From: Escherichia coli
Lineage (GTDB): Bacteria > Pseudomonadota > Gammaproteobacteria > Enterobacterales > Enterobacteriaceae
DNA length: 64,000 bases
Assembly: GCF_001677475.2 (NCBI RefSeq)
Contig: NZ_CP015229.1
Strand: one strand, 5' to 3'
Shown: piece by piece, positions 1 to 64,000 of the stretch
Layout: every line of letters starts with the position of its first letter
Position numbering within the stretch: position 1 is the stretch's first letter
Made by a program: the position numbers and the translations under genes
Notes under the pieces: model-generated
Seen by the model: the letters and a program-made list of their open reading frames with translations, nothing else
The model's database searches: none
What the model was told of the DNA's origin: nothing

Positions 1-815
1 GTGCGCAGCAGTTCGTTAATGCCGACTTTGCCGCGAGTTTTCGCGTCAACTTTCTTAACGATAACCGCACAGTAGAGGCTGTATTTGCCATCTTTCGACG
101 GCAGATTACCTGAAACAACCACAGACCCCGCCGGAACGCGGCCGTAGTGGATTTCGCCGGTTTCACGGTCGTAAATACGGGTGCTCTGACCAATGTATAC
201 GCCCATGGAAATGACGGAACCTTCTTCGACAATCACCCCTTCAACCACTTCAGAGCGCGCGCCGATGAAGCAATTATCTTCAATGATGGTTGGGTTAGCC
301 TGCAGCGGTTCCAGCACGCCGCCGATGCCCACGCCACCGGAAAGGTGGACGTTTTTACCAATCTGCGCACAAGAACCGACGGTCGCCCAGGTATCAACCA
401 TGGTGCCTTCATCAACATATGCGCCGATGTTGACGTAAGACGGCATCAGCACGGTGTTACGGGCAATGAACGCACCCTGACGTACCGCCGCTGGTGGCAC
501 AACACGGAAGCCTTCTTTCTGGAAACGTGCTTCGTCGTAATCAGCGAATTTCATCGGCACTTTATCGAAGTAGCGGCTTTCTGCCCCTTCGATCACCTGA
601 TTATCATTAATACGGAAAGAGAGCAGCACCGCTTTTTTTAACCACTGATGCGTCACCCATTGACCGTCAATTTTTTCCGCCACACGCAGTGCGCCGGAAT
701 CCAGCAGGGCGATCACCTGATTTACCGCTTCGCGGGTAACGGTGTCTGCATTGGCTGGCGTGATCTCGGCACGGCGTTCAAAAGCGGTTTCAATAATGTT
801 CTGTAACTGCTGCAT
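1..815 (-). CDS. dapD: 2,3,4,5-tetrahydropyridine-2,6-dicarboxylate N-succinyltransferase DapD; C-terminal codons run off the window start
   Basis: Reverse-strand translation from the ATG complement at 813-815 reads [31 protein letters not shown]...; not in ORF track because there is no in-window stop; the plus-strand ORF 147-641 is its antisense shadow. Confidence 0.9.
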
Positions 816-845
816 TGTTAAACTCTTTTCATATCAGTAAACACA

Positions 846-3536
<2,691 letters not shown>

Positions 3537-3579
3537 TTAAATTATCGCATTAAAAAAGCCGGCATTCGCCGGCTTCATC

Positions 3580-4374
3580 TTATTCGTCGTGCGAGATTAT
3601 CGCCGGGATGGTGTCATCCTTGCGTAGCGTCAAAATTTCGCAGCCGTTATCAGTCACCACAATAGTATGCTCGTATTGTGCAGACAAGCTGCGATCTTTG
3701 GTTTTTACCGTCCATCCATCTTTCATGGTGCGGATCTCTTTTTTACCCGCGTTGACCATTGGCTCGATGGTGAACGTCATCCCCGGTTTCAGCACGACGT
3801 TGGTTTCACGGGAGTCATAGTGCAGCACCTGCGGTTCTTCATGGAAGCCGCGACCAATACCGTGTCCACAATATTCACGAACGACGGAGAAGCCTTCTGC
3901 TTCGACAAACTTCTGAATCGCCGCACCGATTTCGCGCAGATTAATGCCAGGTTTTACCATGCCCAGCGCCAGGTACAGGCTTTCTTGCGTGATGCGGCAC
4001 AGACGTTCGCCCATGATGGTCGGCTTACCGACGATAAACATTTTCGATGTATCGCCGTGGAAACCATCTTTGATTACGGTGACATCAATGTTAACGATAT
4101 CGCCATCTTTCAGCAGCTTAGCATCGTCCGGAATACCGTGGCACACCACTTCATTAATAGAAATGCAAACGGATTTCGGATAGCCGTGATAGCCGAGGCA
4201 GGCAGAAACCGCGTGTTGTTCATTAACAATGTAATCATTACAGATGCGATCCAGCTCGCCGGTGCTGACGCCCGGTTTAACATACGGTTCGATCATCTCC
4301 AGCACTTCGGCAGCCAGTCGGCCAGCGACGCGCATTTTTTCGATATCTTCTGGGGTCTTGATTGAGATAGCCAT
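3580..4374 (-). CDS. map: Methionine aminopeptidase
   Basis: 264-aa ORF MAISIKTPEDIEKMRVAGRLAAEVLEMIEPYVKPGVSTGELDRICNDYIV...; classic E. coli Map. Confidence 0.95.
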   Translation of the reverse strand: MAISIKTPEDIEKMRVAGRLAAEVLEMIEPYVKPGVSTGELDRICNDYIVNEQHAVSACLGYHGYPKSVCISINEVVCHGIPDDAKLLKDGDIVNIDVTVIKDGFHGDTSKMFIVGKPTIMGERLCRITQESLYLALGMVKPGINLREIGAAIQKFVEAEGFSVVREYCGHGIGRGFHEEPQVLHYDSRETNVVLKPGMTFTIEPMVNAGKKEIRTMKDGWTVKTKDRSLSAQYEHTIVVTDNGCEILTLRKDDTIPAIISHDE

Positions 4375-4499
4375 TAATTCTGTCCATCAGCGTCGGTGAT
4401 ACCGACAATATATATGTAAGTGCCGTCAATGGTATCACACCCGGGCAAATTGAGAATCATTCTGAATTTCGCCAAACGTGCCACTGAAGGTTTTCTATA

Positions 4500-5467
<968 letters not shown>

Positions 5468-5640
5468 TAAGGCTTGATAACTCCCCCAAAATAGTTCGAG
5501 TTGCAGAAAGGCGGCAAGCTCGAGAATTCCCGGGAGCTTACATCAGTAAGTGACCGGGATGAGCGAGCGAAGATAACGCATCTGCGGCGCGAAATATGAA
5601 GGGGGAGAGCCCTTATAGACCAGGTAGTACACGTTTGGTT

Positions 5641-5670
5641 AGGGGGCCTGCATATGGCCCCCTTTTTCAC
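5641..5670 (+). terminator. rpsB-tsf intergenic hairpin (attenuator/partial terminator)
   Basis: agggggcc-tgcatatg-gccccct followed by ttttcac. Confidence 0.45.
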
Positions 5671-5724
5671 TTTTATATCTGTGCGGTTTAATGCCGGGCA
5701 GATCACATCTCCGAGGATTTTAGA

Positions 5725-6576
5725 ATGGCTGAAATTACCGCATCCCTGGTAAAAGAGCTGCGTGAGCGTACTGGCGCAGGCATGATGGATTGCAAAAAAG
5801 CACTGACTGAAGCTAACGGCGACATCGAGCTGGCAATCGAAAACATGCGTAAGTCCGGTGCTATTAAAGCAGCGAAAAAAGCAGGCAACGTTGCTGCTGA
5901 CGGCGTGATCAAAACCAAAATCGACGGCAACTACGGCATCATTCTGGAAGTTAACTGCCAGACTGACTTCGTTGCAAAAGACGCTGGTTTCCAGGCGTTC
6001 GCAGACAAAGTTCTGGACGCAGCTGTTGCTGGCAAAATCACTGACGTTGAAGTTCTGAAAGCACAGTTCGAAGAAGAACGTGTTGCGCTGGTAGCGAAAA
6101 TTGGTGAAAACATCAACATTCGCCGCGTTGCTGCGCTGGAAGGCGACGTTCTGGGTTCTTATCAGCACGGTGCGCGTATCGGCGTTCTGGTTGCTGCTAA
6201 AGGCGCTGACGAAGAGCTGGTTAAACACATCGCTATGCACGTTGCTGCAAGCAAGCCAGAATTCATCAAACCGGAAGATGTATCCGCTGAAGTGGTAGAA
6301 AAAGAATACCAGGTACAGCTGGATATCGCGATGCAGTCTGGTAAGCCGAAAGAAATCGCAGAGAAAATGGTTGAAGGCCGCATGAAGAAATTCACCGGCG
6401 AAGTTTCTCTGACCGGTCAGCCGTTCGTTATGGAACCGGCAAAAACTGTTGGTCAGCTGCTGAAAGAGCATAACGCTGAAGTGACTGGCTTCATCCGCTT
6501 CGAAGTAGGTGAAGGCATCGAGAAAGTTGAGACTGACTTTGCAGCAGAAGTTGCTGCGATGTCCAAGCAGTCTTAA
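5725..6576 (+). CDS. tsf: Elongation factor Ts
   Basis: 283-aa [48 protein letters not shown]... Confidence 0.95.
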
Positions 6577-6586
6577 TCATCGAAAA

Positions 6587-6614
6587 GGAGCCGCCTGAGG
6601 GCGGCTTCTTTTTG
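6587..6614 (+). terminator. Rho-independent terminator after tsf
   Basis: Stem agccgcc / ggcggct with loop tgag followed by T-run tctttttgtg. Confidence 0.6.
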
Positions 6615-6722
6615 TGCCCATCTTGTAAATTCAGCTAACCCTTGTGGGGCTGCGCTGAATAGCGACGTACAATGTCGCTAGTATTAATTCATTTCAATCG
6701 TTGACAGTCTCAGGAAAGAAAC

Positions 6723-7448
6723 ATGGCTACCAATGCAAAACCCGTCTATAAACGCATTCTGCTTAAGTTGAGTGGCGAAGCTCTGCAGGGCACTGAAGGC
6801 TTCGGTATTGATGCAAGCATACTGGATCGCATGGCTCAGGAAATCAAAGAACTGGTTGAACTGGGTATTCAGGTTGGTGTGGTGATTGGTGGGGGTAACC
6901 TGTTCCGTGGCGCTGGTCTGGCGAAAGCGGGTATGAACCGCGTTGTGGGCGACCACATGGGGATGCTGGCGACCGTAATGAACGGCCTGGCAATGCGTGA
7001 TGCACTGCACCGCGCCTATGTGAACGCTCGTCTGATGTCCGCTATTCCATTGAATGGCGTGTGCGACAGCTACAGCTGGGCAGAAGCTATCAGCCTGTTG
7101 CGCAACAACCGTGTGGTGATCCTCTCCGCCGGTACAGGTAACCCGTTCTTTACCACCGACTCAGCAGCGTGCCTGCGTGGTATCGAAATTGAAGCCGATG
7201 TGGTGCTGAAAGCAACCAAAGTTGACGGTGTGTTTACTGCTGATCCGGCGAAAGATCCAACTGCAACCATGTACGAGCAACTGACTTACAGCGAAGTGCT
7301 GGAAAAAGAGCTGAAAGTCATGGACCTGGCGGCCTTCACGCTGGCTCGTGACCATAAATTACCGATTCGTGTTTTCAACATGAACAAACCGGGTGCGCTG
7401 CGCCGTGTGGTAATGGGTGAAAAAGAAGGGACTTTAATCACGGAATAA
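6723..7448 (+). CDS. pyrH: UMP kinase
   Basis: 241-aa [51 protein letters not shown]... Confidence 0.95.
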
Positions 7449-7739
7449 TTCCCGTGATGGATAAATAAGGGTAAGATTCCGCGTAAGTATCGCGGGGGCG
7501 TAAGTCTGGTTATAAGGCGTTATTGTTGCAGGCAGTTTGGTCACGGCCAGCGCGCAGCAACCGGAGCGTACAAAAGTACGTGAGGATGGCGAGCACTGCC
7601 CGGGGCCAAAATGGCAAATAAAATAGCCTAATAATCCAGACGATTACCCGTAATATGTTTAATCAGGGCTATACTTAGCACACTTCCACTGTGTGTGACT
7701 GTCTGGTCTGACTGAGACAAGTTTTCAAGGATTCGTAAC

Positions 7740-8297
7740 GTGATTAGCGATATCAGAAAAGATGCTGAAGTACGCATGGACAAATGCGTAGAAGCGTTCA
7801 AAACCCAAATCAGCAAAATACGCACGGGTCGTGCTTCTCCCAGCCTGCTGGATGGCATTGTCGTGGAATATTACGGCACGCCGACGCCGCTGCGTCAGCT
7901 GGCAAGCGTAACGGTAGAAGATTCCCGTACTCTGAAAATCAACGTGTTTGATCGTTCAATGTCTCCGGCCGTTGAAAAAGCGATTATGGCGTCCGATCTT
8001 GGCCTGAACCCGAACTCTGCGGGTAGCGACATCCGTGTTCCGCTGCCGCCGCTGACGGAAGAACGTCGTAAAGATCTGACCAAAATCGTTCGTGGTGAAG
8101 CAGAACAAGCGCGTGTTGCAGTACGTAACGTGCGTCGTGACGCGAACGACAAAGTGAAAGCACTGTTGAAAGATAAAGAGATCAGCGAAGACGACGATCG
8201 CCGTTCTCAGGACGATGTACAGAAACTGACTGATGCTGCAATCAAGAAAATTGAAGCGGCGCTGGCAGACAAAGAAGCAGAACTGATGCAGTTCTGA
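7740..8297 (+). CDS. frr: Ribosome recycling factor
   Basis: 185-aa ORF with GTG start, [46 protein letters not shown]... Confidence 0.95.
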
Positions 8298-8311
8298 TTT
8301 CTTGAACGACA

Positions 8312-8360
8312 AAAACGCCGCTCAGTAGATCCTTGCGGATCGGCTGGCGGCGTTTTGCTT
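8312..8360 (+). terminator. Probable terminator after frr
   Basis: acgccgc ... gcggcgt inverted repeat with nested gatccttgcggatc palindrome, followed by ttttgctttttatt. Confidence 0.45.
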
Positions 8361-8388
8361 TTTATTCTGTCTCAACTCTGGATGTTTC

Positions 8389-9585
8389 ATGAAGCAACTC
8401 ACCATTCTGGGCTCGACCGGCTCGATTGGTTGCAGCACGCTGGACGTGGTGCGCCATAATCCCGAACACTTCCGCGTAGTTGCGCTGGTGGCAGGCAAAA
8501 ATGTCACTCGCATGGTAGAACAGTGCCTGGAATTCTCTCCCCGCTATGCCGTAATGGACGATGAAGCGAGTGCGAAACTTCTTAAAACGATGCTACAGCA
8601 ACAGGGGAGCTGCACCGAAGTCTTAAGTGGGCAACAAGCCGCTTGCGATATGGCAGCGCTTGAGGAGGTTGATCAGGTGATGGCAGCCATTGTTGGTGCT
8701 GCTGGGCTGTTACCTACGCTTGCTGCGATCCGCGCGGGTAAAACCATTTTGCTGGCCAATAAAGAATCACTGGTTACTTGCGGACGTCTGTTTATGGACG
8801 CCGTAAAGCAGAGCAAAGCGCAATTGTTACCGGTCGATAGCGAACATAACGCCATTTTTCAGAGTTTACCGCAACCTATCCAGCATAATCTGGGATACGC
8901 TGACCTTGAGCAAAATGGCGTGGTGTCCATTTTACTTACCGGGTCTGGTGGCCCTTTCCGTGAGACGCCATTGCGCGATTTGGCAACAATGACGCCGGAT
9001 CAAGCCTGCCGTCATCCGAACTGGTCGATGGGGCGTAAAATTTCTGTCGATTCGGCTACCATGATGAACAAAGGTCTGGAATACATTGAAGCGCGTTGGC
9101 TGTTTAACGCCAGCGCCAGCCAGATGGAAGTGCTGATTCACCCGCAGTCAGTGATTCACTCAATGGTGCGCTATCAGGACGGCAGTGTTCTGGCGCAGCT
9201 GGGGGAACCGGATATGCGTACGCCAATTGCCCACACCATGGCATGGCCGAATCGCGTGAACTCTGGCGTGAAGCCGCTCGATTTTTGCAAACTAAGTGCG
9301 TTGACATTTGCCGCACCGGATTATGATCGTTATCCATGCCTGAAACTGGCGATGGAGGCGTTCGAACAAGGCCAGGCAGCGACGACAGCATTGAATGCCG
9401 CAAACGAAATCACCGTTGCTGCTTTTCTTGCGCAACAAATCCGCTTTACGGATATCGCCGCGTTGAATTTATCCGTACTGGAAAAAATGGATATGCGCGA
9501 ACCACAATGTGTGGACGATGTGTTATCTGTTGATGCGAACGCGCGTGAAGTCGCCAGAAAAGAGGTGATGCGTCTCGCAAGCTGA
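8389..9585 (+). CDS. dxr: 1-deoxy-D-xylulose 5-phosphate reductoisomerase
   Basis: 398-aa [42 protein letters not shown]... Confidence 0.95.
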
Positions 9586-9690
9586 GGATAATCCGGCTAC
9601 AGAGAGTCGCGCTATTTGTTAGCGTAGGGCTTCAGTGATATAGTCTGCGCCATCTGATCGTAAGTAGTTGGCTTTATAAGGTCAGGTATG

Positions 9691-9716
9691 CCGTGGTTTT
9701 ACACGGCTTTTTTTTG
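9691..9716 (+). terminator. Probable terminator in dxr-uppS spacer
   Basis: gccgtgg-ttttac-acggc followed by run of eight T. Confidence 0.45.
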
Positions 9717-9770
9717 TATAGGCTTCAGTATTCCTGAGTACCGTAAACCCTGTCAGGGAATAAGAAACGC

Positions 9771-10532
9771 GTGATGTTGTCTGCTACTCAACCACTTAGC
9801 GAAAAATTGCCAGCGCATGGCTGTCGTCATGTTGCGATCATTATGGACGGCAATGGTCGCTGGGCAAAAAAGCAAGGGAAGATTCGTGCCTTTGGGCATA
9901 AAGCCGGGGCAAAATCCGTCCGCCGGGCTGTCTCTTTTGCGGCCAACAACGGTATTGAGGCGTTAACTCTGTATGCCTTTAGTAGTGAAAACTGGAACCG
10001 ACCAGCGCAGGAAGTCAGTGCGTTAATGGAACTGTTTGTGTGGGCGCTTGATAGCGAAGTAAAGAGTCTGCACCGACATAACGTGCGTCTGCGTATTATT
10101 GGCGATACCAGTCGCTTTAACTCGCGTTTGCAAGAACGTATTCGTAAATCTGAAGCGCTAACAGCCGGGAATACCGGTCTGACGCTGAATATTGCGGCGA
10201 ACTACGGTGGACGTTGGGATATAGTCCAGGGAGTCAGGCAACTGGCTGAAAAGGTGCAGCAAGGAAACCTGCAACCAGATCAGATAGATGAAGAGATGCT
10301 AAACCAGCATGTCTGTATGCATGAACTGGCCCCTGTAGATTTAGTAATTAGGACTGGGGGGGAGCATCGCATTAGTAACTTTTTGCTTTGGCAAATTGCC
10401 TATGCCGAACTTTACTTTACAGATGTTCTCTGGCCCGATTTCGATGAACAAGACTTTGAAGGGGCGTTAAATGCCTTTGCTAATCGAGAGCGTCGTTTCG
10501 GCGGCACCGAGCCCGGTGATGAAACAGCCTGA
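9771..10532 (+). CDS. uppS: Undecaprenyl pyrophosphate synthase (ditrans,polycis-UPP synthase)
   Basis: 253-aa ORF MMLSATQPLSEKLPAHGCRHVAIIMDGNGRWAKKQG...; also known as ispU. Confidence 0.95.
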   Translation: MMLSATQPLSEKLPAHGCRHVAIIMDGNGRWAKKQGKIRAFGHKAGAKSVRRAVSFAANNGIEALTLYAFSSENWNRPAQEVSALMELFVWALDSEVKSLHRHNVRLRIIGDTSRFNSRLQERIRKSEALTAGNTGLTLNIAANYGGRWDIVQGVRQLAEKVQQGNLQPDQIDEEMLNQHVCMHELAPVDLVIRTGGEHRISNFLLWQIAYAELYFTDVLWPDFDEQDFEGALNAFANRERRFGGTEPGDETA

Positions 10533-10544
10533 TGGGGGTCGCTT

Positions 10545-11402
10545 TTGCTGAAGTATCGCCTGATATCTGCTTTTGTGTTAATACCCGTCGTCATCGCGGC
10601 GTTGTTTCTGTTGCCGCCGGTGGGGTTCGCCATTGTAACGCTGGTGGTCTGCATGCTGGCAGCGTGGGAATGGGGACAGCTTAGCGGTTTTACCACTCGC
10701 TCGCAGCGAGTATGGCTGGCGGTGCTGTGCGGGTTATTGTTGGCGCTGATGCTTTTTCTGTTGCCGGAATATCACCGAAATATTCATCAACCGCTGGTTG
10801 AAATCTCACTTTGGGCTTCGCTGGGTTGGTGGATTGTCGCGCTATTGCTGGTGCTGTTTTACCCAAGTTCCGCAGCAATCTGGCGTAACTCTAAAACATT
10901 GCGCATTATTTTTGGCGTGCTAACCATTGTTCCCTTCTTCTGGGGCATGCTGGCGTTACGGGCCTGGCACTACGACGAGAATCATTACAGTGGCGCAATA
11001 TGGCTGCTCTATGTCATGATCCTGGTATGGGGCGCTGACTCTGGCGCATATATGTTTGGCAAATTGTTTGGTAAACATAAGCTGGCACCGAAGGTTTCTC
11101 CGGGTAAAACCTGGCAAGGCTTTATCGGTGGACTCGCGACTGCAGCGGTAATCTCATGGGGTTATGGCATGTGGGCGAATCTTGACGTCGCTCCCGTCAC
11201 CTTACTCATTTGCTCTATTGTCGCAGCGTTAGCCTCAGTGCTCGGCGATCTGACCGAGAGTATGTTTAAGCGTGAAGCAGGAATTAAGGACAGCGGTCAT
11301 TTAATTCCAGGACACGGTGGTATTTTAGATCGTATTGATAGCCTGACGGCTGCGGTACCGGTCTTTGCTTGCTTGTTGTTACTGGTATTCAGGACGCTTT
11401 AA
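10545..11402 (+). CDS. cdsA: CDP-diglyceride synthase (phosphatidate cytidylyltransferase)
   Basis: 285-aa multi-pass membrane [26 protein letters not shown]... Confidence 0.95.
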
Positions 11403-11413
11403 CGGAAGGTAAT

Positions 11414-12766
11414 ATGCTGAGTTTTCTCTGGGATTTGGCTTCGTTCATCGTTGCACTGGGTGTACTTATCACCGTGCATGAATTTGGTCATTTCTGGGTT
11501 GCCCGGCGTTGTGGTGTTCGCGTTGAGCGTTTCTCAATAGGGTTTGGTAAGGCGCTCTGGCGGCGAACTGATAAGCTCGGCACCGAATATGTTATCGCCC
11601 TGATCCCGTTGGGCGGTTATGTCAAAATGCTGGATGAGCGCGCAGAACCGGTCGTTCCGGAACTCCGCCACCATGCCTTCAATAATAAATCTGTCGGCCA
11701 ACGAGCGGCGATTATTGCCGCAGGTCCGGTTGCAAACTTCATTTTTGCTATCTTTGCCTACTGGCTGGTTTTTATTATTGGTGTGCCTGGCGTACGTCCG
11801 GTGGTTGGCGAAATAGCAGCCAATTCGATAGCTGCGGAAGCACAAATTGCACCAGGTACGGAACTAAAAGCCGTAGATGGTATCGAAACGCCTGATTGGG
11901 ATGCCGTGCGTTTGCAGTTGGTCGATAAAATTGGCGATGAAAGCACCACCATTACGGTAGCGCCATTTGGCAGCGACCAACGGCGGGATGTAAAGCTCGA
12001 TTTACGTCACTGGGCGTTTGAGCCTGATAAAGAAGATCCGGTAACTTCGCTGGGGATTCGTCCTCGTGGGCCGCAAATTGAACCTGTACTGGAAAATGTG
12101 CAGCCAAACTCGGCGGCAAGCAAGGCAGGTTTGCAAGCAGGCGACAGGATCGTTAAAGTCGATGGTCAGCCCTTAACGCAGTGGGTGACCTTTGTGATGC
12201 TTGTCCGGGATAACCCGGGTAAATCCTTAGCGTTAGAAATCGAAAGGCAGGGGAGTCCCTTGTCTTTGACATTAATCCCGGAGAGTAAACCGGGTAATGG
12301 TAAAGCGATTGGTTTTGTCGGTATTGAGCCGAAAGTCATTCCTTTGCCTGATGAGTATAAAGTTGTACGCCAGTATGGGCCGTTCAACGCTATCGTCGAA
12401 GCCACGGACAAAACGTGGCAGTTGATGAAGCTGACGGTCAGTATGCTGGGAAAATTGATCACCGGTGATGTGAAACTGAACAACCTCAGTGGGCCGATCT
12501 CTATCGCCAAGGGGGCTGGGATGACAGCGGAACTCGGGGTAGTTTATTACCTGCCGTTTCTTGCGCTTATTAGCGTGAACTTAGGGATAATTAACCTGTT
12601 TCCGTTGCCCGTACTTGACGGGGGGCATCTGCTGTTCCTTGCGATCGAAAAGATCAAGGGCGGACCGGTATCCGAGCGGGTTCAAGACTTTTGTTATCGC
12701 ATTGGCTCGATTCTGCTGGTGCTGTTAATGGGGCTTGCACTTTTCAATGATTTCTCTCGGTTATGA
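11414..12766 (+). CDS. rseP: Regulator of sigma-E protease RseP (site-2 protease, PDZ domains)
   Basis: ORF-track entry 11369-12766 trimmed to ATG at 11414: [32 protein letters not shown] (HExxH zinc motif). Confidence 0.93.
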
Positions 12767-12777
12767 GAGTTAGTTAG

Positions 12778-15228
<2,451 letters not shown>

Positions 15229-15349
15229 GTGTTCTCCACAAAGGAATGTAGTGGTAGTGTAGCGATGACTTTAGGCGATCAATATAAGATCGTCGGGCCA
15301 CGCAAAGAACTGCACCCTCCGGTGCAAATGGGATGGTAAGGAGTTTATT

Positions 15350-15835
15350 GTGAAAAAGTGGTTATTAGCTGCAGGTCTCGGTTTAGCACTGGCAACTTCT
15401 GCTCAGGCGGCTGACAAAATTGCAATCGTCAATATGGGCAGCCTGTTCCAGCAGGTAGCGCAGAAAACCGGTGTTTCTAACACGCTGGAAAATGAGTTCA
15501 AAGGCCGTGCCAGCGAACTGCAGCGTATGGAAACCGATCTGCAGGCTAAAATGAAAAAGCTGCAGTCCATGAAAGCGGGCAGCGATCGCTCTAAGCTGGA
15601 AAAAGACGTGATGGCTCAGCGCCAGACTTTTGCTCAGAAAGCGCAGGCTTTTGAGCAGGATCGCGCACGTCGTTCCAACGAAGAACGCGGCAAACTGGTT
15701 ACTCGTATCCAGACTGCTGTGAAATCCGTTGCCAACAGCCAGGATATCGATCTGGTTGTTGATGCAAACGCCGTTGCTTACAACAGCAGCGATGTAAAAG
15801 ACATCACTGCCGACGTACTGAAACAGGTTAAATAA
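15350..15835 (+). CDS. skp: Periplasmic chaperone Skp
   Basis: 161-aa ORF, GTG start, signal peptide [20 protein letters not shown]. Confidence 0.95.
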
Positions 15836-15838
15836 GTA

Positions 15839-16864
15839 ATGCCTTCAATTCGACTGGCTGATTTAGCGCAGCAGTTGGATGCAGAACTACACGGTGATGG
15901 CGATATCGTCATCACCGGCGTTGCGTCCATGCAATCTGCACAAACAGGTCACATTACGTTCATGGTTAACCCAAAATACCGTGAGCATTTAGGCTTGTGC
16001 CAGGCGTCCGCGGTTGTCATGACCCAGGACGATCTTCCTTTCGCGAAAAGTGCCGCGCTGGTAGTGAAGAATCCCTACCTGACTTACGCGCGCATGGCGC
16101 AAATTTTAGATACCACGCCGCAGCCCGCGCAGAACATTGCACCCAGTGCGGTGATCGACGCGACGGCGAAGCTGGGTAACAACGTATCGATTGGCGCTAA
16201 CGCGGTGATTGAGTCCGGCGTTGAACTGGGCGATAACGTGATTATCGGTGCCGGTTGCTTCGTAGGTAAAAACAGCAAAATCGGTGCAGGTTCGCGTCTC
16301 TGGGCGAACGTAACCATTTACCATGAGATCCAGATCGGTCAGAATTGCCTGATCCAATCCGGAACAGTGGTAGGCGCAGACGGCTTTGGTTATGCCAACG
16401 ATCGTGGTAACTGGGTGAAGATCCCGCAGATAGGTCGCGTAATTATTGGCGATCGCGTGGAGATCGGCGCATGTACTACCATCGATCGCGGCGCGCTGGA
16501 TGACACTGTTATTGGCAATGGCGTGATCATTGATAACCAGTGCCAGATTGCACATAACGTCGTGATTGGCGACAATACGGCGGTTGCCGGTGGCGTCATT
16601 ATGGCGGGCAGCCTGAAAATTGGTCGTTACTGCATGATCGGCGGAGCCAGCGTAATCAACGGGCATATGGAAATATGCGACAAAGTGACGGTTACGGGCA
16701 TGGGTATGGTGATGCGTCCCATCACTGAACCAGGAGTCTATTCCTCAGGCATTCCGCTGCAACCCAACAAAGTCTGGCGCAAAACCGCTGCACTGGTGAT
16801 GAACATTGATGACATGAGCAAGCGTCTGAAATCGCTTGAGCGCAAGGTTAATCAACAAGACTAA
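15839..16864 (+). CDS. lpxD: UDP-3-O-(3-hydroxymyristoyl)glucosamine N-acyltransferase
   Basis: 341-aa [40 protein letters not shown]..., hexapeptide repeats. Confidence 0.95.
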
Positions 16865-16968
16865 CGTTCCATCTTTTGTTCGCCAAACTTTACGGCCTGT
16901 CTCATTCTTACGATTGCGGCAGGCCGTGTTATTATTGTCGTTTCTTATATTTTGACAGGAAGAGTATC

Positions 16969-17424
16969 TTGACTACTAACACTCATACTCTGCAGATTGA
17001 AGAGATTTTAGAACTTCTGCCGCACCGTTTCCCGTTCTTACTGGTGGATCGCGTGCTGGATTTTGAAGAAGGTCGTTTTCTGCGCGCAGTAAAAAATGTC
17101 TCTGTCAATGAGCCATTCTTCCAGGGCCATTTCCCTGGAAAACCGATTTTCCCGGGTGTGCTGATTCTGGAAGCAATGGCACAGGCAACAGGTATTCTGG
17201 CGTTTAAAAGCGTAGGAAAACTGGAACCGGGTGAGCTGTACTACTTCGCTGGTATTGACGAAGCGCGCTTCAAGCGCCCGGTCGTGCCTGGCGATCAAAT
17301 GATCATGGAAGTCACTTTCGAAAAAACGCGCCGCGGCCTGACCCGTTTTAAAGGGGTTGCTCTGGTCGACGGTAAAGTAGTTTGCGAAGCAACGATGATG
17401 TGTGCTCGTAGCCGGGAGGCCTGA
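16969..17424 (+). CDS. fabZ: 3-hydroxyacyl-ACP dehydratase FabZ
   Basis: ORF-track entry 16876-17424 trimmed to TTG start at 16969 giving (M)[34 protein letters not shown]... Confidence 0.9.
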
Positions 17425-17427
17425 TAC

Positions 17428-18216
17428 GTGATTGATAAATCCGCCTTTGTGCATCCAACCGCCATTGTGGAAGAGGGCGCGTCGATTGGCGCGAACGCTC
17501 ACATTGGTCCTTTTTGTATCGTTGGACCCCATGTCGAAATTGGTGAGGGTACCGTACTGAAATCTCACGTTGTCGTGAATGGTCATACTAAAATTGGCCG
17601 CGATAATGAGATTTATCAGTTCGCCTCCATCGGCGAAGTTAACCAGGATTTGAAATATGCTGGCGAACCGACCCGTGTGGAAATCGGCGATCGTAACCGC
17701 ATTCGCGAAAGCGTCACCATTCATCGTGGCACAGTCCAGGGCGGTGGATTGACGAAGGTGGGCAGCGACAACTTACTGATGATCAACGCGCACATTGCGC
17801 ACGATTGTACGGTAGGTAACCGCTGTATTCTCGCCAACAACGCAACGCTGGCGGGTCACGTATCGGTTGACGACTTCGCGATCATCGGCGGCATGACCGC
17901 AGTCCATCAGTTCTGCATCATTGGTGCGCATGTGATGGTTGGCGGCTGCTCCGGTGTGGCGCAGGACGTCCCTCCTTATGTCATTGCGCAGGGTAACCAC
18001 GCAACGCCGTTCGGTGTCAATATCGAAGGGCTGAAGCGCCGCGGATTCAGCCGTGAGGCGATTACCGCTATCCGCAATGCGTATAAGCTGATTTATCGTA
18101 GCGGTAAAACGCTCGATGAAGTGAAACCGGAAATTGCTGAACTGGCGGAAACATATCCGGAAGTGAAAGCCTTTACCGATTTCTTTGCACGCTCAACGCG
18201 CGGTCTGATTCGTTAA
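17428..18216 (+). CDS. lpxA: UDP-N-acetylglucosamine acyltransferase
   Basis: 262-aa ORF, GTG start, [42 protein letters not shown]... Confidence 0.95.
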
Positions 18217-19364
18217 TGACTGAACAGCGTCCATTAACGATTGCCCTGGTCGCCGGAGAAACCTCCGGCGATATCCTGGGGGCCGGTTTAATCCGCGCTC
18301 TGAAAGAACGTGTGCCCAAAGCCCGCTTTGTTGGTGTTGCCGGGCCACGAATGCAGGCTGAAGGCTGCGAAGCCTGGTACGAAATGGAAGAACTGGCGGT
18401 GATGGGCATTGTTGAAGTGCTCGGTCGTCTGCGTCGCTTACTGCATATTCGTGCCGATCTGACAAAGCGTTTTGGCGAACTGAAGCCAGATGTTTTTGTT
18501 GGTATTGATGCGCCTGACTTCAATATTACTCTTGAAGGTAACCTCAAAAAGCAGGGTATCAAAACCATTCATTACGTCAGTCCGTCCGTCTGGGCGTGGC
18601 GACAGAAACGCGTTTTCAAAATAGGCAGAGCCACCGATCTGGTGCTCGCATTTCTGCCTTTCGAAAAAGCGTTTTATGACAAATACAACGTGCCGTGCCG
18701 CTTTATCGGTCATACCATGGCTGATGCCATGCCGTTAGATCCAGATAAAAATGGTGCCCGTGATGTGCTGGGGATCCCTTACGATGCCCACTGTCTGGCA
18801 TTGTTGCCGGGCAGCCGTGGTGCAGAAGTTGAGATGCTTAGTGCCGATTTCCTGAAAACGGCCCAGCTTTTGCGCCAGACATATCCGGATCTCGAGATCG
18901 TGGTGCCGCTGGTGAATGCCAAACGCCGCGAGCAGTTTGAACGCATCAAAGCTGAAGTTGCGCCAGACCTGTCGGTTCATTTGCTGGATGGGATGGGCCG
19001 TGAGGCGATGGTCGCCAGCGATGCGGCGCTACTGGCGTCGGGTACGGCAGCACTGGAATGTATGCTGGCGAAATGCCCGATGGTGGTGGGATATCGCATG
19101 AAGCCTTTCACCTTCTGGCTGGCGAAGCGACTGGTGAAAACTGATTATGTCTCTCTACCCAATTTGCTGGCGGGCAGAGAGTTAGTCAAAGAGTTATTGC
19201 AGGAAGAGTGTGAGCCGCAAAAACTGGCAGAGGCGTTGTTACCGCTGTTGGCGAACGGGAAAACCAGCCACGCGATGCACGACACCTTCCGCGAACTGCA
19301 TCAGCAGATCCGCTGCAATGCCGATGAGCAGGCGGCACAAGCCGTTCTGGAGTTAGCACAATGA
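18216..19364 (+). CDS. lpxB: Lipid-A-disaccharide synthase
   Basis: 382-aa [34 protein letters not shown]...; start overlaps lpxA stop by 1 nt (taATGa). Confidence 0.95.
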
Positions 19365-19957
19365 TCGAATTTGTTTATCCGCACACGCAGCTTGTTGCGG
19401 GTGTGGATGAAGTCGGGCGCGGGCCGTTAGTTGGCGCGGTTGTCACCGCTGCAGTGATTCTCGACCCGGCGCGTCCGATTGTCGGGCTGAATGATTCCAA
19501 AAAGCTGAGCGAAAAACGCCGTCTGGCGTTGTATGAAGAGATTAAAGAGAAAGCGTTAAGCTGGAGTCTGGGTCGCGCTGAACCTCATGAAATCGACGAA
19601 CTGAATATTCTACACGCGACCATGCTGGCGATGCAGCGTGCGGTTGCGGGGCTGCATATCGTCCCGGAATATGTGTTGATTGATGGTAACCGCTGTCCGA
19701 AATTACCGATGCCTTCGATGGCAGTGGTGAAAGGCGACAGCCGCGTGCCGGAAATCAGTGCGGCGTCTATTCTGGCGAAAGTCACGCGCGACGCTGAAAT
19801 GGCGGCGCTGGACATCGTTTATCCACAATATGGCTTTGCCCAACACAAAGGGTATCCAACCGCTTTTCATCTTGAAAAACTGGCTGAACATGGCGCGACC
19901 GAACACCATCGGCGCAGCTTTGGCCCTGTCAAACGCGCACTGGGACTTGCGTCCTGA
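19361..19957 (+). CDS. rnhB: Ribonuclease HII
   Basis: 198-aa [38 protein letters not shown]...; 4-nt overlap with lpxB. Confidence 0.95.
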
Positions 19958-19993
19958 TTCTTGTGTCGAGATTAAGTAAACCGGAATCTGAAG

Positions 19994-22900
19994 ATGTCTG
20001 AACCACGTTTCGTACACCTGCGGGTGCACAGCGACTACTCGATGATCGATGGCCTGGCCAAAACCGCACCGCTGGTAAAAAAGGCGGCGGCGTTGGGTAT
20101 GCCAGCACTGGCGATCACCGATTTCACCAACCTTTGCGGTCTGGTGAAGTTCTACGGAGCGGGACATGGCGCAGGGATTAAGCCTATCGTCGGGGCAGAT
20201 TTTAATGTCCAGTGCGACCTGCTGGGTGATGAGTTAACCCACCTGACGGTACTGGCGGCGAACAATACCGGCTATCAGAATCTGACGTTGCTGATCTCAA
20301 AAGCGTATCAGCGCGGGTACGGTGCCGCCGGGCCGATCATCGATCGCGACTGGCTTATCGAATTAAACGAAGGGTTGATCCTTCTTTCCGGCGGGCGCAT
20401 GGGCGACGTCGGACGCAGTCTTTTGCGTGGTAACAGCGCGCTGGTAGATGAGTGTGTCGCATTTTATGAAGAACACTTCCCGGATCGCTATTTTCTCGAA
20501 CTGATTCGCACCGGCAGACCGGACGAAGAAAGCTATTTGCACGCGGCGGTGGAACTGGCGGAAGCGCGCGGTTTGCCCGTCGTGGCGACCAACGACGTGC
20601 GCTTTATCGACAGCAGCGACTTTGACGCACACGAAATCCGCGTCGCGATCCACGACGGCTTTACCCTCGACGATCCTAAACGCCCGCGTAACTATTCGCC
20701 GCAGCAATATATGCGTAGCGAAGAGGAGATGTGCGAGCTGTTTGCCGACATCCCCGAAGCTCTTGCCAACACCGTTGAGATCGCCAAACGTTGTAACGTA
20801 ACTGTGCGTCTGGGTGAATACTTCCTGCCGCAATTCCCGACCGGGGACATGAGCACCGAAGATTATCTGGTCAAGCGTGCAAAAGAAGGCCTGGAAGAGC
20901 GTCTGGCCTTTTTATTCCCTGATGAGGAAGAACGTGTTAAGCGCCGCCCGGAATATGACGAACGTCTGGAGACTGAACTTCAGGTTATCAACCAGATGGG
21001 CTTCCCGGGCTACTTCCTCATCGTTATGGAATTTATCCAGTGGTCGAAAGATAACGGCGTACCGGTAGGGCCAGGCCGTGGCTCCGGTGCGGGTTCACTG
21101 GTGGCCTACGCGCTGAAAATCACCGACCTCGATCCGCTGGAATTTGACCTGCTGTTCGAACGTTTCCTTAACCCGGAACGTGTCTCCATGCCTGACTTCG
21201 ACGTTGACTTCTGTATGGAGAAACGCGATCAGGTTATCGAACACGTAGCGGACATGTACGGTCGTGATGCGGTATCGCAGATTATCACCTTCGGTACGAT
21301 GGCGGCGAAAGCGGTGATCCGCGACGTAGGCCGCGTGCTGGGGCATCCGTACGGCTTTGTCGATCGTATCTCGAAACTGATCCCGCCCGATCCGGGGATG
21401 ACGCTGGCGAAAGCGTTTGAAGCCGAGCCGCAGCTGCCGGAAATCTACGAAGCGGATGAAGAAGTTAAGGCGCTGATCGACATGGCGCGCAAACTGGAAG
21501 GGGTTACCCGTAACGCCGGTAAGCACGCTGGTGGGGTGGTTATCGCGCCGACCAAAATTACTGATTTTGCGCCGCTTTATTGCGATGAAGAGGGCAAACA
21601 TCCGGTCACCCAGTTTGATAAAAGCGACGTTGAATACGCCGGGCTGGTGAAGTTCGACTTCCTCGGTTTGCGTACGCTCACCATCATCAACTGGGCGCTG
21701 GAGATGATCAACAAGCGGCGGGCGAAGAATGGCGAGCCGCCGCTGGATATCGCCGCGATCCCGCTGGATGACAAGAAAAGCTTCGACATGCTGCAACGCT
21801 CGGAAACCACGGCGGTATTCCAGCTTGAATCGCGCGGCATGAAGGACCTGATCAAGCGTCTGCAACCTGACTGCTTCGAAGATATGATCGCACTGGTGGC
21901 ACTGTTCCGCCCCGGCCCGTTGCAATCAGGGATGGTGGATAACTTTATCGACCGTAAACATGGTCGCGAAGAAATCTCCTATCCGGACGTACAGTGGCAG
22001 CATGAAAGCCTGAAACCGGTACTGGAGCCAACCTACGGCATCATCCTGTATCAGGAACAGGTCATGCAGATTGCGCAGGTGCTTTCTGGTTATACCCTCG
22101 GTGGCGCGGATATGCTGCGCCGTGCGATGGGTAAGAAAAAGCCGGAAGAGATGGCTAAGCAGCGTTCTGTATTTGCTGAAGGTGCAGAAAAGAACGGAAT
22201 CAACGCCGAACTGGCGATGAAAATCTTCGACCTGGTGGAGAAATTCGCTGGTTACGGATTTAACAAATCGCACTCTGCGGCCTATGCTTTGGTGTCATAT
22301 CAAACGTTATGGCTGAAAGCGCACTATCCGGCGGAGTTTATGGCGGCGGTAATGACCGCCGATATGGACAACACCGAGAAGGTGGTGGGCCTGGTGGATG
22401 AGTGCTGGCGGATGGGGCTGAAAATCCTGCCACCAGATATAAACTCCGGTCTTTACCATTTCCACGTCAACGACGACGGCGAAATCGTGTATGGTATTGG
22501 CGCGATCAAAGGGGTCGGTGAAGGTCCGATTGAGGCCATCATCGAAGCCCGTAACAAAGGCGGCTACTTCCGCGAACTGTTTGATCTCTGCGCCCGAACC
22601 GACACCAAAAAGTTAAACCGGCGGGTGCTGGAAAAACTGATCATGTCCGGGGCGTTTGACCGTCTTGGGCCACACCGCGCGGCGCTGATGAACTCGCTGG
22701 GCGATGCGTTAAAAGCGGCAGATCAACACGCGAAAGCGGAAGCTATCGGTCAGGCCGATATGTTCGGCGTGCTGGCCGAAGAGCCGGAACAAATTGAACA
22801 ATCCTACGCCAGCTGCCAACCGTGGCCGGAGCAGGTGGTATTAGATGGGGAACGTGAAACGTTAGGTCTGTACCTGACGGGACACCCTATCAACCAGTAT

Positions 22901-23476
22901 TTAAAAGAGATTGAGCGTTATGTCGGAGGCGTAAGGCTGAAAGACATGCACCCGACAGAACGTGGTAAAGTCATCACGGCTGCGGGGCTCGTTGTTGCCG
23001 CGCGGGTTATGGTCACCAAGCGCGGCAATCGTATCGGTATCTGCACGCTGGATGACCGTTCCGGGCGGCTGGAAGTGATGTTGTTTACTGACGCCCTGGA
23101 TAAATACCAGCAATTGCTGGAAAAAGACCGCATACTTATCGTCAGCGGACAGGTCAGCTTTGATGACTTCAGCGGTGGGCTTAAAATGACCGCTCGCGAA
23201 GTGATGGATATTGACGAAGCCCGGGAAAAATATGCTCGCGGGCTTGCTATCTCGCTGACGGACAGGCAAATTGATGACCAGCTTTTAAACCGACTCCGTC
23301 AGTCTCTGGAACCCCACCGCTCTGGGACAATTCCAGTACATCTCTACTATCAGAGGGCGGATGCACGCGCGCGGTTGCGTTTTGGCGCGACGTGGCGTGT
23401 CTCTCCGAGCGATCGTTTATTAAACGATCTCCGTGGCCTCATTGGTTCGGAGCAGGTGGAACTGGAGTTTGACTAA
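19994..23476 (+). CDS. dnaE: DNA polymerase III alpha subunit
   Basis: 1160-aa [50 protein letters not shown]... (PHP domain start). Confidence 0.97.
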
Positions 23477-23488
23477 TACAGGAATACT

Positions 23489-24448
23489 ATGAGTCTGAAT
23501 TTCCTTGATTTTGAACAGCCGATTGCAGAGCTGGAAGCGAAAATCGATTCTCTGACTGCGGTTAGCCGTCAGGATGAGAAACTGGATATTAACATCGATG
23601 AAGAAGTGCATCGTCTGCGTGAAAAAAGCGTAGAACTGACACGTAAAATCTTCGCCGATCTCGGTGCATGGCAGATTGCGCAACTGGCACGCCATCCACA
23701 GCGTCCTTATACCCTGGATTACGTTCGCCTGGCATTTGATGAATTTGACGAACTGGCTGGCGACCGCGCGTATGCAGACGATAAAGCTATCGTCGGTGGT
23801 ATAGCGCGTCTCGATGGTCGTCCGGTGATGATCATTGGTCATCAAAAAGGTCGTGAAACCAAAGAAAAAATTCGCCGTAACTTTGGCATGCCAGCGCCAG
23901 AAGGTTACCGCAAAGCACTGCGTCTGATGCAAATGGCTGAACGCTTTAAGATGCCAATCATCACCTTTATTGACACCCCGGGGGCTTATCCGGGCGTGGG
24001 CGCAGAAGAGCGCGGTCAGTCTGAAGCCATTGCACGCAACCTGCGTGAAATGTCTCGCCTTAGCGTACCGACTATTTGTACCGTTATCGGTGAAGGTGGT
24101 TCTGGCGGCGCGCTGGCGATTGGCGTGGGCGATAAAGTGAATATGCTGCAATACAGCACCTATTCCGTTATCTCGCCGGAAGGTTGTGCGTCCATTCTGT
24201 GGAAGAGCGCCGACAAAGCGCCGTTGGCGGCTGAAGCGATGGGGATCATCGCTCCGCGTCTGAAAGAACTGAAACTGATCGACTCCATCATCCCTGAACC
24301 GCTGGGTGGTGCTCACCGTAACCCGGAAGCGATGGCGGCGTCTCTGAAAGCGCAGCTGCTGGCGGATCTGGCCGATCTCGACGTGTTAAGCACTGAAGAT
24401 TTAAAAAATCGTCGTTATCAGCGCCTGATGAGCTACGGTTACGCGTAA
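23489..24448 (+). CDS. accA: Acetyl-CoA carboxylase carboxyltransferase alpha subunit
   Basis: 319-aa [43 protein letters not shown]... Confidence 0.95.
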
Positions 24449-24463
24449 TTCGCAAATGTTCTG

Positions 24464-24492
24464 AAAAAGGGTCACTTCGGTGGCCCTTTTTT
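24464..24492 (+). terminator. Rho-independent terminator after accA
   Basis: aaaaagggtcac-ttcgg-tggccc followed by ttttttatc. Confidence 0.5.
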
Positions 24493-24546
24493 ATCGCCAC
24501 GGTTTGAGCAGGCTATGATTAAGGAAGGATTTTCCAGGAGGAACAC

Positions 24547-26688
24547 ATGAACATCATTGCCATTATGGGACCGCATGGCGTCTTTTATAAAGATGAGCCC
24601 ATCAAAGAACTGGAGTCGGCGCTGGTGGCGCAAGGCTTTCAGATTATCTGGCCACAAAACAGCGTTGATTTGCTGAAATTTATCGAACATAACCCTCGAA
24701 TTTGCGGCGTGATTTTTGACTGGGATGAGTACAGTCTCGATTTATGTAGCGATATCAATCAACTTAATGAATATCTCCCGCTTTATGCCTTCATCAACAC
24801 CCACTCGACGATGGATGTCAGCGTGCAGGATATGCGGATGGCGCTCTGGTTTTTTGAATATGCGCTTGGGCAGGCGGAAGATATCGCCATTCGTATGCGT
24901 CAGCACACCAACGAATATCTCGATAACATTACCCCGCCATTCACGAAAGCCTTGTTTACCTACGTCAAAGAGCGGAAGTACACCTTTTGTACGCCGGGGC
25001 ATATGGGCGGCACCGCATATCAAAAAAGCCCGATTGGCTGTCTATTTTATGATTTTTTCGGCGGGAATACTCTTAAGGCTGATGTCTCTATTTCGGTCAC
25101 CGAGCTTGGTTCGTTGCTTGACCACACTGGGCTACACCTGGAAGCGGAAGAGTACATCGCGCGGACTTTTGGCGCGGAACAGAGTTATATCGTTACCAAC
25201 GGAACATCGACGTCGAACAAAATTGTGGGTATGTACGCCGCGCCATCCGGCAGTACGCTGTTGATCGACCGCAACTGCCATAAATCACTGGCGCATCTAT
25301 TGATGATGAACGATGTAGTGCCAGTCTGGCTAAAACCGACGCGTAATGCGTTGGGGATTCTGGGTGGGATCCCGCGCCGTGAATTTACTCGCGACAGCAT
25401 CGAAGAGAAAGTCGCTGCCACCACGCAAGCACAATGGCCGGTTCATGCGGTGATCACCAACTCCACCTATGATGGCTTGCTCTACAACACCGACTGGATC
25501 AAACAGATGCTGGATGTCCCCTCGATCCACTTCGATTCCGCCTGGGTGCCGTACACCCATTTTCATCCGATCTACCAGGGCAAAAGTGGTATGAGCGGCG
25601 AGCGTGTTGCGGGAAAAGTGATCTTCGAAACGCAATCGACCCACAAAATGCTGGCTGCGTTATCGCAGGCTTCGCTGATCCACATTAAAGGCGAGTATGA
25701 CGAAGAGGCGTTTAACGAAGCCTTTATGATGCATACCACCACCTCGCCCAGTTATCCCATTGTTGCTTCGGTTGAGACGGCGGCGGCGATGCTGCGTGGT
25801 AATCCGGGCAAACGGCTGATTAACCGTTCGGTGGAGCGGGCGCTGCATTTTCGCAAAGAGGTCCAGCGGCTGCGGGAAGAGTCTGACGGCTGGTTTTTTG
25901 ATATCTGGCAACCGCCGCAGGTGGATGAAGCCGAATGCTGGCCCGTTGCGCCTGGCGAAGAGTGGCACGGCTTTAACGATGCGGATGCCGATCATATGTT
26001 TCTCGATCCGGTTAAAGTCACTATTTTGACACCGGGGATGGACGAGCAGGGCAATATGAGCGAGGAGGGGATCCCGGCGGCGCTGGTGGCAAAATTCCTC
26101 GACGAACGTGGGATTGTAGTAGAGAAAACCGGCCCTTATAACCTGCTGTTTCTTTTTAGTATTGGCATCGATAAAACCAAAGCGATGGGATTATTGCGTG
26201 GGTTGACGGAATTTAAACGCTCTTACGATCTCAACCTGCGGATCAAAAATATGCTGCCCGATCTCTATGCAGAAGATCCCGATTTTTACCGCAATATGCG
26301 TATTCAGGATCTGGCGCAAGGGATCCATAAGCTGATTCGTAAACACGATCTTCCCGGTTTGATGTTGCGGGCATTCGATACTTTGCCGGAAATGATCATG
26401 ACGCCACATCAGGCATGGCAGAGACAGATTAAAGGTGAAGTAGAAACCATTGCGCTGGAACAACTGGTCGGTAGAGTATCGGCAAATATGATCCTGCCTT
26501 ATCCACCGGGCGTACCGCTGTTGATGCCTGGAGAAATGCTGACCAAAGAGAGCCGCACAGTACTCGATTTTCTACTGATGCTTTGTTCCGTAGGGCAACA
26601 TTACCCCGGTTTTGAAACGGATATTCACGGCGCGAAACAGGACGAAGACGGCGTTTACCGCGTACGAGTCCTAAAAATGGCGGGATAA
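24547..26688 (+). CDS. ldcC: Constitutive lysine decarboxylase (PLP-dependent, Orn/Lys/Arg decarboxylase family)
   Basis: 713-aa ORF MNIIAIMGPHGVFYKDEPIKELESALVAQGFQIIWPQNSVDLLKF...; position after accA matches ldcC rather than cadA. Confidence 0.93.
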   Translation: MNIIAIMGPHGVFYKDEPIKELESALVAQGFQIIWPQNSVDLLKFIEHNPRICGVIFDWDEYSLDLCSDINQLNEYLPLYAFINTHSTMDVSVQDMRMALWFFEYALGQAEDIAIRMRQHTNEYLDNITPPFTKALFTYVKERKYTFCTPGHMGGTAYQKSPIGCLFYDFFGGNTLKADVSISVTELGSLLDHTGLHLEAEEYIARTFGAEQSYIVTNGTSTSNKIVGMYAAPSGSTLLIDRNCHKSLAHLLMMNDVVPVWLKPTRNALGILGGIPRREFTRDSIEEKVAATTQAQWPVHAVITNSTYDGLLYNTDWIKQMLDVPSIHFDSAWVPYTHFHPIYQGKSGMSGERVAGKVIFETQSTHKMLAALSQASLIHIKGEYDEEAFNEAFMMHTTTSPSYPIVASVETAAAMLRGNPGKRLINRSVERALHFRKEVQRLREESDGWFFDIWQPPQVDEAECWPVAPGEEWHGFNDADADHMFLDPVKVTILTPGMDEQGNMSEEGIPAALVAKFLDERGIVVEKTGPYNLLFLFSIGIDKTKAMGLLRGLTEFKRSYDLNLRIKNMLPDLYAEDPDFYRNMRIQDLAQGIHKLIRKHDLPGLMLRAFDTLPEMIMTPHQAWQRQIKGEVETIALEQLVGRVSANMILPYPPGVPLLMPGEMLTKESRTVLDFLLMLCSVGQHYPGFETDIHGAKQDEDGVYRVRVLKMAG

Positions 26689-26744
26689 CTTGCCAGAGCG
26701 GCTTCCGGGCGAGTAACGTGCTGTTAACAAATAAAGGAGACGTT

Positions 26745-27134
26745 ATGCTGGGTTTAAAACAGGTTCACCATATTGCGATTATTGCGACGGATTATGCGGT
26801 GAGCAAAGCTTTCTACTGCGATATTCTTGGTTTCACGCTGCAAAGCGAAGTCTATCGCGAAGCGCGCGACTCGTGGAAAGGGGATTTGGCGCTTAATGGG
26901 CAATATGTGATTGAGCTTTTCTCATTTCCGTTCCCGCCGGAGCGCCCCAGCCGACCGGAAGCTTGCGGCCTGCGTCATCTGGCTTTTAGCGTTGATGACA
27001 TCGATGCGGCAGTGGCGCACCTTGAAAGCCATAACGTGAAGTGTGAAGCCATCCGTGTCGATCCATACACGCAAAAACGCTTCACCTTCTTTAACGATCC
27101 GGACGGGCTGCCGTTGGAACTGTATGAGCAGTAA
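26745..27134 (+). CDS. yaeR: VOC/glyoxalase-family protein YaeR
   Basis: ORF-track entry 26718-27134 trimmed to ATG at 26745: MLGLKQVHHIAIIATDYAVSKAFYCDILGFTLQSEV... Confidence 0.85.
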   Translation: MLGLKQVHHIAIIATDYAVSKAFYCDILGFTLQSEVYREARDSWKGDLALNGQYVIELFSFPFPPERPSRPEACGLRHLAFSVDDIDAAVAHLESHNVKCEAIRVDPYTQKRFTFFNDPDGLPLELYEQ

Positions 27135-27198
27135 GGCTTGTCATCGCCGCATTTGCCCGGTAACGTGCCGGGCATTGCTACTGTAAAATCGCACCATC

Positions 27199-28494
27199 AT
27201 GACACTCACGCTCAATAGACAACTTCTTACCTCACGCCAGATTCTGGTGGCCTTTAGCGGCGGGCTTGACTCCACCGTTCTGCTGCATCAGTTGGTGCAG
27301 TGGCGGACGGAAAATCCGGGTGTCGCTCTGCGCGCTATTCATGTGCATCACGGTTTAAGTGCCAATGCCGATGCCTGGGTTACGCATTGCGAAAACGTCT
27401 GCCAACAGTGGCAGGTGCCGCTGGTGGTCGAACGCGTACAACTTGCGCAAGAGGGGCTGGGGATTGAGGCCCAGGCGCGGCAGGCGCGTTATCAGGCATT
27501 TGCCCGCACCTTGTTGCCCGGTGAAGTGCTGGTCACCGCGCAACATCTCGACGATCAATGTGAAACTTTTCTGCTGGCGCTAAAACGCGGTAGCGGCCCT
27601 GCCGGGCTTTCGGCTATGGCGGAAGTTTCGGAGTTTGCCGGAACACGGCTTATCCGCCCGTTGCTTGCCCGCACGCGGGGGGAACTGGAGCAGTGGGCAT
27701 TGGCGCATGGTTTACGCTGGATTGAAGACGAAAGTAATCAGGACGACTCATACGATCGTAACTTTCTGCGCCTGCGCGTAGTGCCGTTATTGCAGCAGCG
27801 TTGGCCGCATTTTGCCGAAACAACGGCCCGCAGCGCCGCACTTTGTGCTGAACAAGAGAGCCTGCTGGATGAACTGCTGGCAGATGATTTAGCACACTGT
27901 CAATCGCCGCAGGGGACGCTGCAGATTGCGCCAATGCTGGCGATGAGTGATGCCCGTCGCGCGGCGATTATTCGCCGCTGGCTGGCAGGGCAGAATGCAC
28001 CGATGCCTTCCCGCGACGCGCTGGTGCGGATCTGGAAGGAAGTGGCGCTGGCGCGAGAAGATGCCTCCCCCTGTTTACGCCTAGGCGCGTTTGAAATCCG
28101 CCGCTATCAGTCGCAACTGTGGTGGATTAAATCCGTCACCGGGCAAAGCGAAACCATTGTGCCGTGGCAGACGTGGCTACAACCGCTGGAATTACCGGCG
28201 GGGCTGGGAAGTGTACAGCTTACTGCGGGAGGCGATATTCGCCCTCCGCGTGCAGACGAAGCGATCAGCGTGCGTTTCAAAGCGCCAGGATTGCTGCATA
28301 TTGTCGGGCGCAACGGCGGACGTAAGCTGAAGAAAATCTGGCAAGAGTTAGGCGTTCCGCCGTGGCTACGTGACACCACGCCACTGCTGTTTTATGGCGA
28401 AACGCTGATTGCGGCGGCAGGGGTATTTGTGACGCAAGAAGGTGTGGCAGAAGATGAGAATGGCGTAAGTTTTGTCTGGCAGAGAAACGCTTAG
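27199..28494 (+). CDS. tilS: tRNA(Ile)-lysidine synthetase
   Basis: 431-aa [35 protein letters not shown] (SGGxDS PP-loop motif). Confidence 0.95.
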
Positions 28495-28509
28495 TTAAGT
28501 AAAAGCCGG

Positions 28510-28543
28510 ATATGACGCATCAAACGTCGCATCCGGCGAAAGT
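28510..28543. repeat. REP-like imperfect palindrome between convergent tilS and rof (likely bidirectional terminator)
   Basis: gccggatatgacgcatcaaacgtcgcatccggc, outer gccggat/atccggc arms. Confidence 0.4.
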
Positions 28544-28546
28544 CAA

Positions 28547-28807
28547 TCAGGACTCGCTCACCACCACCGTACCGATTTCCGGGTGGCTAAAGCTGGTAAT
28601 TTTATCCAGACGCAGCTCGCGGGTTGCACCAGCGGCTTCGACGACCAGATATTCCACATTTTTGCGGGAGACTAAATCACTGGCTTTTGCCTGCAATTTT
28701 TCGCCATCTTTCAGCTCAAGTGTCAGCATTAAATGATGCTGGCAGGCGAGCTCAAGATTATCGTAATCATCACAATTGATTGGTTGATACGTATCATTCA
28801 TTGACAT
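28547..28807 (-). CDS. rof: Rho-binding antiterminator Rof (YaeO)
   Basis: 86-aa [49 protein letters not shown]...; true start may be the third codon (MNDTYQ). Confidence 0.85.
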
Positions 28808-29012
28808 AATCGCTCACCAGTAAGTTTGCCGCAGCGTATGCTGCTTTTTCCCTGACAGCCTCAGAAAGGGCGTCGTCGGCAGCCATTTCATTCAGCACTT
28901 TCAAAACGCAGCCCAGCGCGTCCGGAACGTATCCTAAGTCTCCGCTGGCGATTTCCGCGTACCGCTTGCGTATTAACTCACAATATTTTTCCACATGCCC
29001 TCCTGTCAGCAC
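28794..29012 (-). CDS. yaeP: UPF0253 small protein YaeP
   Basis: 72-aa ORF; likely true start at internal Met giving [47 protein letters not shown]...; 3' end overlaps rof start. Confidence 0.8.
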
Positions 29013-29159
29013 TCTGACTTAACCGTGGATGCAAGTCTAAGCCTACGAAGATAAACTCTGTTTCGCAAGGTGACTATACCACACTCATTTCTGCAATATC
29101 AGCGCCGCAACTGCACGTATTCCGTTACAATGGCCTCCTGATTCGAAAGGAGTTTTCTT

Positions 29160-29705
29160 ATGGCGCTTAAAGCGACAATTTATAAAGCGACGGTTAATGT
29201 GGCCGATCTCGACCGCAACCAGTTTCTCGATGCCTCTCTGACGCTGGCGCGCCATCCTTCAGAAACCCAGGAGCGCATGATGCTGCGCTTGCTGGCATGG
29301 CTAAAATATGCCGATGAACGTCTGCAATTTACCCGTGGTTTGTGTGCCGATGATGAGCCGGAAGCGTGGCTGCGTAACGATCATTTGGGCATTGATTTGT
29401 GGATTGAGCTGGGGCTGCCGGATGAGCGACGAATTAAGAAAGCCTGCACCCAGGCCGCAGAAGTGGCACTGTTTACCTATAATAGTCGGGCGGCGCAAAT
29501 CTGGTGGCAGCAAAATCAGAGCAAATGTGCGCAGTTTGCCAATCTTTCCGTCTGGTATCTGGACGACGAGCAGCTGGCGAAAGTGAGCGCCTTTGCCGAT
29601 CGTACCATGACGCTGCAGGCAACGATTCAGGATGGTGTTATCTGGTTATCGGATGATAAGAATAATCTGGAAGTGAACTTAACCGCCTGGCAACAACCTT
29701 CATGA
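29160..29705 (+). CDS. yaeQ: YaeQ family protein
   Basis: 181-aa [50 protein letters not shown]... Confidence 0.9.
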
Positions 29706-30124
29706 TTGTGATTTCCCGACATGTTGCTATTCCCGATGGTGAGCTTGAGATCACCGCCATTCGTGCGCAGGGCGCGGGCGGGCAGCATGTTAATAAGACC
29801 TCAACGGCTATTCATCTGCGTTTTGACATTCGGGCGTCCAGCCTGCCAGAGTATTACAAAGAGCGTCTGCTCGCCGCCAGCCATCATTTGATCAGCAGTG
29901 ATGGCGTGATTGTCATTAAGGCACAGGAATACCGCAATCAGGAACTGAACCGCGAAGCGGCGCTGGCCCGGCTGGTGGCAGTGATTAAAGATTTAACAAC
30001 AGAACAAAAAGCCCGACGACCCACTCGCCCCACCCGTGCATCGAAAGAGCGCAGGCTGGCATCGAAAGCACAAAAATCAAGCGTGAAGGCGATGCGCGGC
30101 AAAGTGCGCAGCGGTCGGGAATAA
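29702..30124 (+). CDS. arfB: Peptidyl-tRNA hydrolase ArfB (YaeJ), ribosome rescue factor
   Basis: 140-aa ORF with GGQ motif ([19 protein letters not shown]) and basic C-terminal tail; 4-nt overlap with yaeQ. Confidence 0.9.
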
Positions 30125-30137
30125 AAAGAAGGAATGG

Positions 30138-30848
30138 ATGGTGAAAAAAGCGATAGTGACAGCGATGGCTGTAATCAGCCTCTTTACTCTGATGGGTTGT
30201 AATAATCGGGCCGAAGTCGATACGCTTTCTCCGGCGCAGGCTGCCGAACTGAAACCGATGCCGCAAAGTTGGCGCGGCGTGCTGCCGTGTGCCGATTGCG
30301 AAGGAATCGAAACCTCTCTGTTCCTCGAAAAAGACGGAACCTGGGTGATGAATGAGCGTTATCTCGGTGCTCGTGAAGAACCTTCCTCCTTCGCTTCCTA
30401 CGGTACATGGGCGCGAACCGCTGACAAGCTGGTATTAACCGACAGCAAAGGTGAAAAGTCATATTATCGGGCGAAAGGAGATGCGCTGGAGATGCTCGAT
30501 CGTGAAGGTAATCCGATTGAATCGCAGTTCAACTATACGCTGGAACCGGCACAATCCAGTTTACCCATGACGCCGATGACCCTGCGGGGCATGTATTTTT
30601 ATATGGCTGATGCGGCGACCTTCACTGATTGCGCGACCGGAAAACGTTTCATGGTAGCGAATAACGCAGAGCTGGAGCGTAGCTACCTGGCTGCGCGCGG
30701 TCATAGTGAAAAACCGATGTTACTGTCAGTAGAAGGTCACTTTACGCTTGAGGCTAATCCGGATACCGGTGCGCCGACTAAAGTATTGGCACCCGATACG
30801 GCAGGGAAATTTTACCCAAACCAGGATTGCAGTAGTTTGGGGCAGTAA
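30138..30848 (+). CDS. nlpE: Outer-membrane lipoprotein NlpE (CutF), Cpx pathway sensor
   Basis: 236-aa ORF MVKKAIVTAMAVISLFTLMGCNNRAEVD (lipobox LMGC), CxxC motif PCADCEG. Confidence 0.9.
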   Translation: MVKKAIVTAMAVISLFTLMGCNNRAEVDTLSPAQAAELKPMPQSWRGVLPCADCEGIETSLFLEKDGTWVMNERYLGAREEPSSFASYGTWARTADKLVLTDSKGEKSYYRAKGDALEMLDREGNPIESQFNYTLEPAQSSLPMTPMTLRGMYFYMADAATFTDCATGKRFMVANNAELERSYLAARGHSEKPMLLSVEGHFTLEANPDTGAPTKVLAPDTAGKFYPNQDCSSLGQ

Positions 30849-30850
30849 TT

Positions 30851-30876
30851 GAAAGCCGGAGCATTCTCCGGCTTTC
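30851..30876. terminator. Bidirectional terminator hairpin between nlpE and yaeF
   Basis: gaaagccggag-cattc-tccggctttc perfect inverted repeat. Confidence 0.5.
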
Positions 30877-30877
30877 A

Positions 30878-31711
30878 TCACTGAGTCAGCCCAACAAAGC
30901 GACCCGCCTTGATATAAATCCCTGGCTTCAGGTGCCCAACATACTGTAACTGCGTTTCTGGCTTAAACGCAGAGACATCGCCAGTACGCATATGCATCAG
31001 ATCGGCAGGGCTAATCCAGCCCGATTGCGCCAGCGTAAGCGGATGCCCGGCTTTGGCAAATGCATCCGTGACAAATTCCGAACAAAACCACGACTTTTTG
31101 TCTCCTTCGCCCACACTGCTTAACTGCGCTTTCGCCAGGCCGCTGACGCACTGTTGGCGAAAATCCTCGGAGAACGGATTCAGTGAGCACATCTGGCGAG
31201 TCACCATAAATGGAATAAATTCGACAATGCCGCGATAGTTATAACCGCTATCTTTGATTTTATTGGCAAACGCGGTGATATCTGTGGCTTGTTGCGGGGT
31301 AAGATCCGGAACTCGTAAGACGAAAAGCTTATCACTATGCTTCATCGCTTTTTTAAGGGAAACAATCTGGACACCATCCCCTGTCGCTTCTGCAACGTTA
31401 TTATCACCCAGATAGATTGCAACGTGACTCACAGAGGAAGTGTTGAAGACGCGGATTCCAAATGAGGTTACCCCAAGGCTTGAGGAGAACAGCAAATCGC
31501 CGGGTTTGAGATCAGGTACCGTTATTTCTTTTATTGATTGTTCGGTGAAAGAGCTTTGATGCTGGAATTTGACAGCCCATGTTTTTGCCTCGACATCTAC
31601 CGCTGTGGCAGAGGAGTCTGGCTGGCTGATATCAACGGTACACGCCGAAAGTAAAAGAAAGCTGGGGAGAAGCAGGCGGTAGTACGCCTTTGGTTTATCC
31701 ATTTTATACAA
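30878..31711 (-). CDS. yaeF: Probable lipoprotein peptidase YaeF (NlpC/P60-like)
   Basis: 277-aa ORF; likely start 3 codons in at MDKPKAYYRLLLPSFLLLSACTVD (lipobox LSAC). Confidence 0.85.
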   Translation of the reverse strand: MYKMDKPKAYYRLLLPSFLLLSACTVDISQPDSSATAVDVEAKTWAVKFQHQSSFTEQSIKEITVPDLKPGDLLFSSSLGVTSFGIRVFNTSSVSHVAIYLGDNNVAEATGDGVQIVSLKKAMKHSDKLFVLRVPDLTPQQATDITAFANKIKDSGYNYRGIVEFIPFMVTRQMCSLNPFSEDFRQQCVSGLAKAQLSSVGEGDKKSWFCSEFVTDAFAKAGHPLTLAQSGWISPADLMHMRTGDVSAFKPETQLQYVGHLKPGIYIKAGRFVGLTQ

Positions 31712-31754
31712 TCCATGTAAAAAAGGGCCCTGAAATTCAGGACCCTTTCTGGCA

Positions 31755-33473
31755 TCAGCCTTTAATCTGTTTCACCAGATAATCGACGATGTCACCAGTC
31801 TTAATTAACTGTTTCTCGCCGTTACGACGATATTTATATTCGATATCGTCGTTGTCAAGGTTACGGTCGCCCAGCACAATCGTGTGCGGAATACCGATCA
31901 GTTCCATATCAGCAAACATCACGCCCGGACGCTCTTTGCGGTCATCCAGCAGCACTTCGATACCCTGCGCGCGCAGTTCGCTGTACAGTTTCTCGGCCAG
32001 TTCCTGTACGCGGAAGGATTTGTGCATGTTCATCGGCAGAATCGCCACCTGGAACGGCGCGATAGCGTCAGGCCATACGATGCCGCGTTCGTCGTAGTTC
32101 TGCTCGATCGCCGCAGCTACTACACGCGTTACCCCGATACCGTAGCAACCCATCGTCAGGATTTGATTACGGCCATCTTCACCCTGTACGGAGGCTTTCA
32201 GTGCTTCAGAGTACTTAGTACCCAGCTGGAAGATGTGACCGACTTCGATACCACGTTTGATCAGCAGCGTACCCTGGCCATCCGGGCTTGGATCGCCAGC
32301 CACCACGTTACGGATATCCGCAACTTCCGGGGTAGCGACATCGCGATCCCAGTTGATACCGAAGTAGTGTTTACCATCGATGTTAGCACCAGCAGCGAAA
32401 TCACTCATCGTCGCAACGGTACGGTCAATCACCACCGGAATCGGCATGTTTACCGGACCCAGTGAACCCGGACCGGCTTTAACCACGGCACGAATTTCTT
32501 CTTCGGTCGCGAAAGTCAGCGGGCTTGCAACCTGCGGCAGTTTTTCTGCTTTAACTTCGTTCAGTTCGTGGTCACCGCGCACCAGCAGCGCAACCAGCGG
32601 GAAGCTACTGCCTTCAACCGCTTTAACCAGCAGAGTCTTAACCGTTTTCTCAATCGGCAGATTGAACTGTTCAACCAGTTCAGCGATGGTTTTCGCGTTC
32701 GGCGTATCAACCAGCGTCATTTCCTGGGTAGCAGCAGCGCGCGGCTCTTTCGGCGCGATAGCTTCTGCCAGTTCAATGTTCGCTGCATAGTCAGAGGTGT
32801 CGGAGAAGACCACATCGTCTTCACCGCTCTGCGCCAGCACCTGGAATTCGTGAGAGGCGCTGCCGCCGATAGAACCGGTGTCGGCCTGTACGGCGCGGAA
32901 ATCCAGCCCCATGCGGCTGAAGATTTTGCTGTAGGCCGCATACATTGCATCGTAGGTTTCCTGCAGGGATTCCTGAGAAGTATGGAAAGAGTAAGCATCT
33001 TTCATCAGGAATTCGCGGGAACGCATGACGCCGAAACGCGGACGCACTTCGTCGCGGAACTTGGTCTGGATCTGATAGAAGTTCAACGGCAGCTGTTTGT
33101 AAGAGCTAAGCTCGTTACGAATCAGGTCAGTGATAACTTCTTCGTGAGTTGGGCCGAGTACGAACGGACGCTCGCCACGGTCAACAAAACGCAGCAGTTC
33201 CGGACCGTACTGTTCCCAACGACCACTCTCTTGCCACAAATCGGCTGGCTGAACCACCGGCATCGACACCTCGATCGCACCGGCGTTGTTCATCTCTTCA
33301 CGCACGATGTTTTCGACTTTTTTCAGAACGCGCACGCCGGTCGGCAGCCAGGTATATAACCCGGAGGCCAGCTTGCGGATCATCCCGGCGCGCAGCATCA
33401 GCTGATGGCTGATCACCTCGGCGTCGGCAGGTGTCTCCTTGAGAGTGGAGAGCAGGTATTGGCTAGTACGCAT
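31755..33473 (-). CDS. proS: Prolyl-tRNA synthetase
   Basis: ORF-track entry 31755-33527 trimmed to ATG complement at 33471-33473: [44 protein letters not shown]... Confidence 0.95.
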
Positions 33474-33583
33474 GTTGTTACGGTTCCAGTTGGAAGGTAG
33501 AACAGGCTCAAGGCGAGCCTGGGACAAAAAAAGTGATTTAGTTTACCAGTGCAAAAGAAATGTCAAAAGAGAAGGGCGTGAAT

Positions 33584-34291
33584 TTAACGCGGTTCCAGCG
33601 CAAAGACTTCAAAACCTGCGTCGGTGACGCGCCAGCGAACGTTAAAATCATGCAGCCAGACGGCATAGGTTTTACCCGTTTCCTCACCTTTACGATAGGC
33701 CGGGCGCGGGTCCTGCGCCAGTACTTCGCGGATAAACAGCGTTAACTGCGGATAACGCTTCTCCAGCGCCAAAAGCTGCTTTTCGACCTCTGCGGTAAAA
33801 CTCACTGCCATTTCTGCCGCAGGCGCACTTTGCGCATAGCTGGCACTGGCATCGGGAAGCGATTCGGCAAAGGGGAGATACGGTTTGATATCCACCACCG
33901 GCGTCCCATCGACCAGATCCAGACTGCCGAGCTTCAGAATCACGCTGTCTTTATGGCAAACAACCTCTTTCAGCTCTACCAGCGACATACCAATTGGGTT
34001 AGGGCGAAAAGTGGAGCGTGTAGCGAAAACACCCATTCTGGCATTACCACCAAGACGAGGCGGACGCACAGTCGGACGCCAGCCGCCTTCCATCGTTTGA
34101 TGAAAGACGAAAAGGATCCATAAATGGCTGAATGCTTCCAGGCCGCGAACGGCGTCGGCCTGGTTGTAGGGAGCAATGAGATGCAGTTCGCCGTTGGCGC
34201 TTTTTACCAGACCTGGCTGGCGCGGAACGGCGAATTTTTCTTTATAGGGCGAGCGAATAACGCCTATTTGCTCGAACTGGAAACTGCTCAT
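33584..34291 (-). CDS. tsaA: tRNA (adenine37-N6)-methyltransferase TsaA/TrmO (YaeB)
   Basis: 235-aa ORF MSSFQFEQIGVIRSPYKEKFAVPRQPGLVKSANGELHLIAPYNQ... Confidence 0.9.
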   Translation of the reverse strand: MSSFQFEQIGVIRSPYKEKFAVPRQPGLVKSANGELHLIAPYNQADAVRGLEAFSHLWILFVFHQTMEGGWRPTVRPPRLGGNARMGVFATRSTFRPNPIGMSLVELKEVVCHKDSVILKLGSLDLVDGTPVVDIKPYLPFAESLPDASASYAQSAPAAEMAVSFTAEVEKQLLALEKRYPQLTLFIREVLAQDPRPAYRKGEETGKTYAVWLHDFNVRWRVTDAGFEVFALEPR

Positions 34292-34692
34292 TTCGCCGTA
34301 ATGTTAAGCGCAGAGCCGATACATACAGCCTGACGATAGCAGCCTGGTGTACCGCTGGTAACTTCGCAGCTATGCAGTAATACCGCATTGGCTTTCATTT
34401 TAGAGGCGTTGATTTGCATCCGCTTACGCGCGGTTGGAATGCTCGGCGGAGAGTCCTGATTAGAGGCCTGGCAAGAGTCGCCACTGACTTCACCGAGATC
34501 GCGGAACGGTTTGCCGACTAATTCTTCTGCATTGGTATAAATTCGGACCGGCGTGGCGCGCGGCGCTTTCGGTTTTGCAGGCTCCGCTTTCGGCTGGGGT
34601 GCAGTGCTTTGAACGGGTTCGACAGGGGATCTGCTTAACATGGAACAGCCGCTTAGCATGAGTGCTACTAAACAGATCGGTAAAGCACGCAT
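34288..34692 (-). CDS. rcsF: Outer-membrane lipoprotein RcsF (Rcs phosphorelay sensor)
   Basis: 134-aa ORF MRALPICLVALMLSGCSMLS (lipobox LSGC), Pro/Lys-rich linker, C-terminal Cys-rich domain. Confidence 0.9.
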   Translation of the reverse strand: MRALPICLVALMLSGCSMLSRSPVEPVQSTAPQPKAEPAKPKAPRATPVRIYTNAEELVGKPFRDLGEVSGDSCQASNQDSPPSIPTARKRMQINASKMKANAVLLHSCEVTSGTPGCYRQAVCIGSALNITAK

Positions 34693-34809
34693 AGTATTTC
34701 CTCAATGTATGATCAAAACGTCAATATTGAATCAGGAGCTTGTAAAAATGACAAGACGGGCAAGCGCCCGTCCTGAATGATATTACAAATTGTGGAAACA
34801 GCCTAAAAA

Positions 34810-35625
34810 TTACCAGCCTTTAACAGCGCCGCCGTTAAACACTTTGTTTGCTGCTTCGTAAACTTCGTCAGACTGATAAGCCTGGACGAATTTCTTCACG
34901 TTCTCGGCGTCTTTGTTATCTTCACGCGTTACGATCAGGTTTACGTACGGGGACTCTTTATCTTCGACAAAGATACCGTCTTTCGCCGGAGTCAGACCAA
35001 TCTGGCTGGCATAGGTGGTATTGATAACTGCCAGAGCGATTTGCGCGTCGTCCAGAGAACGCGGCAGCTGCGGTGCTTCCAGCTCAACAATTTTCAGATT
35101 TTTGGGGTTCTCAACAACATCAAGAACGGTCGGCAGCAGGCCAACGCCATCTTTCAGTTTGATCAAGCCCACTTTTTGCAGCAGCAGCAGTGAACGACCA
35201 AGGTTAGTTGGGTCGTTTGGCACGGCAACCTGCGAACCATCCTGCAGTTCATCCAGTGATTTGATTTTCTTGGAGTAACCTGCAATCGGATAAACAAAAG
35301 TGTTGCCTACTGCGACCAGTTTGTAGCCACGATCTTTCAGTTGCTGATCAAGGTACGGTTTATGCTGGAAGGCGTTGGCGTCGATATCGCCTTTGCTCAA
35401 TGCTTCGTTTGGCAGAACATAGTCGTTGAAGGTTACCAGCTCAACGTCCAGGCCATATTTGTCTTTCGCAACTTTCTGCGCGACTTCTGCAACCTGCTGT
35501 TCGGCACCAACAATCACGCCGACTTTAATGTGGTTTGGATCTTTTTCATCCTGACCGCAGCCTACCAGTGCCAGTGATCCGATCAGGGCTCCCACTGCCG
35601 CAAAGGTTTTGAATTTGAACGCCAT
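34810..35625 (-). CDS. metQ: D-methionine ABC transporter substrate-binding lipoprotein
   Basis: 271-aa ORF MAFKFKTFAAVGALIGSLALVGCGQDEKDPNHIKVGVIVGAEQQV... Confidence 0.95.
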   Translation of the reverse strand: MAFKFKTFAAVGALIGSLALVGCGQDEKDPNHIKVGVIVGAEQQVAEVAQKVAKDKYGLDVELVTFNDYVLPNEALSKGDIDANAFQHKPYLDQQLKDRGYKLVAVGNTFVYPIAGYSKKIKSLDELQDGSQVAVPNDPTNLGRSLLLLQKVGLIKLKDGVGLLPTVLDVVENPKNLKIVELEAPQLPRSLDDAQIALAVINTTYASQIGLTPAKDGIFVEDKESPYVNLIVTREDNKDAENVKKFVQAYQSDEVYEAANKVFNGGAVKGW

Positions 35626-35664
35626 ACCTTATTCCTTCTTCAATTATTTATGTTGTGTTGAACG

Positions 35665-36318
35665 TTACTTGCGAGTGACAGCCCGGACGATGCGGTCGCC
35701 TGCGAACTGAATTAAATAAACCAGAATGACCAGCAATACCAGTACCGTATTCATCACCGTCGCGTTGTAGCCGATGTAGCCATACTGATAGCCAATCTGA
35801 CCTAAACCACCGGCACCGACTGCACCACCCATCGCGGAATAACCAACCAGGGTAATCAGGGTGATAGTTGCCGCATTCACCAGACCCGGCAGCGCTTCCG
35901 GTAACAGCACCTTACGGACGATCTGCATCGGCGTGGCACCCATTGCGCGGGAAGCTTCAATTAACCCGGTTGGGATCTCCAGCAGAGCGTTCTCGACCAT
36001 ACGGGCAATAAACGGTGCTGCACCAACGGTTAACGGAACAATCGCTGCCTGCAAACCAATCGATGTACCGACAATAACGCGGGTAAACGGAATCATCCAT
36101 ACCAGCAAGATAATGAACGGGATGGAACGGAAAATGTTCACAATCGCAGAAACGGTACGATACAGCTTCGCGTTAGCAATAATTTGCCCCGGACGCGTGA
36201 CATAAAGCAGAACGCCAACCGGCAGACCAATCACAAAGCCAAAAAAACCGGATACGAAGGTCATTGCCAGCGTTTCCCATACGCCACGAACCAGCAGCCA
36301 CATCATCGGCTCAGACAT
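35665..36318 (-). CDS. metI: D-methionine ABC transporter permease
   Basis: 217-aa membrane [38 protein letters not shown]... Confidence 0.95.
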
Positions 36319-37342
36319 AACCCAGTACCTCTACTTTTACATGGTGTTCCTGCAGCCAGGCAATGGCGGCTTGCGTATCTTGTTGGGTGCCGTGCATTTC
36401 AGTCAGCATGATGCCGAACTTAACGCCACCGGCGTAATCCATCTGCGCGCTAATAATGTTGTTGTTGACGTTGAAACGACGCGCGGTTTCAGAAAGCAGC
36501 GGGGCATCGACCGATTGACCGGTAAACTCCAGACGCAGCATCGGCACGCAGTCAGTAAATGGCTCCGCTTGCAGACGTTCCTGGTAATCTTCCGGGATAT
36601 CCAGATGCAGGGTCGACTGAATAAACTTCTGCGCCAGCGGCGTTTTCGGATGCGAGAACACTTCACTTACCGTGTCCTGCTCGATCAGTTCGCCATTGCT
36701 GATGACCGCCACGCAATCACAAATGCGCTTCACAACGTCCATTTCGTGAGTGATCAACAGAATCGTCAAACCCAGACGGCGGTTGATGTCTTTCAGCAGT
36801 TCGAGAATAGAACGTGTCGTTGCCGGGTCCAGCGCGCTGGTGGCTTCATCACACAGCAATACTTTGGGATTGCTGGCTAACGCACGGGCAATTGCCACAC
36901 GTTGTTTCTGCCCACCGGAAAGATTCGACGGGTAGCTATCATGCTTATCGCCAAGACCAACCAATGACAGCAATTCCGTCACGCGACGTTTGATCTCGTC
37001 TTTCGGTGTGTTGTCCAGCTCCAGCGGCAGAGCCACGTTGCCAAAAACAGTACGCGAAGAGAGCAGGTTAAAATGCTGGAAAATCATACCAATCTGGCGG
37101 CGAGCTTTGGTCAACTCGGATTCTGACAGCGTGGTCAGTTCCTGGCCATCGACCAGCACGCTACCCTCGGTTGGGCGCTCCAGCAGGTTTACACAACGTA
37201 TAAGCGTACTCTTACCCGCGCCTGAGGCACCGATAACGCCATAAATTTGTCCAGCTGGCACATGCAGGCTGACGTTGTTCAACGCCTGGATGGTGCGGGT
37301 GCCCTGGTGGAACACTTTGGTGATATTCGAAAGTTTTATCAT
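36311..37342 (-). CDS. metN: D-methionine ABC transporter ATP-binding protein
   Basis: 343-aa [49 protein letters not shown] (Walker A), [15 protein letters not shown] signature. Confidence 0.95.
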
Positions 37343-37424
37343 TGATTATTTATTATCGTCATTAAGTTAGTCGTGGCATTTCGAATGCCTGGAACGGGCA
37401 ACGCCGTCAATGAAATGGATGTTA

Positions 37425-37448
37425 AGGCATCCAGACGTCTAAATCAAT
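37425..37448 (-). promoter_or_regulatory. Probable MetJ operator (met boxes) upstream of metNIQ
   Basis: Exact consensus met box AGACGTCT at 37433-37440 flanked by degenerate 8-mers aggcatcc and aaatcaat, about 90 nt upstream of the metN start. Confidence 0.5.
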
Positions 37449-37529
37449 CAGGTTTATGCGAAGAGCACTTTCTTGCAGGTCGAAACATGCGATACTAGCG
37501 TCACATGCCTTATTAAGGAGCTATAAAAG

Positions 37530-38102
37530 GTGGCGAAGAGCGTACCCGCAATTTTTCTTGACCGTGATGGCACCATTAATGTCGATCACGGCTATGTCCA
37601 TGAGATCGACAATTTTGAATTTATCGACGGTGTTATTGACGCCATGCGCGAGCTAAAAAAAATGGGCTTTGCGCTGGTGGTAGTAACCAACCAGTCTGGC
37701 ATTGCTCGCGGTAAATTTACTGAAGCGCAGTTTGAAACGCTGACCGAGTGGATGGACTGGTCGCTGGCGGACCGAGATGTCGATCTGGATGGCATCTATT
37801 ATTGCCCGCATCATCCGCAGGGTAGTGTTGAAGAGTTTCGCCAGGTCTGCGACTGCCGCAAACCACATCCGGGGATGCTTTTGTCGGCACGCGATTATTT
37901 GCATATTGATATGGCCGCTTCTTATATGGTGGGCGATAAATTAGAAGATATGCTGGCAGCGGCTGCGGCGAACGTGGGAACAAAAGTGCTGGTGCGTACG
38001 GGTAAACCTGTTACGCCTGAAGCAGAAAATGCAGCGGATTGGGTGTTAAATAGCCTGGCAGACCTGCCGCAAGCGATAAAAAAGCAGCAAAAACCGGCGT
38101 AA
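37530..38102 (+). CDS. gmhB: D-glycero-beta-D-manno-heptose-1,7-bisphosphate 7-phosphatase
   Basis: 190-aa ORF, GTG start, (M)[34 protein letters not shown] (HAD DxDGT motif). Confidence 0.9.
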
Positions 38103-38124
38103 TGATTAAAAGATGAGCGGTTGA

Positions 38125-38180
38125 AATAAAAATGCATTTTTCCGCTTGTCTTCCTGAGACGACTCCCTATAATGCGCCTC
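38125..38180 (+). promoter_or_regulatory. rRNA operon P1 promoter with AT-rich UP element
   Basis: -35 ttgtct at 38147-38152, 16-nt spacer, -10 tataat at 38169-38174, GC-rich discriminator gcgcc; upstream gaaataaaaatgcattttt. Confidence 0.7.
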
Positions 38181-38255
38181 CATCGACACGGCGGATGTGA
38201 ATCACTTCACACAAGCAGTCGGTTCGGTTGAAGAGAAAAATCCTGAGATTCAGGG

Positions 38256-38283
38256 TTGACTCTGAAAGAGGAAAGCGTAATAT
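38256..38283 (+). promoter_or_regulatory. rRNA operon P2 promoter
   Basis: -35 ttgact at 38256-38261, 16-nt spacer, -10 taatat at 38278-38283. Confidence 0.6.
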
Positions 38284-38323
38284 ACGCCACCTCGCGACAG
38301 TGAGCTGAAAGCCGCGTCGCAAC

Positions 38324-38336
38324 TGCTCTTTAACAA
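38324..38336 (+). promoter_or_regulatory. rrn leader boxA antitermination element
   Basis: tgctctttaacaa matches rrn boxA consensus. Confidence 0.75.
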
Positions 38337-38467
38337 TTTATCAGACAATCTGTGTGGGCACTCGAAGATACGGATTCTTAACGTCGCAAGACGAAAAATG
38401 AATACCAAGTCTCAAGAGTGAACACGTAATTCATTACGAAGTTTAATTCTTTGAGCATCAAACTTTT

Positions 38468-40009
<1,542 letters not shown>

Positions 40010-40077
40010 CCTTAAAGAACTGTGCTTTGCAGTGCTCACACAGATTGTCTGATGAAAATGAGCAGTAAAACCTCTAC

Positions 40078-40154
<77 letters not shown>

Positions 40155-40196
40155 AATTTGCACCGCAAATTTGAAGAGGTTTTAACTACATGTTAT

Positions 40197-40272
40197 GGGG
40201 CTATAGCTCAGCTGGGAGAGCGCCTGCTTTGCACGCAGGAGGTCTGCGGTTCGATCCCGCATAGCTCCACCA
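40197..40272 (+). tRNA. alaV: tRNA-Ala (anticodon TGC)
   Basis: ggggctatagctcagctgggagagcgcctgctttgcacgcaggaggtctgcggttcgatcccgcatagctccacca, 76 nt. Confidence 0.95.
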
Positions 40273-40455
40273 TCTCTGTAGTGATTAAATAAAAAATACT
40301 TCAGAGTGTACCTGCAAAGGTTCACTGCGAAGTTTTGCTCTTTAAAAATCTGGATCAAGCTGAAAATTGAAACACTGAACAACGAAAGTTGTTCGTGAGT
40401 CTCTCAAATTTTCGCAACACGATGATGCATCGAAAGAAACATCTTCGGGTTGTGA

Positions 40456-43358
<2,903 letters not shown>

Positions 43359-43456
43359 ACAACGCCGAAGATGTTTTGGCGGATAGAGAGAAGATTTTCA
43401 GCCTGATACAGATTAAATCGACAGGTCAGAACATGACGTGTTGATAAAACAGAATT

Positions 43457-43576
43457 TGCCTGGCGGCCGTAGCGCGGTGGTCCCACCTGACCCCATGCCG
43501 AACTCAGAAGTGAAACGCCGTAGCGCCGATGGTAGTGTGGGGTCTCCCCATGCGAGAGTAGGGAACTGCCAGGCAT
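43457..43576 (+). rRNA. rrfH: 5S ribosomal RNA
   Basis: tgcctggcggccgtagcgcggtggtcccacctgacccc...gggaactgccaggcat, 120 nt. Confidence 0.95.
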
Positions 43577-43628
43577 CAAATTAAGCAGTAAGCCGGTCAT
43601 AAAACCGGTGGTTGTAAAAGAATTCGGT

Positions 43629-43705
43629 GGAGCGGTAGTTCAGTCGGTTAGAATACCTGCCTGTCACGCAGGGGGTCGCGGGTTCGAGTCCCGTCCGTTC
43701 CGCCA
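43629..43705 (+). tRNA. aspU: tRNA-Asp (anticodon GTC), distal tRNA of the rrn operon
   Basis: ggagcggtagttcagtcggttagaatacctgcctgtcacgcagggggtcgcgggttcgagtcccgtccgttccgcca, 77 nt. Confidence 0.95.
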
Positions 43706-43716
43706 CTTATTAAGAA

Positions 43717-43746
43717 GCCTCGAGTTAACGCTCGAGGTTTTTTTTC
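43717..43746 (+). terminator. rrn operon terminator
   Basis: cctcgag-ttaacg-ctcgagg followed by nine T. Confidence 0.65.
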
Positions 43747-43867
43747 GTCTGGATATCTATTATTGCCAGAATCGCAAAAATCCTCTGCGTTTTACGCTCT
43801 TTTTCCGCAACAGTCTGAAGCCCATAATCACCTCAGTTAACGAAAATAGCATTAAAAGAGGCATATT

Positions 43868-44671
43868 ATGGCTATCCCTGCATTTGGTTTAGGTACTTTC
43901 CGTCTGAAAGACGACGTTGTTATTTCATCTGTGAAAACGGCGCTTGAACTTGGTTATCGCGCAATTGATACCGCACAAATCTATGATAACGAAGCCGCAG
44001 TAGGTCAGGCGATTGCAGAAAGTGGCGTGCCACGTCATGAACTCTACATCACCACTAAAATCTGGATTGAAAATCTCAGCAAAGACAAATTGATCCCGAG
44101 TCTGAAAGAGAGCCTGCAAAAATTGCGTACCGATTATGTTGATCTGACGCTAATCCACTGGCCGTCACCAAACGATGAAGTCTCTGTTGAAGAGTTTATG
44201 CAGGCGCTGCTGGAAGCCAAAAAACAAGGGCTGACGCGTGAGATCGGTATTTCCAACTTCACGATCCCATTGATGGAAAAGGCGATTGCTGCTGTTGGCG
44301 CTGAAAACATCGCTACTAACCAGATTGAACTCTCTCCTTATCTGCAAAACCGTAAAGTGGTCGCCTGGGCTAAACAGCACGGCATCCATATTACTTCCTA
44401 TATGACGCTGGCGTATGGTAAGGCCCTGAAAGATGAGGTTATTGCTCGTATCGCAGCTAAACACAATGCGACTCCGGCACAAGTGATTCTGGCGTGGGCT
44501 ATGGGGGAAGGTTACTCGGTAATTCCTTCTTCTACTAGACGTGAAAACCTGGAGAGTAATCTTAAGGCACAAAATTTACAGCTTGATGCCGAAGATAAAA
44601 AAGCGATCGCCGCACTGGATTGCAACGACCGCCTGGTTAGCCCGGAAGGTCTGGCTCCTGAATGGGATTAA
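43868..44671 (+). CDS. dkgB: 2,5-diketo-D-gluconate reductase B (aldo-keto reductase)
   Basis: 267-aa [49 protein letters not shown]... Confidence 0.9.
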
Positions 44672-45582
44672 GCCTCTCTGACAGCTCCTTCGGGAGCTGT
44701 TTTTACATGCTCGCTAAGGAAATCGATAAAAGCCCGGATGCGCGTACTTACCGCACGGTCGCTGTAATAGACTGCACTAAATGGCATTTCCACTGGCAAC
44801 ACTTTATCTGCCATTAACTCCACCAATTCTCCGCGAGCGATTTCTCTGTCGATCATGTAGTCGGACAAACACGCAATCCCGTTGCCACTCAGGCAAAGCT
44901 GTTTCAGTGTTTCCCCACTATTGGATGACAAACCGTACTTCACCTCATGTAATTGTCCATCGCTACAGGCTATCGGCCAGGTATTGAGGGAAGCGGGTTC
45001 AGTGAATCCCAGGCAAACATGTTGCTTTAAATCGTCGAGCGTTTCTGGCTTCCCATAGAGGGAAATATAATCGGGGGAGGCGATAATTTTTCGATAACTG
45101 TTAAATAACGGTCTGGCACGTAAGCTGGAATCCGTTAACGTACCGGCGCGTATCGCAACATCCACTTTTCTTTCGATCAAATTAATAATCGTTTCAGAGG
45201 AGACAAGCGATAAAGTGACTTCCGGATAGCGTTCACGGAAAGGTTTAATTAACGGCATCAGGAAATGCAGCACCACGGGCGTCGCGGCATCGATGCGCAA
45301 CAGTCCACGCGGTGTATTACGCGTCTCCATAATTTCTGATTCTGCCGCTGCCATCTCCTGCAAAATTGACTGTACGCGACGAAAATAACGCTCGCCTTCT
45401 TCCGTTAGGCTAAGTTGTCGCGTGGTGCGATTAAGCAGGCTAACGCCAAGTTTCATCTCCAGCTTTTTCACCGCCCGGCTTACCGCTGAGTTTGCTTGCC
45501 CTAATTGTTCCGCTGCCCGGCTAAAGCTGCCGCTTTCGACGACCGAAACAAAAATGGCGAGTTCTTCCGACGTGGCTTTCAT
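44668..45582 (-). CDS. yafC: LysR-family transcriptional regulator YafC
   Basis: 304-aa [59 protein letters not shown] (HTH); convergent 4-nt overlap with dkgB. Confidence 0.85.
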
Positions 45583-45771
45583 TTTTGCTCCTGTTGCAAA
45601 ATAGATGAGATATTTTGAATTTATTTGTCATTAAACCATCAGGATGCGTGATATGTCATCCGATTTAATGTTCTCAATAATGAGCAAATTTCTGACCGGT
45701 GTAAGCACTTGCTTACATAACAATATACAATTGCTCGTTGAAAGAGTGAGCTAAAATCCCTATAACAGTAG

Positions 45772-46623
<852 letters not shown>

Positions 46624-46699
46624 GGTATGTCAGGTCTGCCACAGGGCAGACCAACGTTTGGCGCTGCCCTTTTTAATCAAACAATAAAAGGACAGCGCA

Positions 46700-47470
46700 A
46701 TGACAACACAATCCCACCATGACCACGTAGAAAAGCAGTTTAGCTCTCAAGCCAGCGAATATCTGACCAGTACCGTACATGCATCCGGACGAGATTTACA
46801 GCGCCTGGCGGTGCGTCTGGCTGATTATCCTGATGCAAGTGTACTTGATATGGGCTGCGGAGCAGGGCATGCCAGCTTTGTTGCTGCGCAAAACGTGAGC
46901 GCGGTGGTGGCGTATGACTTATCTGCCCAAATGCTGGATGTCGTGGCACAAGCTGCCGAAGCCCGGCAACTGAAAAATATCACCACCCGCCAGGGTTATG
47001 CCGAAAGTCTGCCATTTGCCGATAACGCATTTGATATTGTTATCAGCCGTTATTCTGCCCATCACTGGCATGATGTTGGTGCAGCACTGCGTGAAGTGAA
47101 CCGGATATTGAAACCTGGCGGTAGGCTGATTGTGATGGACGTAATGTCTCCGGGCCACCCAGTGCGCGACATCTGGTTACAGACGGTAGAAGCATTACGC
47201 GATACCTCTCACGTACGAAACTACGCCAGCGGTGAGTGGTTGACGTTAATCAATGAAGCCAATCTGGTAGTTGATAATTTAATTACAGATAAGTTACCGC
47301 TGGAATTTTCTTCATGGGTCGTGAGAATGCGTACGCCAGAAGCGTTAGTAGACGCTATTCGCATTTACCAACAGAGCGCATCGACAGAGGTGAGAACGTA
47401 TTTTTCCTTGCAGAATGATGGCTCTTTCATCAGTGATATCATCATGGTAGAAGCACATAAAGCGGCATAA
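46700..47470 (+). CDS. yafE: Class I SAM-dependent methyltransferase YafE
   Basis: 256-aa ORF with SAM motif LDMGCGAGH and VISRYSAHHW; start codon choice uncertain. Confidence 0.8.
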   Translation: MTTQSHHDHVEKQFSSQASEYLTSTVHASGRDLQRLAVRLADYPDASVLDMGCGAGHASFVAAQNVSAVVAYDLSAQMLDVVAQAAEARQLKNITTRQGYAESLPFADNAFDIVISRYSAHHWHDVGAALREVNRILKPGGRLIVMDVMSPGHPVRDIWLQTVEALRDTSHVRNYASGEWLTLINEANLVVDNLITDKLPLEFSSWVVRMRTPEALVDAIRIYQQSASTEVRTYFSLQNDGSFISDIIMVEAHKAA

Positions 47471-47472
47471 AT

Positions 47473-47506
47473 AAAAAAGGCACCGGGGGAATCGGTGCCT
47501 TTTTAT
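47473..47506. terminator. Bidirectional terminator between yafE and mltD
   Basis: aaaaaaggcaccg-ggggaat-cggtgcctttttatt. Confidence 0.55.
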
Positions 47507-47517
47507 TATCTGGTTTG

Positions 47518-48876
47518 TCAGGAATCTGGCATGTTGTTGTTTTTCACAAACAACGTCAGCTTATCGCCTGGTTGCAGATTCGCAGTGTCGCTGTTCCAGC
47601 GCATCACATCTTTAATGTTCACGCCGTGGCGTTTAGCAATGCTTGAAAGCGAATCGCCTTTGCGCACACGATACGTAATGCTATCGCTGTTGTTTGCCAA
47701 CCGCTGTGCGCTACTACCTGCGCCAATCGTCAAGCTTTGGCCTGGCTTCAGCTTAGATCCGCGCAGTTTGTTCCACTGCTGCAAATCCTTGGTGCTAACG
47801 CCGAGACGTGAAGCGATACTTGAAAGCGTGTCGCCAGAGCGTACGGTGTAAACACGGCTGTTAAGCGGCGTATTGTCGGCAACCAGCGTCGACTGTACAG
47901 CAGCAATTTCGCCCGAAGCCAGAGATTCACGCAGTTGATCTGCATGCTTCTTTGGCACCATCACGTACTGCGGACCACTTGCGCCCAGCGTGGAGCCTTT
48001 CACGCCAGCGTTGAATGTCTTCAGCTTGCTGACGGAAATCCCCGCCATATCTGCAACCTTCGCCATTTCAACCGGGCTGCTCAGGTGCACACGCGCCAGA
48101 GCACGGCTTTCATCGGTCGTTGGCAGACGTACGCCATAACGCTTGCTGTTTTTGAGAATATCACTCAATGCCAGCATTTTAGGCACGTACTGCTTCGTTT
48201 CCTGCGGCAACGGTAACGACCAGAAGTCCGTGGATTTCCCACGCGCTTTGTTCGTTTTAATTGCCTTCATGACCCGACCTTCGCCGCTGTTATAAGCCGC
48301 TACGGTCAGAAGCCAGTCGCCGTCAAACATCTTGTTCAGACGCTGCATCATGTTCAGCGCGGCAGTTGTTGAAGCAACAACATCGCGACGCGCGTCATAA
48401 TTGCGGGTCTGTTTCAAACCATAATTGCGCCCCGTGCTCGGAATGATCTGCCAGATGCCTGCGGCATTGGCGCCAGACGTTGCGTGAGGATCAAAAGCGC
48501 TCTCCACTATGGGTAGTAGTACCAGTTCCATAGGCATGTTACGTTTTTTAACTTGCCCGGCTATCCAGTACATATACGGCTCTGCCCGTAAAGTTACATC
48601 GTGGAGATAGCTCTTATTGCGTAAATATTTCTGTTTCTGTTCGCGAATCCGGTCATTTTCCGGAATTCCCATCTTTAGCTCGTCGCCAATGAAAGCCCAC
48701 AAGTCACCATCTGGCGCGATAGACGTCCCATCGTCCATCCATCGTGCCTGACTTGTAAACTTTGCTGCTTCCCCTTGACCAGCTGCAGAAAGGCTCTGTG
48801 CGTGCTGTTGAACGTTGCCGGTACTCTGGCAACCCACGAGCAGGACAGAGGCGAGTAATATCGCTTTTGCCTTCAT
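47518..48876 (-). CDS. mltD: Membrane-bound lytic murein transglycosylase D (lipoprotein with C-terminal LysM repeats)
   Basis: 452-aa ORF MKAKAILLASVLLVGCQSTGN (lipobox LVGC); two LysM-like repeats (YTVRSGDTLSSIASRLGV, YRVRKGDSLSSIAKRHGV). Confidence 0.9.
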   Translation of the reverse strand: MKAKAILLASVLLVGCQSTGNVQQHAQSLSAAGQGEAAKFTSQARWMDDGTSIAPDGDLWAFIGDELKMGIPENDRIREQKQKYLRNKSYLHDVTLRAEPYMYWIAGQVKKRNMPMELVLLPIVESAFDPHATSGANAAGIWQIIPSTGRNYGLKQTRNYDARRDVVASTTAALNMMQRLNKMFDGDWLLTVAAYNSGEGRVMKAIKTNKARGKSTDFWSLPLPQETKQYVPKMLALSDILKNSKRYGVRLPTTDESRALARVHLSSPVEMAKVADMAGISVSKLKTFNAGVKGSTLGASGPQYVMVPKKHADQLRESLASGEIAAVQSTLVADNTPLNSRVYTVRSGDTLSSIASRLGVSTKDLQQWNKLRGSKLKPGQSLTIGAGSSAQRLANNSDSITYRVRKGDSLSSIAKRHGVNIKDVMRWNSDTANLQPGDKLTLFVKNNNMPDS

Positions 48877-48947
48877 GTGTGTGTCAATAGTTGCTTAAAA
48901 GACGACCGATCATAACGGCGAACGGAGCCGATGACAAGAAAGTTTTA

Positions 48948-49706
<759 letters not shown>

Positions 49707-49736
49707 TTACCTCTCAGTGTGAAACGGAAGGTTGTG

Positions 49737-50459
49737 ATGAAACCGGCAAGAGTCCCTCAAACTGTCGTGGCTCCTGATTGCTGGGGCGATTTGCCCTGGG
49801 GAGAGCTTTATCGCAAGGCGCTGGAGCGCCAGCTCAACCCGTGGTTCACTAAAATGTATGGTTTTCATCTGCTTAAGATTGGCAATTTAAGCGCAGAAAT
49901 CAATTGCGAAGCGTGCGCGGTTTCTCATCAAGTGAATGTTTCTGCGCAAGGAATGCCCGTCCAGGTGCAGGCGGACCCACTTCATCTTCCTTTTGCCGAT
50001 AAATCCGTTGATGTGTGTCTACTGGCACATACATTGCCGTGGTGCACCGATCCGCATCGTTTATTGCGTGAAGCCGATCGGGTATTGATTGATGATGGCT
50101 GGCTGGTGATTAGTGGCTTCAATCCCATAAGTTTAATGGGATTACGAAAACTTGTGCCGGTATTGCGCAAAACCTCGCCCTATAACAGCCGGATGTTTAC
50201 TCTGATGCGGCAGCTGGACTGGCTCTCTTTGTTGAATTTTGAAGTGCTACACGCCAGCCGTTTCCACGTTCTCCCGTGGAACAAACACGGTGGAAAACTA
50301 TTGAATGCGCATATTCCTGCGCTTGGTTGCTTACAACTTATTGTCGCCCGGAAACGGACTATTCCTTTAACGCTAAATCCGATGAAACAGAGTAAAAACA
50401 AGCCACGAATTCGCCAGGCGGTTGGAGCCACCCGGCAATGTCGTAAACCACAGGTTTAA
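49737..50459 (+). CDS. yafS: Methyltransferase-like protein YafS
   Basis: ORF-track entry 49719-50459 trimmed to ATG at 49737: [37 protein letters not shown]... Confidence 0.8.
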
Positions 50460-50923
50460 ACTTCGACTTGATAGCCCGTATCTTCCAGTGTGGGATTCAT
50501 CGCTGCGGCACGAGCCAGTTCATCGCAACGTTCGTTTTCCGGGTGTCCGGCATGGCCTTTAACCCATTCCCATTTGATTTGATGCTGCCCCAACGCAGCA
50601 TCAAGACGTTGCCAGAGATCGACATTTTTTACTGGTTTTTTGTCTGCTGTTTTCCAGCCACGTTTTTTCCAGTTATGGATCCACTGGGTGATACCCTGGC
50701 GGACATACTGGCTGTCGGTACTCAAAATGACTTCGCAATGTTCTTTTAACGCCTCCAGCGCGATAATAGCGGCCATCAACTCCATACGGTTGTTGGTGGT
50801 GCGGGTGTAGCCTGCGCTAAAGGTTTTCTCGCGTCCGCGATAGCGTAAAATAGCGCCGTAACCCCCAGGTCCAGGATTGCCCAGACACGAACCATCGGTG
50901 AAAATTTCTACCTGTTTAAGCAT
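50456..50923 (-). CDS. rnhA: Ribonuclease HI
   Basis: ORF-track entry 50456-50995 trimmed to ATG complement at 50921-50923: [49 protein letters not shown]... Confidence 0.95.
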
Positions 50924-50987
50924 CTCTGGTAGACTTCCTGTAATTGAATCGAACTGTAAAACGACAAGTCTGACATAAATGACCGCT

Positions 50988-51719
50988 ATGAGCACTGCAA
51001 TTACACGCCAGATCGTTCTCGATACCGAAACTACCGGTATGAACCAGATTGGTGCGCACTATGAAGGCCACAAGATCATTGAGATTGGTGCCGTTGAAGT
51101 GGTGAACCGTCGCCTGACGGGCAATAACTTCCATGTTTATCTCAAACCCGATCGGCTGGTGGATCCGGAAGCCTTTGGCGTACATGGTATTGCCGATGAA
51201 TTTTTGCTCGATAAGCCCACGTTTGCCGAGGTAGCCGATGAGTTCATGGACTATATTCGCGGCGCGGAGTTGGTGATCCATAACGCAGCGTTCGATATCG
51301 GCTTTATGGACTACGAGTTTTCGTTGCTTAAGCGCGATATTCCGAAGACCAATACCTTCTGTAAGATCACCGATAGCCTTGCGGTGGCGAGGAAAATGTT
51401 TCCCGGTAAGCGCAACAGCCTCGATGCGTTATGTGCCCGCTACGAAATAGATAACAGTAAACGAACGCTGCACGGGGCATTACTCGATGCCCAGATCCTT
51501 GCGGAAGTTTATCTGGCGATGACTGGTGGTCAAACGTCGATGGCTTTTGCGATGGAAGGAGAGACACAACAGCAACAAGGTGAAACAACAATTCAGCGCA
51601 TTGTGCGTCAGGCAAGTAAGTTACGCGTTGTTTTTGCGACAGATGAAGAGCTTGCGGCACATGAAGCCCGTCTCGATCTGGTGCAGAAAAAGGGCGGAAG
51701 CTGCCTCTGGCGGGCATAA
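50988..51719 (+). CDS. dnaQ: DNA polymerase III epsilon subunit (3'-5' proofreading exonuclease)
   Basis: ORF-track entry 50979-51719 trimmed to ATG at 50988: [39 protein letters not shown]...; divergent from rnhA. Confidence 0.95.
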
Positions 51720-51841
51720 ATACCTGTAAAAGGCGCTAAAAATAGCGACTTGGGCGATTTTTGCAGCAAACGATTCAAAAGATGAGAAAAACCGTTGACG
51801 AAGGGTGAGGCAATCCGTAATATTCGCCTCATTCCCAACGG

Positions 51842-51918
51842 AACACAACGCGGAGCGGTAGTTCAGTCGGTTAGAATACCTGCCTGTCACGCAGGGGGTC
51901 GCGGGTTCGAGTCCCGTC
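51842..51918 (+). tRNA. aspV: tRNA-Asp (anticodon GTC)
   Basis: Identical 77-nt sequence to aspU; located after dnaQ as in K-12. Confidence 0.95.
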
Positions 51919-51925
51919 CGTTCCG

Positions 51926-51966
51926 CCAATATTCAGAAAGCCCGAATCAGTAATGATTCGGGCTTT
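51926..51966 (+). terminator. aspV terminator
   Basis: gaaagcccgaatc-agtaat-gattcgggctttc followed by gtcgtttt. Confidence 0.65.
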
Positions 51967-52015
51967 CGTCGTTTTGGTGAAGCGAGAATTTTTCACTCCG
52001 CAAGTAAAACGAATA

Positions 52016-52055
52016 TGATTTAAAAAATGGCCAGATAATATAAATTCTGGCCACT
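52016..52055 (-). terminator. Probable terminator of the minus-strand T6SS operon (after tssA)
   Basis: On the minus strand: tggccag-aatttatatta-tctggcca followed by ttttttaaatc. Confidence 0.5.
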
Positions 52056-52059
52056 TCTG

Positions 52060-53106
52060 TTACTCCAGCGCATCCCATTTTTCCAGCAGTTCTACTGGAA
52101 TTTCATTTATTACCTCCGAGAAGCGTTTTCCGACCAGGCGTTCTGCCTGGCGCAGCAAAGGAATGGTCGGGCTGCTCGGTTCGCTGTGCTCAAACCAGCG
52201 ACGGATGACACGCAGGCGTTCCAGCGCGTCGTTCCGGTCGCGGATCTGCCGGGGTTCTGCGCCGGACATCGGTGATATTTCCTCCGCGATATGCACCGGT
52301 AGCGCAATCTGCTCTGATGATATCTCTTCAGTATGAACGATGGTGGTGCTCTCCGGCTGTTCAGCCACTGGTTGTGGCAGGATCTCCGGCGTGGTGGTCC
52401 GTATCGCTCCCGGCAACAGGGCCAGCAATTGTGTCAGACGGGATAGGTTCGGTGCCTGGTCATTCAGCGTTTCACGCGCATGGCGTTGCAGCCGCTCAGT
52501 GGTCTCTGCGGCCTGGCGAAAGGCATCCAGCGGCAGTGTGCCGCGCGCCTCCAGGTCGGCCAGTTGCTGGCGTACCGATTCTGGTGCCAGCGCATCCGCC
52601 GGGCGTGATGCAGACAGCGAACGCTCCACATCCCGTACCTGAAGGCGTATGGCAGCATTGTTTGACAGTGTAATGCCACGAATATCCGCTATTACGCCTT
52701 CATGGTCCAGCAACGCCGCCAGGGCGTTACTACGTGCCACTGCCGCCTCTTCGGCGGTGATATCTTCAGTCGCGAGCAGTTGAGGATGGATGGCGTTCGG
52801 GTACGTGGCGCACAACGTTTCCAGCAGCGCGAGCGCCTCCGCCAGTCCCCTGGCACCGGCCTGCTGGATACGGCAGCGCAGCAGGACAACCAGAATGCGG
52901 ATATCTTTGCTGCGCGTCAGCAGGCGGCAGGCATCCCGCTCAAGCTCCGCCCAGTTAATGGTTTCCGGCGTACTGACAAAATCGCCGTATTGCGCTTCTT
53001 CACGCGGTGCGGCGCGCGTGAACAGTAGCAGGTATTCCGGATCGTACTCCAGATCCGGGCCGCAGGGGCATTCTGCCGAAATTGGGTCAGACAGGGATGT
53101 ATCCAT
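52060..53106 (-). CDS. tssA: T6SS protein TssA (ImpA N-terminal domain family)
   Basis: 348-aa ORF MDTSLSDPISAECPCGPDLEYDPEYLLLFTRAAPREEAQYGDFVSTPETINWAELERDACRLLTRSKDIRILVVLL, the ImpA_N signature pattern. Confidence 0.8.
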   Translation of the reverse strand: MDTSLSDPISAECPCGPDLEYDPEYLLLFTRAAPREEAQYGDFVSTPETINWAELERDACRLLTRSKDIRILVVLLRCRIQQAGARGLAEALALLETLCATYPNAIHPQLLATEDITAEEAAVARSNALAALLDHEGVIADIRGITLSNNAAIRLQVRDVERSLSASRPADALAPESVRQQLADLEARGTLPLDAFRQAAETTERLQRHARETLNDQAPNLSRLTQLLALLPGAIRTTTPEILPQPVAEQPESTTIVHTEEISSEQIALPVHIAEEISPMSGAEPRQIRDRNDALERLRVIRRWFEHSEPSSPTIPLLRQAERLVGKRFSEVINEIPVELLEKWDALE

Positions 53107-53116
53107 TAAATTATCC

Positions 53117-54112
53117 TCAGTGCGCCAGGTAGTGTTCTGGTTCGAAAATCATGCCCGTCACCGGGTTTTCGTGCATGGCTTTACCCGCCCATGCGGTCCA
53201 GCCCAGTTGGTACGAACCACCGGTAACAGCCGGAGGGGCGGCGTGGGGCTTTAGCTGTAGCTCAATTTCCCAGCAGTATTCAAAACCGCTAAAGGAGCGG
53301 ACCAGTTCTGTCAGGACTGGCAGGTTATTGCCGCCAGGCAGAAAACGTCGGTAATCCTCCAGCGTCAGCGGGCCGATAACCAGCCGGAACTTATACTGCA
53401 TGTCCGGCACGGCCTGGCCGATGAGTGCACCGTTGCCAATAACGGAAGAGGGGGCTGGCATCCCCAGCCGGGTGATCTCATCGTCCGCCACGGCTATCCA
53501 GTGCAGGACATACTCCTGTATCCGGAAAGGTACACCGAAATAGTGCGCCAGCGTGGTGGCCAGACCGTCCGGATTGCGGGACTCACGCACCAGATGGGCC
53601 GATGCCGCCAGGCGAGCGTGATCCTGCAACGGGCTGTCGGCGCTCTCCCGCAAATCCTGCCCGCTGAGGCTGGCGATATAAAAGGCAAAACGGTCATGTT
53701 GCGGTTTATCCAGACCGCCCCCAGCGGACTGGGCGCTGCGCCATGCCTGGTAAAACTGCGTCAGCCAGCGGTGATGAAAAAGATCAGAAAAACGGGTTAG
53801 CGTCGGGTCTCTTCGGCTTTCAGTCCGGTTGTGCGCCAGTTCGGTGTAGTGCAGCGGCAGTGGACCGTTCGGCCCCCACAGCCCGAGACTGTACAAACTG
53901 ATATGCAGCCGCTCTTCCTGCCAGCTCACACTGGCGATTTCCCGTGGCGCAAAGGTCAGCGCGGGAGTTTGTCCGAGGCGAAATTTTTCCATCCGTGGTT
54001 GCCAGGTGTTGCCTGCCGGAACAGTACACAACTGCACATCCACGCGGCGCATCAGGTTCAGAAAACCGTAACGCCAGGGGGTTTCCTGCGCCTGAGTGAA
54101 ATCGTCGCTCAT
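53117..54112 (-). CDS. tssG: T6SS baseplate subunit TssG
   Basis: 331-aa ORF MSDDFTQAQETPWRYGFLNLMRRVDVQL..., immediately downstream of and 4-nt overlapping tssF. Confidence 0.8.
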   Translation of the reverse strand: MSDDFTQAQETPWRYGFLNLMRRVDVQLCTVPAGNTWQPRMEKFRLGQTPALTFAPREIASVSWQEERLHISLYSLGLWGPNGPLPLHYTELAHNRTESRRDPTLTRFSDLFHHRWLTQFYQAWRSAQSAGGGLDKPQHDRFAFYIASLSGQDLRESADSPLQDHARLAASAHLVRESRNPDGLATTLAHYFGVPFRIQEYVLHWIAVADDEITRLGMPAPSSVIGNGALIGQAVPDMQYKFRLVIGPLTLEDYRRFLPGGNNLPVLTELVRSFSGFEYCWEIELQLKPHAAPPAVTGGSYQLGWTAWAGKAMHENPVTGMIFEPEHYLAH

Positions 54113-55992
54113 ACGCTTCCCCGCTGTCCCGCCCTGGCAGGCCAGGTCATAATTTTGCCGCGCTGCATGCTGTGCAGCGTCATCTGCGAGAAGGTATTAA
54201 TGGAAACATGACGGGCGATATAGTGCTCCAACACCAGACCGAACAGATACGGACTGATACCGGAGAACCCCTCCTCATCCACGGTCAGTTCACAACTGAC
54301 GCCGCGCCCATAGACCAGCAGCCCGGAACCGGGCAGACGGCGGGTGACCGGGGTGGTGTTGCAGCCAATCAGGCTGCGCACCTGGCGCGACTGCGGACTG
54401 TCATGCGCCGGAATAAACAGGTTAAGCAGATCGCGCAGCGCCTGACCACCGGTACGGTGATCCAGATCGGCCAGCGGCAGATAGTTAAAGGATAACTGGC
54501 GGATCAACCGCCAGGCCATTTCACGTTCAGCCAGCGGAGGCTGCGGCGGACGCGGCGGACGGATAAGCCCCACGCCCGCCACCGGGATGGCCGCATCCAC
54601 GGTCAGATCGTCCCGTCCATTGCGGGCAATAAGACAGGGCAGATCGCGGTTGGTGACCATAGCCGTGATGGTGATATGGCGCAGATTTTCCGGGTATGGC
54701 GCTTCATACTGGTCAACCAGCGACAGGAACACTTCTGATCCTGTATAGGAGGTGCGGGTGCCATAGCGGCGGGCATTTTCCGACAACCGGCGCGGCTCCC
54801 GGCGCAGGGAAAAATAACGTCCGTGATTGCCTTCATCATTATTGCGGGTGTGGTAGAGCGGGCGAAAGGCCATCTTCCGTGTGGTGTCAGTTTCCAGCCC
54901 TTCCACTTCCTGGACCGAGAACACCTCATAATCCAGCGGATGGGTTCTGTCCACCACCAGATGCTGTTCCGTCGTGCTGTGCGTGACATCGATCCGGGCG
55001 GCGACTCGGGGAAACAGGTTGATAACCGGGGTACAGAACAGACTGAACTGTGCCGCGTTTGTCTGGTGGATCAGCCAGTCCGGCGGCAGGCGGTTCAGCA
55101 GGATAACAATCTCCGCCACTCCGCCTTCAATTTTCTGTAACCCGGCAGACAGGCCTGTCGGGGTGAAAAAAAAGAAGCGTTCCGGACAGGTAAAATATTC
55201 ATGTAGCAGGTTATGGCCGTGAAACACATTCCACGCCAGCGGCAACAGTCCCTGATCCGGATCCAGGCCTTCGTACATAACGGGCTGTTTCAGATTCACA
55301 TCCAGTGCGCCGTCAAAATGCCCCGGAATGCCAGCCAGGCTCGCGATGGCGCTGGTATGCAGTAGTTCGAACAGGTGTGAGGCCGTGCGCTCCTCGCCGC
55401 AGAGATAAAATGGTAGCTTGTTCAGCCCTGCAAGCTGACTGAACGTCAGTTCACCAAAGGTGCGCAGGGTAATACGCAGCGCACCAGCGACGTGAATGTT
55501 GGCTGGCAGGTAGCGGTGCAGGGCAGGCATATCCGGCGGCGCGGCGGTCAGGCGCACCTCTTCGATGGCAAGCGGCCACAGCGTCACATTCTGGCTGCTA
55601 CGAAACTGGCAGGCAGTACTTTCGCCTTCCGGAATGGCGGAAAAAAAGGCCGTGTTGCGCGGGACGGTGAATCCCTTCGCCAGATCGCCTTCTTCCGGAT
55701 CGGGATGAAGCTGCGCCACGCTCATTGAGGGCGTGGGTGTGACGTAATTGGGGCTGACCACTTCCAGCAGGCGCTGGGTGAAACGGGGGAATTCAGCGTC
55801 AATTTTTAGCTGCGTGCGGGCGGTCAGGAAGCTGAAGGCCTCGACCATTCGCTCCACATACGGATCGGCAATATCCGTTCCCTGCATACCCAGTCGGGCG
55901 GCGACTTTAGGATGACGGGCGGCAAATTCGGCTCCCGTTTCCCGCAGATAGCTCAGTTCGCGGTTGTAGTATTCCAGTAGCCGTGGATCCAT
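54109..55992 (-). CDS. tssF: T6SS baseplate subunit TssF
   Basis: 627-aa ORF with the characteristic TssF N-terminus MDPRLLEYYNRELSYLRETGAEFAARHPKVAARLGM. Confidence 0.88.
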   Translation of the reverse strand: MDPRLLEYYNRELSYLRETGAEFAARHPKVAARLGMQGTDIADPYVERMVEAFSFLTARTQLKIDAEFPRFTQRLLEVVSPNYVTPTPSMSVAQLHPDPEEGDLAKGFTVPRNTAFFSAIPEGESTACQFRSSQNVTLWPLAIEEVRLTAAPPDMPALHRYLPANIHVAGALRITLRTFGELTFSQLAGLNKLPFYLCGEERTASHLFELLHTSAIASLAGIPGHFDGALDVNLKQPVMYEGLDPDQGLLPLAWNVFHGHNLLHEYFTCPERFFFFTPTGLSAGLQKIEGGVAEIVILLNRLPPDWLIHQTNAAQFSLFCTPVINLFPRVAARIDVTHSTTEQHLVVDRTHPLDYEVFSVQEVEGLETDTTRKMAFRPLYHTRNNDEGNHGRYFSLRREPRRLSENARRYGTRTSYTGSEVFLSLVDQYEAPYPENLRHITITAMVTNRDLPCLIARNGRDDLTVDAAIPVAGVGLIRPPRPPQPPLAEREMAWRLIRQLSFNYLPLADLDHRTGGQALRDLLNLFIPAHDSPQSRQVRSLIGCNTTPVTRRLPGSGLLVYGRGVSCELTVDEEGFSGISPYLFGLVLEHYIARHVSINTFSQMTLHSMQRGKIMTWPARAGQRGSV

Positions 55993-56007
55993 CGGTTTCT
56001 CTCTGAA

Positions 56008-56502
56008 TTAAAAAAACGTAATGCGGCTCTGTTCCATATCCAGCGCGCTGCGTACCCGGAATGCCATCGGGTAGGGCTGCGTGAGGATCTCGCCGCGAAT
56101 TTCAAACTGTAATGTGTTATGGCCGCTCTGGTGGCGCTCATCCTGAAGTGGGATGATTTGCAGGGGGGACGCTTTCAGCCGGGGTTCAAACCGGATGATG
56201 GTACGCAAAATGGCCCTGTGAATATCGTCCCACTTGTGTTCATACAGAAAGCTGCCCGCCAGTGGCGGCAGGCCGTAGTTCAGTACGGACGCTGCCGCGT
56301 GCGGATAACGTGCAGCATCAATATCATCTTCATGGCTGACGGTGTTGAGCAGAAATGACAAATCCCGGCGAATGATCTCCTTAAGCTGAACCGGGCTGAC
56401 GCTGATATCGTGGTCGCGTTTCTGGTTTGGGGCATCATCACACAGGCGGTCAAACAGCGTGGGCAGCAGGTGATTGCCCGGACGCTGGCGGGAAGCGCTC
56501 AC
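56008..56502 (-). CDS. tssE: T6SS baseplate protein TssE (gp25-like)
   Basis: 164-aa ORF LLPTLFDRLCDDAP...VQLKEIIRRDLSFLLNT...YGLPPLAG, typical TssE pattern. Confidence 0.8.
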   Translation of the reverse strand: MSASRQRPGNHLLPTLFDRLCDDAPNQKRDHDISVSPVQLKEIIRRDLSFLLNTVSHEDDIDAARYPHAAASVLNYGLPPLAGSFLYEHKWDDIHRAILRTIIRFEPRLKASPLQIIPLQDERHQSGHNTLQFEIRGEILTQPYPMAFRVRSALDMEQSRITFF

Positions 56503-57329
56503 GCGTCGCTTCCTTCAGCGGTGTTAAAGGTACAGGTGGACAAATCCAGCAGGCTGATATCGCCGTGACCGGTGAGCCACACCCTCTGACCCAGCGCCTG
56601 TACCAGAGTCTCTCCCGGCCCGTCCTGCCAGACCGTTTTCCGGCACAGACGCAGGGAGTCGGCAGCCTTTTCAGAGCCGCTGTAGCGGGAAAACAGCCAG
56701 GCACTGTGTGTGTCGCCATTATTCAGTGTGACGTTGACGGGTTTCCAGATCAAATCGGTCAGATGCGCAGGCCGCGGCGATTTTAGCGAACAGATTTGTG
56801 AAAACGGCAACCAGATATATACTCCGCCCGCGATGAGTTCGAGTACCGGACCGGTACGGGAGTCGCTGTCGCTAATCCAGTCAAATGCGCCGCCATTCCA
56901 CTGTCCTGCAGTATCTGTTATGGCCTCAAGTGCGCGGCTGCGGTGGGCGTCAGCTTCCTGCGCTTCACCACGGGCGTTACAGGCGAGGGCGGTCAGCAGA
57001 TCCTCCATCCAGGCGGGCGGCGGGAGAATAAAATCGGGCCGCTGTTCTCCCTGAAAGCAGGCGTGGCGGTATATCTCACAGCGGATCAGCTCGCCAAATA
57101 CCTGCGCTTCGCGGGTATAATTTGCGTCCATCCGGGCGCATAGCTGGATCTGTTGCAGTGCCCGCGACCAGTCGCCTGCCACGCACAATAACTGAAACAG
57201 GCTGTGGCGGCGGGAGGCCTGCGCCGGGGGCATCCTGACCTGCTGCTCTGCCATCTGAATGCCCTCCGCCACGGAATAATCCCGCAGCAGCGCCGACAGG
57301 GTAGCCGGTAGCTCGTTATTGTTTGTCAT
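56499..57329 (-). CDS. tagJ: T6SS accessory protein, TagJ/ImpE-like (tentative)
   Basis: 276-aa ORF in operon between fha-like gene and tssE; size and overall pattern resemble ImpE-family proteins; assignment by recollection, not alignment. Confidence 0.5.
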   Translation of the reverse strand: MTNNNELPATLSALLRDYSVAEGIQMAEQQVRMPPAQASRRHSLFQLLCVAGDWSRALQQIQLCARMDANYTREAQVFGELIRCEIYRHACFQGEQRPDFILPPPAWMEDLLTALACNARGEAQEADAHRSRALEAITDTAGQWNGGAFDWISDSDSRTGPVLELIAGGVYIWLPFSQICSLKSPRPAHLTDLIWKPVNVTLNNGDTHSAWLFSRYSGSEKAADSLRLCRKTVWQDGPGETLVQALGQRVWLTGHGDISLLDLSTCTFNTAEGSDA

Positions 57330-58230
57330 GAGATATCTCTCCGTGTTGTGCCGGGTTTATCCGATAATGGCTGTCAATGCCAATGATGCGATGCTCTTTG
57401 CGTGTCAGGTCGGGTAGAACGGTGTTATGCGCTGTTTCCGGTGCGCATTCCGGGGATAGCAGGTGCAGGATATCTGGGGGCGTCTTTTCGGCAGGCCAGG
57501 CGGTTTCCCCTTCGCCGGTGGCGTCCAGGACATCGAGAATAGCGTCAATGCTTAACCCGCCAGTGACCATATCCTGCAATGTCTCGGCTTCAGTGACCAG
57601 ATCACGCAATGAATCCAGATCCTGTGAGGAGGGCTCTTCGTTAAAGGGAAAAGGATCAGCATGGCGATGAAGATCTTGTTCAGGAGATAACAACGCCTCG
57701 CGGTATTCCTGATAAAGTCGAGTCAGGGCATTTTCTTTTTTAGCATCTTCTCCAGTGGAGGAGGCTCCATGAACAGGAATGATATCGAATGGATTTTGTG
57801 ATGTCAGATGCTGCTGCCTGAACCAATCCAGATCCAGATATTCGGTTATTGTTTCCGACATGGTGGCAGTCTGCGATGTCGTTTTTACTGCGCTCAGGTC
57901 CGGAGATGATGGATTGCCGTGCACAAGGCACCATGAAGATAACCCCCATTCTATCAGGTCGCCTTCATTCAGACGCATACGGTGATGAGGTTCCACAATC
58001 TGGTCGTTTACCGTACAGCAATATTCGGTAGACTGATTGATAATCCACCATGCTTCTTCGTGGCGGGTCAGACTGAGGGCAATCTTTACATCATCATTCA
58101 CCTCAAAAACAGGAATCCAGGGTGAGGTAACGGTGAAGATAATTTGGGTTCCTTCAGTCGCGTAAATTGTGTTATCGGCGATCCCGTGCGCCTGTATTTT
58201 TTGGAGTCCCCACGTAATATTTGGTTTCAT
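57316..58230 (-). CDS. T6SS-associated protein with N-terminal FHA-like domain (TagH/Fha-like, tentative)
   Basis: 304-aa ORF; first gene of the minus-strand operon; N-terminal roughly 100 aa end in ...TVNDQIVEPHHRMRLNEGDLIEWG, resembling the C-terminal strand pattern of FHA domains; acidic Ser/Thr-rich C-terminal half. Confidence 0.45.
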   Translation of the reverse strand: MKPNITWGLQKIQAHGIADNTIYATEGTQIIFTVTSPWIPVFEVNDDVKIALSLTRHEEAWWIINQSTEYCCTVNDQIVEPHHRMRLNEGDLIEWGLSSWCLVHGNPSSPDLSAVKTTSQTATMSETITEYLDLDWFRQQHLTSQNPFDIIPVHGASSTGEDAKKENALTRLYQEYREALLSPEQDLHRHADPFPFNEEPSSQDLDSLRDLVTEAETLQDMVTGGLSIDAILDVLDATGEGETAWPAEKTPPDILHLLSPECAPETAHNTVLPDLTRKEHRIIGIDSHYRINPAQHGEISHDKQ

Positions 58231-58562
58231 TGTGTATCACTGTGTAGAATGTTTCTTTCAAAAGAATAAGTTTTCTAAATTTTTAGATAAGCAATGCTGA
58301 TTAATTTACTTTATCAATATAAGTTTTCGCGGAAATATATAGTGGCGATTTTCAATTTAATATATTCATGGTATGTATGAAATTGGCTTGCTCTATTGAA
58401 TATCACCATGAAAAAGATACTACCTGCTATATTACATTGTGTTCTGTGATATGCATCATTGTTTCATTCGGCCTTTTTGATAATTCTATTAATTAGAAGT
58501 TTTAATCGATACAGTTATGTTTATGTATCATTTATATGTTCTTACATCATTAGGTGTAACAG
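58231..58562. promoter_or_regulatory. AT-rich divergent promoter/control region between the two T6SS operons
   Basis: 332-nt non-coding region, visibly AT-rich with multiple A/T tracts, between divergently transcribed fha-like gene and clpV. Confidence 0.5.
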
Positions 58563-61196
58563 ATGGACACTCCTGTTTCGCGCAGTGCACTGTATGGAAA
58601 GCTAACCAAATCTTTGTTTAGATCTTTGGAATCTGCGACGACGTTCTGTAAATTACGCGCTAATCCTTATGTCGAACTGACGCATTGGTTGCATCAGTTA
58701 ATACAACAACCAGAGAATGACATTCACAATGTGCTTCGACATTATCAAATAACATCTGCTGATGTTGAGAAGGCGTTAATTCAGCAATTGAATATATTGC
58801 CTGCCGGAGCGAGTGTAATTAACGATTTTTCCCATCATATCGATCTTTCTGTTGAAAAAGCCTGGATGTTGGCAAGTATCCGCTTTGGCGATCAAAAAAT
58901 TCGTAGTGGATGGTTATTACTTGCCTGGTTAACCACGCCAGAATTGTGTCGGGTGTTAAAAAATATTTGTGCGCCATTGGCAGAGCTGCCGGTAGATGAA
59001 CTATTAGATATTCTTCCGTCTTTAATCACTTCATCTCCTGAATTAACAGAAATGCCTTATGACTGCTCGGATTTAAATTCTGCAGTACCGGGGGAAGCTA
59101 GCCAGGTCTTTGCCGGCGAATCAACCGGAAGCAAATCCGCGCTGGCGAAATACTGCCAGGACATGACTGCGCTGGCCCGTGAAGGCAATATCGATCCGGT
59201 CACCGGTCGCGAACACGAGATCCGTACTATGACGGATATTCTGCTGCGCCGTCGCCAGAACAACCCGCTACTGACCGGCGAAGCGGGAGTCGGGAAAACG
59301 GCAGTGGTGGAAGGATTCGCGCTGGCGATTGCCGGGGGGGAAGTACCGCCTTCACTGCGTAACGTGCGGTTGCTGTCACTGGATGTTGGAGCGCTGCTGG
59401 CTGGGGCGTCCATGAAGGGTGAATTTGAATCCCGCCTGAAAGCGTTGCTAGAAGAGGCCGCGCGCTCGCCGCAGCCGGTAATCCTTTTTGTTGATGAAGT
59501 TCACACGCTGGTGGGCGCTGGTGGTACATCCGGTACGGGGGATGCTGCCAACCTGCTGAAACCGGCGCTGGCGCGTGGCACCCTGCGCACCATCGGCGCA
59601 ACCACCTGGAGCGAGTACAAACGCCATATCGAAAAGGATCCGGCGCTGACTCGGCGTTTTCAGGTATTGCAGGTTGCTGAGCCGGAAGAGGTTGCGGCTG
59701 TTGAGATGGTACGCGGGTTAGTCACCACGCTTGAAAAACACCATGACGTGCTGATCCTTGATGAGGCCGTGCGCGCCGCCGTACAGCTTTCTCACCGTTA
59801 CATTCCGGCCCGGCAACTACCGGATAAGGCCATCAGCCTGCTGGATACGGCGGCGGCCCGTGTAGCGCTGTCGCTGCATACCCCGCCTGCGAGAGTCCAG
59901 TATCTGCGCCAGCAGCTCAACGCTGCCGAACTGGAGCAGGTGTTGTTATTAAAGCAGGAAAAAATGGGTATCCGCTCGGAGCGGGGCGATGTACTGACGG
60001 CGCGGATTATATCGCTTAATGCCGATCTTTCTGACACCGAAGCGCGGTGGCAGCAGGAACTGGAGTTGGTTCGCAGTTTACAGGAGCAACGCGGCGCAGC
60101 GCCTGGCGAGCGCGACGAAATCACTCTACAACAGGCAGAAACGGCATTAAGAGGCTGGCAGGGTGAAAACCCCGTCGTGTACCCGGAAGTCAGTGCAACC
60201 GTGGTGGCAGAGATTGTCTCCGACTGGACCGGTATTCCCGCCGGACGGATGGTGAAAGATGAAGCCAGTCAGATACTGGAATTGCCCACCCGTTTGGCGC
60301 AGCGTGTTACCGGGCAGATGGATGCGTTGGCGCAGATTGGCGAGCGTATCCAGACCGCGCGGGCGGGTTTAGGTGACCCGCGTAAGCCTGTGGGTGTCTT
60401 TTTGCTGGCCGGGCCGTCCGGAGTAGGCAAGACTGAGACCGCGCTGGCACTGGTAGAAGCAATCTATGGCGGTGAACAGAATCTGATCACCATCAACATG
60501 AGCGAGTATCAGGAGTCTCACACAGTCTCCACTCTGAAAGGCGCGCCGCCCGGCTACGTCGGTTATGGCGAAGGCGGCGTGTTGACGGAAGCGGTACGCC
60601 GCCATCCCTGGAGCGTGGTATTGCTGGATGAAATTGAAAAAGCCCATCACGACGTCCACGAGCTGTTCTTCCAGGTGTTTGATAAGGGGGCGATGGAAGA
60701 TGGCGAAGGTGTCCACATCGATTTCAAAAATACCACGCTGTTGTTGACGACTAACGCGGGGGCGGAACTTATCAGCCAGCTCTGTGAGGATCCGGCGCTG
60801 ATGCCCGATTCGGCAGGGTTAAAAGAGGCGTTAATGCCGGAGTTACGTAAACACTTCCCGGCGGCTTTCCTGGGGCGTGTGACGGTTATTCCTTATTTAC
60901 CGCTGGATGAGACCGCGCGTGGTGTTATTGCCCGCCTGCATCTTGGCAGATTGATGGCTCGGATGGCGGAGCAGCATGGCGTTTCACTGGTGTATGGCGA
61001 TGAACTGATTACGCATATTGTGTCGCGCTGCCCGATGCACGAGACCGGCGCTCGTTTGCTCATCGGCTATATCGAACAACATATCCTCCCACAACTGTCC
61101 CGTTATTGGTTGCAGGCGATGACAGAGAAAACGGCCATCACGCAAATCCGCATTCGTGTTGATGAGGATGAACAGATTATTTTTGAAACGGATTAA
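58563..61196 (+). CDS. clpV: T6SS AAA+ ATPase ClpV (TssH)
   Basis: 877-aa ORF with two AAA+ modules: Walker A GEAGVGKTAV and GPSGVGKTETA, Clp N-domain-like N-terminus. Confidence 0.92.
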   Translation: MDTPVSRSALYGKLTKSLFRSLESATTFCKLRANPYVELTHWLHQLIQQPENDIHNVLRHYQITSADVEKALIQQLNILPAGASVINDFSHHIDLSVEKAWMLASIRFGDQKIRSGWLLLAWLTTPELCRVLKNICAPLAELPVDELLDILPSLITSSPELTEMPYDCSDLNSAVPGEASQVFAGESTGSKSALAKYCQDMTALAREGNIDPVTGREHEIRTMTDILLRRRQNNPLLTGEAGVGKTAVVEGFALAIAGGEVPPSLRNVRLLSLDVGALLAGASMKGEFESRLKALLEEAARSPQPVILFVDEVHTLVGAGGTSGTGDAANLLKPALARGTLRTIGATTWSEYKRHIEKDPALTRRFQVLQVAEPEEVAAVEMVRGLVTTLEKHHDVLILDEAVRAAVQLSHRYIPARQLPDKAISLLDTAAARVALSLHTPPARVQYLRQQLNAAELEQVLLLKQEKMGIRSERGDVLTARIISLNADLSDTEARWQQELELVRSLQEQRGAAPGERDEITLQQAETALRGWQGENPVVYPEVSATVVAEIVSDWTGIPAGRMVKDEASQILELPTRLAQRVTGQMDALAQIGERIQTARAGLGDPRKPVGVFLLAGPSGVGKTETALALVEAIYGGEQNLITINMSEYQESHTVSTLKGAPPGYVGYGEGGVLTEAVRRHPWSVVLLDEIEKAHHDVHELFFQVFDKGAMEDGEGVHIDFKNTTLLLTTNAGAELISQLCEDPALMPDSAGLKEALMPELRKHFPAAFLGRVTVIPYLPLDETARGVIARLHLGRLMARMAEQHGVSLVYGDELITHIVSRCPMHETGARLLIGYIEQHILPQLSRYWLQAMTEKTAITQIRIRVDEDEQIIFETD

Positions 61197-61386
61197 TGGA
61201 GCATCCTTATGGCAAAAGAATTAAGTGGCGCACTGTGGTTCAGTCGCTTTCCTGGAAGTTCTTCCACTAATGATTTGCAGGGGACTTTTCGTGCATCGGT
61301 AGATAATTTTTTGCGCGCGCATTGGTAATGCGCGTGCAAGGGTCAGTATCTCTGCAACATATCGCCCTCCCGCCAGAGCATATCTC

Positions 61387-61773
61387 ATGCACTGGTCATG
61401 GTTGATTGCTCATGAAATCGTTCAGGCAAAAAACGTCCCGGCGATGGAGGGGGTGGATATTGAGTGGGTTCACCCGACTGAGCAAGCCTCGCTTGAAGCG
61501 GCGCAGGCTATGGTTACGGCCTATGGTATTAATAATCTGAATGTCGCGCCTGCACTGAGCTCCAACCATACACGCGGTACTGCGATAGATATGAATATCA
61601 GTTGGAGCGGAACATTAACAATTGCGGGGAGCAATGGTCAGAATGTTGCAATTAATACACTACCTCGAACCGGAATGAATGCCCAGCTTCAGGCGGTAGG
61701 TCTGGGTTACGGCGTCAGAAAATTTGTTGGCGGCAATACAGATATACCTCACTGGTCAATTGATGGACATTAA
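61387..61773 (+). CDS. Candidate T6SS effector: small zinc metallopeptidase of the VanY/peptidase M15 (LAS) type, predicted peptidoglycan peptidase
   Basis: 128-aa ORF, no signal peptide, no Cys; exact VanY-type motif S59-N-H61-T-R-G64-T-A66-I-D68 (SxHxxGxAxD) at nt 61561-61590 and C-terminal His in IPHWSIDGH; located between clpV and tssB. Confidence 0.5.
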   Translation: MHWSWLIAHEIVQAKNVPAMEGVDIEWVHPTEQASLEAAQAMVTAYGINNLNVAPALSSNHTRGTAIDMNISWSGTLTIAGSNGQNVAINTLPRTGMNAQLQAVGLGYGVRKFVGGNTDIPHWSIDGH

Positions 61774-61775
61774 GT

Positions 61776-62066
61776 ATGACATTTCGTTATCCGATGTTGT
61801 TGACATTCCTGTTAATGATGTTCGCTTTCTGTGTTCAGGGGGAACCGCCTTTACCACAGGATGTGCAGCATTTTCTGAGTAATGCGGAAATGTGCCAGCA
61901 TCTTGCTGGTGAATGGGACAGTTCTTTACCAAAGAAGGATAAAAGAGACATCGAAAAGGGGGTTGATACCTGGTGTCCTCCGGCGAAGAAATCACTCCCT
62001 GTGCTGCGGGAAAAGTACAAAGAAAACAAAGAGATTATAAAAATACTCTCTGCGTATGATTTTTAA
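61776..62066 (+). CDS. Candidate periplasmic immunity protein for the upstream peptidase
   Basis: 96-aa ORF starting 2 nt after the peptidase stop; N-terminal Sec-type signal peptide MTFRYPMLLTFLLMMFAFCVQG; two Cys in mature part; Lys/Glu-rich C-terminus. Confidence 0.45.
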   Translation: MTFRYPMLLTFLLMMFAFCVQGEPPLPQDVQHFLSNAEMCQHLAGEWDSSLPKKDKRDIEKGVDTWCPPAKKSLPVLREKYKENKEIIKILSAYDF

Positions 62067-62127
62067 ACTGTACCGTCGGGCCACTCTCCAGGTGGTCGTC
62101 GGCTGACTGATAAGGAAATGAAGGATT

Positions 62128-62673
62128 ATGGCTATCAACAACAGCGCGCAGAAGTTTATTGCCCGCAACCGCGCGCCCCGCGTGCAGATTGAGTATGACG
62201 TTGAGATTTACGGCTCCGAGAAAAAAATCGAACTGCCGTTTGTCATGGCGGTGCTGGCCGATCTGGCTGGTAAACCACGCGAAGAGCTGCCACCGGTCAC
62301 CGATCGTAAATTCCTTGATATTGATATCGATAACTTCAACGAGCGGATGAAAGCCATTGCGCCGCGCGTGGCGTTTGCTGTCCCCAATACGCTGACGGGC
62401 GAAGGGCAGTTAATGGTCGATATCACGCTGGAGAATATGGACGATTTTTCGCCTGCGCAGATTGCCCGTAAGGTGGATGCCCTGAACCAGCTGCTGGAAG
62501 CGCGTACTCAGCTTGCCAACCTACAAACGTATATGGATGGTAAAGCGGGAGCAGAAAATCTTATCAACAAACTATTACAAGACCCTACGTTACTGAAAGC
62601 TCTGGCTAGTGCGCCAAAACCTGTCGCTCAACAGGAAAGTGTCTTATCAGGTGAAACGGGAACAGCAGACTAA
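62128..62673 (+). CDS. tssB: T6SS contractile sheath small subunit TssB (VipA)
   Basis: 181-aa ORF MAINNSAQKFIARNRAPRVQIEYDVEIYGSEKKIELPFVMAVLADLAGKP..., classic VipA pattern. Confidence 0.9.
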   Translation: MAINNSAQKFIARNRAPRVQIEYDVEIYGSEKKIELPFVMAVLADLAGKPREELPPVTDRKFLDIDIDNFNERMKAIAPRVAFAVPNTLTGEGQLMVDITLENMDDFSPAQIARKVDALNQLLEARTQLANLQTYMDGKAGAENLINKLLQDPTLLKALASAPKPVAQQESVLSGETGTAD

Positions 62674-62697
62674 CTGCGATTTTATTAAGGAACTTCC

Positions 62698-64000
62698 ATG
62701 GTAAACGATACTCTTCTGGCGACTGGCGAACTCTCTGCTGCGCAAACCACTGCCTATCAGGACACTGAATTTGATTCGCTCTTGGATAAAGCCTTCCGTC
62801 CCAAGACACCTCAGGCAGCAAAGGCTGTTGAGGCAGCAGTTCAGACGCTGGCCCAACAGGCTTTGACAAATACCGTCACCGTCAGTGACGACGCTTATAA
62901 AAGTATTGCTGCGATTATTGAGCAGATCGATTTCAAATTAACTGAGCAGATCAAACTAATCCTGAGTCATCCGGAATTTCAGAAACTGGAGTCCTCCTGG
63001 CGTGGGATGGAACATTTGGTTTACAACACTGAAACCGATGAAAAATTAAAAATCCGTTTTATGAATCTTTCAAAGGATGAATTGCGGAAAAATATGAAGC
63101 GTTACAAAGGGATCGCCTGGGATCAAAGCCCCATGTTCAAAAAGCTTTATGAAGCTGAATATGGACAGTTAGGCGGAGAACCTTACGGTTGTATCATTGC
63201 GGATTATTATTTTGATCACACGCCACCGGATGTAGATCTGCTCGGCTCCATTGCCAAAGTGGCAGCCTCAGCCCATGCGCCGTTTATTGCTGGGGCCTCT
63301 CCGTCAGTGTTGCAGATGGACTCCTGGCAGGAACTGGCTAACCCGCGTGATCTGACCAAAATTGTGACCCAAAACCTCGAATACGCACCGTGGAACTCGC
63401 TGCGAAAAAGTGAGGATTCTCGCTACATTGGCCTGACGATGCCACGTTTTCTCTCCCGTTTGCCTTATGGTGCGAAAACAAACCCTGTCGATGAGTTTGA
63501 TTTTGAAGAAGATGCGGATGGCGCAGATCACAGCAAATATGTCTGGAGCAATGCCGCCTATGCAATGGGTGTAAATATCAACCGCTCTTTCAAACATTAC
63601 GGTTGGTGTACGTTGATCCGTGGTGTTGAATCTGGTGGCGCGGTGGAAAATCTGCCCTGTCATACCTTCCCGACCGATGACGGCGGCGTGGATATGAAAT
63701 GCCCGACAGAAATTGCCATCTCTGACCGTCGTGAAGCTGAACTGGCGAAAAATGGTTTTATCCCACTTATCCACCGCAAAAACTCTGATTACGCCGCCTT
63801 TATTGGCGCGCAGTCTCTACAAAAACCGCAGGAGTATTACGATCCGGACGCTACGGCCAACGCCAATCTCTCTGTTCGTTTGCCATATCTTTTCGCCTGT
63901 TCACGGTTTGCGCACTTCCTCAAATGTATCGTGCGCGACAAGATCGGCTCGTTCAAAGAGCGTGAAGATATGCAGCGCTGGCTCAATGAGTGGATCATGA
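62698..64000 (+). CDS. tssC: T6SS contractile sheath large subunit TssC (VipB), 5' partial, continues past window end
   Basis: ATG at 62698 with SD-like aagg upstream; translation MVNDTLLATGELSAAQTTAYQDTEFDSLLDKAFRPKTPQAAKAVE...; no stop in window so absent from ORF track. Confidence 0.9.
   Translation, partial: MVNDTLLATGELSAAQTTAYQDTEFDSLLDKAFRPKTPQAAKAVEAAVQTLAQQALTNTVTVSDDAYKSIAAIIEQIDFKLTEQIKLILSHPEFQKLESSWRGMEHLVYNTETDEKLKIRFMNLSKDELRKNMKRYKGIAWDQSPMFKKLYEAEYGQLGGEPYGCIIADYYFDHTPPDVDLLGSIAKVAASAHAPFIAGASPSVLQMDSWQELANPRDLTKIVTQNLEYAPWNSLRKSEDSRYIGLTMPRFLSRLPYGAKTNPVDEFDFEEDADGADHSKYVWSNAAYAMGVNINRSFKHYGWCTLIRGVESGGAVENLPCHTFPTDDGGVDMKCPTEIAISDRREAELAKNGFIPLIHRKNSDYAAFIGAQSLQKPQEYYDPDATANANLSVRLPYLFACSRFAHFLKCIVRDKIGSFKEREDMQRWLNEWIM

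Follow-up and report, generated by a model that had tools for sequence, protein, structure and literature searches.

What does an FHA-like protein do in a type VI secretion system (T6SS) that comes without the kinase and phosphatase (PpkA/PppA) with which Fha works in systems regulated by threonine phosphorylation? The question is raised by the first gene of a T6SS operon in Escherichia coli, which lies in a 64,000-nucleotide stretch of contig NZ_CP015229.1 (hereafter, the window; Table 1). A first-pass annotation of this DNA had offered two possibilities: that another part of the island encodes the missing regulators, or that this protein acts in a different way.

Table 1. Features of the tagK operon and its surroundings, in window coordinates.
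Feature	Position	Strand	Basis
tagK CDS (304 aa)	57316..58230	-	ORF, ATG start; NF033418 match; RefSeq annotation
Degenerate FHA-fold domain (aa 1-106)	57913..58230	-	AlphaFold, Foldseek; Pfam FHA below cutoff
Ser/Thr-rich variable linker (aa 107-165)	57736..57912	-	27% S/T, low pLDDT
TagK domain (aa 166-289), acidic, predicted helical segments	57364..57735	-	NF033419, 104.6 bits
Hallmark motif LPDLTRKEHRIIGIDSHYR (aa 272-290)	57361..57417	-	Column counts, 69 members
tagK/tagJ overlap, 14 nt, ATGACAAACAATAA	57316..57329	-	Sequence read
tagJ (ImpE family)	56499..57329	-	Pfam ImpE, 139.6 bits
tssE	56008..56502	-	Pfam GPW_gp25; TIGR03357
tssF	54109..55992	-	Pfam T6SS_TssF, 735 bits
tssG	53117..54112	-	Pfam T6SS_TssG, 313 bits
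tssA (last gene of the operon)	52060..53106	-	ORF; TssA annotation in collinear genome
tRNA-Asp (aspV), island boundary	51852..51928	+	ARAGORN; annotation
AT-rich intergenic region between tagK and tssH, putative divergent promoter region	58231..58562	.	332 bp, 72.6% A+T
tssH (clpV), divergent from tagK	58563..61196	+	TIGR03345, 1215 bits

The gene encodes TagK

By homology to a curated family (E 1e-166), the open reading frame is judged to be a real gene and not a chance one, and its product is identified from sequence as TagK, a T6SS accessory protein that already has a name and is functionally unstudied. The protein scores 553.5 bits against NCBIfam NF033418 (T6SS_TagK equivalog; curated cutoff, 200 bits), with residues 1–304 aligned to profile positions 1–305. 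In 99.5%-identical RefSeq genomes it is annotated under the name tagK. NF033418, "type VI secretion system-associated protein TagK", occupies the SciF position in Salmonella SPI-6, and the window protein is a member that differs from it in nothing material; the operon order tagKJ-tssEFGA and the tRNA-Asp type of island are common to both. That the protein belongs to a named family with a constant C-terminal domain had been overlooked in the first-pass annotation, as had TagF, which is probably the relevant partner in the island.

TagK-family homologues from Salmonella, Citrobacter, and Enterobacter are 51–60% identical to the window protein. Across Escherichia and these three genera TagK is kept at full length, with 51–86% identity and 55 invariant positions, and its C-terminal domain is conserved as far as Burkholderiales (291 cluster representatives). 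Our searches of the literature for TagK, sciF, STM0271, and FHA-like proteins with SPI-6 returned no functional work or experiments on TagK, and a PDB sequence search returned no solved TagK structure, giving only marginal FHA matches. An unrelated AraC-type regulator of Xanthomonas citri is also called TagK. We also considered TagY of Burkholderia, proposed to regulate T6SS-1 post-translationally, as a possible synonym and set it aside, since it is a transmembrane protein and unrelated.

The FHA fold is retained without its phosphothreonine-binding residues

AlphaFold models residues 1–106 as 10 β-strands with a pLDDT of 83–91. A Foldseek search of the PDB yielded 46 matches with E ≤1e-3, all of them FHA or FHA-like domains (TM up to 0.75 on the target), the best being the FHA domain of Ki67 (E 9e-6, TM 0.72). 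Model and matches together assign this region to the eleven-stranded β-sandwich FHA fold. The FHA-like character noted earlier is borderline by profile, in that Pfam FHA (PF00498) falls just short of its gathering score (19.6 vs 20.7 bits, with only profile positions 25–67 of 67 aligned), whereas the fold search is unambiguous. The Pfam profile reaches E ≤0.01 in only 12 of 69 diverse relatives (best, 3e-4).

The signature that we scored consists of Gly-Arg between β3 and β4, Ser-x-x-His between β4 and β5, and the Asn of (S/T)xNG between β6 and β7. By column counts, the canonical phosphothreonine-binding residues are missing in 69/69 relatives, none of which has the full signature. When the family profile is set against 1uht and the Ki67 FHA domain, the Gly-Arg pair, the SxxH Ser and His, and the NG Asn all fall on unconserved or hydrophobic positions. 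The N-terminus of TagK thus keeps the FHA fold and is predicted to be no longer able to bind phosphothreonine in the canonical manner.

The window protein has no match at E ≤1 to the TagH model (TIGR03354; cutoff, 120 bits). Similarity to TagH is weak but real in the FHA and linker part of 19 of the 69 members (best E 3e-7, at most 30.7 bits), and ends at about position 240 of the 420 in the profile. Like TagH/Fha1 of the Pseudomonas aeruginosa H1-T6SS, Serratia marcescens, and Agrobacterium, TagK is cytoplasmic, has an N-terminal FHA fold, and is encoded in an i3-type T6SS cluster with TagF and TagJ. Unlike them, it has lost the phosphothreonine-binding residues, has a different C-terminal domain, and is accompanied by neither PpkA nor PppA.

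The FHA-like cytoplasmic domains of type III secretion system (T3SS) inner-ring proteins (YscD/EscD/PrgH) are also similar, with Foldseek matches to YscD (4a0e) and to 4d9v and a weak Pfam match to Yop-YscD_cpl. In the T3SS, the FHA fold serves as a phosphorylation-independent protein-binding module within a secretion system. A transmembrane ring protein anchors the T3SS domains, whereas TagK is a soluble protein that has the TagK domain in addition.

No kinase or phosphatase accompanies TagK

Neither the annotation of a collinear genome nor a screen for Hanks-kinase motifs revealed a Ser/Thr kinase or PP2C gene in the window, as had been reported earlier. Two segments of the window are collinear with a near-identical annotated genome: 4–37277 with the housekeeping genes dapD to metN (98.3% identity), and 36402–64000 with metN to tssC (98.8% identity). 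The island is seen whole in strain VCSW7, whose sequence matches the window at 98.8% identity along the stretch in common; the island comprises tRNA-Asp, tssA through vgrG, Rhs, ISAs1, and yafV. PGAP annotation of this complete island contains no kinase or PP2C gene. This excludes the proposal that the regulators are located elsewhere in the island, and no ppkA/pppA pair lies just beyond the window.

The same holds in the wider family. We detected no kinase or PP2C gene in ~65 related loci with flanks of up to 10 kb, and no kinase or phosphatase among the Pfam-labelled neighbours in seven distant loci; the PpkA and PppA that mark the TagH/Fha pathway are absent from the window, the island, and the related loci alike. 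The kinase motif HRDxKxxN did not occur in 3754 ORFs over 694 kb. A loose PP2C motif (DGxGG) had 23 matches, located in BamA, in TssM, or in alternative frames of GC-rich sequence; the nine of plausible length have no Pfam match. Both regular expressions were run without a positive control, and more weight rests on the Pfam and PGAP annotations. The loss of phosphothreonine-binding residues fits this absence of a partner kinase and phosphatase, and the two family-wide observations support the earlier suggestion that the protein acts differently.

A kinase-less FHA protein in a T6SS is an arrangement already known from Vibrio cholerae. Its TagH (VCA0112), a TagH family member by its name in the literature and likened here to TagK by description, is a required FHA-type T6SS protein with no cognate kinase or phosphatase encoded (PMC10482370, PMC6082577). 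That system has no TagF (PMC6082577), whereas the TagK clusters have it.

The C-terminal part holds a conserved TagK domain

The open reading frame and the N-terminal FHA-like fold of the first-pass annotation stand, but its acidic Ser/Thr-rich "tail" is more than a tail, because a conserved TagK domain lies within it. The C-terminal 198 residues are indeed acidic (18% D/E, net charge −22). The linker is poorly conserved except for the motifs LDLDWF and NPFDII. The TagK domain, which scores above its cutoff in the window protein (NF033419, 40 bits), is found in 69/69 diverse relatives and is closed by a family hallmark, LTR(R/K)EH(H/R)xxSxDS, that reads LTRKEHRIIGIDS in the window. Within this motif H280 and S287 are invariant, D286 is conserved in at least 90%, position 276 is Thr or Ser in 62/69, and the second His is replaced by Arg in enterobacterial members.

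Some lineages have the TagK domain alone, in the same core slot, from which it follows that the family can do without the FHA-like domain in its core function. In Burkholderia, genes encoding only the TagK domain also immediately precede orphan vgrG-effector modules (L014, L059, and L027), although linkage to vgrG is seen in only ~4 of 57 loci.

Operon structure and conserved neighbours

The host island is the E. coli tRNA-Asp T6SS island, which is SPI-6-like and of subtype i3, the subtype of SPI-6 (PMC12288458). TagK is encoded first in the operon tagK-tagJ-tssE-tssF-tssG-tssA. A GGAG element lies ~9 nt upstream of the tagJ ATG, and the genes beyond tagJ are joined by 4-nt overlaps or by gaps of 10 and 15 nt. 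A scan of the tagK-tssH intergenic region for σ70 promoters and terminators found nothing.

Related loci were collected by scanning DNA with the back-translated hallmark motif, and TagK genes were recovered in nearly all of the 57 loci; the scan fixed Arg codons to CGN and is biased to high GC, such that all 57 are from Burkholderiales and the taxonomic spread is a lower bound. The gene after TagK encodes TagJ in 23 loci, TssE in 13, and TssG in 10, mostly with 4-nt overlaps. The position inside a T6SS cluster, upstream of tagJ/tssE, is therefore shared between the window and 46 related loci, and the translational coupling of tagK and tagJ suggested earlier is plausible, matching the overlap pattern of the family. 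No annotated TagK cluster encodes a second FHA protein.

TagF lies directly upstream of TagK on the same strand in 21 of the 39 (Burkholderiales) loci with a visible upstream side. It follows tssM in every locus that shows the 3' end of that gene, and in the E. coli island as well (Pfam TagF_N, 51.3 bits), and was found in TagK clusters wherever this could be assessed. According to the literature, tagF is linked to tssM, and TagF acts through or with Fha (PMC6082577, PMC5995506). An AlphaFold co-fold of TagF-(GGGGS)6-TagK with 14 paired rows left the C-terminus of TagK disordered (pLDDT <50, pTM 0.42), and a direct TagF-TagK contact is unsupported by this model.

Discussion

On balance, and with moderate confidence, we favour TagK as a counterpart of TagH/Fha that works independently of phosphorylation and, together with TagF, in T6SS assembly. 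Family identity, the FHA fold, the loss of binding residues, the lack of kinase and phosphatase genes, and synteny with TagF, TagJ, and baseplate genes are established; we infer that TagK functions in assembly, that it is linked to TagF, and that its C-terminal domain binds a partner. In this reading TagK, a cytoplasmic accessory protein of the subtype-i3 T6SS, would do without phosphorylation what TagH/Fha does in relatives under kinase control (P. aeruginosa H1, Serratia). It would contribute early in assembly, when the TssJLM membrane complex and the baseplate are joined, acting with and probably gated by the repressor TagF, which is also encoded in the island. The acidic TagK domain would depend on a partner. 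Fha itself has an essential role that is independent of phosphorylation (PMC6082577).

More tentatively, these systems may represent a third post-translational control of T6SS assembly, a possible if doubtful extension in which TagF is present, kinase and phosphatase are absent, and a TagH-derived TagK is obligatory for gating by TagF. The C-terminal motif LTRREHHxxSxDS would dock on the membrane complex, the baseplate, or the VgrG spike. Docking on the spike, if true, would account for the association of stand-alone TagK domains with orphan vgrG-effector modules.

Those vgrG-adjacent genes point to spike or baseplate rather than to TagF and, like the lineages without the FHA part, count against the favoured reading. 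They are among the grounds for an unlikely alternative, namely that TagK is a constitutive spike or baseplate adaptor without a regulatory link to TagF, its TagK domain binding VgrG or TssEFGK and its FHA-like domain serving as an optional docking module. Such an adaptor would be consistent with co-transcription with tssE, tssF, tssG, and tssA as judged from operon layout, with the FHA-less proteins in the core slot, and with a TagF-TagK co-fold that lent a contact no support. However, the commonest upstream arrangement is TagF-TagK with overlapping reading frames (21 loci), and the rarity of vgrG linkage weighs in the same direction.

We think it improbable that TagK and TagJ instead form a translationally coupled pair, made in matched amounts, that modulates the dynamics of the sheath (TssB) or ClpV and not the assembly of membrane complex and baseplate. 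The pairing draws on the 14-nt overlap in the window, on TagJ being immediately downstream in 23 related loci, with a 4-nt overlap in almost every case, and on the binding of TssB by TagJ that is reported for P. aeruginosa (Lossi 2012, as cited elsewhere). Against it stand the 23 loci in which TagK has no TagJ and TssE or TssG is directly next. To our knowledge, the H1-T6SS cluster conversely has TagJ without TagK. Together, the two situations show that neither protein depends on the other.

Still less probable is continued membership of TagK in a threonine-phosphorylation circuit, either through an unlinked kinase and a non-canonical FHA pocket or with TagK as the substrate, at Thr276 or in the linker. 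The Thr/Ser conservation at position 276 and the Ser/Thr content of the linker would suit a substrate, a C-terminal Thr of Fha1 is phosphorylated (PMC5995506), and unidentified kinases have been speculated for V. cholerae TagH (PMC10482370). The family-wide loss of the canonical phosphothreonine contacts, the lack of kinase and PP2C genes in ~65 loci and the complete E. coli island, and the unconserved linker sequence all speak against it. A decaying, functionless remnant of TagH, which degenerate FHA motifs, a sub-threshold Pfam score, and the lineages that have lost the FHA part might suggest, is disfavoured and very hard to reconcile with full-length conservation across Escherichia, Salmonella, Citrobacter, and Enterobacter, a C-terminal domain kept out to Burkholderiales, a fixed operon position, and translational coupling.

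TagK is conserved in SPI-6-type T6SSs of Salmonella, E. coli, Citrobacter, and Enterobacter and in many Burkholderiales. For annotation, the practical lesson is that finding an FHA-like T6SS gene and no ppkA/pppA points to a named and regular arrangement, and neither to an incomplete island nor to an anomaly. Systems with TagK have the repressor TagF and no kinase pathway such as overcomes TagF in Pseudomonas and Serratia. What licenses firing in TagF-containing, kinase-less systems is a question of modest size, for which TagK is the obvious candidate. If the proposed third control is correct, a signal other than phosphorylation must relieve TagF in the Salmonella SPI-6, E. coli, and Burkholderiales systems.

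Identity and fold of TagK

The gene is tagK: its product matches the NCBIfam model NF033418 ("type VI secretion system-associated protein TagK") over its full length at 553.5 bits (cutoff 200), the domain model NF033419 matches residues 166–289 at 104.6 bits (cutoff 40), and the RefSeq annotation is likewise tagK. In the T6SS of Xanthomonas citri, an AraC-type transcription factor with no relation to this family bears the same name (Lima et al. 2022, as cited in PMC11385963), and in Kosakonia "tagK1" is applied to yet another accessory gene (PMC6125372).

The first-pass annotation had proposed an N-terminal FHA-like region followed by an acidic Ser/Thr-rich tail. By profile search, Pfam FHA scored 19.6 bits, just under its 20.7-bit threshold, and only over the second half of the profile, whereas structure prediction upheld the assignment. 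Residues 1–106 were modeled by AlphaFold2 (16-sequence alignment) as a confident β-sandwich (pLDDT 83–91), and all 46 Foldseek matches in the PDB at E≤1e-3 are FHA or FHA-like domains. These include Ki67 (E 9e-6, TM 0.72), DgcB, GarA/OdhI, Rv0020c, and the FHA-like cytoplasmic domain of the type III secretion (T3SS) protein YscD, which is phosphorylation-independent. No solved TagK structure was found in the PDB. Beyond residue 106 the model is of low confidence (mostly pLDDT <50), with a few helices. The composition of the tail was as described (net charge −22 over the C-terminal 198 residues; 27% Ser/Thr in the linker), but it is not a mere tail, since it contains a conserved domain.

Degeneration of the phosphothreonine-binding site

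When 1.84 billion cluster representatives were searched exhaustively with a profile, 291 relatives came up. In a set of 69 diverse relatives (17–31% identity to the query), all have the TagK domain, while Pfam FHA is detected at E≤0.01 in only 12, never strongly. The family profile was aligned to canonical FHA domains (Arabidopsis 1uht, E 0.0096, and Ki67). In this alignment the Gly-Arg contact falls on variable, non-basic columns, the Ser and His of SxxH on positions 48 (A/Q/E/D) and 51 (Q/A/L/R), and the Asn of (S/T)xNG on position 70 (L/W/V/Y). Loss of the phosphothreonine contacts is confirmed by counts per column over the 69 members, and the complete GR...SxxH...(S/T)xNG signature occurs in none of them. 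The structural core is conserved (G16, W61, N65, C72, N75, G90-D91, E94, and G96). The family as a whole retains the FHA fold and has lost the canonical phosphopeptide-binding site.

Faint similarity to the TagH model was seen in 19 of 69 members and is confined to the FHA and linker part of TagH (profile positions ~46–240 of 420). TagK thus appears to be a degenerate, far-removed relative of TagH whose C-terminal domain differs.

The C-terminal TagK domain

The constant element of the family is the C-terminal TagK domain rather than the FHA fold. Its hallmark motif is LTR(R/K)EH(H/R)xxSxDS (LPDLTRKEHRIIGIDSHYR in the window), in which all members share H280 and S287, conservation of D286 reaches at least 90%, and position 276 is Thr or Ser in 62 of 69 members. 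Roughly 90% of the wider family have a second His at amino acid 281 (57388–57390; EHH), where enterobacterial TagK has Arg (EHR).

Short proteins consisting solely of the TagK domain fill the usual operon slot in some core T6SS clusters (loci L068, L069, and L070), after tagF or opposite tssH and before tagJ/tssE. There is no space upstream for an FHA-coding extension in L068; L069 has a 520-nt gap, and a mis-called start is possible. Stand-alone TagK domains also occur immediately upstream of orphan vgrG genes in several Burkholderia genomes (L014, L059, and L027), beyond which lies an N-acetylmuramidase gene, as in the order TagK-domain, VgrG, N-acetylmuramidase, or one for an unknown 851-amino acid protein. 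This adjacency suggests a possible link between the TagK domain and the VgrG spike or effector loading.

Coordinates of features in the window and in related loci
Feature	Sequence	Coordinates	Strand	Remarks
tRNA-Asp	window	51852-51928		start of T6SS island
tssA	window	52060..53106	minus	
ImpE/TagJ gene	window	56499..57329	minus	Pfam 139.6 bits
tagK	window	57316..58230	minus	304 codons, ATG start
tagK/tssH intergenic region	window	58231-58562		332 bp, divergent
tssH–tssB gene	window	61210-61773		128-aa ORF at 61387-61773
Next ORF	window	61776-62066		96 aa
TagK-domain proteins, no FHA-like domain	L068	6001-6672		204-223 aa (range over L068, L069, and L070)
	L069	6001-6615		
	L070	1505-2143		
Regions with TagK-domain-only proteins directly upstream of orphan vgrG	L014	3134-7938		TagK-domain proteins of 181-227 aa (range over L014, L059, and L027)
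	L059	5084-11605		
	L027	3747-6716		

Operon and genomic context

The last 14 nt of tagK, ATGACAAACAATAA, double as the first 14 nt of tagJ, whose ATG is preceded at ~9 nt by a GGAG element. Next come tssE, tssF, tssG, and tssA, with 4-nt overlaps or gaps of 10 and 15 nt at the junctions. As proposed earlier, tagK is the first gene of this minus-strand operon, because the intergenic region shared with divergent tssH/clpV lies upstream. A simple scan of that region found no sigma-70 consensus match, which, together with its 72.6% A+T content, fits H-NS silencing of the kind reported for the homologous region in Salmonella. There, tagKJ-tssEFGA is treated as one transcription unit, and H-NS binds where the divergent promoters lie (PMC11770342).

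A back-translated motif scan, covering one genome per species with a pattern biased to high-GC genomes, yielded 57 loci, all in Burkholderiales and nearly all TagK genes within T6SS clusters. Two layouts recur: co-directional tssL-tssM-tagF-tagK-(tagJ)-tssE-tssF-tssG-tssA, and the divergent one of the window, with tagK first and facing tssH. Upstream of TagK lies TagF on the same strand (21 loci), divergent TssH (17), or a contig edge (16); downstream lies TagJ (23), TssE (13), or TssG (10), and most 3' junctions are 4-nt overlaps. Pfam-labelled neighbourhoods of distant members have the same layout. The family ranges from Enterobacteriaceae to Burkholderiales, and TagF is its consistent companion.

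The T6SS island

E. coli chromosomes match the region at 99.5% identity, and its tRNA-Asp-linked, SPI-6-like island is carried by only 125 of 5,426 complete E. coli genomes. Salmonella SPI-6 likewise starts at tRNA-Asp. Window 36402–64000 is collinear with the near-identical strain VCSW7 (98.8%) and 4–37277 with an adjacent stretch (98.3%); the left 36 kb is housekeeping, dapD to metN. In the PGAP annotation of a near-identical genome, tRNA-Asp is followed by tssA-tssG-tssF-tssE-tagJ-tagK (minus strand), tssH, two hypothetical genes, tssB, tssC, Tae4/Tai4, hcp, tssJ, tssK, tssL, Tlde1 and its immunity gene, tssM, a TagF-domain protein, glucosaminidase/Tgi2PP, vgrG, Rhs, and ISAs1, after which comes the core gene yafV. 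The island TagF was confirmed (TagF_N, 51.3 bits). SPI-6 SciT is TagF in standard nomenclature (PMC3942780), and SPI-6-type systems are subtype i3 (PMC12288458).

The annotation of the reference strain lists the island vgrG as a truncated pseudogene, and the Rhs module is flanked by a pseudogene of ISAs1 (loci L001 and L002; window 51852–64000 and beyond), so some carriers may have a T6SS that does not work fully. Between tssH and tssB, VCSW7 encodes an intact 182-amino acid hypothetical protein with a weak Peptidase_M15-like match (E 0.04); the window copy of this gene has insertions of 1 nt (near 61321) and 15 nt, which leave it frameshifted, with a 128-amino acid ORF as all that remains. 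The next ORF has a signal peptide-like N-terminus. Together they resemble an uncharacterised pair of effector and immunity genes, and the effector gene may be a pseudogene in the window strain.

Functional interpretation

The best-supported reading is that TagK acts, without phosphorylation, as the counterpart of TagH/Fha in i3 clusters with TagF but no threonine-phosphorylation pathway. The analysis shows its family identity, FHA fold, loss of binding residues, absence of kinase and phosphatase, and conserved synteny with TagF, TagJ, and baseplate genes; we infer a role in assembly and a functional tie to TagF. TagK would be an adaptor at the membrane-complex/baseplate assembly step, its degenerate FHA fold serving as a plain protein-binding module, as in YscD, and its acidic TagK domain folding on a partner. 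In Serratia, PpkA-phosphorylated Fha overcomes TagF; the same study remarks on the close linkage of tagF and tssM (PMC6082577). In Agrobacterium and P. aeruginosa, Fha is a direct binding partner of TagF (PMC5995506). A direct TagF-TagK contact is unsupported by modeling, since the TagK C-terminus stayed unordered (pLDDT <50, pTM 0.42) in a fused TagF-linker-TagK AlphaFold run (14 paired and 17 TagK-only rows).

A spike/baseplate adaptor independent of TagF, to which the vgrG-linked stand-alone domains point, is less likely, if the foremost alternative. A sheath modulator paired with TagJ is improbable. Less probable still is a residual phosphorylation circuit with an unlinked kinase. Neither the window, as the first-pass annotation had stated, nor the remainder of the island, where one of its two options had placed the regulators, has an annotated Ser/Thr kinase or PP2C phosphatase (PGAP annotation of the near-identical genome), and no ppkA/pppA pair lies immediately beyond the window. 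Pfam-labelled neighbourhoods of distant members contained no Pkinase, PP2C, or second FHA protein, and the Hanks catalytic-loop motif HRDxKxxN occurred in none of 3,754 ORFs (694 kb). PP2C-like motif matches had no Pfam support. A vestigial gene is unlikely because of the conservation of TagK.

The initial observation and its hedged interpretation were correct, and concern a named family. No functional study of TagK was found in the literature, and the feature is ordinary for the field, in which T6SS FHA proteins that lack a cognate kinase have been described repeatedly: V. cholerae requires its TagH although kinase and phosphatase are not encoded (PMC10482370), and an FHA protein without a kinase was noted in SPI-19 already in 2009 (PMC2907695). 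The present analysis adds the family-wide FHA degeneracy, the constant C-terminal domain, the range of the family, and its TagF companion. TagK is a conserved component of the SPI-6-type T6SS in important enteric bacteria.

Follow-up and report, generated by a model that had tools for sequence, protein, structure and literature searches.

The AT-rich spacer between tagK and tssH/clpV in an SPI-6-type T6SS island of Escherichia coli: a probable H-NS-silenced divergent regulatory region

The spacer that separates the divergent tagK and tssH/clpV operons in the 64,000-nt stretch of Escherichia coli DNA analyzed here (the window) is probably the shared control region, with promoters in both directions, of an SPI-6-type T6SS that a small share of E. 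coli strains have inserted at aspV; it would be silenced by H-NS, and on its clpV side it carries a candidate module consisting of a promoter, a dyad, and a hairpin. In the mechanism we propose, the 73% AT spacer within an island of 54% GC would be a preferred loading site for H-NS, as its orthology suggests, and H-NS would coat the spacer together with the adjacent gene starts and shut off both operons. The spacer would be opened by signals that weaken H-NS binding, which in Salmonella are the intracellular environment and c-di-GMP when its level is raised by bile or arginine; iron limitation acts there through Fur. In the constrained half of the spacer, an ATAyTAAC element, a -35-like TTACAT, a 16-nt spacer, a -10-like CATCAT, and a dyad (TGAT-N4-ATCA) are held in a fixed, gap-free register, and the dyad might serve a specific repressor as its operator. 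The start of clpV transcription is predicted near 58466, which would yield a 5' UTR of ~97 nt, the last 18 nt of which could form a weak hairpin over the clpV RBS.

The island and the base composition of the spacer

The spacer extends exactly from the start of tagK to the start of tssH/clpV (Table 1) and contains 101 A, 40 C, 51 G, and 140 T, or 72.6% AT. Compared to 50.4% GC in the 1 kb to its left, 50.0% in the 1 kb to its right, and 51.9% in the whole window, its GC content of 27.4% was far lower, and calculation in 100-nt steps gave 25-31% GC within the spacer versus 44-47% at its edges. Both results bore out the first-pass annotation, which had described a 332-nt spacer far more AT-rich than its flanks and had placed it exactly. 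Only 0.04% of the 332-nt segments in the 64 kb were as AT-rich, and every one of them overlapped the spacer. The runner-up segment, at 31% GC, was located inside gloB (48948-49703, minus strand), where a 200-nt stretch (49000-49200) of 27-30% GC formed the second most AT-rich spot in the window. A foreign origin can be dismissed for this stretch, as 5424 of 5426 complete E. coli genomes have it at ≥95% identity. The spacer had also been described as full of A/T tracts, with 58271-58320 quoted as an example. Such tracts are present, but the number of A/T runs of at least four (8) was no higher than composition predicts (7.8 ± 2.3 in shuffles), and the number of TpA steps (41) equaled that of shuffles as well (42.5 ± 4.2). 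Because both counts match the shuffles, the impression of A/T tracts adds nothing beyond base composition.

Judged from gene content and order, the island is an SPI-6-type T6SS at aspV, as indicated by the TagK equivalog match, a ClpV identity of 83%, and the Salmonella gene order. The genes to the left of the spacer are arranged as tssA-tssG-tssF-tssE-tagJ-tagK, and those to the right as tssH, two small genes, tssB, tssC, tae4, tai4, hcp, tssJ, tssK, tssL, tlde1, tssM, tagF, and vgrG. The left gene had been called fha-like in the first-pass annotation; a weak, sub-threshold FHA match to Pfam does exist (i-E 0.0024, residues 54-96), but the gene is tagK and not a canonical fha. The cluster was carried by 119-122 of 5426 complete E. 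coli genomes (~2.2%), with one spacer copy per genome in 119 of them, and the window was 99.7% identical to E. coli strains 2012C-4221 and MEI003.

Overall, the island has 53.8% GC versus 51.5% for the core part of the window, and low GC was confined to patches. In the E. coli island L001, other low-GC patches (27-34% GC) were located at 27651-28050, 31651-32900, 37801-38850, and 41051-42300, which fall at the tai4-hcp junction, around tlde1, and among the distal accessory genes. For SPI-6 of Salmonella, the literature lists eight separate H-NS regions. At the 5' part of clpV (58563-59100), the first 500-600 nt have 34-46% GC here and 42-43% across Escherichia relatives. Only in the Escherichia lineage does the AT-rich zone therefore reach into clpV, the same segment having 50-56% GC in Salmonella, Enterobacter, and Citrobacter.

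Two further parts of the window deserve description. Between clpV and tssB lie two small genes (61387-62066). The second encodes 96 aa (61776-62066) and gave only a weak hit to a thioredoxin-like CxxC family (StoA_CxxC, E 1e-6), well short of the cut-off; a 96-aa gene is likewise called at this place in the Salmonella, C. koseri, and L015 loci. Upstream of aspV by 8 kb, an rRNA operon (38400-43710) contains tRNA-Ile, tRNA-Ala, and a first tRNA-Asp, so that the dkgB-dnaQ segment is bracketed by two tRNA-Asp genes.

Table 1. Coordinates of the spacer, its flanking genes, and the elements placed within it (positions in the window)
Feature	Position	Strand	Basis or remark
AT-rich spacer between divergent operons, tagK to tssH/clpV	58231-58562	.	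332 nt, 27.4% GC; putative H-NS binding platform
tagK, first gene of the tagK-tagJ-tssE-tssF-tssG-tssA operon	57316-58230	-	NCBIfam NF033418 T6SS_TagK equivalog, 553 bits; MEI003 annotation
tssH/clpV, first gene of the rightward operon	58563-61196	+	TIGR03345 VI_ClpV1, 1215 bits
tRNA-Asp (aspV), island insertion site	51852-51928	+	tssA 131 nt away
Palindrome TCTAAATTTTTAGA	58274-58287	.	Within the tagK-proximal half, which evolves fast; confined to the E. coli lineage
Best sigma70-like candidate toward tagK, TTTCCG-16-TAAAGT with TG	58308-58335	-	Unconserved
Upstream element ATAyTAAC (ATACTACC in the window)	58417-58424	+	Ungapped 17-sequence alignment; about -49 to -42 relative to the predicted start
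-35-like hexamer TTACAT (TTGnnn in other genera)	58432-58437	+	Conservation
Most conserved block TGATATGCATCATTGTTT, including the dyad TGAT-N4-ATCA (58447-58458)	58447-58464	+	Candidate operator
-10-like hexamer CATCAT (TATCAT in 11 of 12 non-Escherichia orthologs)	58454-58459	+	Conservation
Fur-box-like best match GATAATTCTATTAATTAGA	58479-58497	+	13/19; equaled by 36% of shuffles; conserved only in Escherichia
PhoP-box-like direct repeat TGTTTATGTATCATTTA	58518-58534	+	10/12; equaled by 18% of shuffles; Escherichia only
Candidate RNA hairpin UUACAUC-AUUA-GGUGUAA over the clpV SD (AGGUG, 58552-58556)	58542-58559	+	RNAalifold

Orthologous spacers and the clpV-side promoter module

Orthologous spacers were collected from 16 further loci, which included Escherichia relatives, Enterobacter, two Citrobacter species, Salmonella, and other assemblies. 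A TagK scan of the genome collection gave five loci, and the other orthologs were gathered protein by protein. All 17 orthologous spacers kept the divergent arrangement, a length of 330-423 nt, and 23-30% GC, with flanking genes of 42-56% GC. At the distant locus L011, where TagK was 30% identical, the spacer was 331 nt long with 27% GC, and the block was absent.

Across genera, most of the spacer could not be aligned, with the clpV-proximal part as the exception: 75 nt around the block aligned without gaps in all 17 sequences, and the non-Escherichia consensus of this stretch was ATaTTAac-N7-TTGnnn-N16-TATCAT-TGTTT. Pairwise diversity among the nine Escherichia sequences was 0.149 in the tagK-proximal half (58231-58400) and 0.069 in the clpV-proximal half (58401-58562), compared to 0.138 in tagK and 0.063 and 0.098 in two segments of clpV. 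As read from these alignments, the spacer is a two-part region in which the clpV-proximal ~160 nt are constrained like coding DNA and the tagK-proximal ~170 nt evolve freely.

In 18 of 20 spacers, 116-120 nt separated the block from the clpV ATG downstream of it (116 nt here); the exceptions were C. koseri, in which a downstream insertion brought the distance to 149 nt, and the distant locus, from which the block was absent. When a sigma70-like matrix was applied, the block position ranked first or second toward clpV in Salmonella and C. koseri (both TTGCTA-16-TATCAT) and in L012 (TTGATA-16-TATCAT). The corresponding TTACAT-16-CATCAT of the window keeps A-11 and T-7, yet with only 6 of 12 consensus matches its hexamers are weak. 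With TTG kept, A-11 and T-7 invariant, the spacing fixed, and an AT-rich element upstream, the conservation pattern would fit a sigma70 promoter, and ATAyTAAC is a candidate UP-element-like or activator site. A sigma54 core (GG-N10-GC) was absent from 58201-58600, where the best match to TGGCAC-N5-TTGCW was 7/11.

Toward tagK, the best sigma70-like candidate was rejected as a promoter because three Escherichia relatives lack its -10, and the comparison of orthologous spacers placed no conserved promoter on this side. A strict sigma70 scan of 58100-58700 gave no promoter. Of the long 5' UTRs that the first-pass annotation had implied for both operons, only that of clpV has a predicted length (~97 nt), since the clpV-side promoter alone was placed by comparison.

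The promoter differed between Escherichia and the other genera. All nine Escherichia sequences shared a G to A substitution in the -35 and a T to C substitution at -12. Since both substitutions hit the best-conserved promoter positions, the Escherichia clpV promoter is probably intrinsically weaker. Furthermore, a GATC (Dam site) was located inside the block in 12 of 12 non-Escherichia orthologs, whereas Escherichia has GATA and the window spacer contains zero GATC. Because the block GATC was lost, the Escherichia promoter could not be Dam-sensitive. A second GATC was found 34 nt downstream in four non-Escherichia orthologs (set: L005-L009, L012-L015, L043, L048-L050).

Decay of the cluster was observed in some carriers, with examples among L051 (E. 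coli LCP30S3_I5), L046 (VE-T9), L047 (CP52E), and L015. One strain had IS3 inserted right at the clpV start and IS66 in tagK, and other carriers had a tssH frameshift or a tagJ internal stop. In one metagenomic relative, clpV was split, the invariant A at -11 had become G, and the hairpin loop was deleted. At L013 (1737-3662), the conserved clpV start (MEAPVSRSALYGKL) was followed by an Rhs/YD-repeat gene call in place of ClpV; this rearranged locus adjoins an integrase and a SymE-like toxin gene, and its spacer and block were kept.

H-NS, candidate regulators, and the leader RNA

Binding of H-NS has been measured at the orthologous spacer of Salmonella. By ChIP-exo in S. Typhimurium 14028S, H-NS_Region_036 (311285-312094, 810 bp) was identified, which the authors attribute to the region holding the tagKJ-tssEFGA and tssH promoters, and its signal decreased from 0.998 outside to 0.117 inside macrophages (log2FC -3.22, a ~9-fold drop) (PMC11770342). 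The Salmonella clpV promoter was shifted by H-NS in EMSA, deletion of hns increased the expression of clpV, hcp1, tae4, and vgrG, and c-di-GMP, which was induced by bile salts or L-arginine, blocked H-NS binding at the clpV promoter (PMC10657408). Since the Salmonella tagK/tssH spacer is H-NS-bound, the reading of the E. coli spacer as an H-NS target and divergent promoter is supported, and by orthology it would serve as an H-NS-bound site of silencing and derepression. The first-pass annotation had proposed both functions from the appearance of the sequence; ChIP-exo and EMSA on the ortholog speak for its proposal. Matches to the high-affinity H-NS motif tCGATAAATT were at chance level: the spacer contained four 8/10 matches, and 71% of shuffles reached 8/10. 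A literature search found nothing on the E. coli version of this tagK/tssH cluster.

The spacer might be purely a silencing platform, in which only AT content matters and the block is a core promoter that has no dedicated operator or regulator. We regard this as possible, though well short of probable. It would account for the distant locus, where AT-richness and length are kept without the block, and for the outcome of the motif scans, in which only one of 16 consensus motifs, a post-hoc case, beat shuffles. The block was also present only once in the island: a second copy, which would suggest a cluster-wide operator, was sought across the 42-kb island, and the block proved unique. When metagenomes were scanned with the block pattern, 3 of the 29 matches were in clpV contexts and the rest were chance. 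However, conservation extends into promoter-spacer positions that are not read by RNA polymerase, where the bases TC.GTGATCTG are invariant or nearly so in 12 non-Escherichia orthologs. In addition, Fur has been reported to repress Salmonella clpV by binding directly to this promoter, according to the citations of Wang 2019 in PMC10657408 and PMC10482370.

The dyad would occupy a repressor position, because it overlaps the promoter spacer and the -10. An alternative in which it is the operator of a known regulator, namely Fur (possibly with Dam, as in EAEC sci1), a member of the CRP/FNR family, or KdgR, appears unlikely. Judged against dinucleotide shuffles, consensus scans of the spacer for Fur, CRP, FNR, H-NS, PhoP, ArcA, and IHF were all at chance level; the best ArcA match (11/15), for instance, was reached by 56% of shuffles. 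Scans for Lrp, Fis, LexA, RcsB, OmpR, PmrA, and ArgR, which were run on the window only, gave undistinctive best matches. For Fur, the binding cited for Salmonella is in favor, and the block GATC of the non-Escherichia orthologs recalls the sci1 switch, yet the block itself scored only 10-12/19, the best Fur-like site was located off the block and was no better than shuffles (Table 1), and the window spacer has no GATC. For CRP and FNR, the best matches to the consensus sequences TGTGA-N6-TCACA (read here as TGTGA-N6-TCAtt) and TTGAT-N4-ATCAA, respectively, were both 8/10 at 58445-58460, but these scores were reached by 23% and 56% of shuffles, and the outer half-site bases differed between genera. 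For KdgR, whose 21-mer consensus is AAATGAAACAnTGTTTCATTT (PMC5559549), a score of 16/20 at 58449-58469 was the best in the whole window and was reached by only 0.2% of 4000 shuffles; the motif was, however, picked post hoc, after the sequence had been seen, and the score was 12-15/20 in other genera. It falls there because the conserved core stops before the TTTCA arm, and KdgR as regulator of the dyad is a lead only.

A third alternative places the constraint on the clpV-proximal half at the RNA level, with the ~97-nt leader controlling expression after transcription, for example by sequestering the SD in a hairpin, sensing temperature, or being targeted by an sRNA. This alternative would explain the steady distance of the block from the clpV ATG across genera. 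It also draws on the candidate SD-covering 7-bp hairpin in the last 18 nt of the leader, whose 3' arm takes in the GG of the SD and for which the comparative evidence was suggestive. Among twelve distinct orthologs, several of them closely related, 97.6% of cells were paired compared to 32-54% in slid controls, and two compensatory pairs with G.U intermediates gave a covariation score that was reached by 9 of 500 shuffles. The variants formed a series linked by G.U pairs (ACAUC/GGUGU, ACGUC/GGUGU, AUGUC/GGUGU, AUGUC/GGCGU, and AUGUC/GGCAU). Nevertheless, the covariation term from RNAalifold was only -0.21 kcal/mol, short leader fragments with the hairpin folded at only -3.6 to -8 kcal/mol, and the hairpin was not the minimum-energy fold in C. 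amalonaticus and was broken in Enterobacter kpr-6. The whole leader folded no better than shuffles (z -0.88), and an Rfam scan of the spacer at E up to 10 gave only sub-threshold eukaryotic snoRNA/miRNA noise. Taken together, we consider an RNA-level origin of the constraint improbable.

Searches of the spacer for other elements found no terminators, and repeats or mobile elements were limited to short chance repeats. Two small ORFs (58368-58496, 42 aa; 58405-58446, 13 aa) were rejected, their starts or frames being lost within Escherichia and Salmonella having an in-frame stop.

Finally, it is very unlikely that the low GC is a neutral by-product, arising in a long intergenic stretch of an acquired island through AT-biased mutation under relaxed selection. 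In favor of this reading, A/T tracts and TpA steps are exactly as composition predicts, and the left half evolves at least as fast as the neighboring genes. Against it, spacers of the same extreme AT content and of similar length are retained in at least four genera and in a distant relative, between flanks of 42-56% GC; the right half is under purifying selection; and the ortholog is a measured H-NS target with regulated occupancy.

The H-NS-silenced divergent regulatory region thus remains our preferred reading. An extension of it would make the clpV-proximal 160 nt a dedicated, conserved SPI-6-type switch beyond H-NS, in which a sequence-specific regulator would bind the dyad over the -10, the Dam site outside Escherichia would make an epigenetic on/off switch possible, Escherichia would have been rewired by the -35/-10 down-mutations and the loss of GATC, and the SD hairpin would add a translational layer. 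We consider this extension doubtful.

Known T6SS systems and significance

The closest known counterpart is the Salmonella SPI-6 spacer between tagK (sciF) and tssH (sciG, clpV). The two systems are alike in their proteins (TagK 56% identity, 55-57% among the Salmonella relatives; ClpV 83%), in the divergent arrangement and the gene order, which includes tssB-tssC-tae4-tai4-hcp, and in the aspV location (PMC2907695). Their spacers are similar in length (368 nt in Salmonella versus 332 nt here) and GC content (26% versus 27%), and share TGAT-N4-ATCATTGTTT at 116-120 nt upstream of the clpV ATG as well as the SD hairpin. They differ in that little alignment is possible beyond the block and the final ~45 nt, that Escherichia has TTACAT/CATCAT without the block GATC whereas Salmonella has TTGCTA/TATCAT with GATC, and that the first 600 nt of clpV have 42-43% GC in Escherichia but 56% in Salmonella.

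Two further T6SS loci were compared. EAEC sci1, reportedly described by Brunet and colleagues in 2011, is said to have a sigma70 T6SS promoter that is repressed by Fur and has a GATC overlapping the operator, which together form a Fur/Dam switch. Fur repression of the EAEC T6SS is also listed in PMC10482370. The non-Escherichia orthologs of the spacer resemble sci1 in carrying a GATC in the promoter core; in contrast, sci1 belongs to another, non-homologous T6SS family, and the window spacer has neither a GATC nor a Fur box above chance. The OI-7 T6SS of EHEC O157:H7, located at aspV, is silent in culture and derepressed in an hns mutant, where hcp-2 increased 60-fold (PMC5363993), and its lineage is SPI-19-like (PMC2907695). 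OI-7 is like the island of the window in that both encode a T6SS in E. coli and are located next to one and the same tRNA gene, but it represents another T6SS lineage with another gene order and is without the tagK/tssH divergent pair.

In light of these comparisons, the region is real and largely expected, and is not a new kind of element; its function in E. coli is what we infer by orthology. Competing gut bacteria are killed by the SPI-6-type T6SS, which normally stays silent. Knowing what opens it would therefore explain when this weapon is used. In E. coli, the spacer corresponds to the one region of SPI-6 whose H-NS occupancy is known to change during infection. To this, our comparison adds a two-part anatomy, promoter and operator coordinates, a probable weakening of the promoter together with the loss of the Dam site in Escherichia, and a candidate SD hairpin. 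Such a weakening could be a reason for T6SS activity to differ between Salmonella and the E. coli carriers.

What the first reader, a model, noticed from the sequence alone, without database searches (positions are those of the whole stretch)
61197..61386. 190-nt gap after clpV with an SD-preceded 39-codon ORF in a different frame from the peptidase gene: possible small protein or frameshifted N-terminus
Frame 0 contains ATG at 61209 preceded by ggag (MAKELSGALWFSRFPGSSSTNDLQGTFRASVDNFLRAHW, stop at 61326-61328). The peptidase ORF in frame 1 is open upstream to a stop at 61300-61302 but has no ATG/GTG/TTG before 61387, and its SD is weak (agagca). Either the peptidase starts at 61387 and the 39-aa ORF is an independent small protein or adaptor, or the effector gene has suffered a frameshift that split off its N-terminus.
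Basis: seen in the sequence. Interest (0 to 1): 0.45.

Follow-up and report, generated by a model that had tools for sequence, protein, structure and literature searches.

The report
Frameshifted type VI secretion toxin gene
The 39-codon ORF and the 128-codon "peptidase" ORF are two halves of one 187-codon toxin gene of an E. coli type VI secretion system. One extra A broke it, so this is an ordinary pseudogene, though of an undescribed toxin family and at a site that looks prone to this exact mutation.

Summary

- **The lesion.** The window has one extra base, A at 61321, compared with other E. coli. Those genomes carry a single 564-nt, 187-aa ORF running from the ATG at 61209 to the stop at 61773.
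- **Not a sequencing error.** The same +A occurs in at least 14 independent assemblies. None of the 115 complete RefSeq E. coli genomes that hold the locus has it.
- **What the protein is.** The 187-aa protein is conserved end to end in more than 1,000 family representatives, and no Pfam or NCBIfam model covers it. Its predicted fold and its H-x6-D…D-x-x-H motif place it with the LAS (M15-like) zinc peptidoglycan peptidases.
- **Why it looks like a toxin.**
  - It lies between clpV and tssB in the T6SS-2 cluster at tRNA-Asp.
  - A conserved 96-aa signal-peptide partner follows it.
  - Relatives sit next to PAAR genes or are fused to eCIS and lysozyme modules.
  - I read these as an antibacterial effector–immunity pair; this is inferred, not tested.
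- **How the mutation arose.** The +A extends an imperfect inverted repeat from a 10-bp to a 13-bp stem, which is the signature of a quasipalindrome template-switch mutation.
- **Other damage in E. coli.** Other strains carry other lesions, and 90 of 115 complete genomes have D127N at a predicted zinc ligand. The immunity gene is intact in all 24 loci where it could be read.

The pseudogene is ordinary. The family and the hotspot are of modest interest.

The parts
58563..61196 (+). clpV/tssH, the T6SS ATPase (877 aa, intact)
   Evidence: ORF. The exact protein is named TssH in public records. AAA and ClpB domains are on record.
61198..61201 (+). GGAG ribosome-binding site of the original effector gene
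   Evidence: Read directly; 7 nt before the ATG at 61209. The same sequence precedes the intact gene in strains A34 and 2012C-4221.
61209..61773 (+). Whole effector pseudogene: 565 nt here, 564 nt and 187 aa when intact
   Evidence: Annotated as one CDS in other E. coli. Removing A61321 restores a 187-aa ORF that differs from strain 2012C-4221 by V11F, M82V and M107I.
61209..61328 (+). 39-codon remnant: 37 native N-terminal residues, then His-Trp out of frame and a stop
   Evidence: The same 39-aa product is in public collections in four SNP backgrounds.
61321..61321 (+). The inserted A (+1 frameshift)
   Evidence: It is the only gap column in the alignment with the two intact alleles. It is present in L003 and L005-L015. 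It is absent from all 115 complete RefSeq genomes that hold the locus.
61311..61339 (.). Inverted repeat TTGCGCGCGCATT-GGT-AATGCGCGTGCAA. The intact allele has a shorter, imperfect version (quasipalindrome).
   Evidence: 13-nt arms, 92% complementary, 3-nt loop; the repeat is not reported in the intact allele. DNA hairpin energy is -15.1 kcal/mol here against -11.8 for the intact allele, which has a 10-bp stem and an 8-nt loop.
61387..61773 (+). 128-codon remnant (residues 60-187 of the effector). It holds the predicted zinc ligands H120, D127 and H181 and the base D178.
   Evidence: Annotated as hypothetical protein ANO87373.1 / WP_065226136.1. No ribosome-binding site; the in-frame sequence back to 61322 encodes residues 38-59.
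61588..61590 (+). Codon GAT for D127, the predicted zinc ligand in H-x6-D. It is AAT (Asn) in most E. coli alleles.
   Evidence: The 31-nt allele-specific searches found 17 genomes with GAT and 90 with AAT.
61776..62066 (+). Putative immunity gene: 96 aa with an N-terminal signal peptide, intact
   Evidence: It is 96 aa in all 24 loci where the gene could be read. It is 48% identical to the gene that follows the effector homologue in Pectobacterium.
62128..62673 (+). tssB, the small subunit of the T6SS sheath
   Evidence: PF05591 T6SS_VipA on the identical locus L003; annotated tssB.
51852..51928 (+). tRNA-Asp (GTC), at the left edge of the T6SS island
   Evidence: ARAGORN. The flanking genes are gloB, a methyltransferase, rnhA and dnaQ on one side and tssA, tssG, tssF, tssE and an ImpE-family gene on the other.

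Best explanation
The region 61209-61773 is a pseudogene of a small (187-aa) antibacterial effector of the E. coli T6SS-2 cluster at tRNA-Asp.

**The intact gene (inferred function).**
- It would encode a cytoplasmic protein with no signal peptide.
- The protein has a LAS (M15-like) zinc peptidase fold, with H120, D127 and H181 as metal ligands, D178 as the base and R52 conserved.
- The T6SS would fire it into neighbouring bacteria, where it would cut peptide stems or cross-links of peptidoglycan.
- The next gene (61776-62066) would encode a periplasmic 96-aa immunity protein that protects the producer and its kin.

**This strain (shown).**
- One extra A at 61321 shifts the frame after residue 37.
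- Translation from the native ribosome-binding site ends at 61326-61328 after 39 codons.
- The remaining 150 codons are out of frame. The 128-codon ORF that gene callers report starts inside a helix of the domain. It lacks that helix's start, one earlier helix, one core strand and R52, and it has no ribosome-binding site.
- The toxin is therefore lost, while the immunity gene and the neighbouring apparatus genes in the window stay intact.

**Origin of the mutation (inferred).**
- The extra A most likely arose by a replication template switch within a quasipalindrome.
- The inserted base is exactly the one that pairs with the unpaired T of the opposite arm, and it lengthens the stem from 10 to 13 bp.
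For: **Frameshift.**
- There is a single gap column against two intact alleles.
- Of 115 complete genomes with the locus, 107 match across most of the 701-nt query, and every such hit listed spans 700 nt in its genome.
- The locus is annotated as one 564-nt CDS elsewhere.

**Real, not an error.**
- The same +A is in an independent isolate assembly that is identical over 2,972 nt (L003).
- It is also in 11 further loci from isolate drafts, SRA-run assemblies and metagenomes.

**One protein.**
- Thirty-three homologues from Enterobacteriaceae to Burkholderiales align across the break, with invariant S6, W10, F27, F34 and R52 upstream of M60.
- 1,138 representatives at 50% identity match the profile at E<=0.001. 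All 150 listed reach the C-terminal end of the profile, and all but one start within its first 22 positions.

**Fold.**
- The AlphaFold2 model has mean pLDDT 94.8.
- The top 18 Foldseek hits are all M15/LAS enzymes: Ply500, VanY, LdcB, VanXY, VanX and ChiX.

**Effector context.**
- The gene lies between clpV and tssB.
- The same two-gene module occurs in Pectobacterium, with the partner 48% identical.
- Two PAAR genes lie directly upstream in Ralstonia, and a signal-peptide protein lies downstream.
- One homologue has a weak, partial PAAR-motif match at its N-terminus.
- The domain is fused to eCIS_core plus lysozyme or pesticin, and to GH19.

**Quasipalindrome.** The mutation class is described in PMC7202029 (found).

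**Same +A on a second haplotype.** L009 equals the intact RM8082 allele at all 21 markers except the +A.
Against: - No experiment supports the enzymatic activity, T6SS-dependent export or immunity. All three are inferred.
- Curated models do not reach their thresholds: PF13539 scores 15 bits against a cut-off of 25, and PF02557 has E 0.08. The profile finds no solved structure by sequence.
- Recurrence of the +A rests on one metagenome scaffold. A conversion tract of 320 bp or less, between markers 61268 and 61588, would explain it equally well.
- A scan of JGI metagenomes found no further copy.
- Low-level reinitiation at 61387, or ribosomal slippage, cannot be excluded from sequence alone.
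Confidence: 0.9

Rival explanations
1. Two genuine genes: a 39-aa small protein or adaptor, and a 128-aa peptidase that starts at 61387.
For: - Gene callers and GenBank list both ORFs (ANO87373.1).
- The two-ORF arrangement recurs in at least 14 assemblies.
- The 39-codon ORF keeps a good ribosome-binding site.
Against: - The arrangement is confined to sequences carrying the +A.
- All 115 complete RefSeq genomes with the locus lack the +A, and every distant homologue is one ORF across the break.
- The last two codons of the 39-aa ORF are out-of-frame read-through.
- The 128-aa ORF lacks a ribosome-binding site, conserved R52 and a core strand.
- The +A alleles carry extra amino-acid changes (R28C, G25E, S46C, M82G), as expected for a gene no longer under selection.
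Confidence: 0.03
2. Sequencing or assembly error: the real genome has the intact 187-codon gene.
For: - The window's own genome is not among the complete RefSeq genomes searched; the best hit is 99.4% identical.
- Single-base indels are a common type of error.
Against: - The +A is not in a homopolymer run.
- An independent assembly (NJSK01000030.1) is identical over 2,972 nt, including the +A.
- The same insertion is in many short-read assemblies from unrelated samples.
- Other long genes in the window are intact.
Confidence: 0.02
3. The frameshift is compensated during translation. A +1 slip of tRNA-Phe at TTT-TTG (61308-61313) would give a full-length protein with four altered residues (CARI in place of LRAL), so the gene would still work at a low level, or under regulation.
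For: - A T6 run lies between the upstream stop in the second frame (61300-61302) and the stop in the first frame (61326-61328).
- A GC-rich hairpin follows it.
Against: - The two-frame arrangement is not conserved outside the +A lineage.
- There is no known +1 stimulator, such as a rare or stop codon in the A site.
- The slipped product would replace four residues in a conserved helix.
- This is pure inference, with no data.
Confidence: 0.03
4. The 187-aa protein is not a toxin. It would be a housekeeping peptidoglycan hydrolase that lets the T6SS cross the producer's own cell wall, like TagX of Acinetobacter.
For: - TagX is a LAS/VanY-type, Ply500-like L,D-endopeptidase encoded inside T6SS clusters (PMC5061870).
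- This gene also lies inside a T6SS core cluster, and its best structural match is Ply500.
Against: - There is no transmembrane or signal segment, whereas TagX has two predicted TM segments.
- Only 115 of 5,426 complete E. coli genomes have the gene.
- It is often inactivated beside intact core genes.
- It travels as a two-gene module outside T6SS clusters and next to PAAR genes.
- It is fused to eCIS toxin markers.
Confidence: 0.06

Closest known systems
Peptidoglycan-degrading T6SS effector-immunity pairs carried inside i3-type clusters (Tae4-Tai4 and Tlde1-Tldi1 of Salmonella SPI-6; Ssp-Rap of Serratia)
   Same: - A small cytoplasmic enzyme with no signal peptide.
- Encoded within or beside the T6SS core genes.
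- Followed at once by a small periplasmic protein.
- Predicted to act on the cell wall of the target.

The family descriptions come from PMC12994826 and my own knowledge.
   Different: - The catalytic domain is a LAS/M15-like zinc peptidase. It is not a papain-like amidase or an L,D-transpeptidase fold.
- No paper in the held library describes it.
- Secretion, toxicity and immunity are untested.
- This copy is a pseudogene.
LAS (MEROPS M15, clan MD) zinc peptidases: phage endolysins Ply500, LysB4 and T5 EndoT5; VanX, VanY and VanXY; LdcB; ChiX
   Same: - The H-x6-D and D-x-x-H motifs with invariant residues.
   Different: - Sequence identity is 9-17%.
- Pfam M15_4 and VanY score below their thresholds.
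- The family has an extra conserved N-terminal segment (residues 1-40).
- The bond it cuts is unknown.
TagX, the T6SS-associated L,D-endopeptidase of Acinetobacter (PMC5061870)
   Same: - A LAS/VanY-type, Ply500-like enzyme encoded in a T6SS cluster.
- A TagX D287N point mutant was made as the comparison enzyme in the peptidoglycan digestion assay, and the paper states that conserved C-terminal residues are required for activity.
   Different: - TagX is anchored in the membrane, is needed for Hcp secretion and has no immunity partner.
- This protein is soluble and accessory, is paired with a signal-peptide protein, and is frequently lost.
Quasipalindrome-associated template-switch mutations in E. 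coli (for example the hotspots studied by the Lovett laboratory; PMC7202029)
   Same: - The ancestral allele has an imperfect inverted repeat.
- The mutation is a templated change that makes the repeat more perfect.
- The same change is seen on two haplotypes.
   Different: - This is a natural polymorphism, not a measured hotspot.
- Recurrence is not separated from short-tract recombination.
- No genetic dependence has been tested.

Membership tests
LAS / M15-like zinc peptidase | Zinc ligands His and Asp in H-x(3-6)-D, plus a C-terminal His | tested here: met
   H120 and H181 are invariant. D127 is conserved in all 33 aligned sequences except the E. coli N127 allele. The motif reads SSNHTRGTAID…PHWS.
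LAS / M15-like zinc peptidase | Acidic catalytic base shortly before the last His (D-x-x-H in Ply500-type enzymes) | tested here: met
   D178-x-x-H181 is invariant. The equivalence to Ply500 is by motif and by my own knowledge, not by a residue-level superposition.
LAS / M15-like zinc peptidase | Hedgehog/DD-peptidase fold | tested here: met
   [not shown]
LAS / M15-like zinc peptidase | Match to a curated family model above its threshold | tested here: not met
   PF13539 scores 14.6-15.5 bits against a cut-off of 25. PF02557 has E 0.084 in 2 of 33 members. NCBIfam D-Ala-D-Ala dipeptidase scores 14 bits against 176. The profile has no PDB hit by sequence.
LAS / M15-like zinc peptidase | Zinc-dependent cleavage of a peptidoglycan peptide bond | not testable with these tools
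   Needs purified protein and muropeptide analysis.
T6SS antibacterial effector-immunity pair | Encoded in or next to T6SS genes or spike genes (VgrG, PAAR, Hcp) | tested here: met
   The gene lies between tssH and tssB. Two PAAR genes lie upstream in Ralstonia. One homologue has a weak, partial PAAR-motif match at its N-terminus.
T6SS antibacterial effector-immunity pair | Adjacent cognate gene whose product is in the compartment where the toxin acts, kept as a pair | tested here: met
   A 96-aa signal-peptide protein lies 2 nt downstream. The homologous pair in Pectobacterium is 48% identical (E 4e-29). The gene is 96 aa in all 24 E. coli loci where it could be read, even where the effector is broken.
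T6SS antibacterial effector-immunity pair | T6SS-dependent export, toxicity in the prey and neutralisation by the partner | not testable with these tools
   No experiment was found in the held literature.
TagX-type T6SS biogenesis peptidoglycan hydrolase | Membrane anchor that places the peptidase domain in the producer's periplasm | tested here: not met
   The N-terminus MAKELSGALWVSRFPGSSSTNDLQ has no hydrophobic segment, and the whole protein is one globular domain. TagX has two predicted TM segments.
TagX-type T6SS biogenesis peptidoglycan hydrolase | Conserved core component of the cluster | tested here: not met
   It is present in 115 of 5,426 complete E. coli genomes. It is repeatedly inactivated next to intact tssH, tssB and tssC.
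Quasipalindrome template-switch mutation | The ancestral allele holds an imperfect inverted repeat, and the mutation is the change templated by the other arm | tested here: met
   The intact allele has a 10-bp stem and an 8-nt loop. The +A allele has a 13-bp stem and a 3-nt loop, with A61321 opposite T61329. Energies are -11.8 and -15.1 kcal/mol.
Quasipalindrome template-switch mutation | Recurrent, independent occurrence (a hotspot) | tested here: inconclusive
   Twelve of the 14 +A sequences (the window included) share one haplotype; L015 carries it in a mosaic. L009 carries +A on the A34/RM8082 haplotype, identical at 21 markers, with the nearest markers 53 nt upstream and 267 nt downstream. 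Short-tract recombination is not excluded.
Programmed ribosomal frameshift | The two-frame arrangement and slippery site are conserved among homologues | tested here: not met
   All distant homologues, and all 115 complete E. coli genomes with the locus, have the single-frame gene or a deletion.

The most novel reading that the evidence does not exclude
The broken gene belongs to an undescribed, widespread family of LAS-type cell-wall peptidase toxin domains.

- The family has at least 1,138 representatives at 50% identity.
- The domain would be delivered by T6SS (PAAR-linked) and by extracellular contractile injection systems (eCIS_core fusions).
- In E. coli the gene would carry a built-in quasipalindromic frameshift hotspot.
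- Together with D127N, homopolymer slippage and repeat-mediated deletions, that hotspot would repeatedly disarm the toxin while the immunity gene is kept.
Probability: 0.35. Interest if true: 0.5.

Novelty: new member of a known kind. Interest (0 to 1): 0.3.

Why it matters
**For annotation.** The 39-aa and 128-aa "hypothetical proteins" (for example ANO87373.1 / WP_065226136.1) should be merged and flagged as one frameshifted pseudogene.

**For T6SS biology.**
- The intact gene is a candidate for a new class of peptidoglycan-targeting effector, with a LAS/M15-like fold, and for a new immunity family. No curated model covers either.
- Most E. coli copies look disarmed while immunity is retained. 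That fits the view that keeping immunity outlasts keeping the weapon.

**For mutation research.** The site is a natural example of a templated quasipalindrome frameshift that could be tested directly.

None of this is surprising in kind.

Tried and rejected
- **Curated family scans.** Pfam and NCBIfam scans of both remnants, the restored protein and the immunity protein gave only sub-threshold M15 and VanX hits. The immunity protein gave one likely spurious hit to StoA_CxxC, 28.6 bits against a cut-off of 210.
- **Sequence search of solved structures.** The profile search against PDB sequences returned only chance matches.
- **Literature.**
  - Five of the six successful searches looked for a described T6SS effector of this fold; a further search call failed on term syntax.
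  - Two M15 hits that I opened were lacZΔM15 strain descriptions.
  - The only T6SS-linked LAS enzyme found was TagX.
  - The two effector surveys I opened and the polymorphic-toxin survey do not mention this domain.
- **Metagenome scan.** A JGI metagenome scan for the +A allele with degenerate flanking markers found nothing, so it could not add evidence on recurrence.
- **First haplotype alignment.** The alignment was distorted by the divergent sequence upstream in strain 2012C-4221. I repeated it on a narrower region.
- **Sequencing error.** Considered and rejected on the independent assemblies.
- **Intrinsic terminator.** The hairpin is not followed by a T-run.
- **Reversible phase-variation switch.** Once the repeat is perfect at this position, nothing templates the reversion.

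Full report
**1. The observation**

- clpV/tssH (877 aa) ends at 61196.
- A GGAG lies at 61198-61201, 7 nt before the ATG at 61209.
- That ATG opens a 39-codon ORF that ends at 61326-61328.
- The 128-codon ORF runs from 61387 to 61773. Its frame is open back to a TAG at 61300-61302 with no ATG, GTG or TTG in between.
- A 39-codon ORF is not remarkable by itself; dozens of that size are listed nearby.

**2. What it is: one gene split by one base**

A 701-nt query around the site matched 115 of 5,426 complete E. coli genomes. Of those, 107 matched across most of the query, and every such hit listed spans 700 nt in its genome, not 701.

In strains A34 and 2012C-4221 the region is annotated as a single 564-nt CDS. 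It starts at the equivalent of 61209 and ends at the equivalent of 61773.

The alignment shows a single gap column. The window reads GCGCGCGC-A-TTGG where the others read GCGCGCGC-TTGG, so the extra base is A at 61321.

Removing it restores a 187-aa ORF that differs from the 2012C-4221 protein only by V11F, M82V and M107I.

The 39-aa product is therefore 37 native residues followed by two out-of-frame codons (His-Trp) and a stop. The stretch IIFCARIGNARARVSISATYRPPARAYL upstream of the "start" at 61387 holds residues 38-59 of the same protein: after the out-of-frame IIFCAR, it reads I for L38 and then G39-L59.

**3. It is a real mutation, not an error**

- The window's proteins are exact matches to GenBank ANO87372-ANO87374, from a 5,498,453-bp E. 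coli chromosome.
- An independent isolate assembly (NJSK01000030.1) is identical over 2,972 nt, including the extra A.
- The same insertion is present in 11 further loci from isolate drafts, assemblies of public sequencing runs and metagenomes.
- The 39-aa product ending …FLRAHW exists in four SNP backgrounds.
- The inserted base is not in a homopolymer run.
- None of the 115 complete RefSeq genomes with the locus has it. The best identity to a 212-nt query was 99.1%, which is the gap plus one SNP, and all 60 listed hits span 211 nt.

**4. The N-terminal piece belongs to the protein**

A search with the restored protein found full-length relatives of 186-216 aa, covering 97-100% of the query. 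They come from Enterobacteriaceae, Pectobacterium, Erwiniaceae, Ralstonia, Herbaspirillum and other Burkholderiales.

In a 33-sequence alignment, conservation runs straight through the break:
- S6, W10, F27, F34 and R52 are invariant;
- the segment ISATxRPPERAYLMHWSW spans the "start" of the 128-aa ORF.

A profile search of 1.84 billion representatives found 1,138 members at E<=0.001 and 920 at E<=1e-10. All 150 listed reach the C-terminal end of the profile, and all but one start within its first 22 positions.

This rules out the reading of an independent small protein plus a 128-aa enzyme.

**5. What the intact protein is**

No curated model claims it.
- Pfam Peptidase_M15_4 scores about 15 bits against a cut-off of 25.
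- VanY reaches E 0.08 in 2 of 33 members.
- NCBIfam gives only a 14-bit match to D-Ala-D-Ala dipeptidase.
- The profile finds no solved structure by sequence.
- PGAP's name for it is "peptidoglycan-binding domain-containing protein" or "hypothetical protein".

The structure prediction is confident (mean pLDDT 94.8, pTM 0.84), and the fold searches agree with each other.
- The top 18 Foldseek hits are all LAS/M15 enzymes: Ply500, VanY, LdcB, LysB4, VanXY, VanX, ChiX and LysECD7.

The invariant residues H120-x6-D127 and D178-x-x-H181 fit the zinc ligands and catalytic base of this superfamily. The residue equivalence rests on the motif and my own knowledge.

In the model, residues 1-59 hold helix 25-40, strand 44-49 and the start of helix 54-67. 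A product starting at M60 would lack these and R52. I infer that it is inactive.

**6. Why I call it a T6SS effector with an immunity partner (inferred)**

*Context in the window.* The order is gloB, a methyltransferase, rnhA, dnaQ, tRNA-Asp (51852-51928), then tssA, tssG, tssF, tssE, an ImpE-family gene and a 304-aa gene on the minus strand. Then come clpV, the broken gene, a 96-aa gene, tssB and tssC on the plus strand. This is the T6SS-2 island at aspV, as described for E. coli in bioRxiv 10.1101/2024.03.05.583533.

*Partner gene.* The 96-aa gene starts 2 nt after the effector stop and has an N-terminal signal peptide.

*Other genera.*
- In Pectobacterium the effector homologue sits outside any T6SS cluster but is again followed by a 96-aa gene, 48% identical (E 4e-29) and with a lipoprotein-type signal.
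- Intestinirhabdus has a similar orphan pair.
- In Ralstonia two PAAR genes lie directly upstream and a signal-peptide protein lies downstream.
- One homologue has a weak, partial PAAR-motif match at its N-terminus.

*Domain fusions.* Ten longer family members were scanned, and all carry the domain at their C-terminus. Two of them pair it with eCIS_core plus a phage lysozyme or pesticin domain. Others carry GH19, subtilase, or trypsin plus lipase domains; one has no Pfam match in its extra region. These partners are typical of toxin or lytic cassettes.

*The TagX alternative.* TagX is the only T6SS-linked LAS enzyme I found in the literature. It is membrane-anchored and essential for secretion. 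This protein has no anchor, occurs in 2% of genomes and is often broken. I therefore give the TagX-like reading a confidence of about 0.06.

**7. How the mutation probably arose**

The insertion lies in an inverted repeat.
- In the window the arms are 61311-61323 (TTGCGCGCGCATT) and 61327-61339 (AATGCGCGTGCAA). They are 92% complementary with a 3-nt loop. The repeat finder does not report this pair in the intact allele.
- Folded as single-stranded DNA, the intact allele gives a 10-bp stem with an 8-nt loop (-11.8 kcal/mol). The +A allele gives a 13-bp stem with a 3-nt loop (-15.1 kcal/mol, z -4.5).
- The inserted A pairs with T61329, and this also lets the next two T-A pairs form.

A change that makes an imperfect palindrome more perfect, templated by the other arm, defines quasipalindrome-associated template-switch mutations. 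These are known hotspots in E. coli (PMC7202029).

The haplotype data are consistent with a hotspot but do not prove one.
- Twelve of the 14 +A sequences (the window included) share one haplotype, and L015 carries it in a mosaic.
- L009, a metagenome scaffold, is identical to the intact allele of strain RM8082 at all 21 markers over 1.8 kb, except for the +A.
- The nearest flanking markers are 53 nt upstream (61268) and 267 nt downstream (61588).
- The locus is clearly mosaic (L015, L019, L020), so a conversion tract of 320 bp or less remains possible.
- A JGI metagenome scan added nothing.

**8. The wider pattern in E. coli**

The effector is damaged in several other ways:

| Lesion | Where seen |
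|---|---|
| Extra T in the T6 run 10 nt upstream (product …DNFFARAW*) | L016-L018 |
| 15-nt in-frame deletion | VCSW7 (hit H33), fetched as L020; the VCSW5 hit H28 spans 685 nt for the 701-nt query |
| Internal deletion leaving a 67-aa ORF | LHM10-1 and XJ5.2 carry the same 67-aa protein; in XJ5.2 an IS1 follows; a similar 67-aa product occurs in Escherichia sp. E1130 |
| H181Y together with W64L | PapRG-06-5 |
| D127N at the predicted zinc ligand | 90 of 115 complete genomes |

For D127N, 17 genomes keep the Asp codon. The other 8 gave no match to either 31-nt query. Eight genomes also gave only partial matches, and the two of those I fetched carry internal deletions. In larger public collections, alleles that keep D127 are common (P0020 on 576 contigs, P0021 on 359).

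The immunity gene is 96 aa in all 24 loci where it could be read. I read this as repeated loss of the weapon with retention of the shield. Whether N127 alleles are truly inactive is untested.

**9. Verdict**

The finding is a correctly observed, ordinary frameshift pseudogene.

Two points carry modest interest:
- the parent gene represents an undescribed LAS-type effector family together with its immunity family;
- the lesion has the signature of a quasipalindrome hotspot.

Noticed in passing
window 61588-61590, and the equivalent codon in L001, L009, L016, L017 and L021-L025: The predicted zinc-ligand Asp (D127, GAT) is Asn (AAT) in 90 of the 115 complete E. coli genomes with the locus; 17 keep GAT. 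Distant homologues all have Asp. Most 'intact' E. coli copies may therefore be catalytically dead, or may have another role.
   Followed up: partly
L016-L018 (window equivalent 61307-61312); L020 (61437-61451); L028 and L029; L024: There are other independent lesions in the same effector gene: an extra T in the T6 run, a 15-nt in-frame deletion, an internal deletion leaving a 67-aa ORF, an IS1 next to that remnant, and H181Y with W64L. The immunity gene stays intact wherever it could be read.
   Followed up: partly
P0211, P0229, P0244, P0200, P0270, P0311: The same domain is the C-terminal module of long proteins. Their other domains include eCIS_core plus phage lysozyme or pesticin, GH19, subtilase, and trypsin plus lipase. 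The domain is thus a cassette used beyond T6SS, and no Pfam model covers it.
   Followed up: partly
L026 7105-9138 (Ralstonia flaminis): Two PAAR genes lie directly upstream of the effector homologue. The second overlaps the effector start by 53 nt. The downstream signal-peptide protein is 173-194 aa rather than 96 aa, so it may be a different immunity family. Betaproteobacterial homologues also have a 17-30-aa N-terminal extension (TPxxDQTPAVV).
   Followed up: no
L002 1-1547; L021 and L022 1-1488: The apparatus gene tssH is itself damaged in some strains that keep an undisrupted 187-codon effector ORF. It is shortened to a 493-aa 'AAA family ATPase' with divergent upstream sequence in 2012C-4221, and annotated as frameshifted in 05-3629 and RM8082.
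   Followed up: no
window 57316-58230 (-): A 304-aa ORF lies between the ImpE-family gene and clpV and has no Pfam match at E<=0.001. It sits among T6SS genes, and I did not identify it.
   Followed up: no
window 61776-62066: The putative immunity protein has a weak match to the NCBIfam thiol-disulfide oxidoreductase model StoA_CxxC (28.6 bits against a cut-off of 210). It also has two Cys residues (C40, C67) that are conserved in the Pectobacterium partner. The match is probably spurious, but a disulfide is possible.
   Followed up: no
window 38100-43870: This stretch of about 5.7 kb holds only one ORF of 120 aa or more, in an otherwise gene-dense window. It could be non-coding RNA genes such as an rRNA operon. 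I did not check.
   Followed up: no

Follow-up and report, generated by a model that had tools for sequence, protein, structure and literature searches.

Several T6SS-associated LAS-type peptidases have been described. In VR1 of Salmonella SPI-6, an "L-Ala-D-Glu endopeptidase" candidate is followed by an immunity gene with a signal peptide (Blondel et al. 2023, PMC10469887), and this candidate has been carried forward in PMC11669294. In Acinetobacter, Hcp secretion requires TagX, an L-Ala-D-Glu endopeptidase whose gene belongs to the T6SS cluster (Weber et al. 2016, PMC5061870). M15-like or MepA-like domains have been listed for WHIX effectors (PMC12135965), and a Peptidase_M15_3 domain for A. 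baumannii Tpe14 (PMC6833914); LAS-type metallopeptidase domains are thus already predicted as T6SS toxin domains. The original prediction on the DNA studied here, made from its letters, had suggested that a metallopeptidase cargo may be an under-described class. The SPI-6 candidate and the M15-like domains of WHIX effectors and Tpe14 had been flagged before, but our literature search found no biochemical characterisation of any of the three. To our knowledge, the T6SS enzymes shown by experiment to cut peptidoglycan peptides are cysteine enzymes (Tae1-4, Tlde1, TseH) or metallopeptidases of M23 type or HExxH type. The Tae enzymes are papain-like amidases with a Cys-His pair, and Tlde1 is a YkuD-type enzyme with a catalytic cysteine.

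We analysed a 64,000-nt stretch of E. coli DNA (the window); its positions 61209-62066 belong to the T6SS island that E. coli carries at tRNA-Asp (aspV). The features of this locus are as follows.

58563-61196, plus strand: clpV/tssH, 877 aa, T6SS core gene upstream (open reading frame; gene of the same length annotated tssH in E. coli A34, SCU-171 and Rb-50).
61209-61773, plus strand: whole gene of the putative effector, from a family of predicted LAS-fold zinc peptidases (DNA alignment to two E. coli genomes; 187-aa CDS annotated in relatives).
61209-61328, plus strand: N-terminal fragment ORF of 39 aa, MAKELSG...FLRAHW and then TAA, a product of the frameshift (frame translation).
61321-61321, plus strand: inserted A giving a +1 frameshift (alignment; absent in 107 of 107 complete E. 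coli genomes with the stretch).
61363-61365, plus strand: codon of Arg52 in the YRPP motif, near-invariant in the family (conservation among family representatives).
61387-61773, plus strand: 128-aa ORF with ATG start, corresponding to residues 60-187 of the full-length product (ORF list; 187-aa CDS of relatives; repaired translation).
61561-61590, plus strand: SNHTRGTAID motif with predicted zinc ligands H120 and D127 in full-length numbering (conservation; local alignment to VanX SSHSRGSAID).
61741-61758, plus strand: DIPHWS motif with D178 as predicted general base and H181 as predicted third zinc ligand (kept in 267-268 of 268 family representatives).
61776-62066, plus strand: candidate immunity gene, 96 aa, intact (open reading frame; identical protein in E. 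coli 2012C-4221).
61776-61841, plus strand: predicted Sec signal peptide, MTFRYPMLLTFLLMMFAFCVQG followed by E (hydropathy).
62128-62673, plus strand: tssB, sheath small subunit, T6SS core gene downstream (open reading frame; identical gene annotated in relatives).

As the original prediction described, the 128-aa and 96-aa ORFs are 2 nt apart and both lie between clpV/tssH and tssB. The clpV/tssH protein of the window differs from that of Rb-50 at 12 amino acids, and the effector gene starts 12 nt after the clpV/tssH stop. A promoter and terminator scan from clpV to tssB gave no signal above shuffle expectation. Elsewhere in the cluster, a tRNA-His call at 54233-54326 (94 nt, minus strand) falls inside the span of the tssF ORF (54109-55992); it is probably an ARAGORN false positive.

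The 128-aa ORF, which had been taken for a small stand-alone peptidase gene, is not a gene in its own right but part of a 187-aa gene that a frameshift has broken. In complete E. coli genomes, the annotated CDS is 564 nt (187 aa) long and its start equals position 61209 of the window. The gene is 565 nt long in the window, and its repaired translation has 187 residues. DNA alignment with E. coli A34 and 2012C-4221 revealed one surplus base, the A at 61321 (GCGCGCGC-A-TTGG), and none of the 107 complete E. coli genomes carrying the effector stretch has it. The reading frame is not intact: the frameshift falls at codon 38 and splits the gene into the 39-aa ORF and the ATG-initiated remainder. 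Among the residues 1-59 missing from the 128-aa ORF are the near-invariant Arg52, one helix and one core strand of the fold. The Arg52 codon lies downstream of the frameshift and upstream of the ATG; therefore it is translated by neither ORF. Because the 128-aa ORF is such a fragment, the window most likely encodes no active effector and has kept the immunity protein. Programmed frameshifting was rejected, since the extra base occurs in no relative and no in-frame start codon precedes the ATG at 61387.

Sequencing or assembly may instead have introduced the extra A by error; the window would then encode an intact 187-aa effector and a fully functional module. We consider this unlikely, although it deserves some weight. 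The difference is a single base unique among the 107 genomes, elsewhere the locus matches E. coli 2012C-4221 at 99.4% identity, and the two further private differences in the effector gene are both G>T (61239 and 61530) and could be error-like as well. However, the insertion is outside any homopolymer run, and such runs are the usual site of indel errors. The three private changes in the 564-nt gene are all disruptive or non-synonymous (the frameshift, V11F and M107I), while the adjacent immunity protein is unchanged, a pattern that fits relaxed selection. Position 11 has only V, I, A, T or a gap among 120 representatives. In addition, the same gene has been independently inactivated in Salmonella.

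The AF2 model of the 187-aa protein has a pLDDT of 92.2 and a pTM of 0.83. A Foldseek search against the PDB returned LAS/M15 enzymes for all of the best 20 matches (Ply500, E 1e-4, prob 1.0), and the structural neighbours include small phage L-Ala-D-Glu peptidases of 130-150 aa. As modelled, the intact protein has the LAS (Hedgehog/DD-peptidase) fold, as do VanY, VanX and the phage L-Ala-D-Glu peptidases. Elements of the model include helix 25-40, strand 44-49 and helix 54-67. An extra N-terminal helix-strand unit carries conserved motifs of its own (W10, F27 and F34), and W86-x-H88 is invariant.

The SNHTRGTAID motif at residues 59-68 of the 128-aa ORF and the C-terminal IPHWSIDGH are present as reported. 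His122 of the ORF, the histidine picked out earlier, is H181 of the full protein and is found in 268 of 268 representatives; the C-terminal His187 is not conserved. In the same set H120, D127 and D178 are each kept in 267 of 268, R52 is kept in about 264 of 266, and R56 is also near-invariant. The predicted active site consists of H120 and D127 (S-x-H-x-x-G-x-A-I-D), H181 and D178 (D-x-P-H-W-S), and R52. The arrangement H120-x6-D127...D178-x-x-H181, all encoded in the 128-aa ORF, gives a predicted ligand triad plus an acidic residue three before the last histidine, from which we infer zinc binding by the family. The E-x-x-H of VanX is paralleled by D-x-x-H (D178 and H181). R52 of YRPP presumably stands at the motif position of VanX R71 (GYRP), a pairing based on motif order only, and we take the residue numbering of the effector to be nearly the same as that of VanX.

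Profile searches gave no significant match of the effector to Pfam VanY (PF02557), Pfam Peptidase_M15_4 (PF13539) or NCBIfam DdpX. Peptidase_M15_4 reached an i-E of 0.053 with the 128-aa ORF and 0.12 with the 187-aa protein, with only 16-17 residues aligned. DdpX was the best NCBIfam match (E 0.024; 14 bits against a cut-off of 176). A PHROGs scan of the 128-aa and 187-aa proteins gave sub-threshold matches only, and the PDB yielded no relevant sequence match, whether searched with the single sequence or with the family profile. The hhalign comparison of the family profile with VanX-A (a sequence checked at 100% identity against annotated plasmid genes) had a prob of 8.6% over a 17-column local match, SNHTRGTAID over SSHSRGSAID; that with VanY-A had an E of 0.16, again a short local match at the zinc motif. 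Because hhalign aligned only this short region, we do not claim M15 membership at the sequence level, and the link to M15 rests on fold and motif. The LAS/M15 resemblance noted earlier thus holds for the fold (Foldseek) and the ligands (near-invariant residues), but not as a sequence-profile match by Pfam, NCBIfam or hhalign.

Signals for export were called by hydropathy, a crude test. The maximum for the effector over an 11-residue window in the first 40 residues is 0.58, so that no signal peptide is predicted, and a 19-residue maximum of 0.71 leaves no hydrophobic segment anywhere in the protein. The 128-aa ORF, as had been stated, has no hydrophobic N-terminus. The effector contains no cysteine. 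By the same test, the N-terminus of the 96-aa protein is strongly hydrophobic, peaking at 2.59 over residues 8-18, in line with the clear signal peptide seen earlier; the predicted signal peptide covers residues 1-22, and this region has low pLDDT in the model. The two cysteines originally counted are three in the precursor, C19 in the signal peptide and C40 and C67 in the mature part. The mature part is modelled as a three-helix bundle, and C40, H42, G45, E46 and C67 are invariant in its family. Among solved structures, Foldseek found none related to this model (best E 0.88). A match of the 96-aa protein to the StoA/ResA thiol-disulfide oxidoreductases was rejected (28.6 bits against a cut-off of 210), as there is no CxxC and the modelled three-helix bundle is not a thioredoxin fold.

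The effector family comprises 1134 clusters. It has no Pfam model, and its members are annotated as "hypothetical" or, misleadingly, as "peptidoglycan-binding domain-containing protein". Our literature search found no biochemical or genetic test of any member. Among the 150 best-scoring representatives, the domain is C-terminal in every longer protein listed, and its N-terminal fusion partners include PAAR, eCIS-core, PG_binding_1, SLT and GH19. Two PAAR fusions were identified; in Ralstonia and Herbaspirillum the effector gene is immediately preceded by a PAAR gene that overlaps or abuts it, and in two other loci VgrG genes lie within 3-8 kb. The effector is found between tssH and tssB in E. 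coli, in Salmonella and in the SPI-6-like contig L013, and at least two stand-alone orphan pairs have no T6SS gene within 8 kb. It is carried by 107-117 of 5426 complete E. coli genomes. An N-terminal hydrophobic segment was seen in none of 24 stand-alone forms and in about 30% of longer family members, so that the domain also serves Sec-exported enzymes and is not confined to the T6SS.

In all nine distinct loci that we read, the gene after the effector encodes a signal-peptide or lipoprotein partner. The partners are homologues of the 96-aa protein in five loci and belong to a second family in two, and the two reading frames overlap or abut across Gamma- and Betaproteobacteria. The stand-alone members have no signal peptide, a signal-peptide protein follows them, and the family is linked or fused to PAAR; therefore, a T6SS peptidoglycan-peptidase effector with periplasmic immunity is the best reading. 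We think it probable that 61209-62066 is a T6SS cargo effector-immunity module, whose effector when intact is a leaderless 187-aa LAS-fold zinc peptidase, and which in the window has a frameshifted effector gene and an intact immunity gene. The T6SS toxin with periplasmic immunity that had been proposed is thus supported for the family, by the leaderless effector, the partner and the PAAR links, but the frameshift argues against an active effector in the window.

According to this effector-immunity reading, the effector, having no Sec signal, would be loaded on the T6SS, in enterobacterial clusters as small cargo of the Hcp type and in Burkholderiales via PAAR. The T6SS would then inject it into the periplasm of a neighbour, where it may cut a peptide bond of the peptidoglycan stem, with L-Ala-D-Glu endopeptidase or D-Ala carboxypeptidase-type cleavage as the candidates. 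Sister cells would be protected by the co-transcribed periplasmic immunity protein, a putative disulfide-braced three-helix bundle. Peptidoglycan as substrate, T6SS delivery and neutralisation by the partner are all inferred. The strain of the window would have no active toxin, yet its retained immunity protein would protect it against relatives with the active allele.

An accessory role like that of TagX was also considered, in which a LAS-type L,D-endopeptidase opens the producer's own peptidoglycan for T6SS assembly and is not an injected toxin. TagX is VanY/Ply500-like, T6SS-cluster-encoded and needed for Hcp secretion (PMC5061870), Ply500 is the best structural match of the effector, and the effector gene lies among core T6SS genes. 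However, TagX has two predicted TM segments, by which its domain is positioned in the periplasm (PMC5061870), whereas the effector has no hydrophobic segment. The sporadic presence in E. coli, the deletions in Salmonella and a zinc-ligand substitution in most E. coli carriers do not fit an essential assembly factor. Orphan pairs occur away from T6SS clusters, the effector is found behind or fused to PAAR, and the signal-peptide partner, needless for an assembly enzyme, is always present. These observations make a TagX-like role very unlikely. A cytoplasmic D-Ala-D-Ala dipeptidase of the VanX/DdpX type, or a peptidoglycan-recycling enzyme, with an unrelated small secreted neighbour, would agree with DdpX as the best NCBIfam match, with the VanX motif order and with the missing export signal; it is nevertheless highly improbable, given the partner gene in nine of nine loci with overlapping or abutting frames, the PAAR linkage and fusions, the cell-wall-binding or secretion-related nature of the fusion partners, and the location in a T6SS operon. 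That the 128-aa ORF is expressed from the ATG at 61387 as a functional miniature M15 peptidase is hardly credible: it has an ATG, retains H120, D127, D178 and H181 and is near the phage peptidases in size, but it begins inside helix 54-67 and lacks helix 25-40, strand 44-49, R52 and R56, no family representative starts there except the truncated fragments P0009 (109 aa) and P0030 (126 aa), and all intact relatives start upstream, 12 nt after tssH, with no in-frame start in the window before 61387.

The effector gene has decayed elsewhere in E. coli and Salmonella. The D127 codon (GAT, 61588-61590) is AAT (Asn) in 90 of the 107 E. coli carriers; D127 is otherwise invariant. Two Salmonella loci have effector deletions, different from each other, with tssH, tssB and the immunity gene retained. 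One of them is the published SPI-6 candidate: its 32-aa ORF matches the 187-aa protein at both termini and is the remnant of an in-frame deletion that joins MPKELSGAQWV to YGVTKFVGGNTDKPHWSIDGH, with loss of residues 12-166 including R52, H120 and D127. Judged by its sequence, it cannot be an enzyme. Because it is a deletion remnant, the Salmonella serotypes with this ORF carry an orphan immunity gene and not a toxin. The intact 187-aa form is present in E. coli and in contig L013, and the frameshifted gene of the window is a third state. WP_083575636.1 of E. coli Rb-50 is an example of the intact protein with D127, and both Rb-50 and SCU-171 have an intact cluster.

A broader reading is possible, although on balance we doubt it: the module may belong to a large unannotated LAS-peptidase toxin-domain family (>1100 clusters), recognisable here in its first full-length member, serving T6SS (as stand-alone, PAAR-linked or PAAR-fused cargo), eCIS-type systems and Sec-exported lytic enzymes alike, and paired with a new immunity fold of its own, the toxin being repeatedly discarded and the immunity kept in Escherichia and Salmonella. 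Under this broader reading, the invariant C-x-H-x-x-G-E of the immunity protein could plug the zinc site, the frameshift here, the two Salmonella deletions and D127N in 90 of 107 E. coli would form a "disarmed but still immune" series, and the D127N protein might be kept for a non-catalytic role.

For the window alone the finding is modest, a broken toxin gene beside an intact immunity gene. A VanY/Ply500-like LAS enzyme that has an immunity family to itself would give the T6SS of E. coli and Salmonella a further chemistry for bond cleavage, and would define a family of more than 1100 clusters lacking a Pfam model. Surveys of Salmonella that list the 32-aa "L-Ala-D-Glu endopeptidase" among candidate effectors are counting what a deletion left behind. 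Together, the active, D127N, frameshifted and deleted alleles would provide natural controls and an example of how an effector is lost while its immunity is kept.

Among the closest known systems are the phage L-alanoyl-D-glutamate peptidases (Ply500 2VO9, LysB4, the T5 and RB49 endolysins) and Serratia ChiX (MEROPS M15C), but their identity to the effector is only 12-17% without a significant profile match, and the extra N-terminal helix-strand unit belongs to the effector. The phage enzymes are delivered by a holin or spanin, whereas T6SS delivery and an immunity partner are proposed for the effector. VanY, LdcB and DacB (M15B) and VanX and DdpX (M15D) serve cell-wall maturation or vancomycin resistance, in contrast to the proposed interbacterial toxin role. 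TagX shares with the effector the LAS/VanY superfamily, a place inside a T6SS cluster and modelling on Ply500. However, TagX is membrane-anchored, essential, conserved in its clusters and without an immunity partner, whereas the effector is soluble and sporadic, has often been inactivated, is linked to PAAR in other lineages and always comes with a periplasmic partner. Tae1-4/Tai1-4 and Tlde1/Tldi1 are likewise small leaderless cargo beside a periplasmic immunity gene in SPI-6-type variable regions, and Tae4-Tai4 follows tssC in close relatives of the window. The papain-like Cys-His pair of Tae1-4 is not found in the effector, which has the LAS fold and no cysteine. The domains of WHIX effectors and Tpe14 are M15 domains recognisable by Pfam or CDD and fused to WHIX or to LysM/M23 modules; by description they are set apart from the effector family, which is stand-alone cargo in enterobacteria. 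The Salmonella SPI-6 candidate has the same tssH-tssB position, the same gene family and the same predicted LAS-type peptidase with periplasmic immunity. Its "immunity" proteins are 76-94% identical to the 96-aa protein of the window, but the published candidate itself is the 32-aa ORF, whereas the intact form in E. coli has 187 aa.

The chromosome segment in the window is of E. coli type and runs through the rrnH operon, dkgB, yafC, mltD, gloB and dnaQ to a tRNA-Asp. This tRNA is followed by the minus-strand T6SS genes tssA, tssG, tssF, tssE, tagJ and tagK. On the plus strand the order is clpV/tssH, a 128-aa ORF, a 96-aa ORF and tssB.

43629-43705, second tRNA-Asp, end of the rRNA operon
51852-51928, tRNA-Asp (aspV), directly before tssA; chromosomal boundary of the T6SS island
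52060-53106, minus strand, tssA
54233-54326, minus strand, tRNA-His (ARAGORN call, 94 nt), inside the span of the tssF ORF (54109-55992); probably a false positive
58563-61196, plus strand, clpV/tssH
62128-62673, plus strand, tssB, 3' of the two ORFs

A promoter and terminator scan from clpV to tssB found no signal above shuffle expectation separating clpV, the pair and tssB. The cargo 3' of tssC differs between close relatives of the window, which stops short of that point: strains A34 and 2012C-4221 carry Tae4/Tai4 after tssC (6115-6968 of loci L001 and L002), and SCU-171 and Rb-50 carry BPSL0067-family and STY0301-family proteins (6210-7071 of L016 and L017).

The original prediction described the two ORFs as a candidate effector and its immunity protein. 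Both are present as claimed, at 61387-61773 (128 aa) and 61776-62066 (96 aa) with a 2-nt gap; the 128-aa ORF carries SNHTRGTAID (residues 59-68) and ends in IPHWSIDGH, also as claimed. The 128-aa ORF is not a gene in its own right; alignment to relatives identified it as a fragment of a 187-aa gene split by a frameshift. The sequence between the clpV stop and the ATG at 61387 is not intergenic. An ORF from 61209 (beginning MAKELSGALWFSRFPG) ends after 39 codons at 61328, and the frame of the 128-aa ORF stays open 5' of its ATG (...GNARARVSISATYRPPARAYL-MHWSW). By megablast with 61150-62130 as query, the locus is present in 117 of 5426 complete E. coli genomes. Among the 25 matches listed, identity was 98.4-99.4% and the match length was 980 bases in all 25, compared to 981 bases in the query. 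In A34 and 2012C-4221, a single 564-nt CDS (187 aa) begins 12 nt past tssH and leaves a 2-nt gap to the 96-aa gene. DNA alignment placed one additional A in the window at 61321 (context GCGCGCGC-A-TTGG), and its deletion in silico regained the 187-aa protein. This A is private to the window sequence, because none of the 107 genomes matched by a 71-nt query centred on 61321 matched it perfectly.

We conclude that the effector gene in the window is a frameshifted pseudogene. The extra A could instead be a sequencing error, which we consider improbable, since it lies outside any homopolymer and the effector gene carries three private changes, all disruptive or non-synonymous, whereas the adjacent immunity protein is unchanged. 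The repaired 187-aa protein differs from its closest relatives by V11F and M107I, each private to the window, and the 96-aa protein shows no difference from its 2012C-4221 counterpart. The three private changes beside an unchanged immunity protein form a decay-like pattern. It is unlikely that the 128-aa ORF is a functional mini-enzyme, because in the structural model its start would fall within a helix, and one core strand and R52 (numbered as in the 187-aa protein) would be missing.

Sequence profiles recognized the intact 187-aa protein poorly. Pfam Peptidase_M15_4 matched only with E of 0.05-0.12 over 16-17 residues limited to the S-x-H-x-x-G-x-A-x-D motif, the NCBIfam DdpX match was weak (E 0.024), a PHROGs scan gave no match, and neither did a PDB search by sequence and by family profile. 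The nearest structures are L-Ala-D-Glu endopeptidases as well as D-Ala carboxypeptidases/dipeptidases, and the H/D motif of the family aligns locally to VanX-A (hhalign). The proposed likeness to LAS/M15 peptidases therefore holds for the fold and the active-site signature but not for membership of M15 sequence profiles. The family is large: a word-indexed search recovered 304 clusters (90% identity), and scanning 1.84 billion representatives in full with an HMM yielded 1134 clusters (50% identity, E<=1e-3), 575 of which reach E<=1e-30. Among family representatives, H120, D127 and D178 are each kept in 267 of 268, H181 in 268/268 and R52 in about 264 of 266, and the terminal His187 is variable. 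By motif order, R52, H120, D127, D178 and H181 pair with the VanX residues R71, H116, D123, E181 and H184. The predicted absence of a signal peptide was borne out: the 187-aa protein contains neither a hydrophobic segment nor a cysteine, and none of 24 stand-alone family representatives (<=235 aa) has a hydrophobic N-terminus. NCBI PGAP calls some 187-aa alleles 'peptidoglycan-binding domain-containing protein'. Pfam scans detected no such domain in the 187-aa protein, and the name may be traceable to longer relatives with PG_binding_1 upstream of this domain.

The codon of Asp127, a predicted zinc ligand, is GAT in the window (61588-61590) and AAT (Asn) in A34. Exact matches to 71-nt queries were found in 15 complete E. 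coli genomes for the Asp allele and in 90 for the Asn allele; the sole representative without Asp127 among the 268 is the cluster standing for the E. coli Asn allele. Most E. coli carriers may thus hold a catalytically impaired effector. In the Asp-allele strains SCU-171 and Rb-50, the tssH, effector, immunity, tssB and tssC genes are all intact. T6SS core-gene decay was observed in some Asp-allele strains. In 2012C-4221, the closest relative of the window, tssH is truncated and annotated as a 493-aa 'AAA family ATPase' (L002 1566-3047), and in ETEC1738 an IS66-family element interrupts tssC (L018 4645-7071).

In variable region 1 of Salmonella SPI-6, between tssH and tssB, an unannotated 32-aa ORF similar to 'L-Ala-D-Glu endopeptidase' (ChiX-like) and a following 146-aa signal-peptide protein have been proposed as a new effector-immunity module (PMC10469887), later tallied across serotypes (PMC11669294). 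Salmonella homologues of the 96-aa protein are 76-94% identical to it and include 140-aa and 145-aa gene calls. In one genome (GCA_039528615.1, L010 3900-3998), the sequence from tssH to the immunity gene reads MPKELSGAQWV-YGVTKFVGGNTDKPHWSIDGH, which is residues 1-11 fused in frame to the last 21 of the 187-aa protein. The published 32-aa candidate is therefore a deletion remnant without R52, H120 and D127. A second genome (GCA_033043355.1, L014 3794-3998) has a distinct lesion, in which a frameshift is combined with a deletion between the two HWS motifs that joins YLMHWS to IDGH. Both genomes keep the immunity gene despite these independent deletions. An SPI-6-like contig has an intact 187-aa copy, 80% identical. 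The D127N allele, the window frameshift and the two Salmonella deletions together suggest that toxin activity would have been lost repeatedly with immunity retained. In S. enterica subsp. salamae (L011/L012), a 140-aa gene call contains an immunity homologue, with a DDE transposase fragment nearby; within the 8-kb locus, nothing resembled the effector and neither tssH nor tssB was called. The region appears degraded and the homologue an orphan immunity gene.

A signal-peptide partner directly 3' of the effector, as predicted, was found in the window and in every locus read (three E. coli alleles, the SPI-6-like contig, Intestinirhabdus, Pectobacterium, Ralstonia, Herbaspirillum and two metagenomic Burkholderiales-type contigs). 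In each, the partner gene overlaps or directly adjoins that of the effector, and its product carries a signal peptide or lipobox. Five lineages have a homologue of the 96-aa protein as partner, and two have a member of another family. The homologues share invariant C40, H42, G45, E46 and C67, and the family alignment (A4) gives an invariant C-x-H-x-x-G-E followed 26-27 residues on by an invariant Cys. The His/Glu pair of this motif might reach the zinc site of the effector. The 96-aa protein was modelled as a three-helix bundle with a pLDDT near 97 for its mature part, and a solved-structure search with the model found no relative. C40 and C67 would lie on neighbouring helices, compatible with a periplasmic disulfide. 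The second partner family, unrelated to the first, occurs in Betaproteobacteria-type loci (L005 8617-9138 and L009 8620-9729) as a 173-aa protein and as the N-terminal part of a 369-aa protein, with the common motif DPH.(E/Q)GY.L.L...FG.FC..TGIE.PC.

In both E. coli and Salmonella, tssH and tssB flank the pair. PAAR genes (L005 7457-8053; L007 7415-8008) overlap or adjoin the effector gene in Ralstonia flaminis and Herbaspirillum frisingense. These two PAAR proteins have in common a C-terminal extension of ~70 residues (YD.xF...Y.L.L.DG....GVTDE.G.T..), which may be an adaptor holding this cargo. Another, weaker PAAR-like gene lies immediately 5' of the Ralstonia PAAR gene. VgrG genes were found 3-8 kb away in two other genomes, and two orphan pairs had no T6SS gene within 8 kb. 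Of the 150 best-scoring representatives listed, all the longer proteins carry the domain at the C-terminus. N-terminal partners in 66 longer proteins include PAAR (3), the eCIS core domain (3), PG_binding_1 (5), PKD, SH3_3, SLT, GH19 and lipases. A hydrophobic N-terminus is present in ~30% of the longer forms, so the domain also serves Sec-exported multidomain enzymes. This architecture is the pattern expected of a cell-wall-directed polymorphic toxin domain.

The main rival reading is that the protein is a TagX-like T6SS assembly enzyme. TagX, a VanY/Ply500-like L,D-endopeptidase, is needed in Acinetobacter for T6SS assembly (PMC5061870). Unlike TagX, a conserved and essential protein anchored in the membrane, the 187-aa protein is soluble, sporadic and often inactivated, and has a periplasmic partner. 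A cytoplasmic VanX-like dipeptidase role would leave the conserved secreted partner and the PAAR linkage unexplained. We favor the reading of the module as a predicted T6SS peptidoglycan-targeting effector-immunity pair, with a putative LAS-fold zinc peptidase as effector; in the window, a broken effector stands beside an intact immunity gene. The original prediction of a T6SS-delivered effector with periplasmic immunity was thus right in kind but not in its gene model or in the state of the gene. Its suggestion of an under-described class stands insofar as our literature search found no experimental characterization of this family, but LAS-type domains had already been listed as predicted T6SS toxin domains, in WHIX effectors (PMC12135965) and A. 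baumannii Tpe14 (PMC6833914). The concept itself was expected; what is useful is the definition of the family, the correction of the candidate published for Salmonella and the natural series of alleles.
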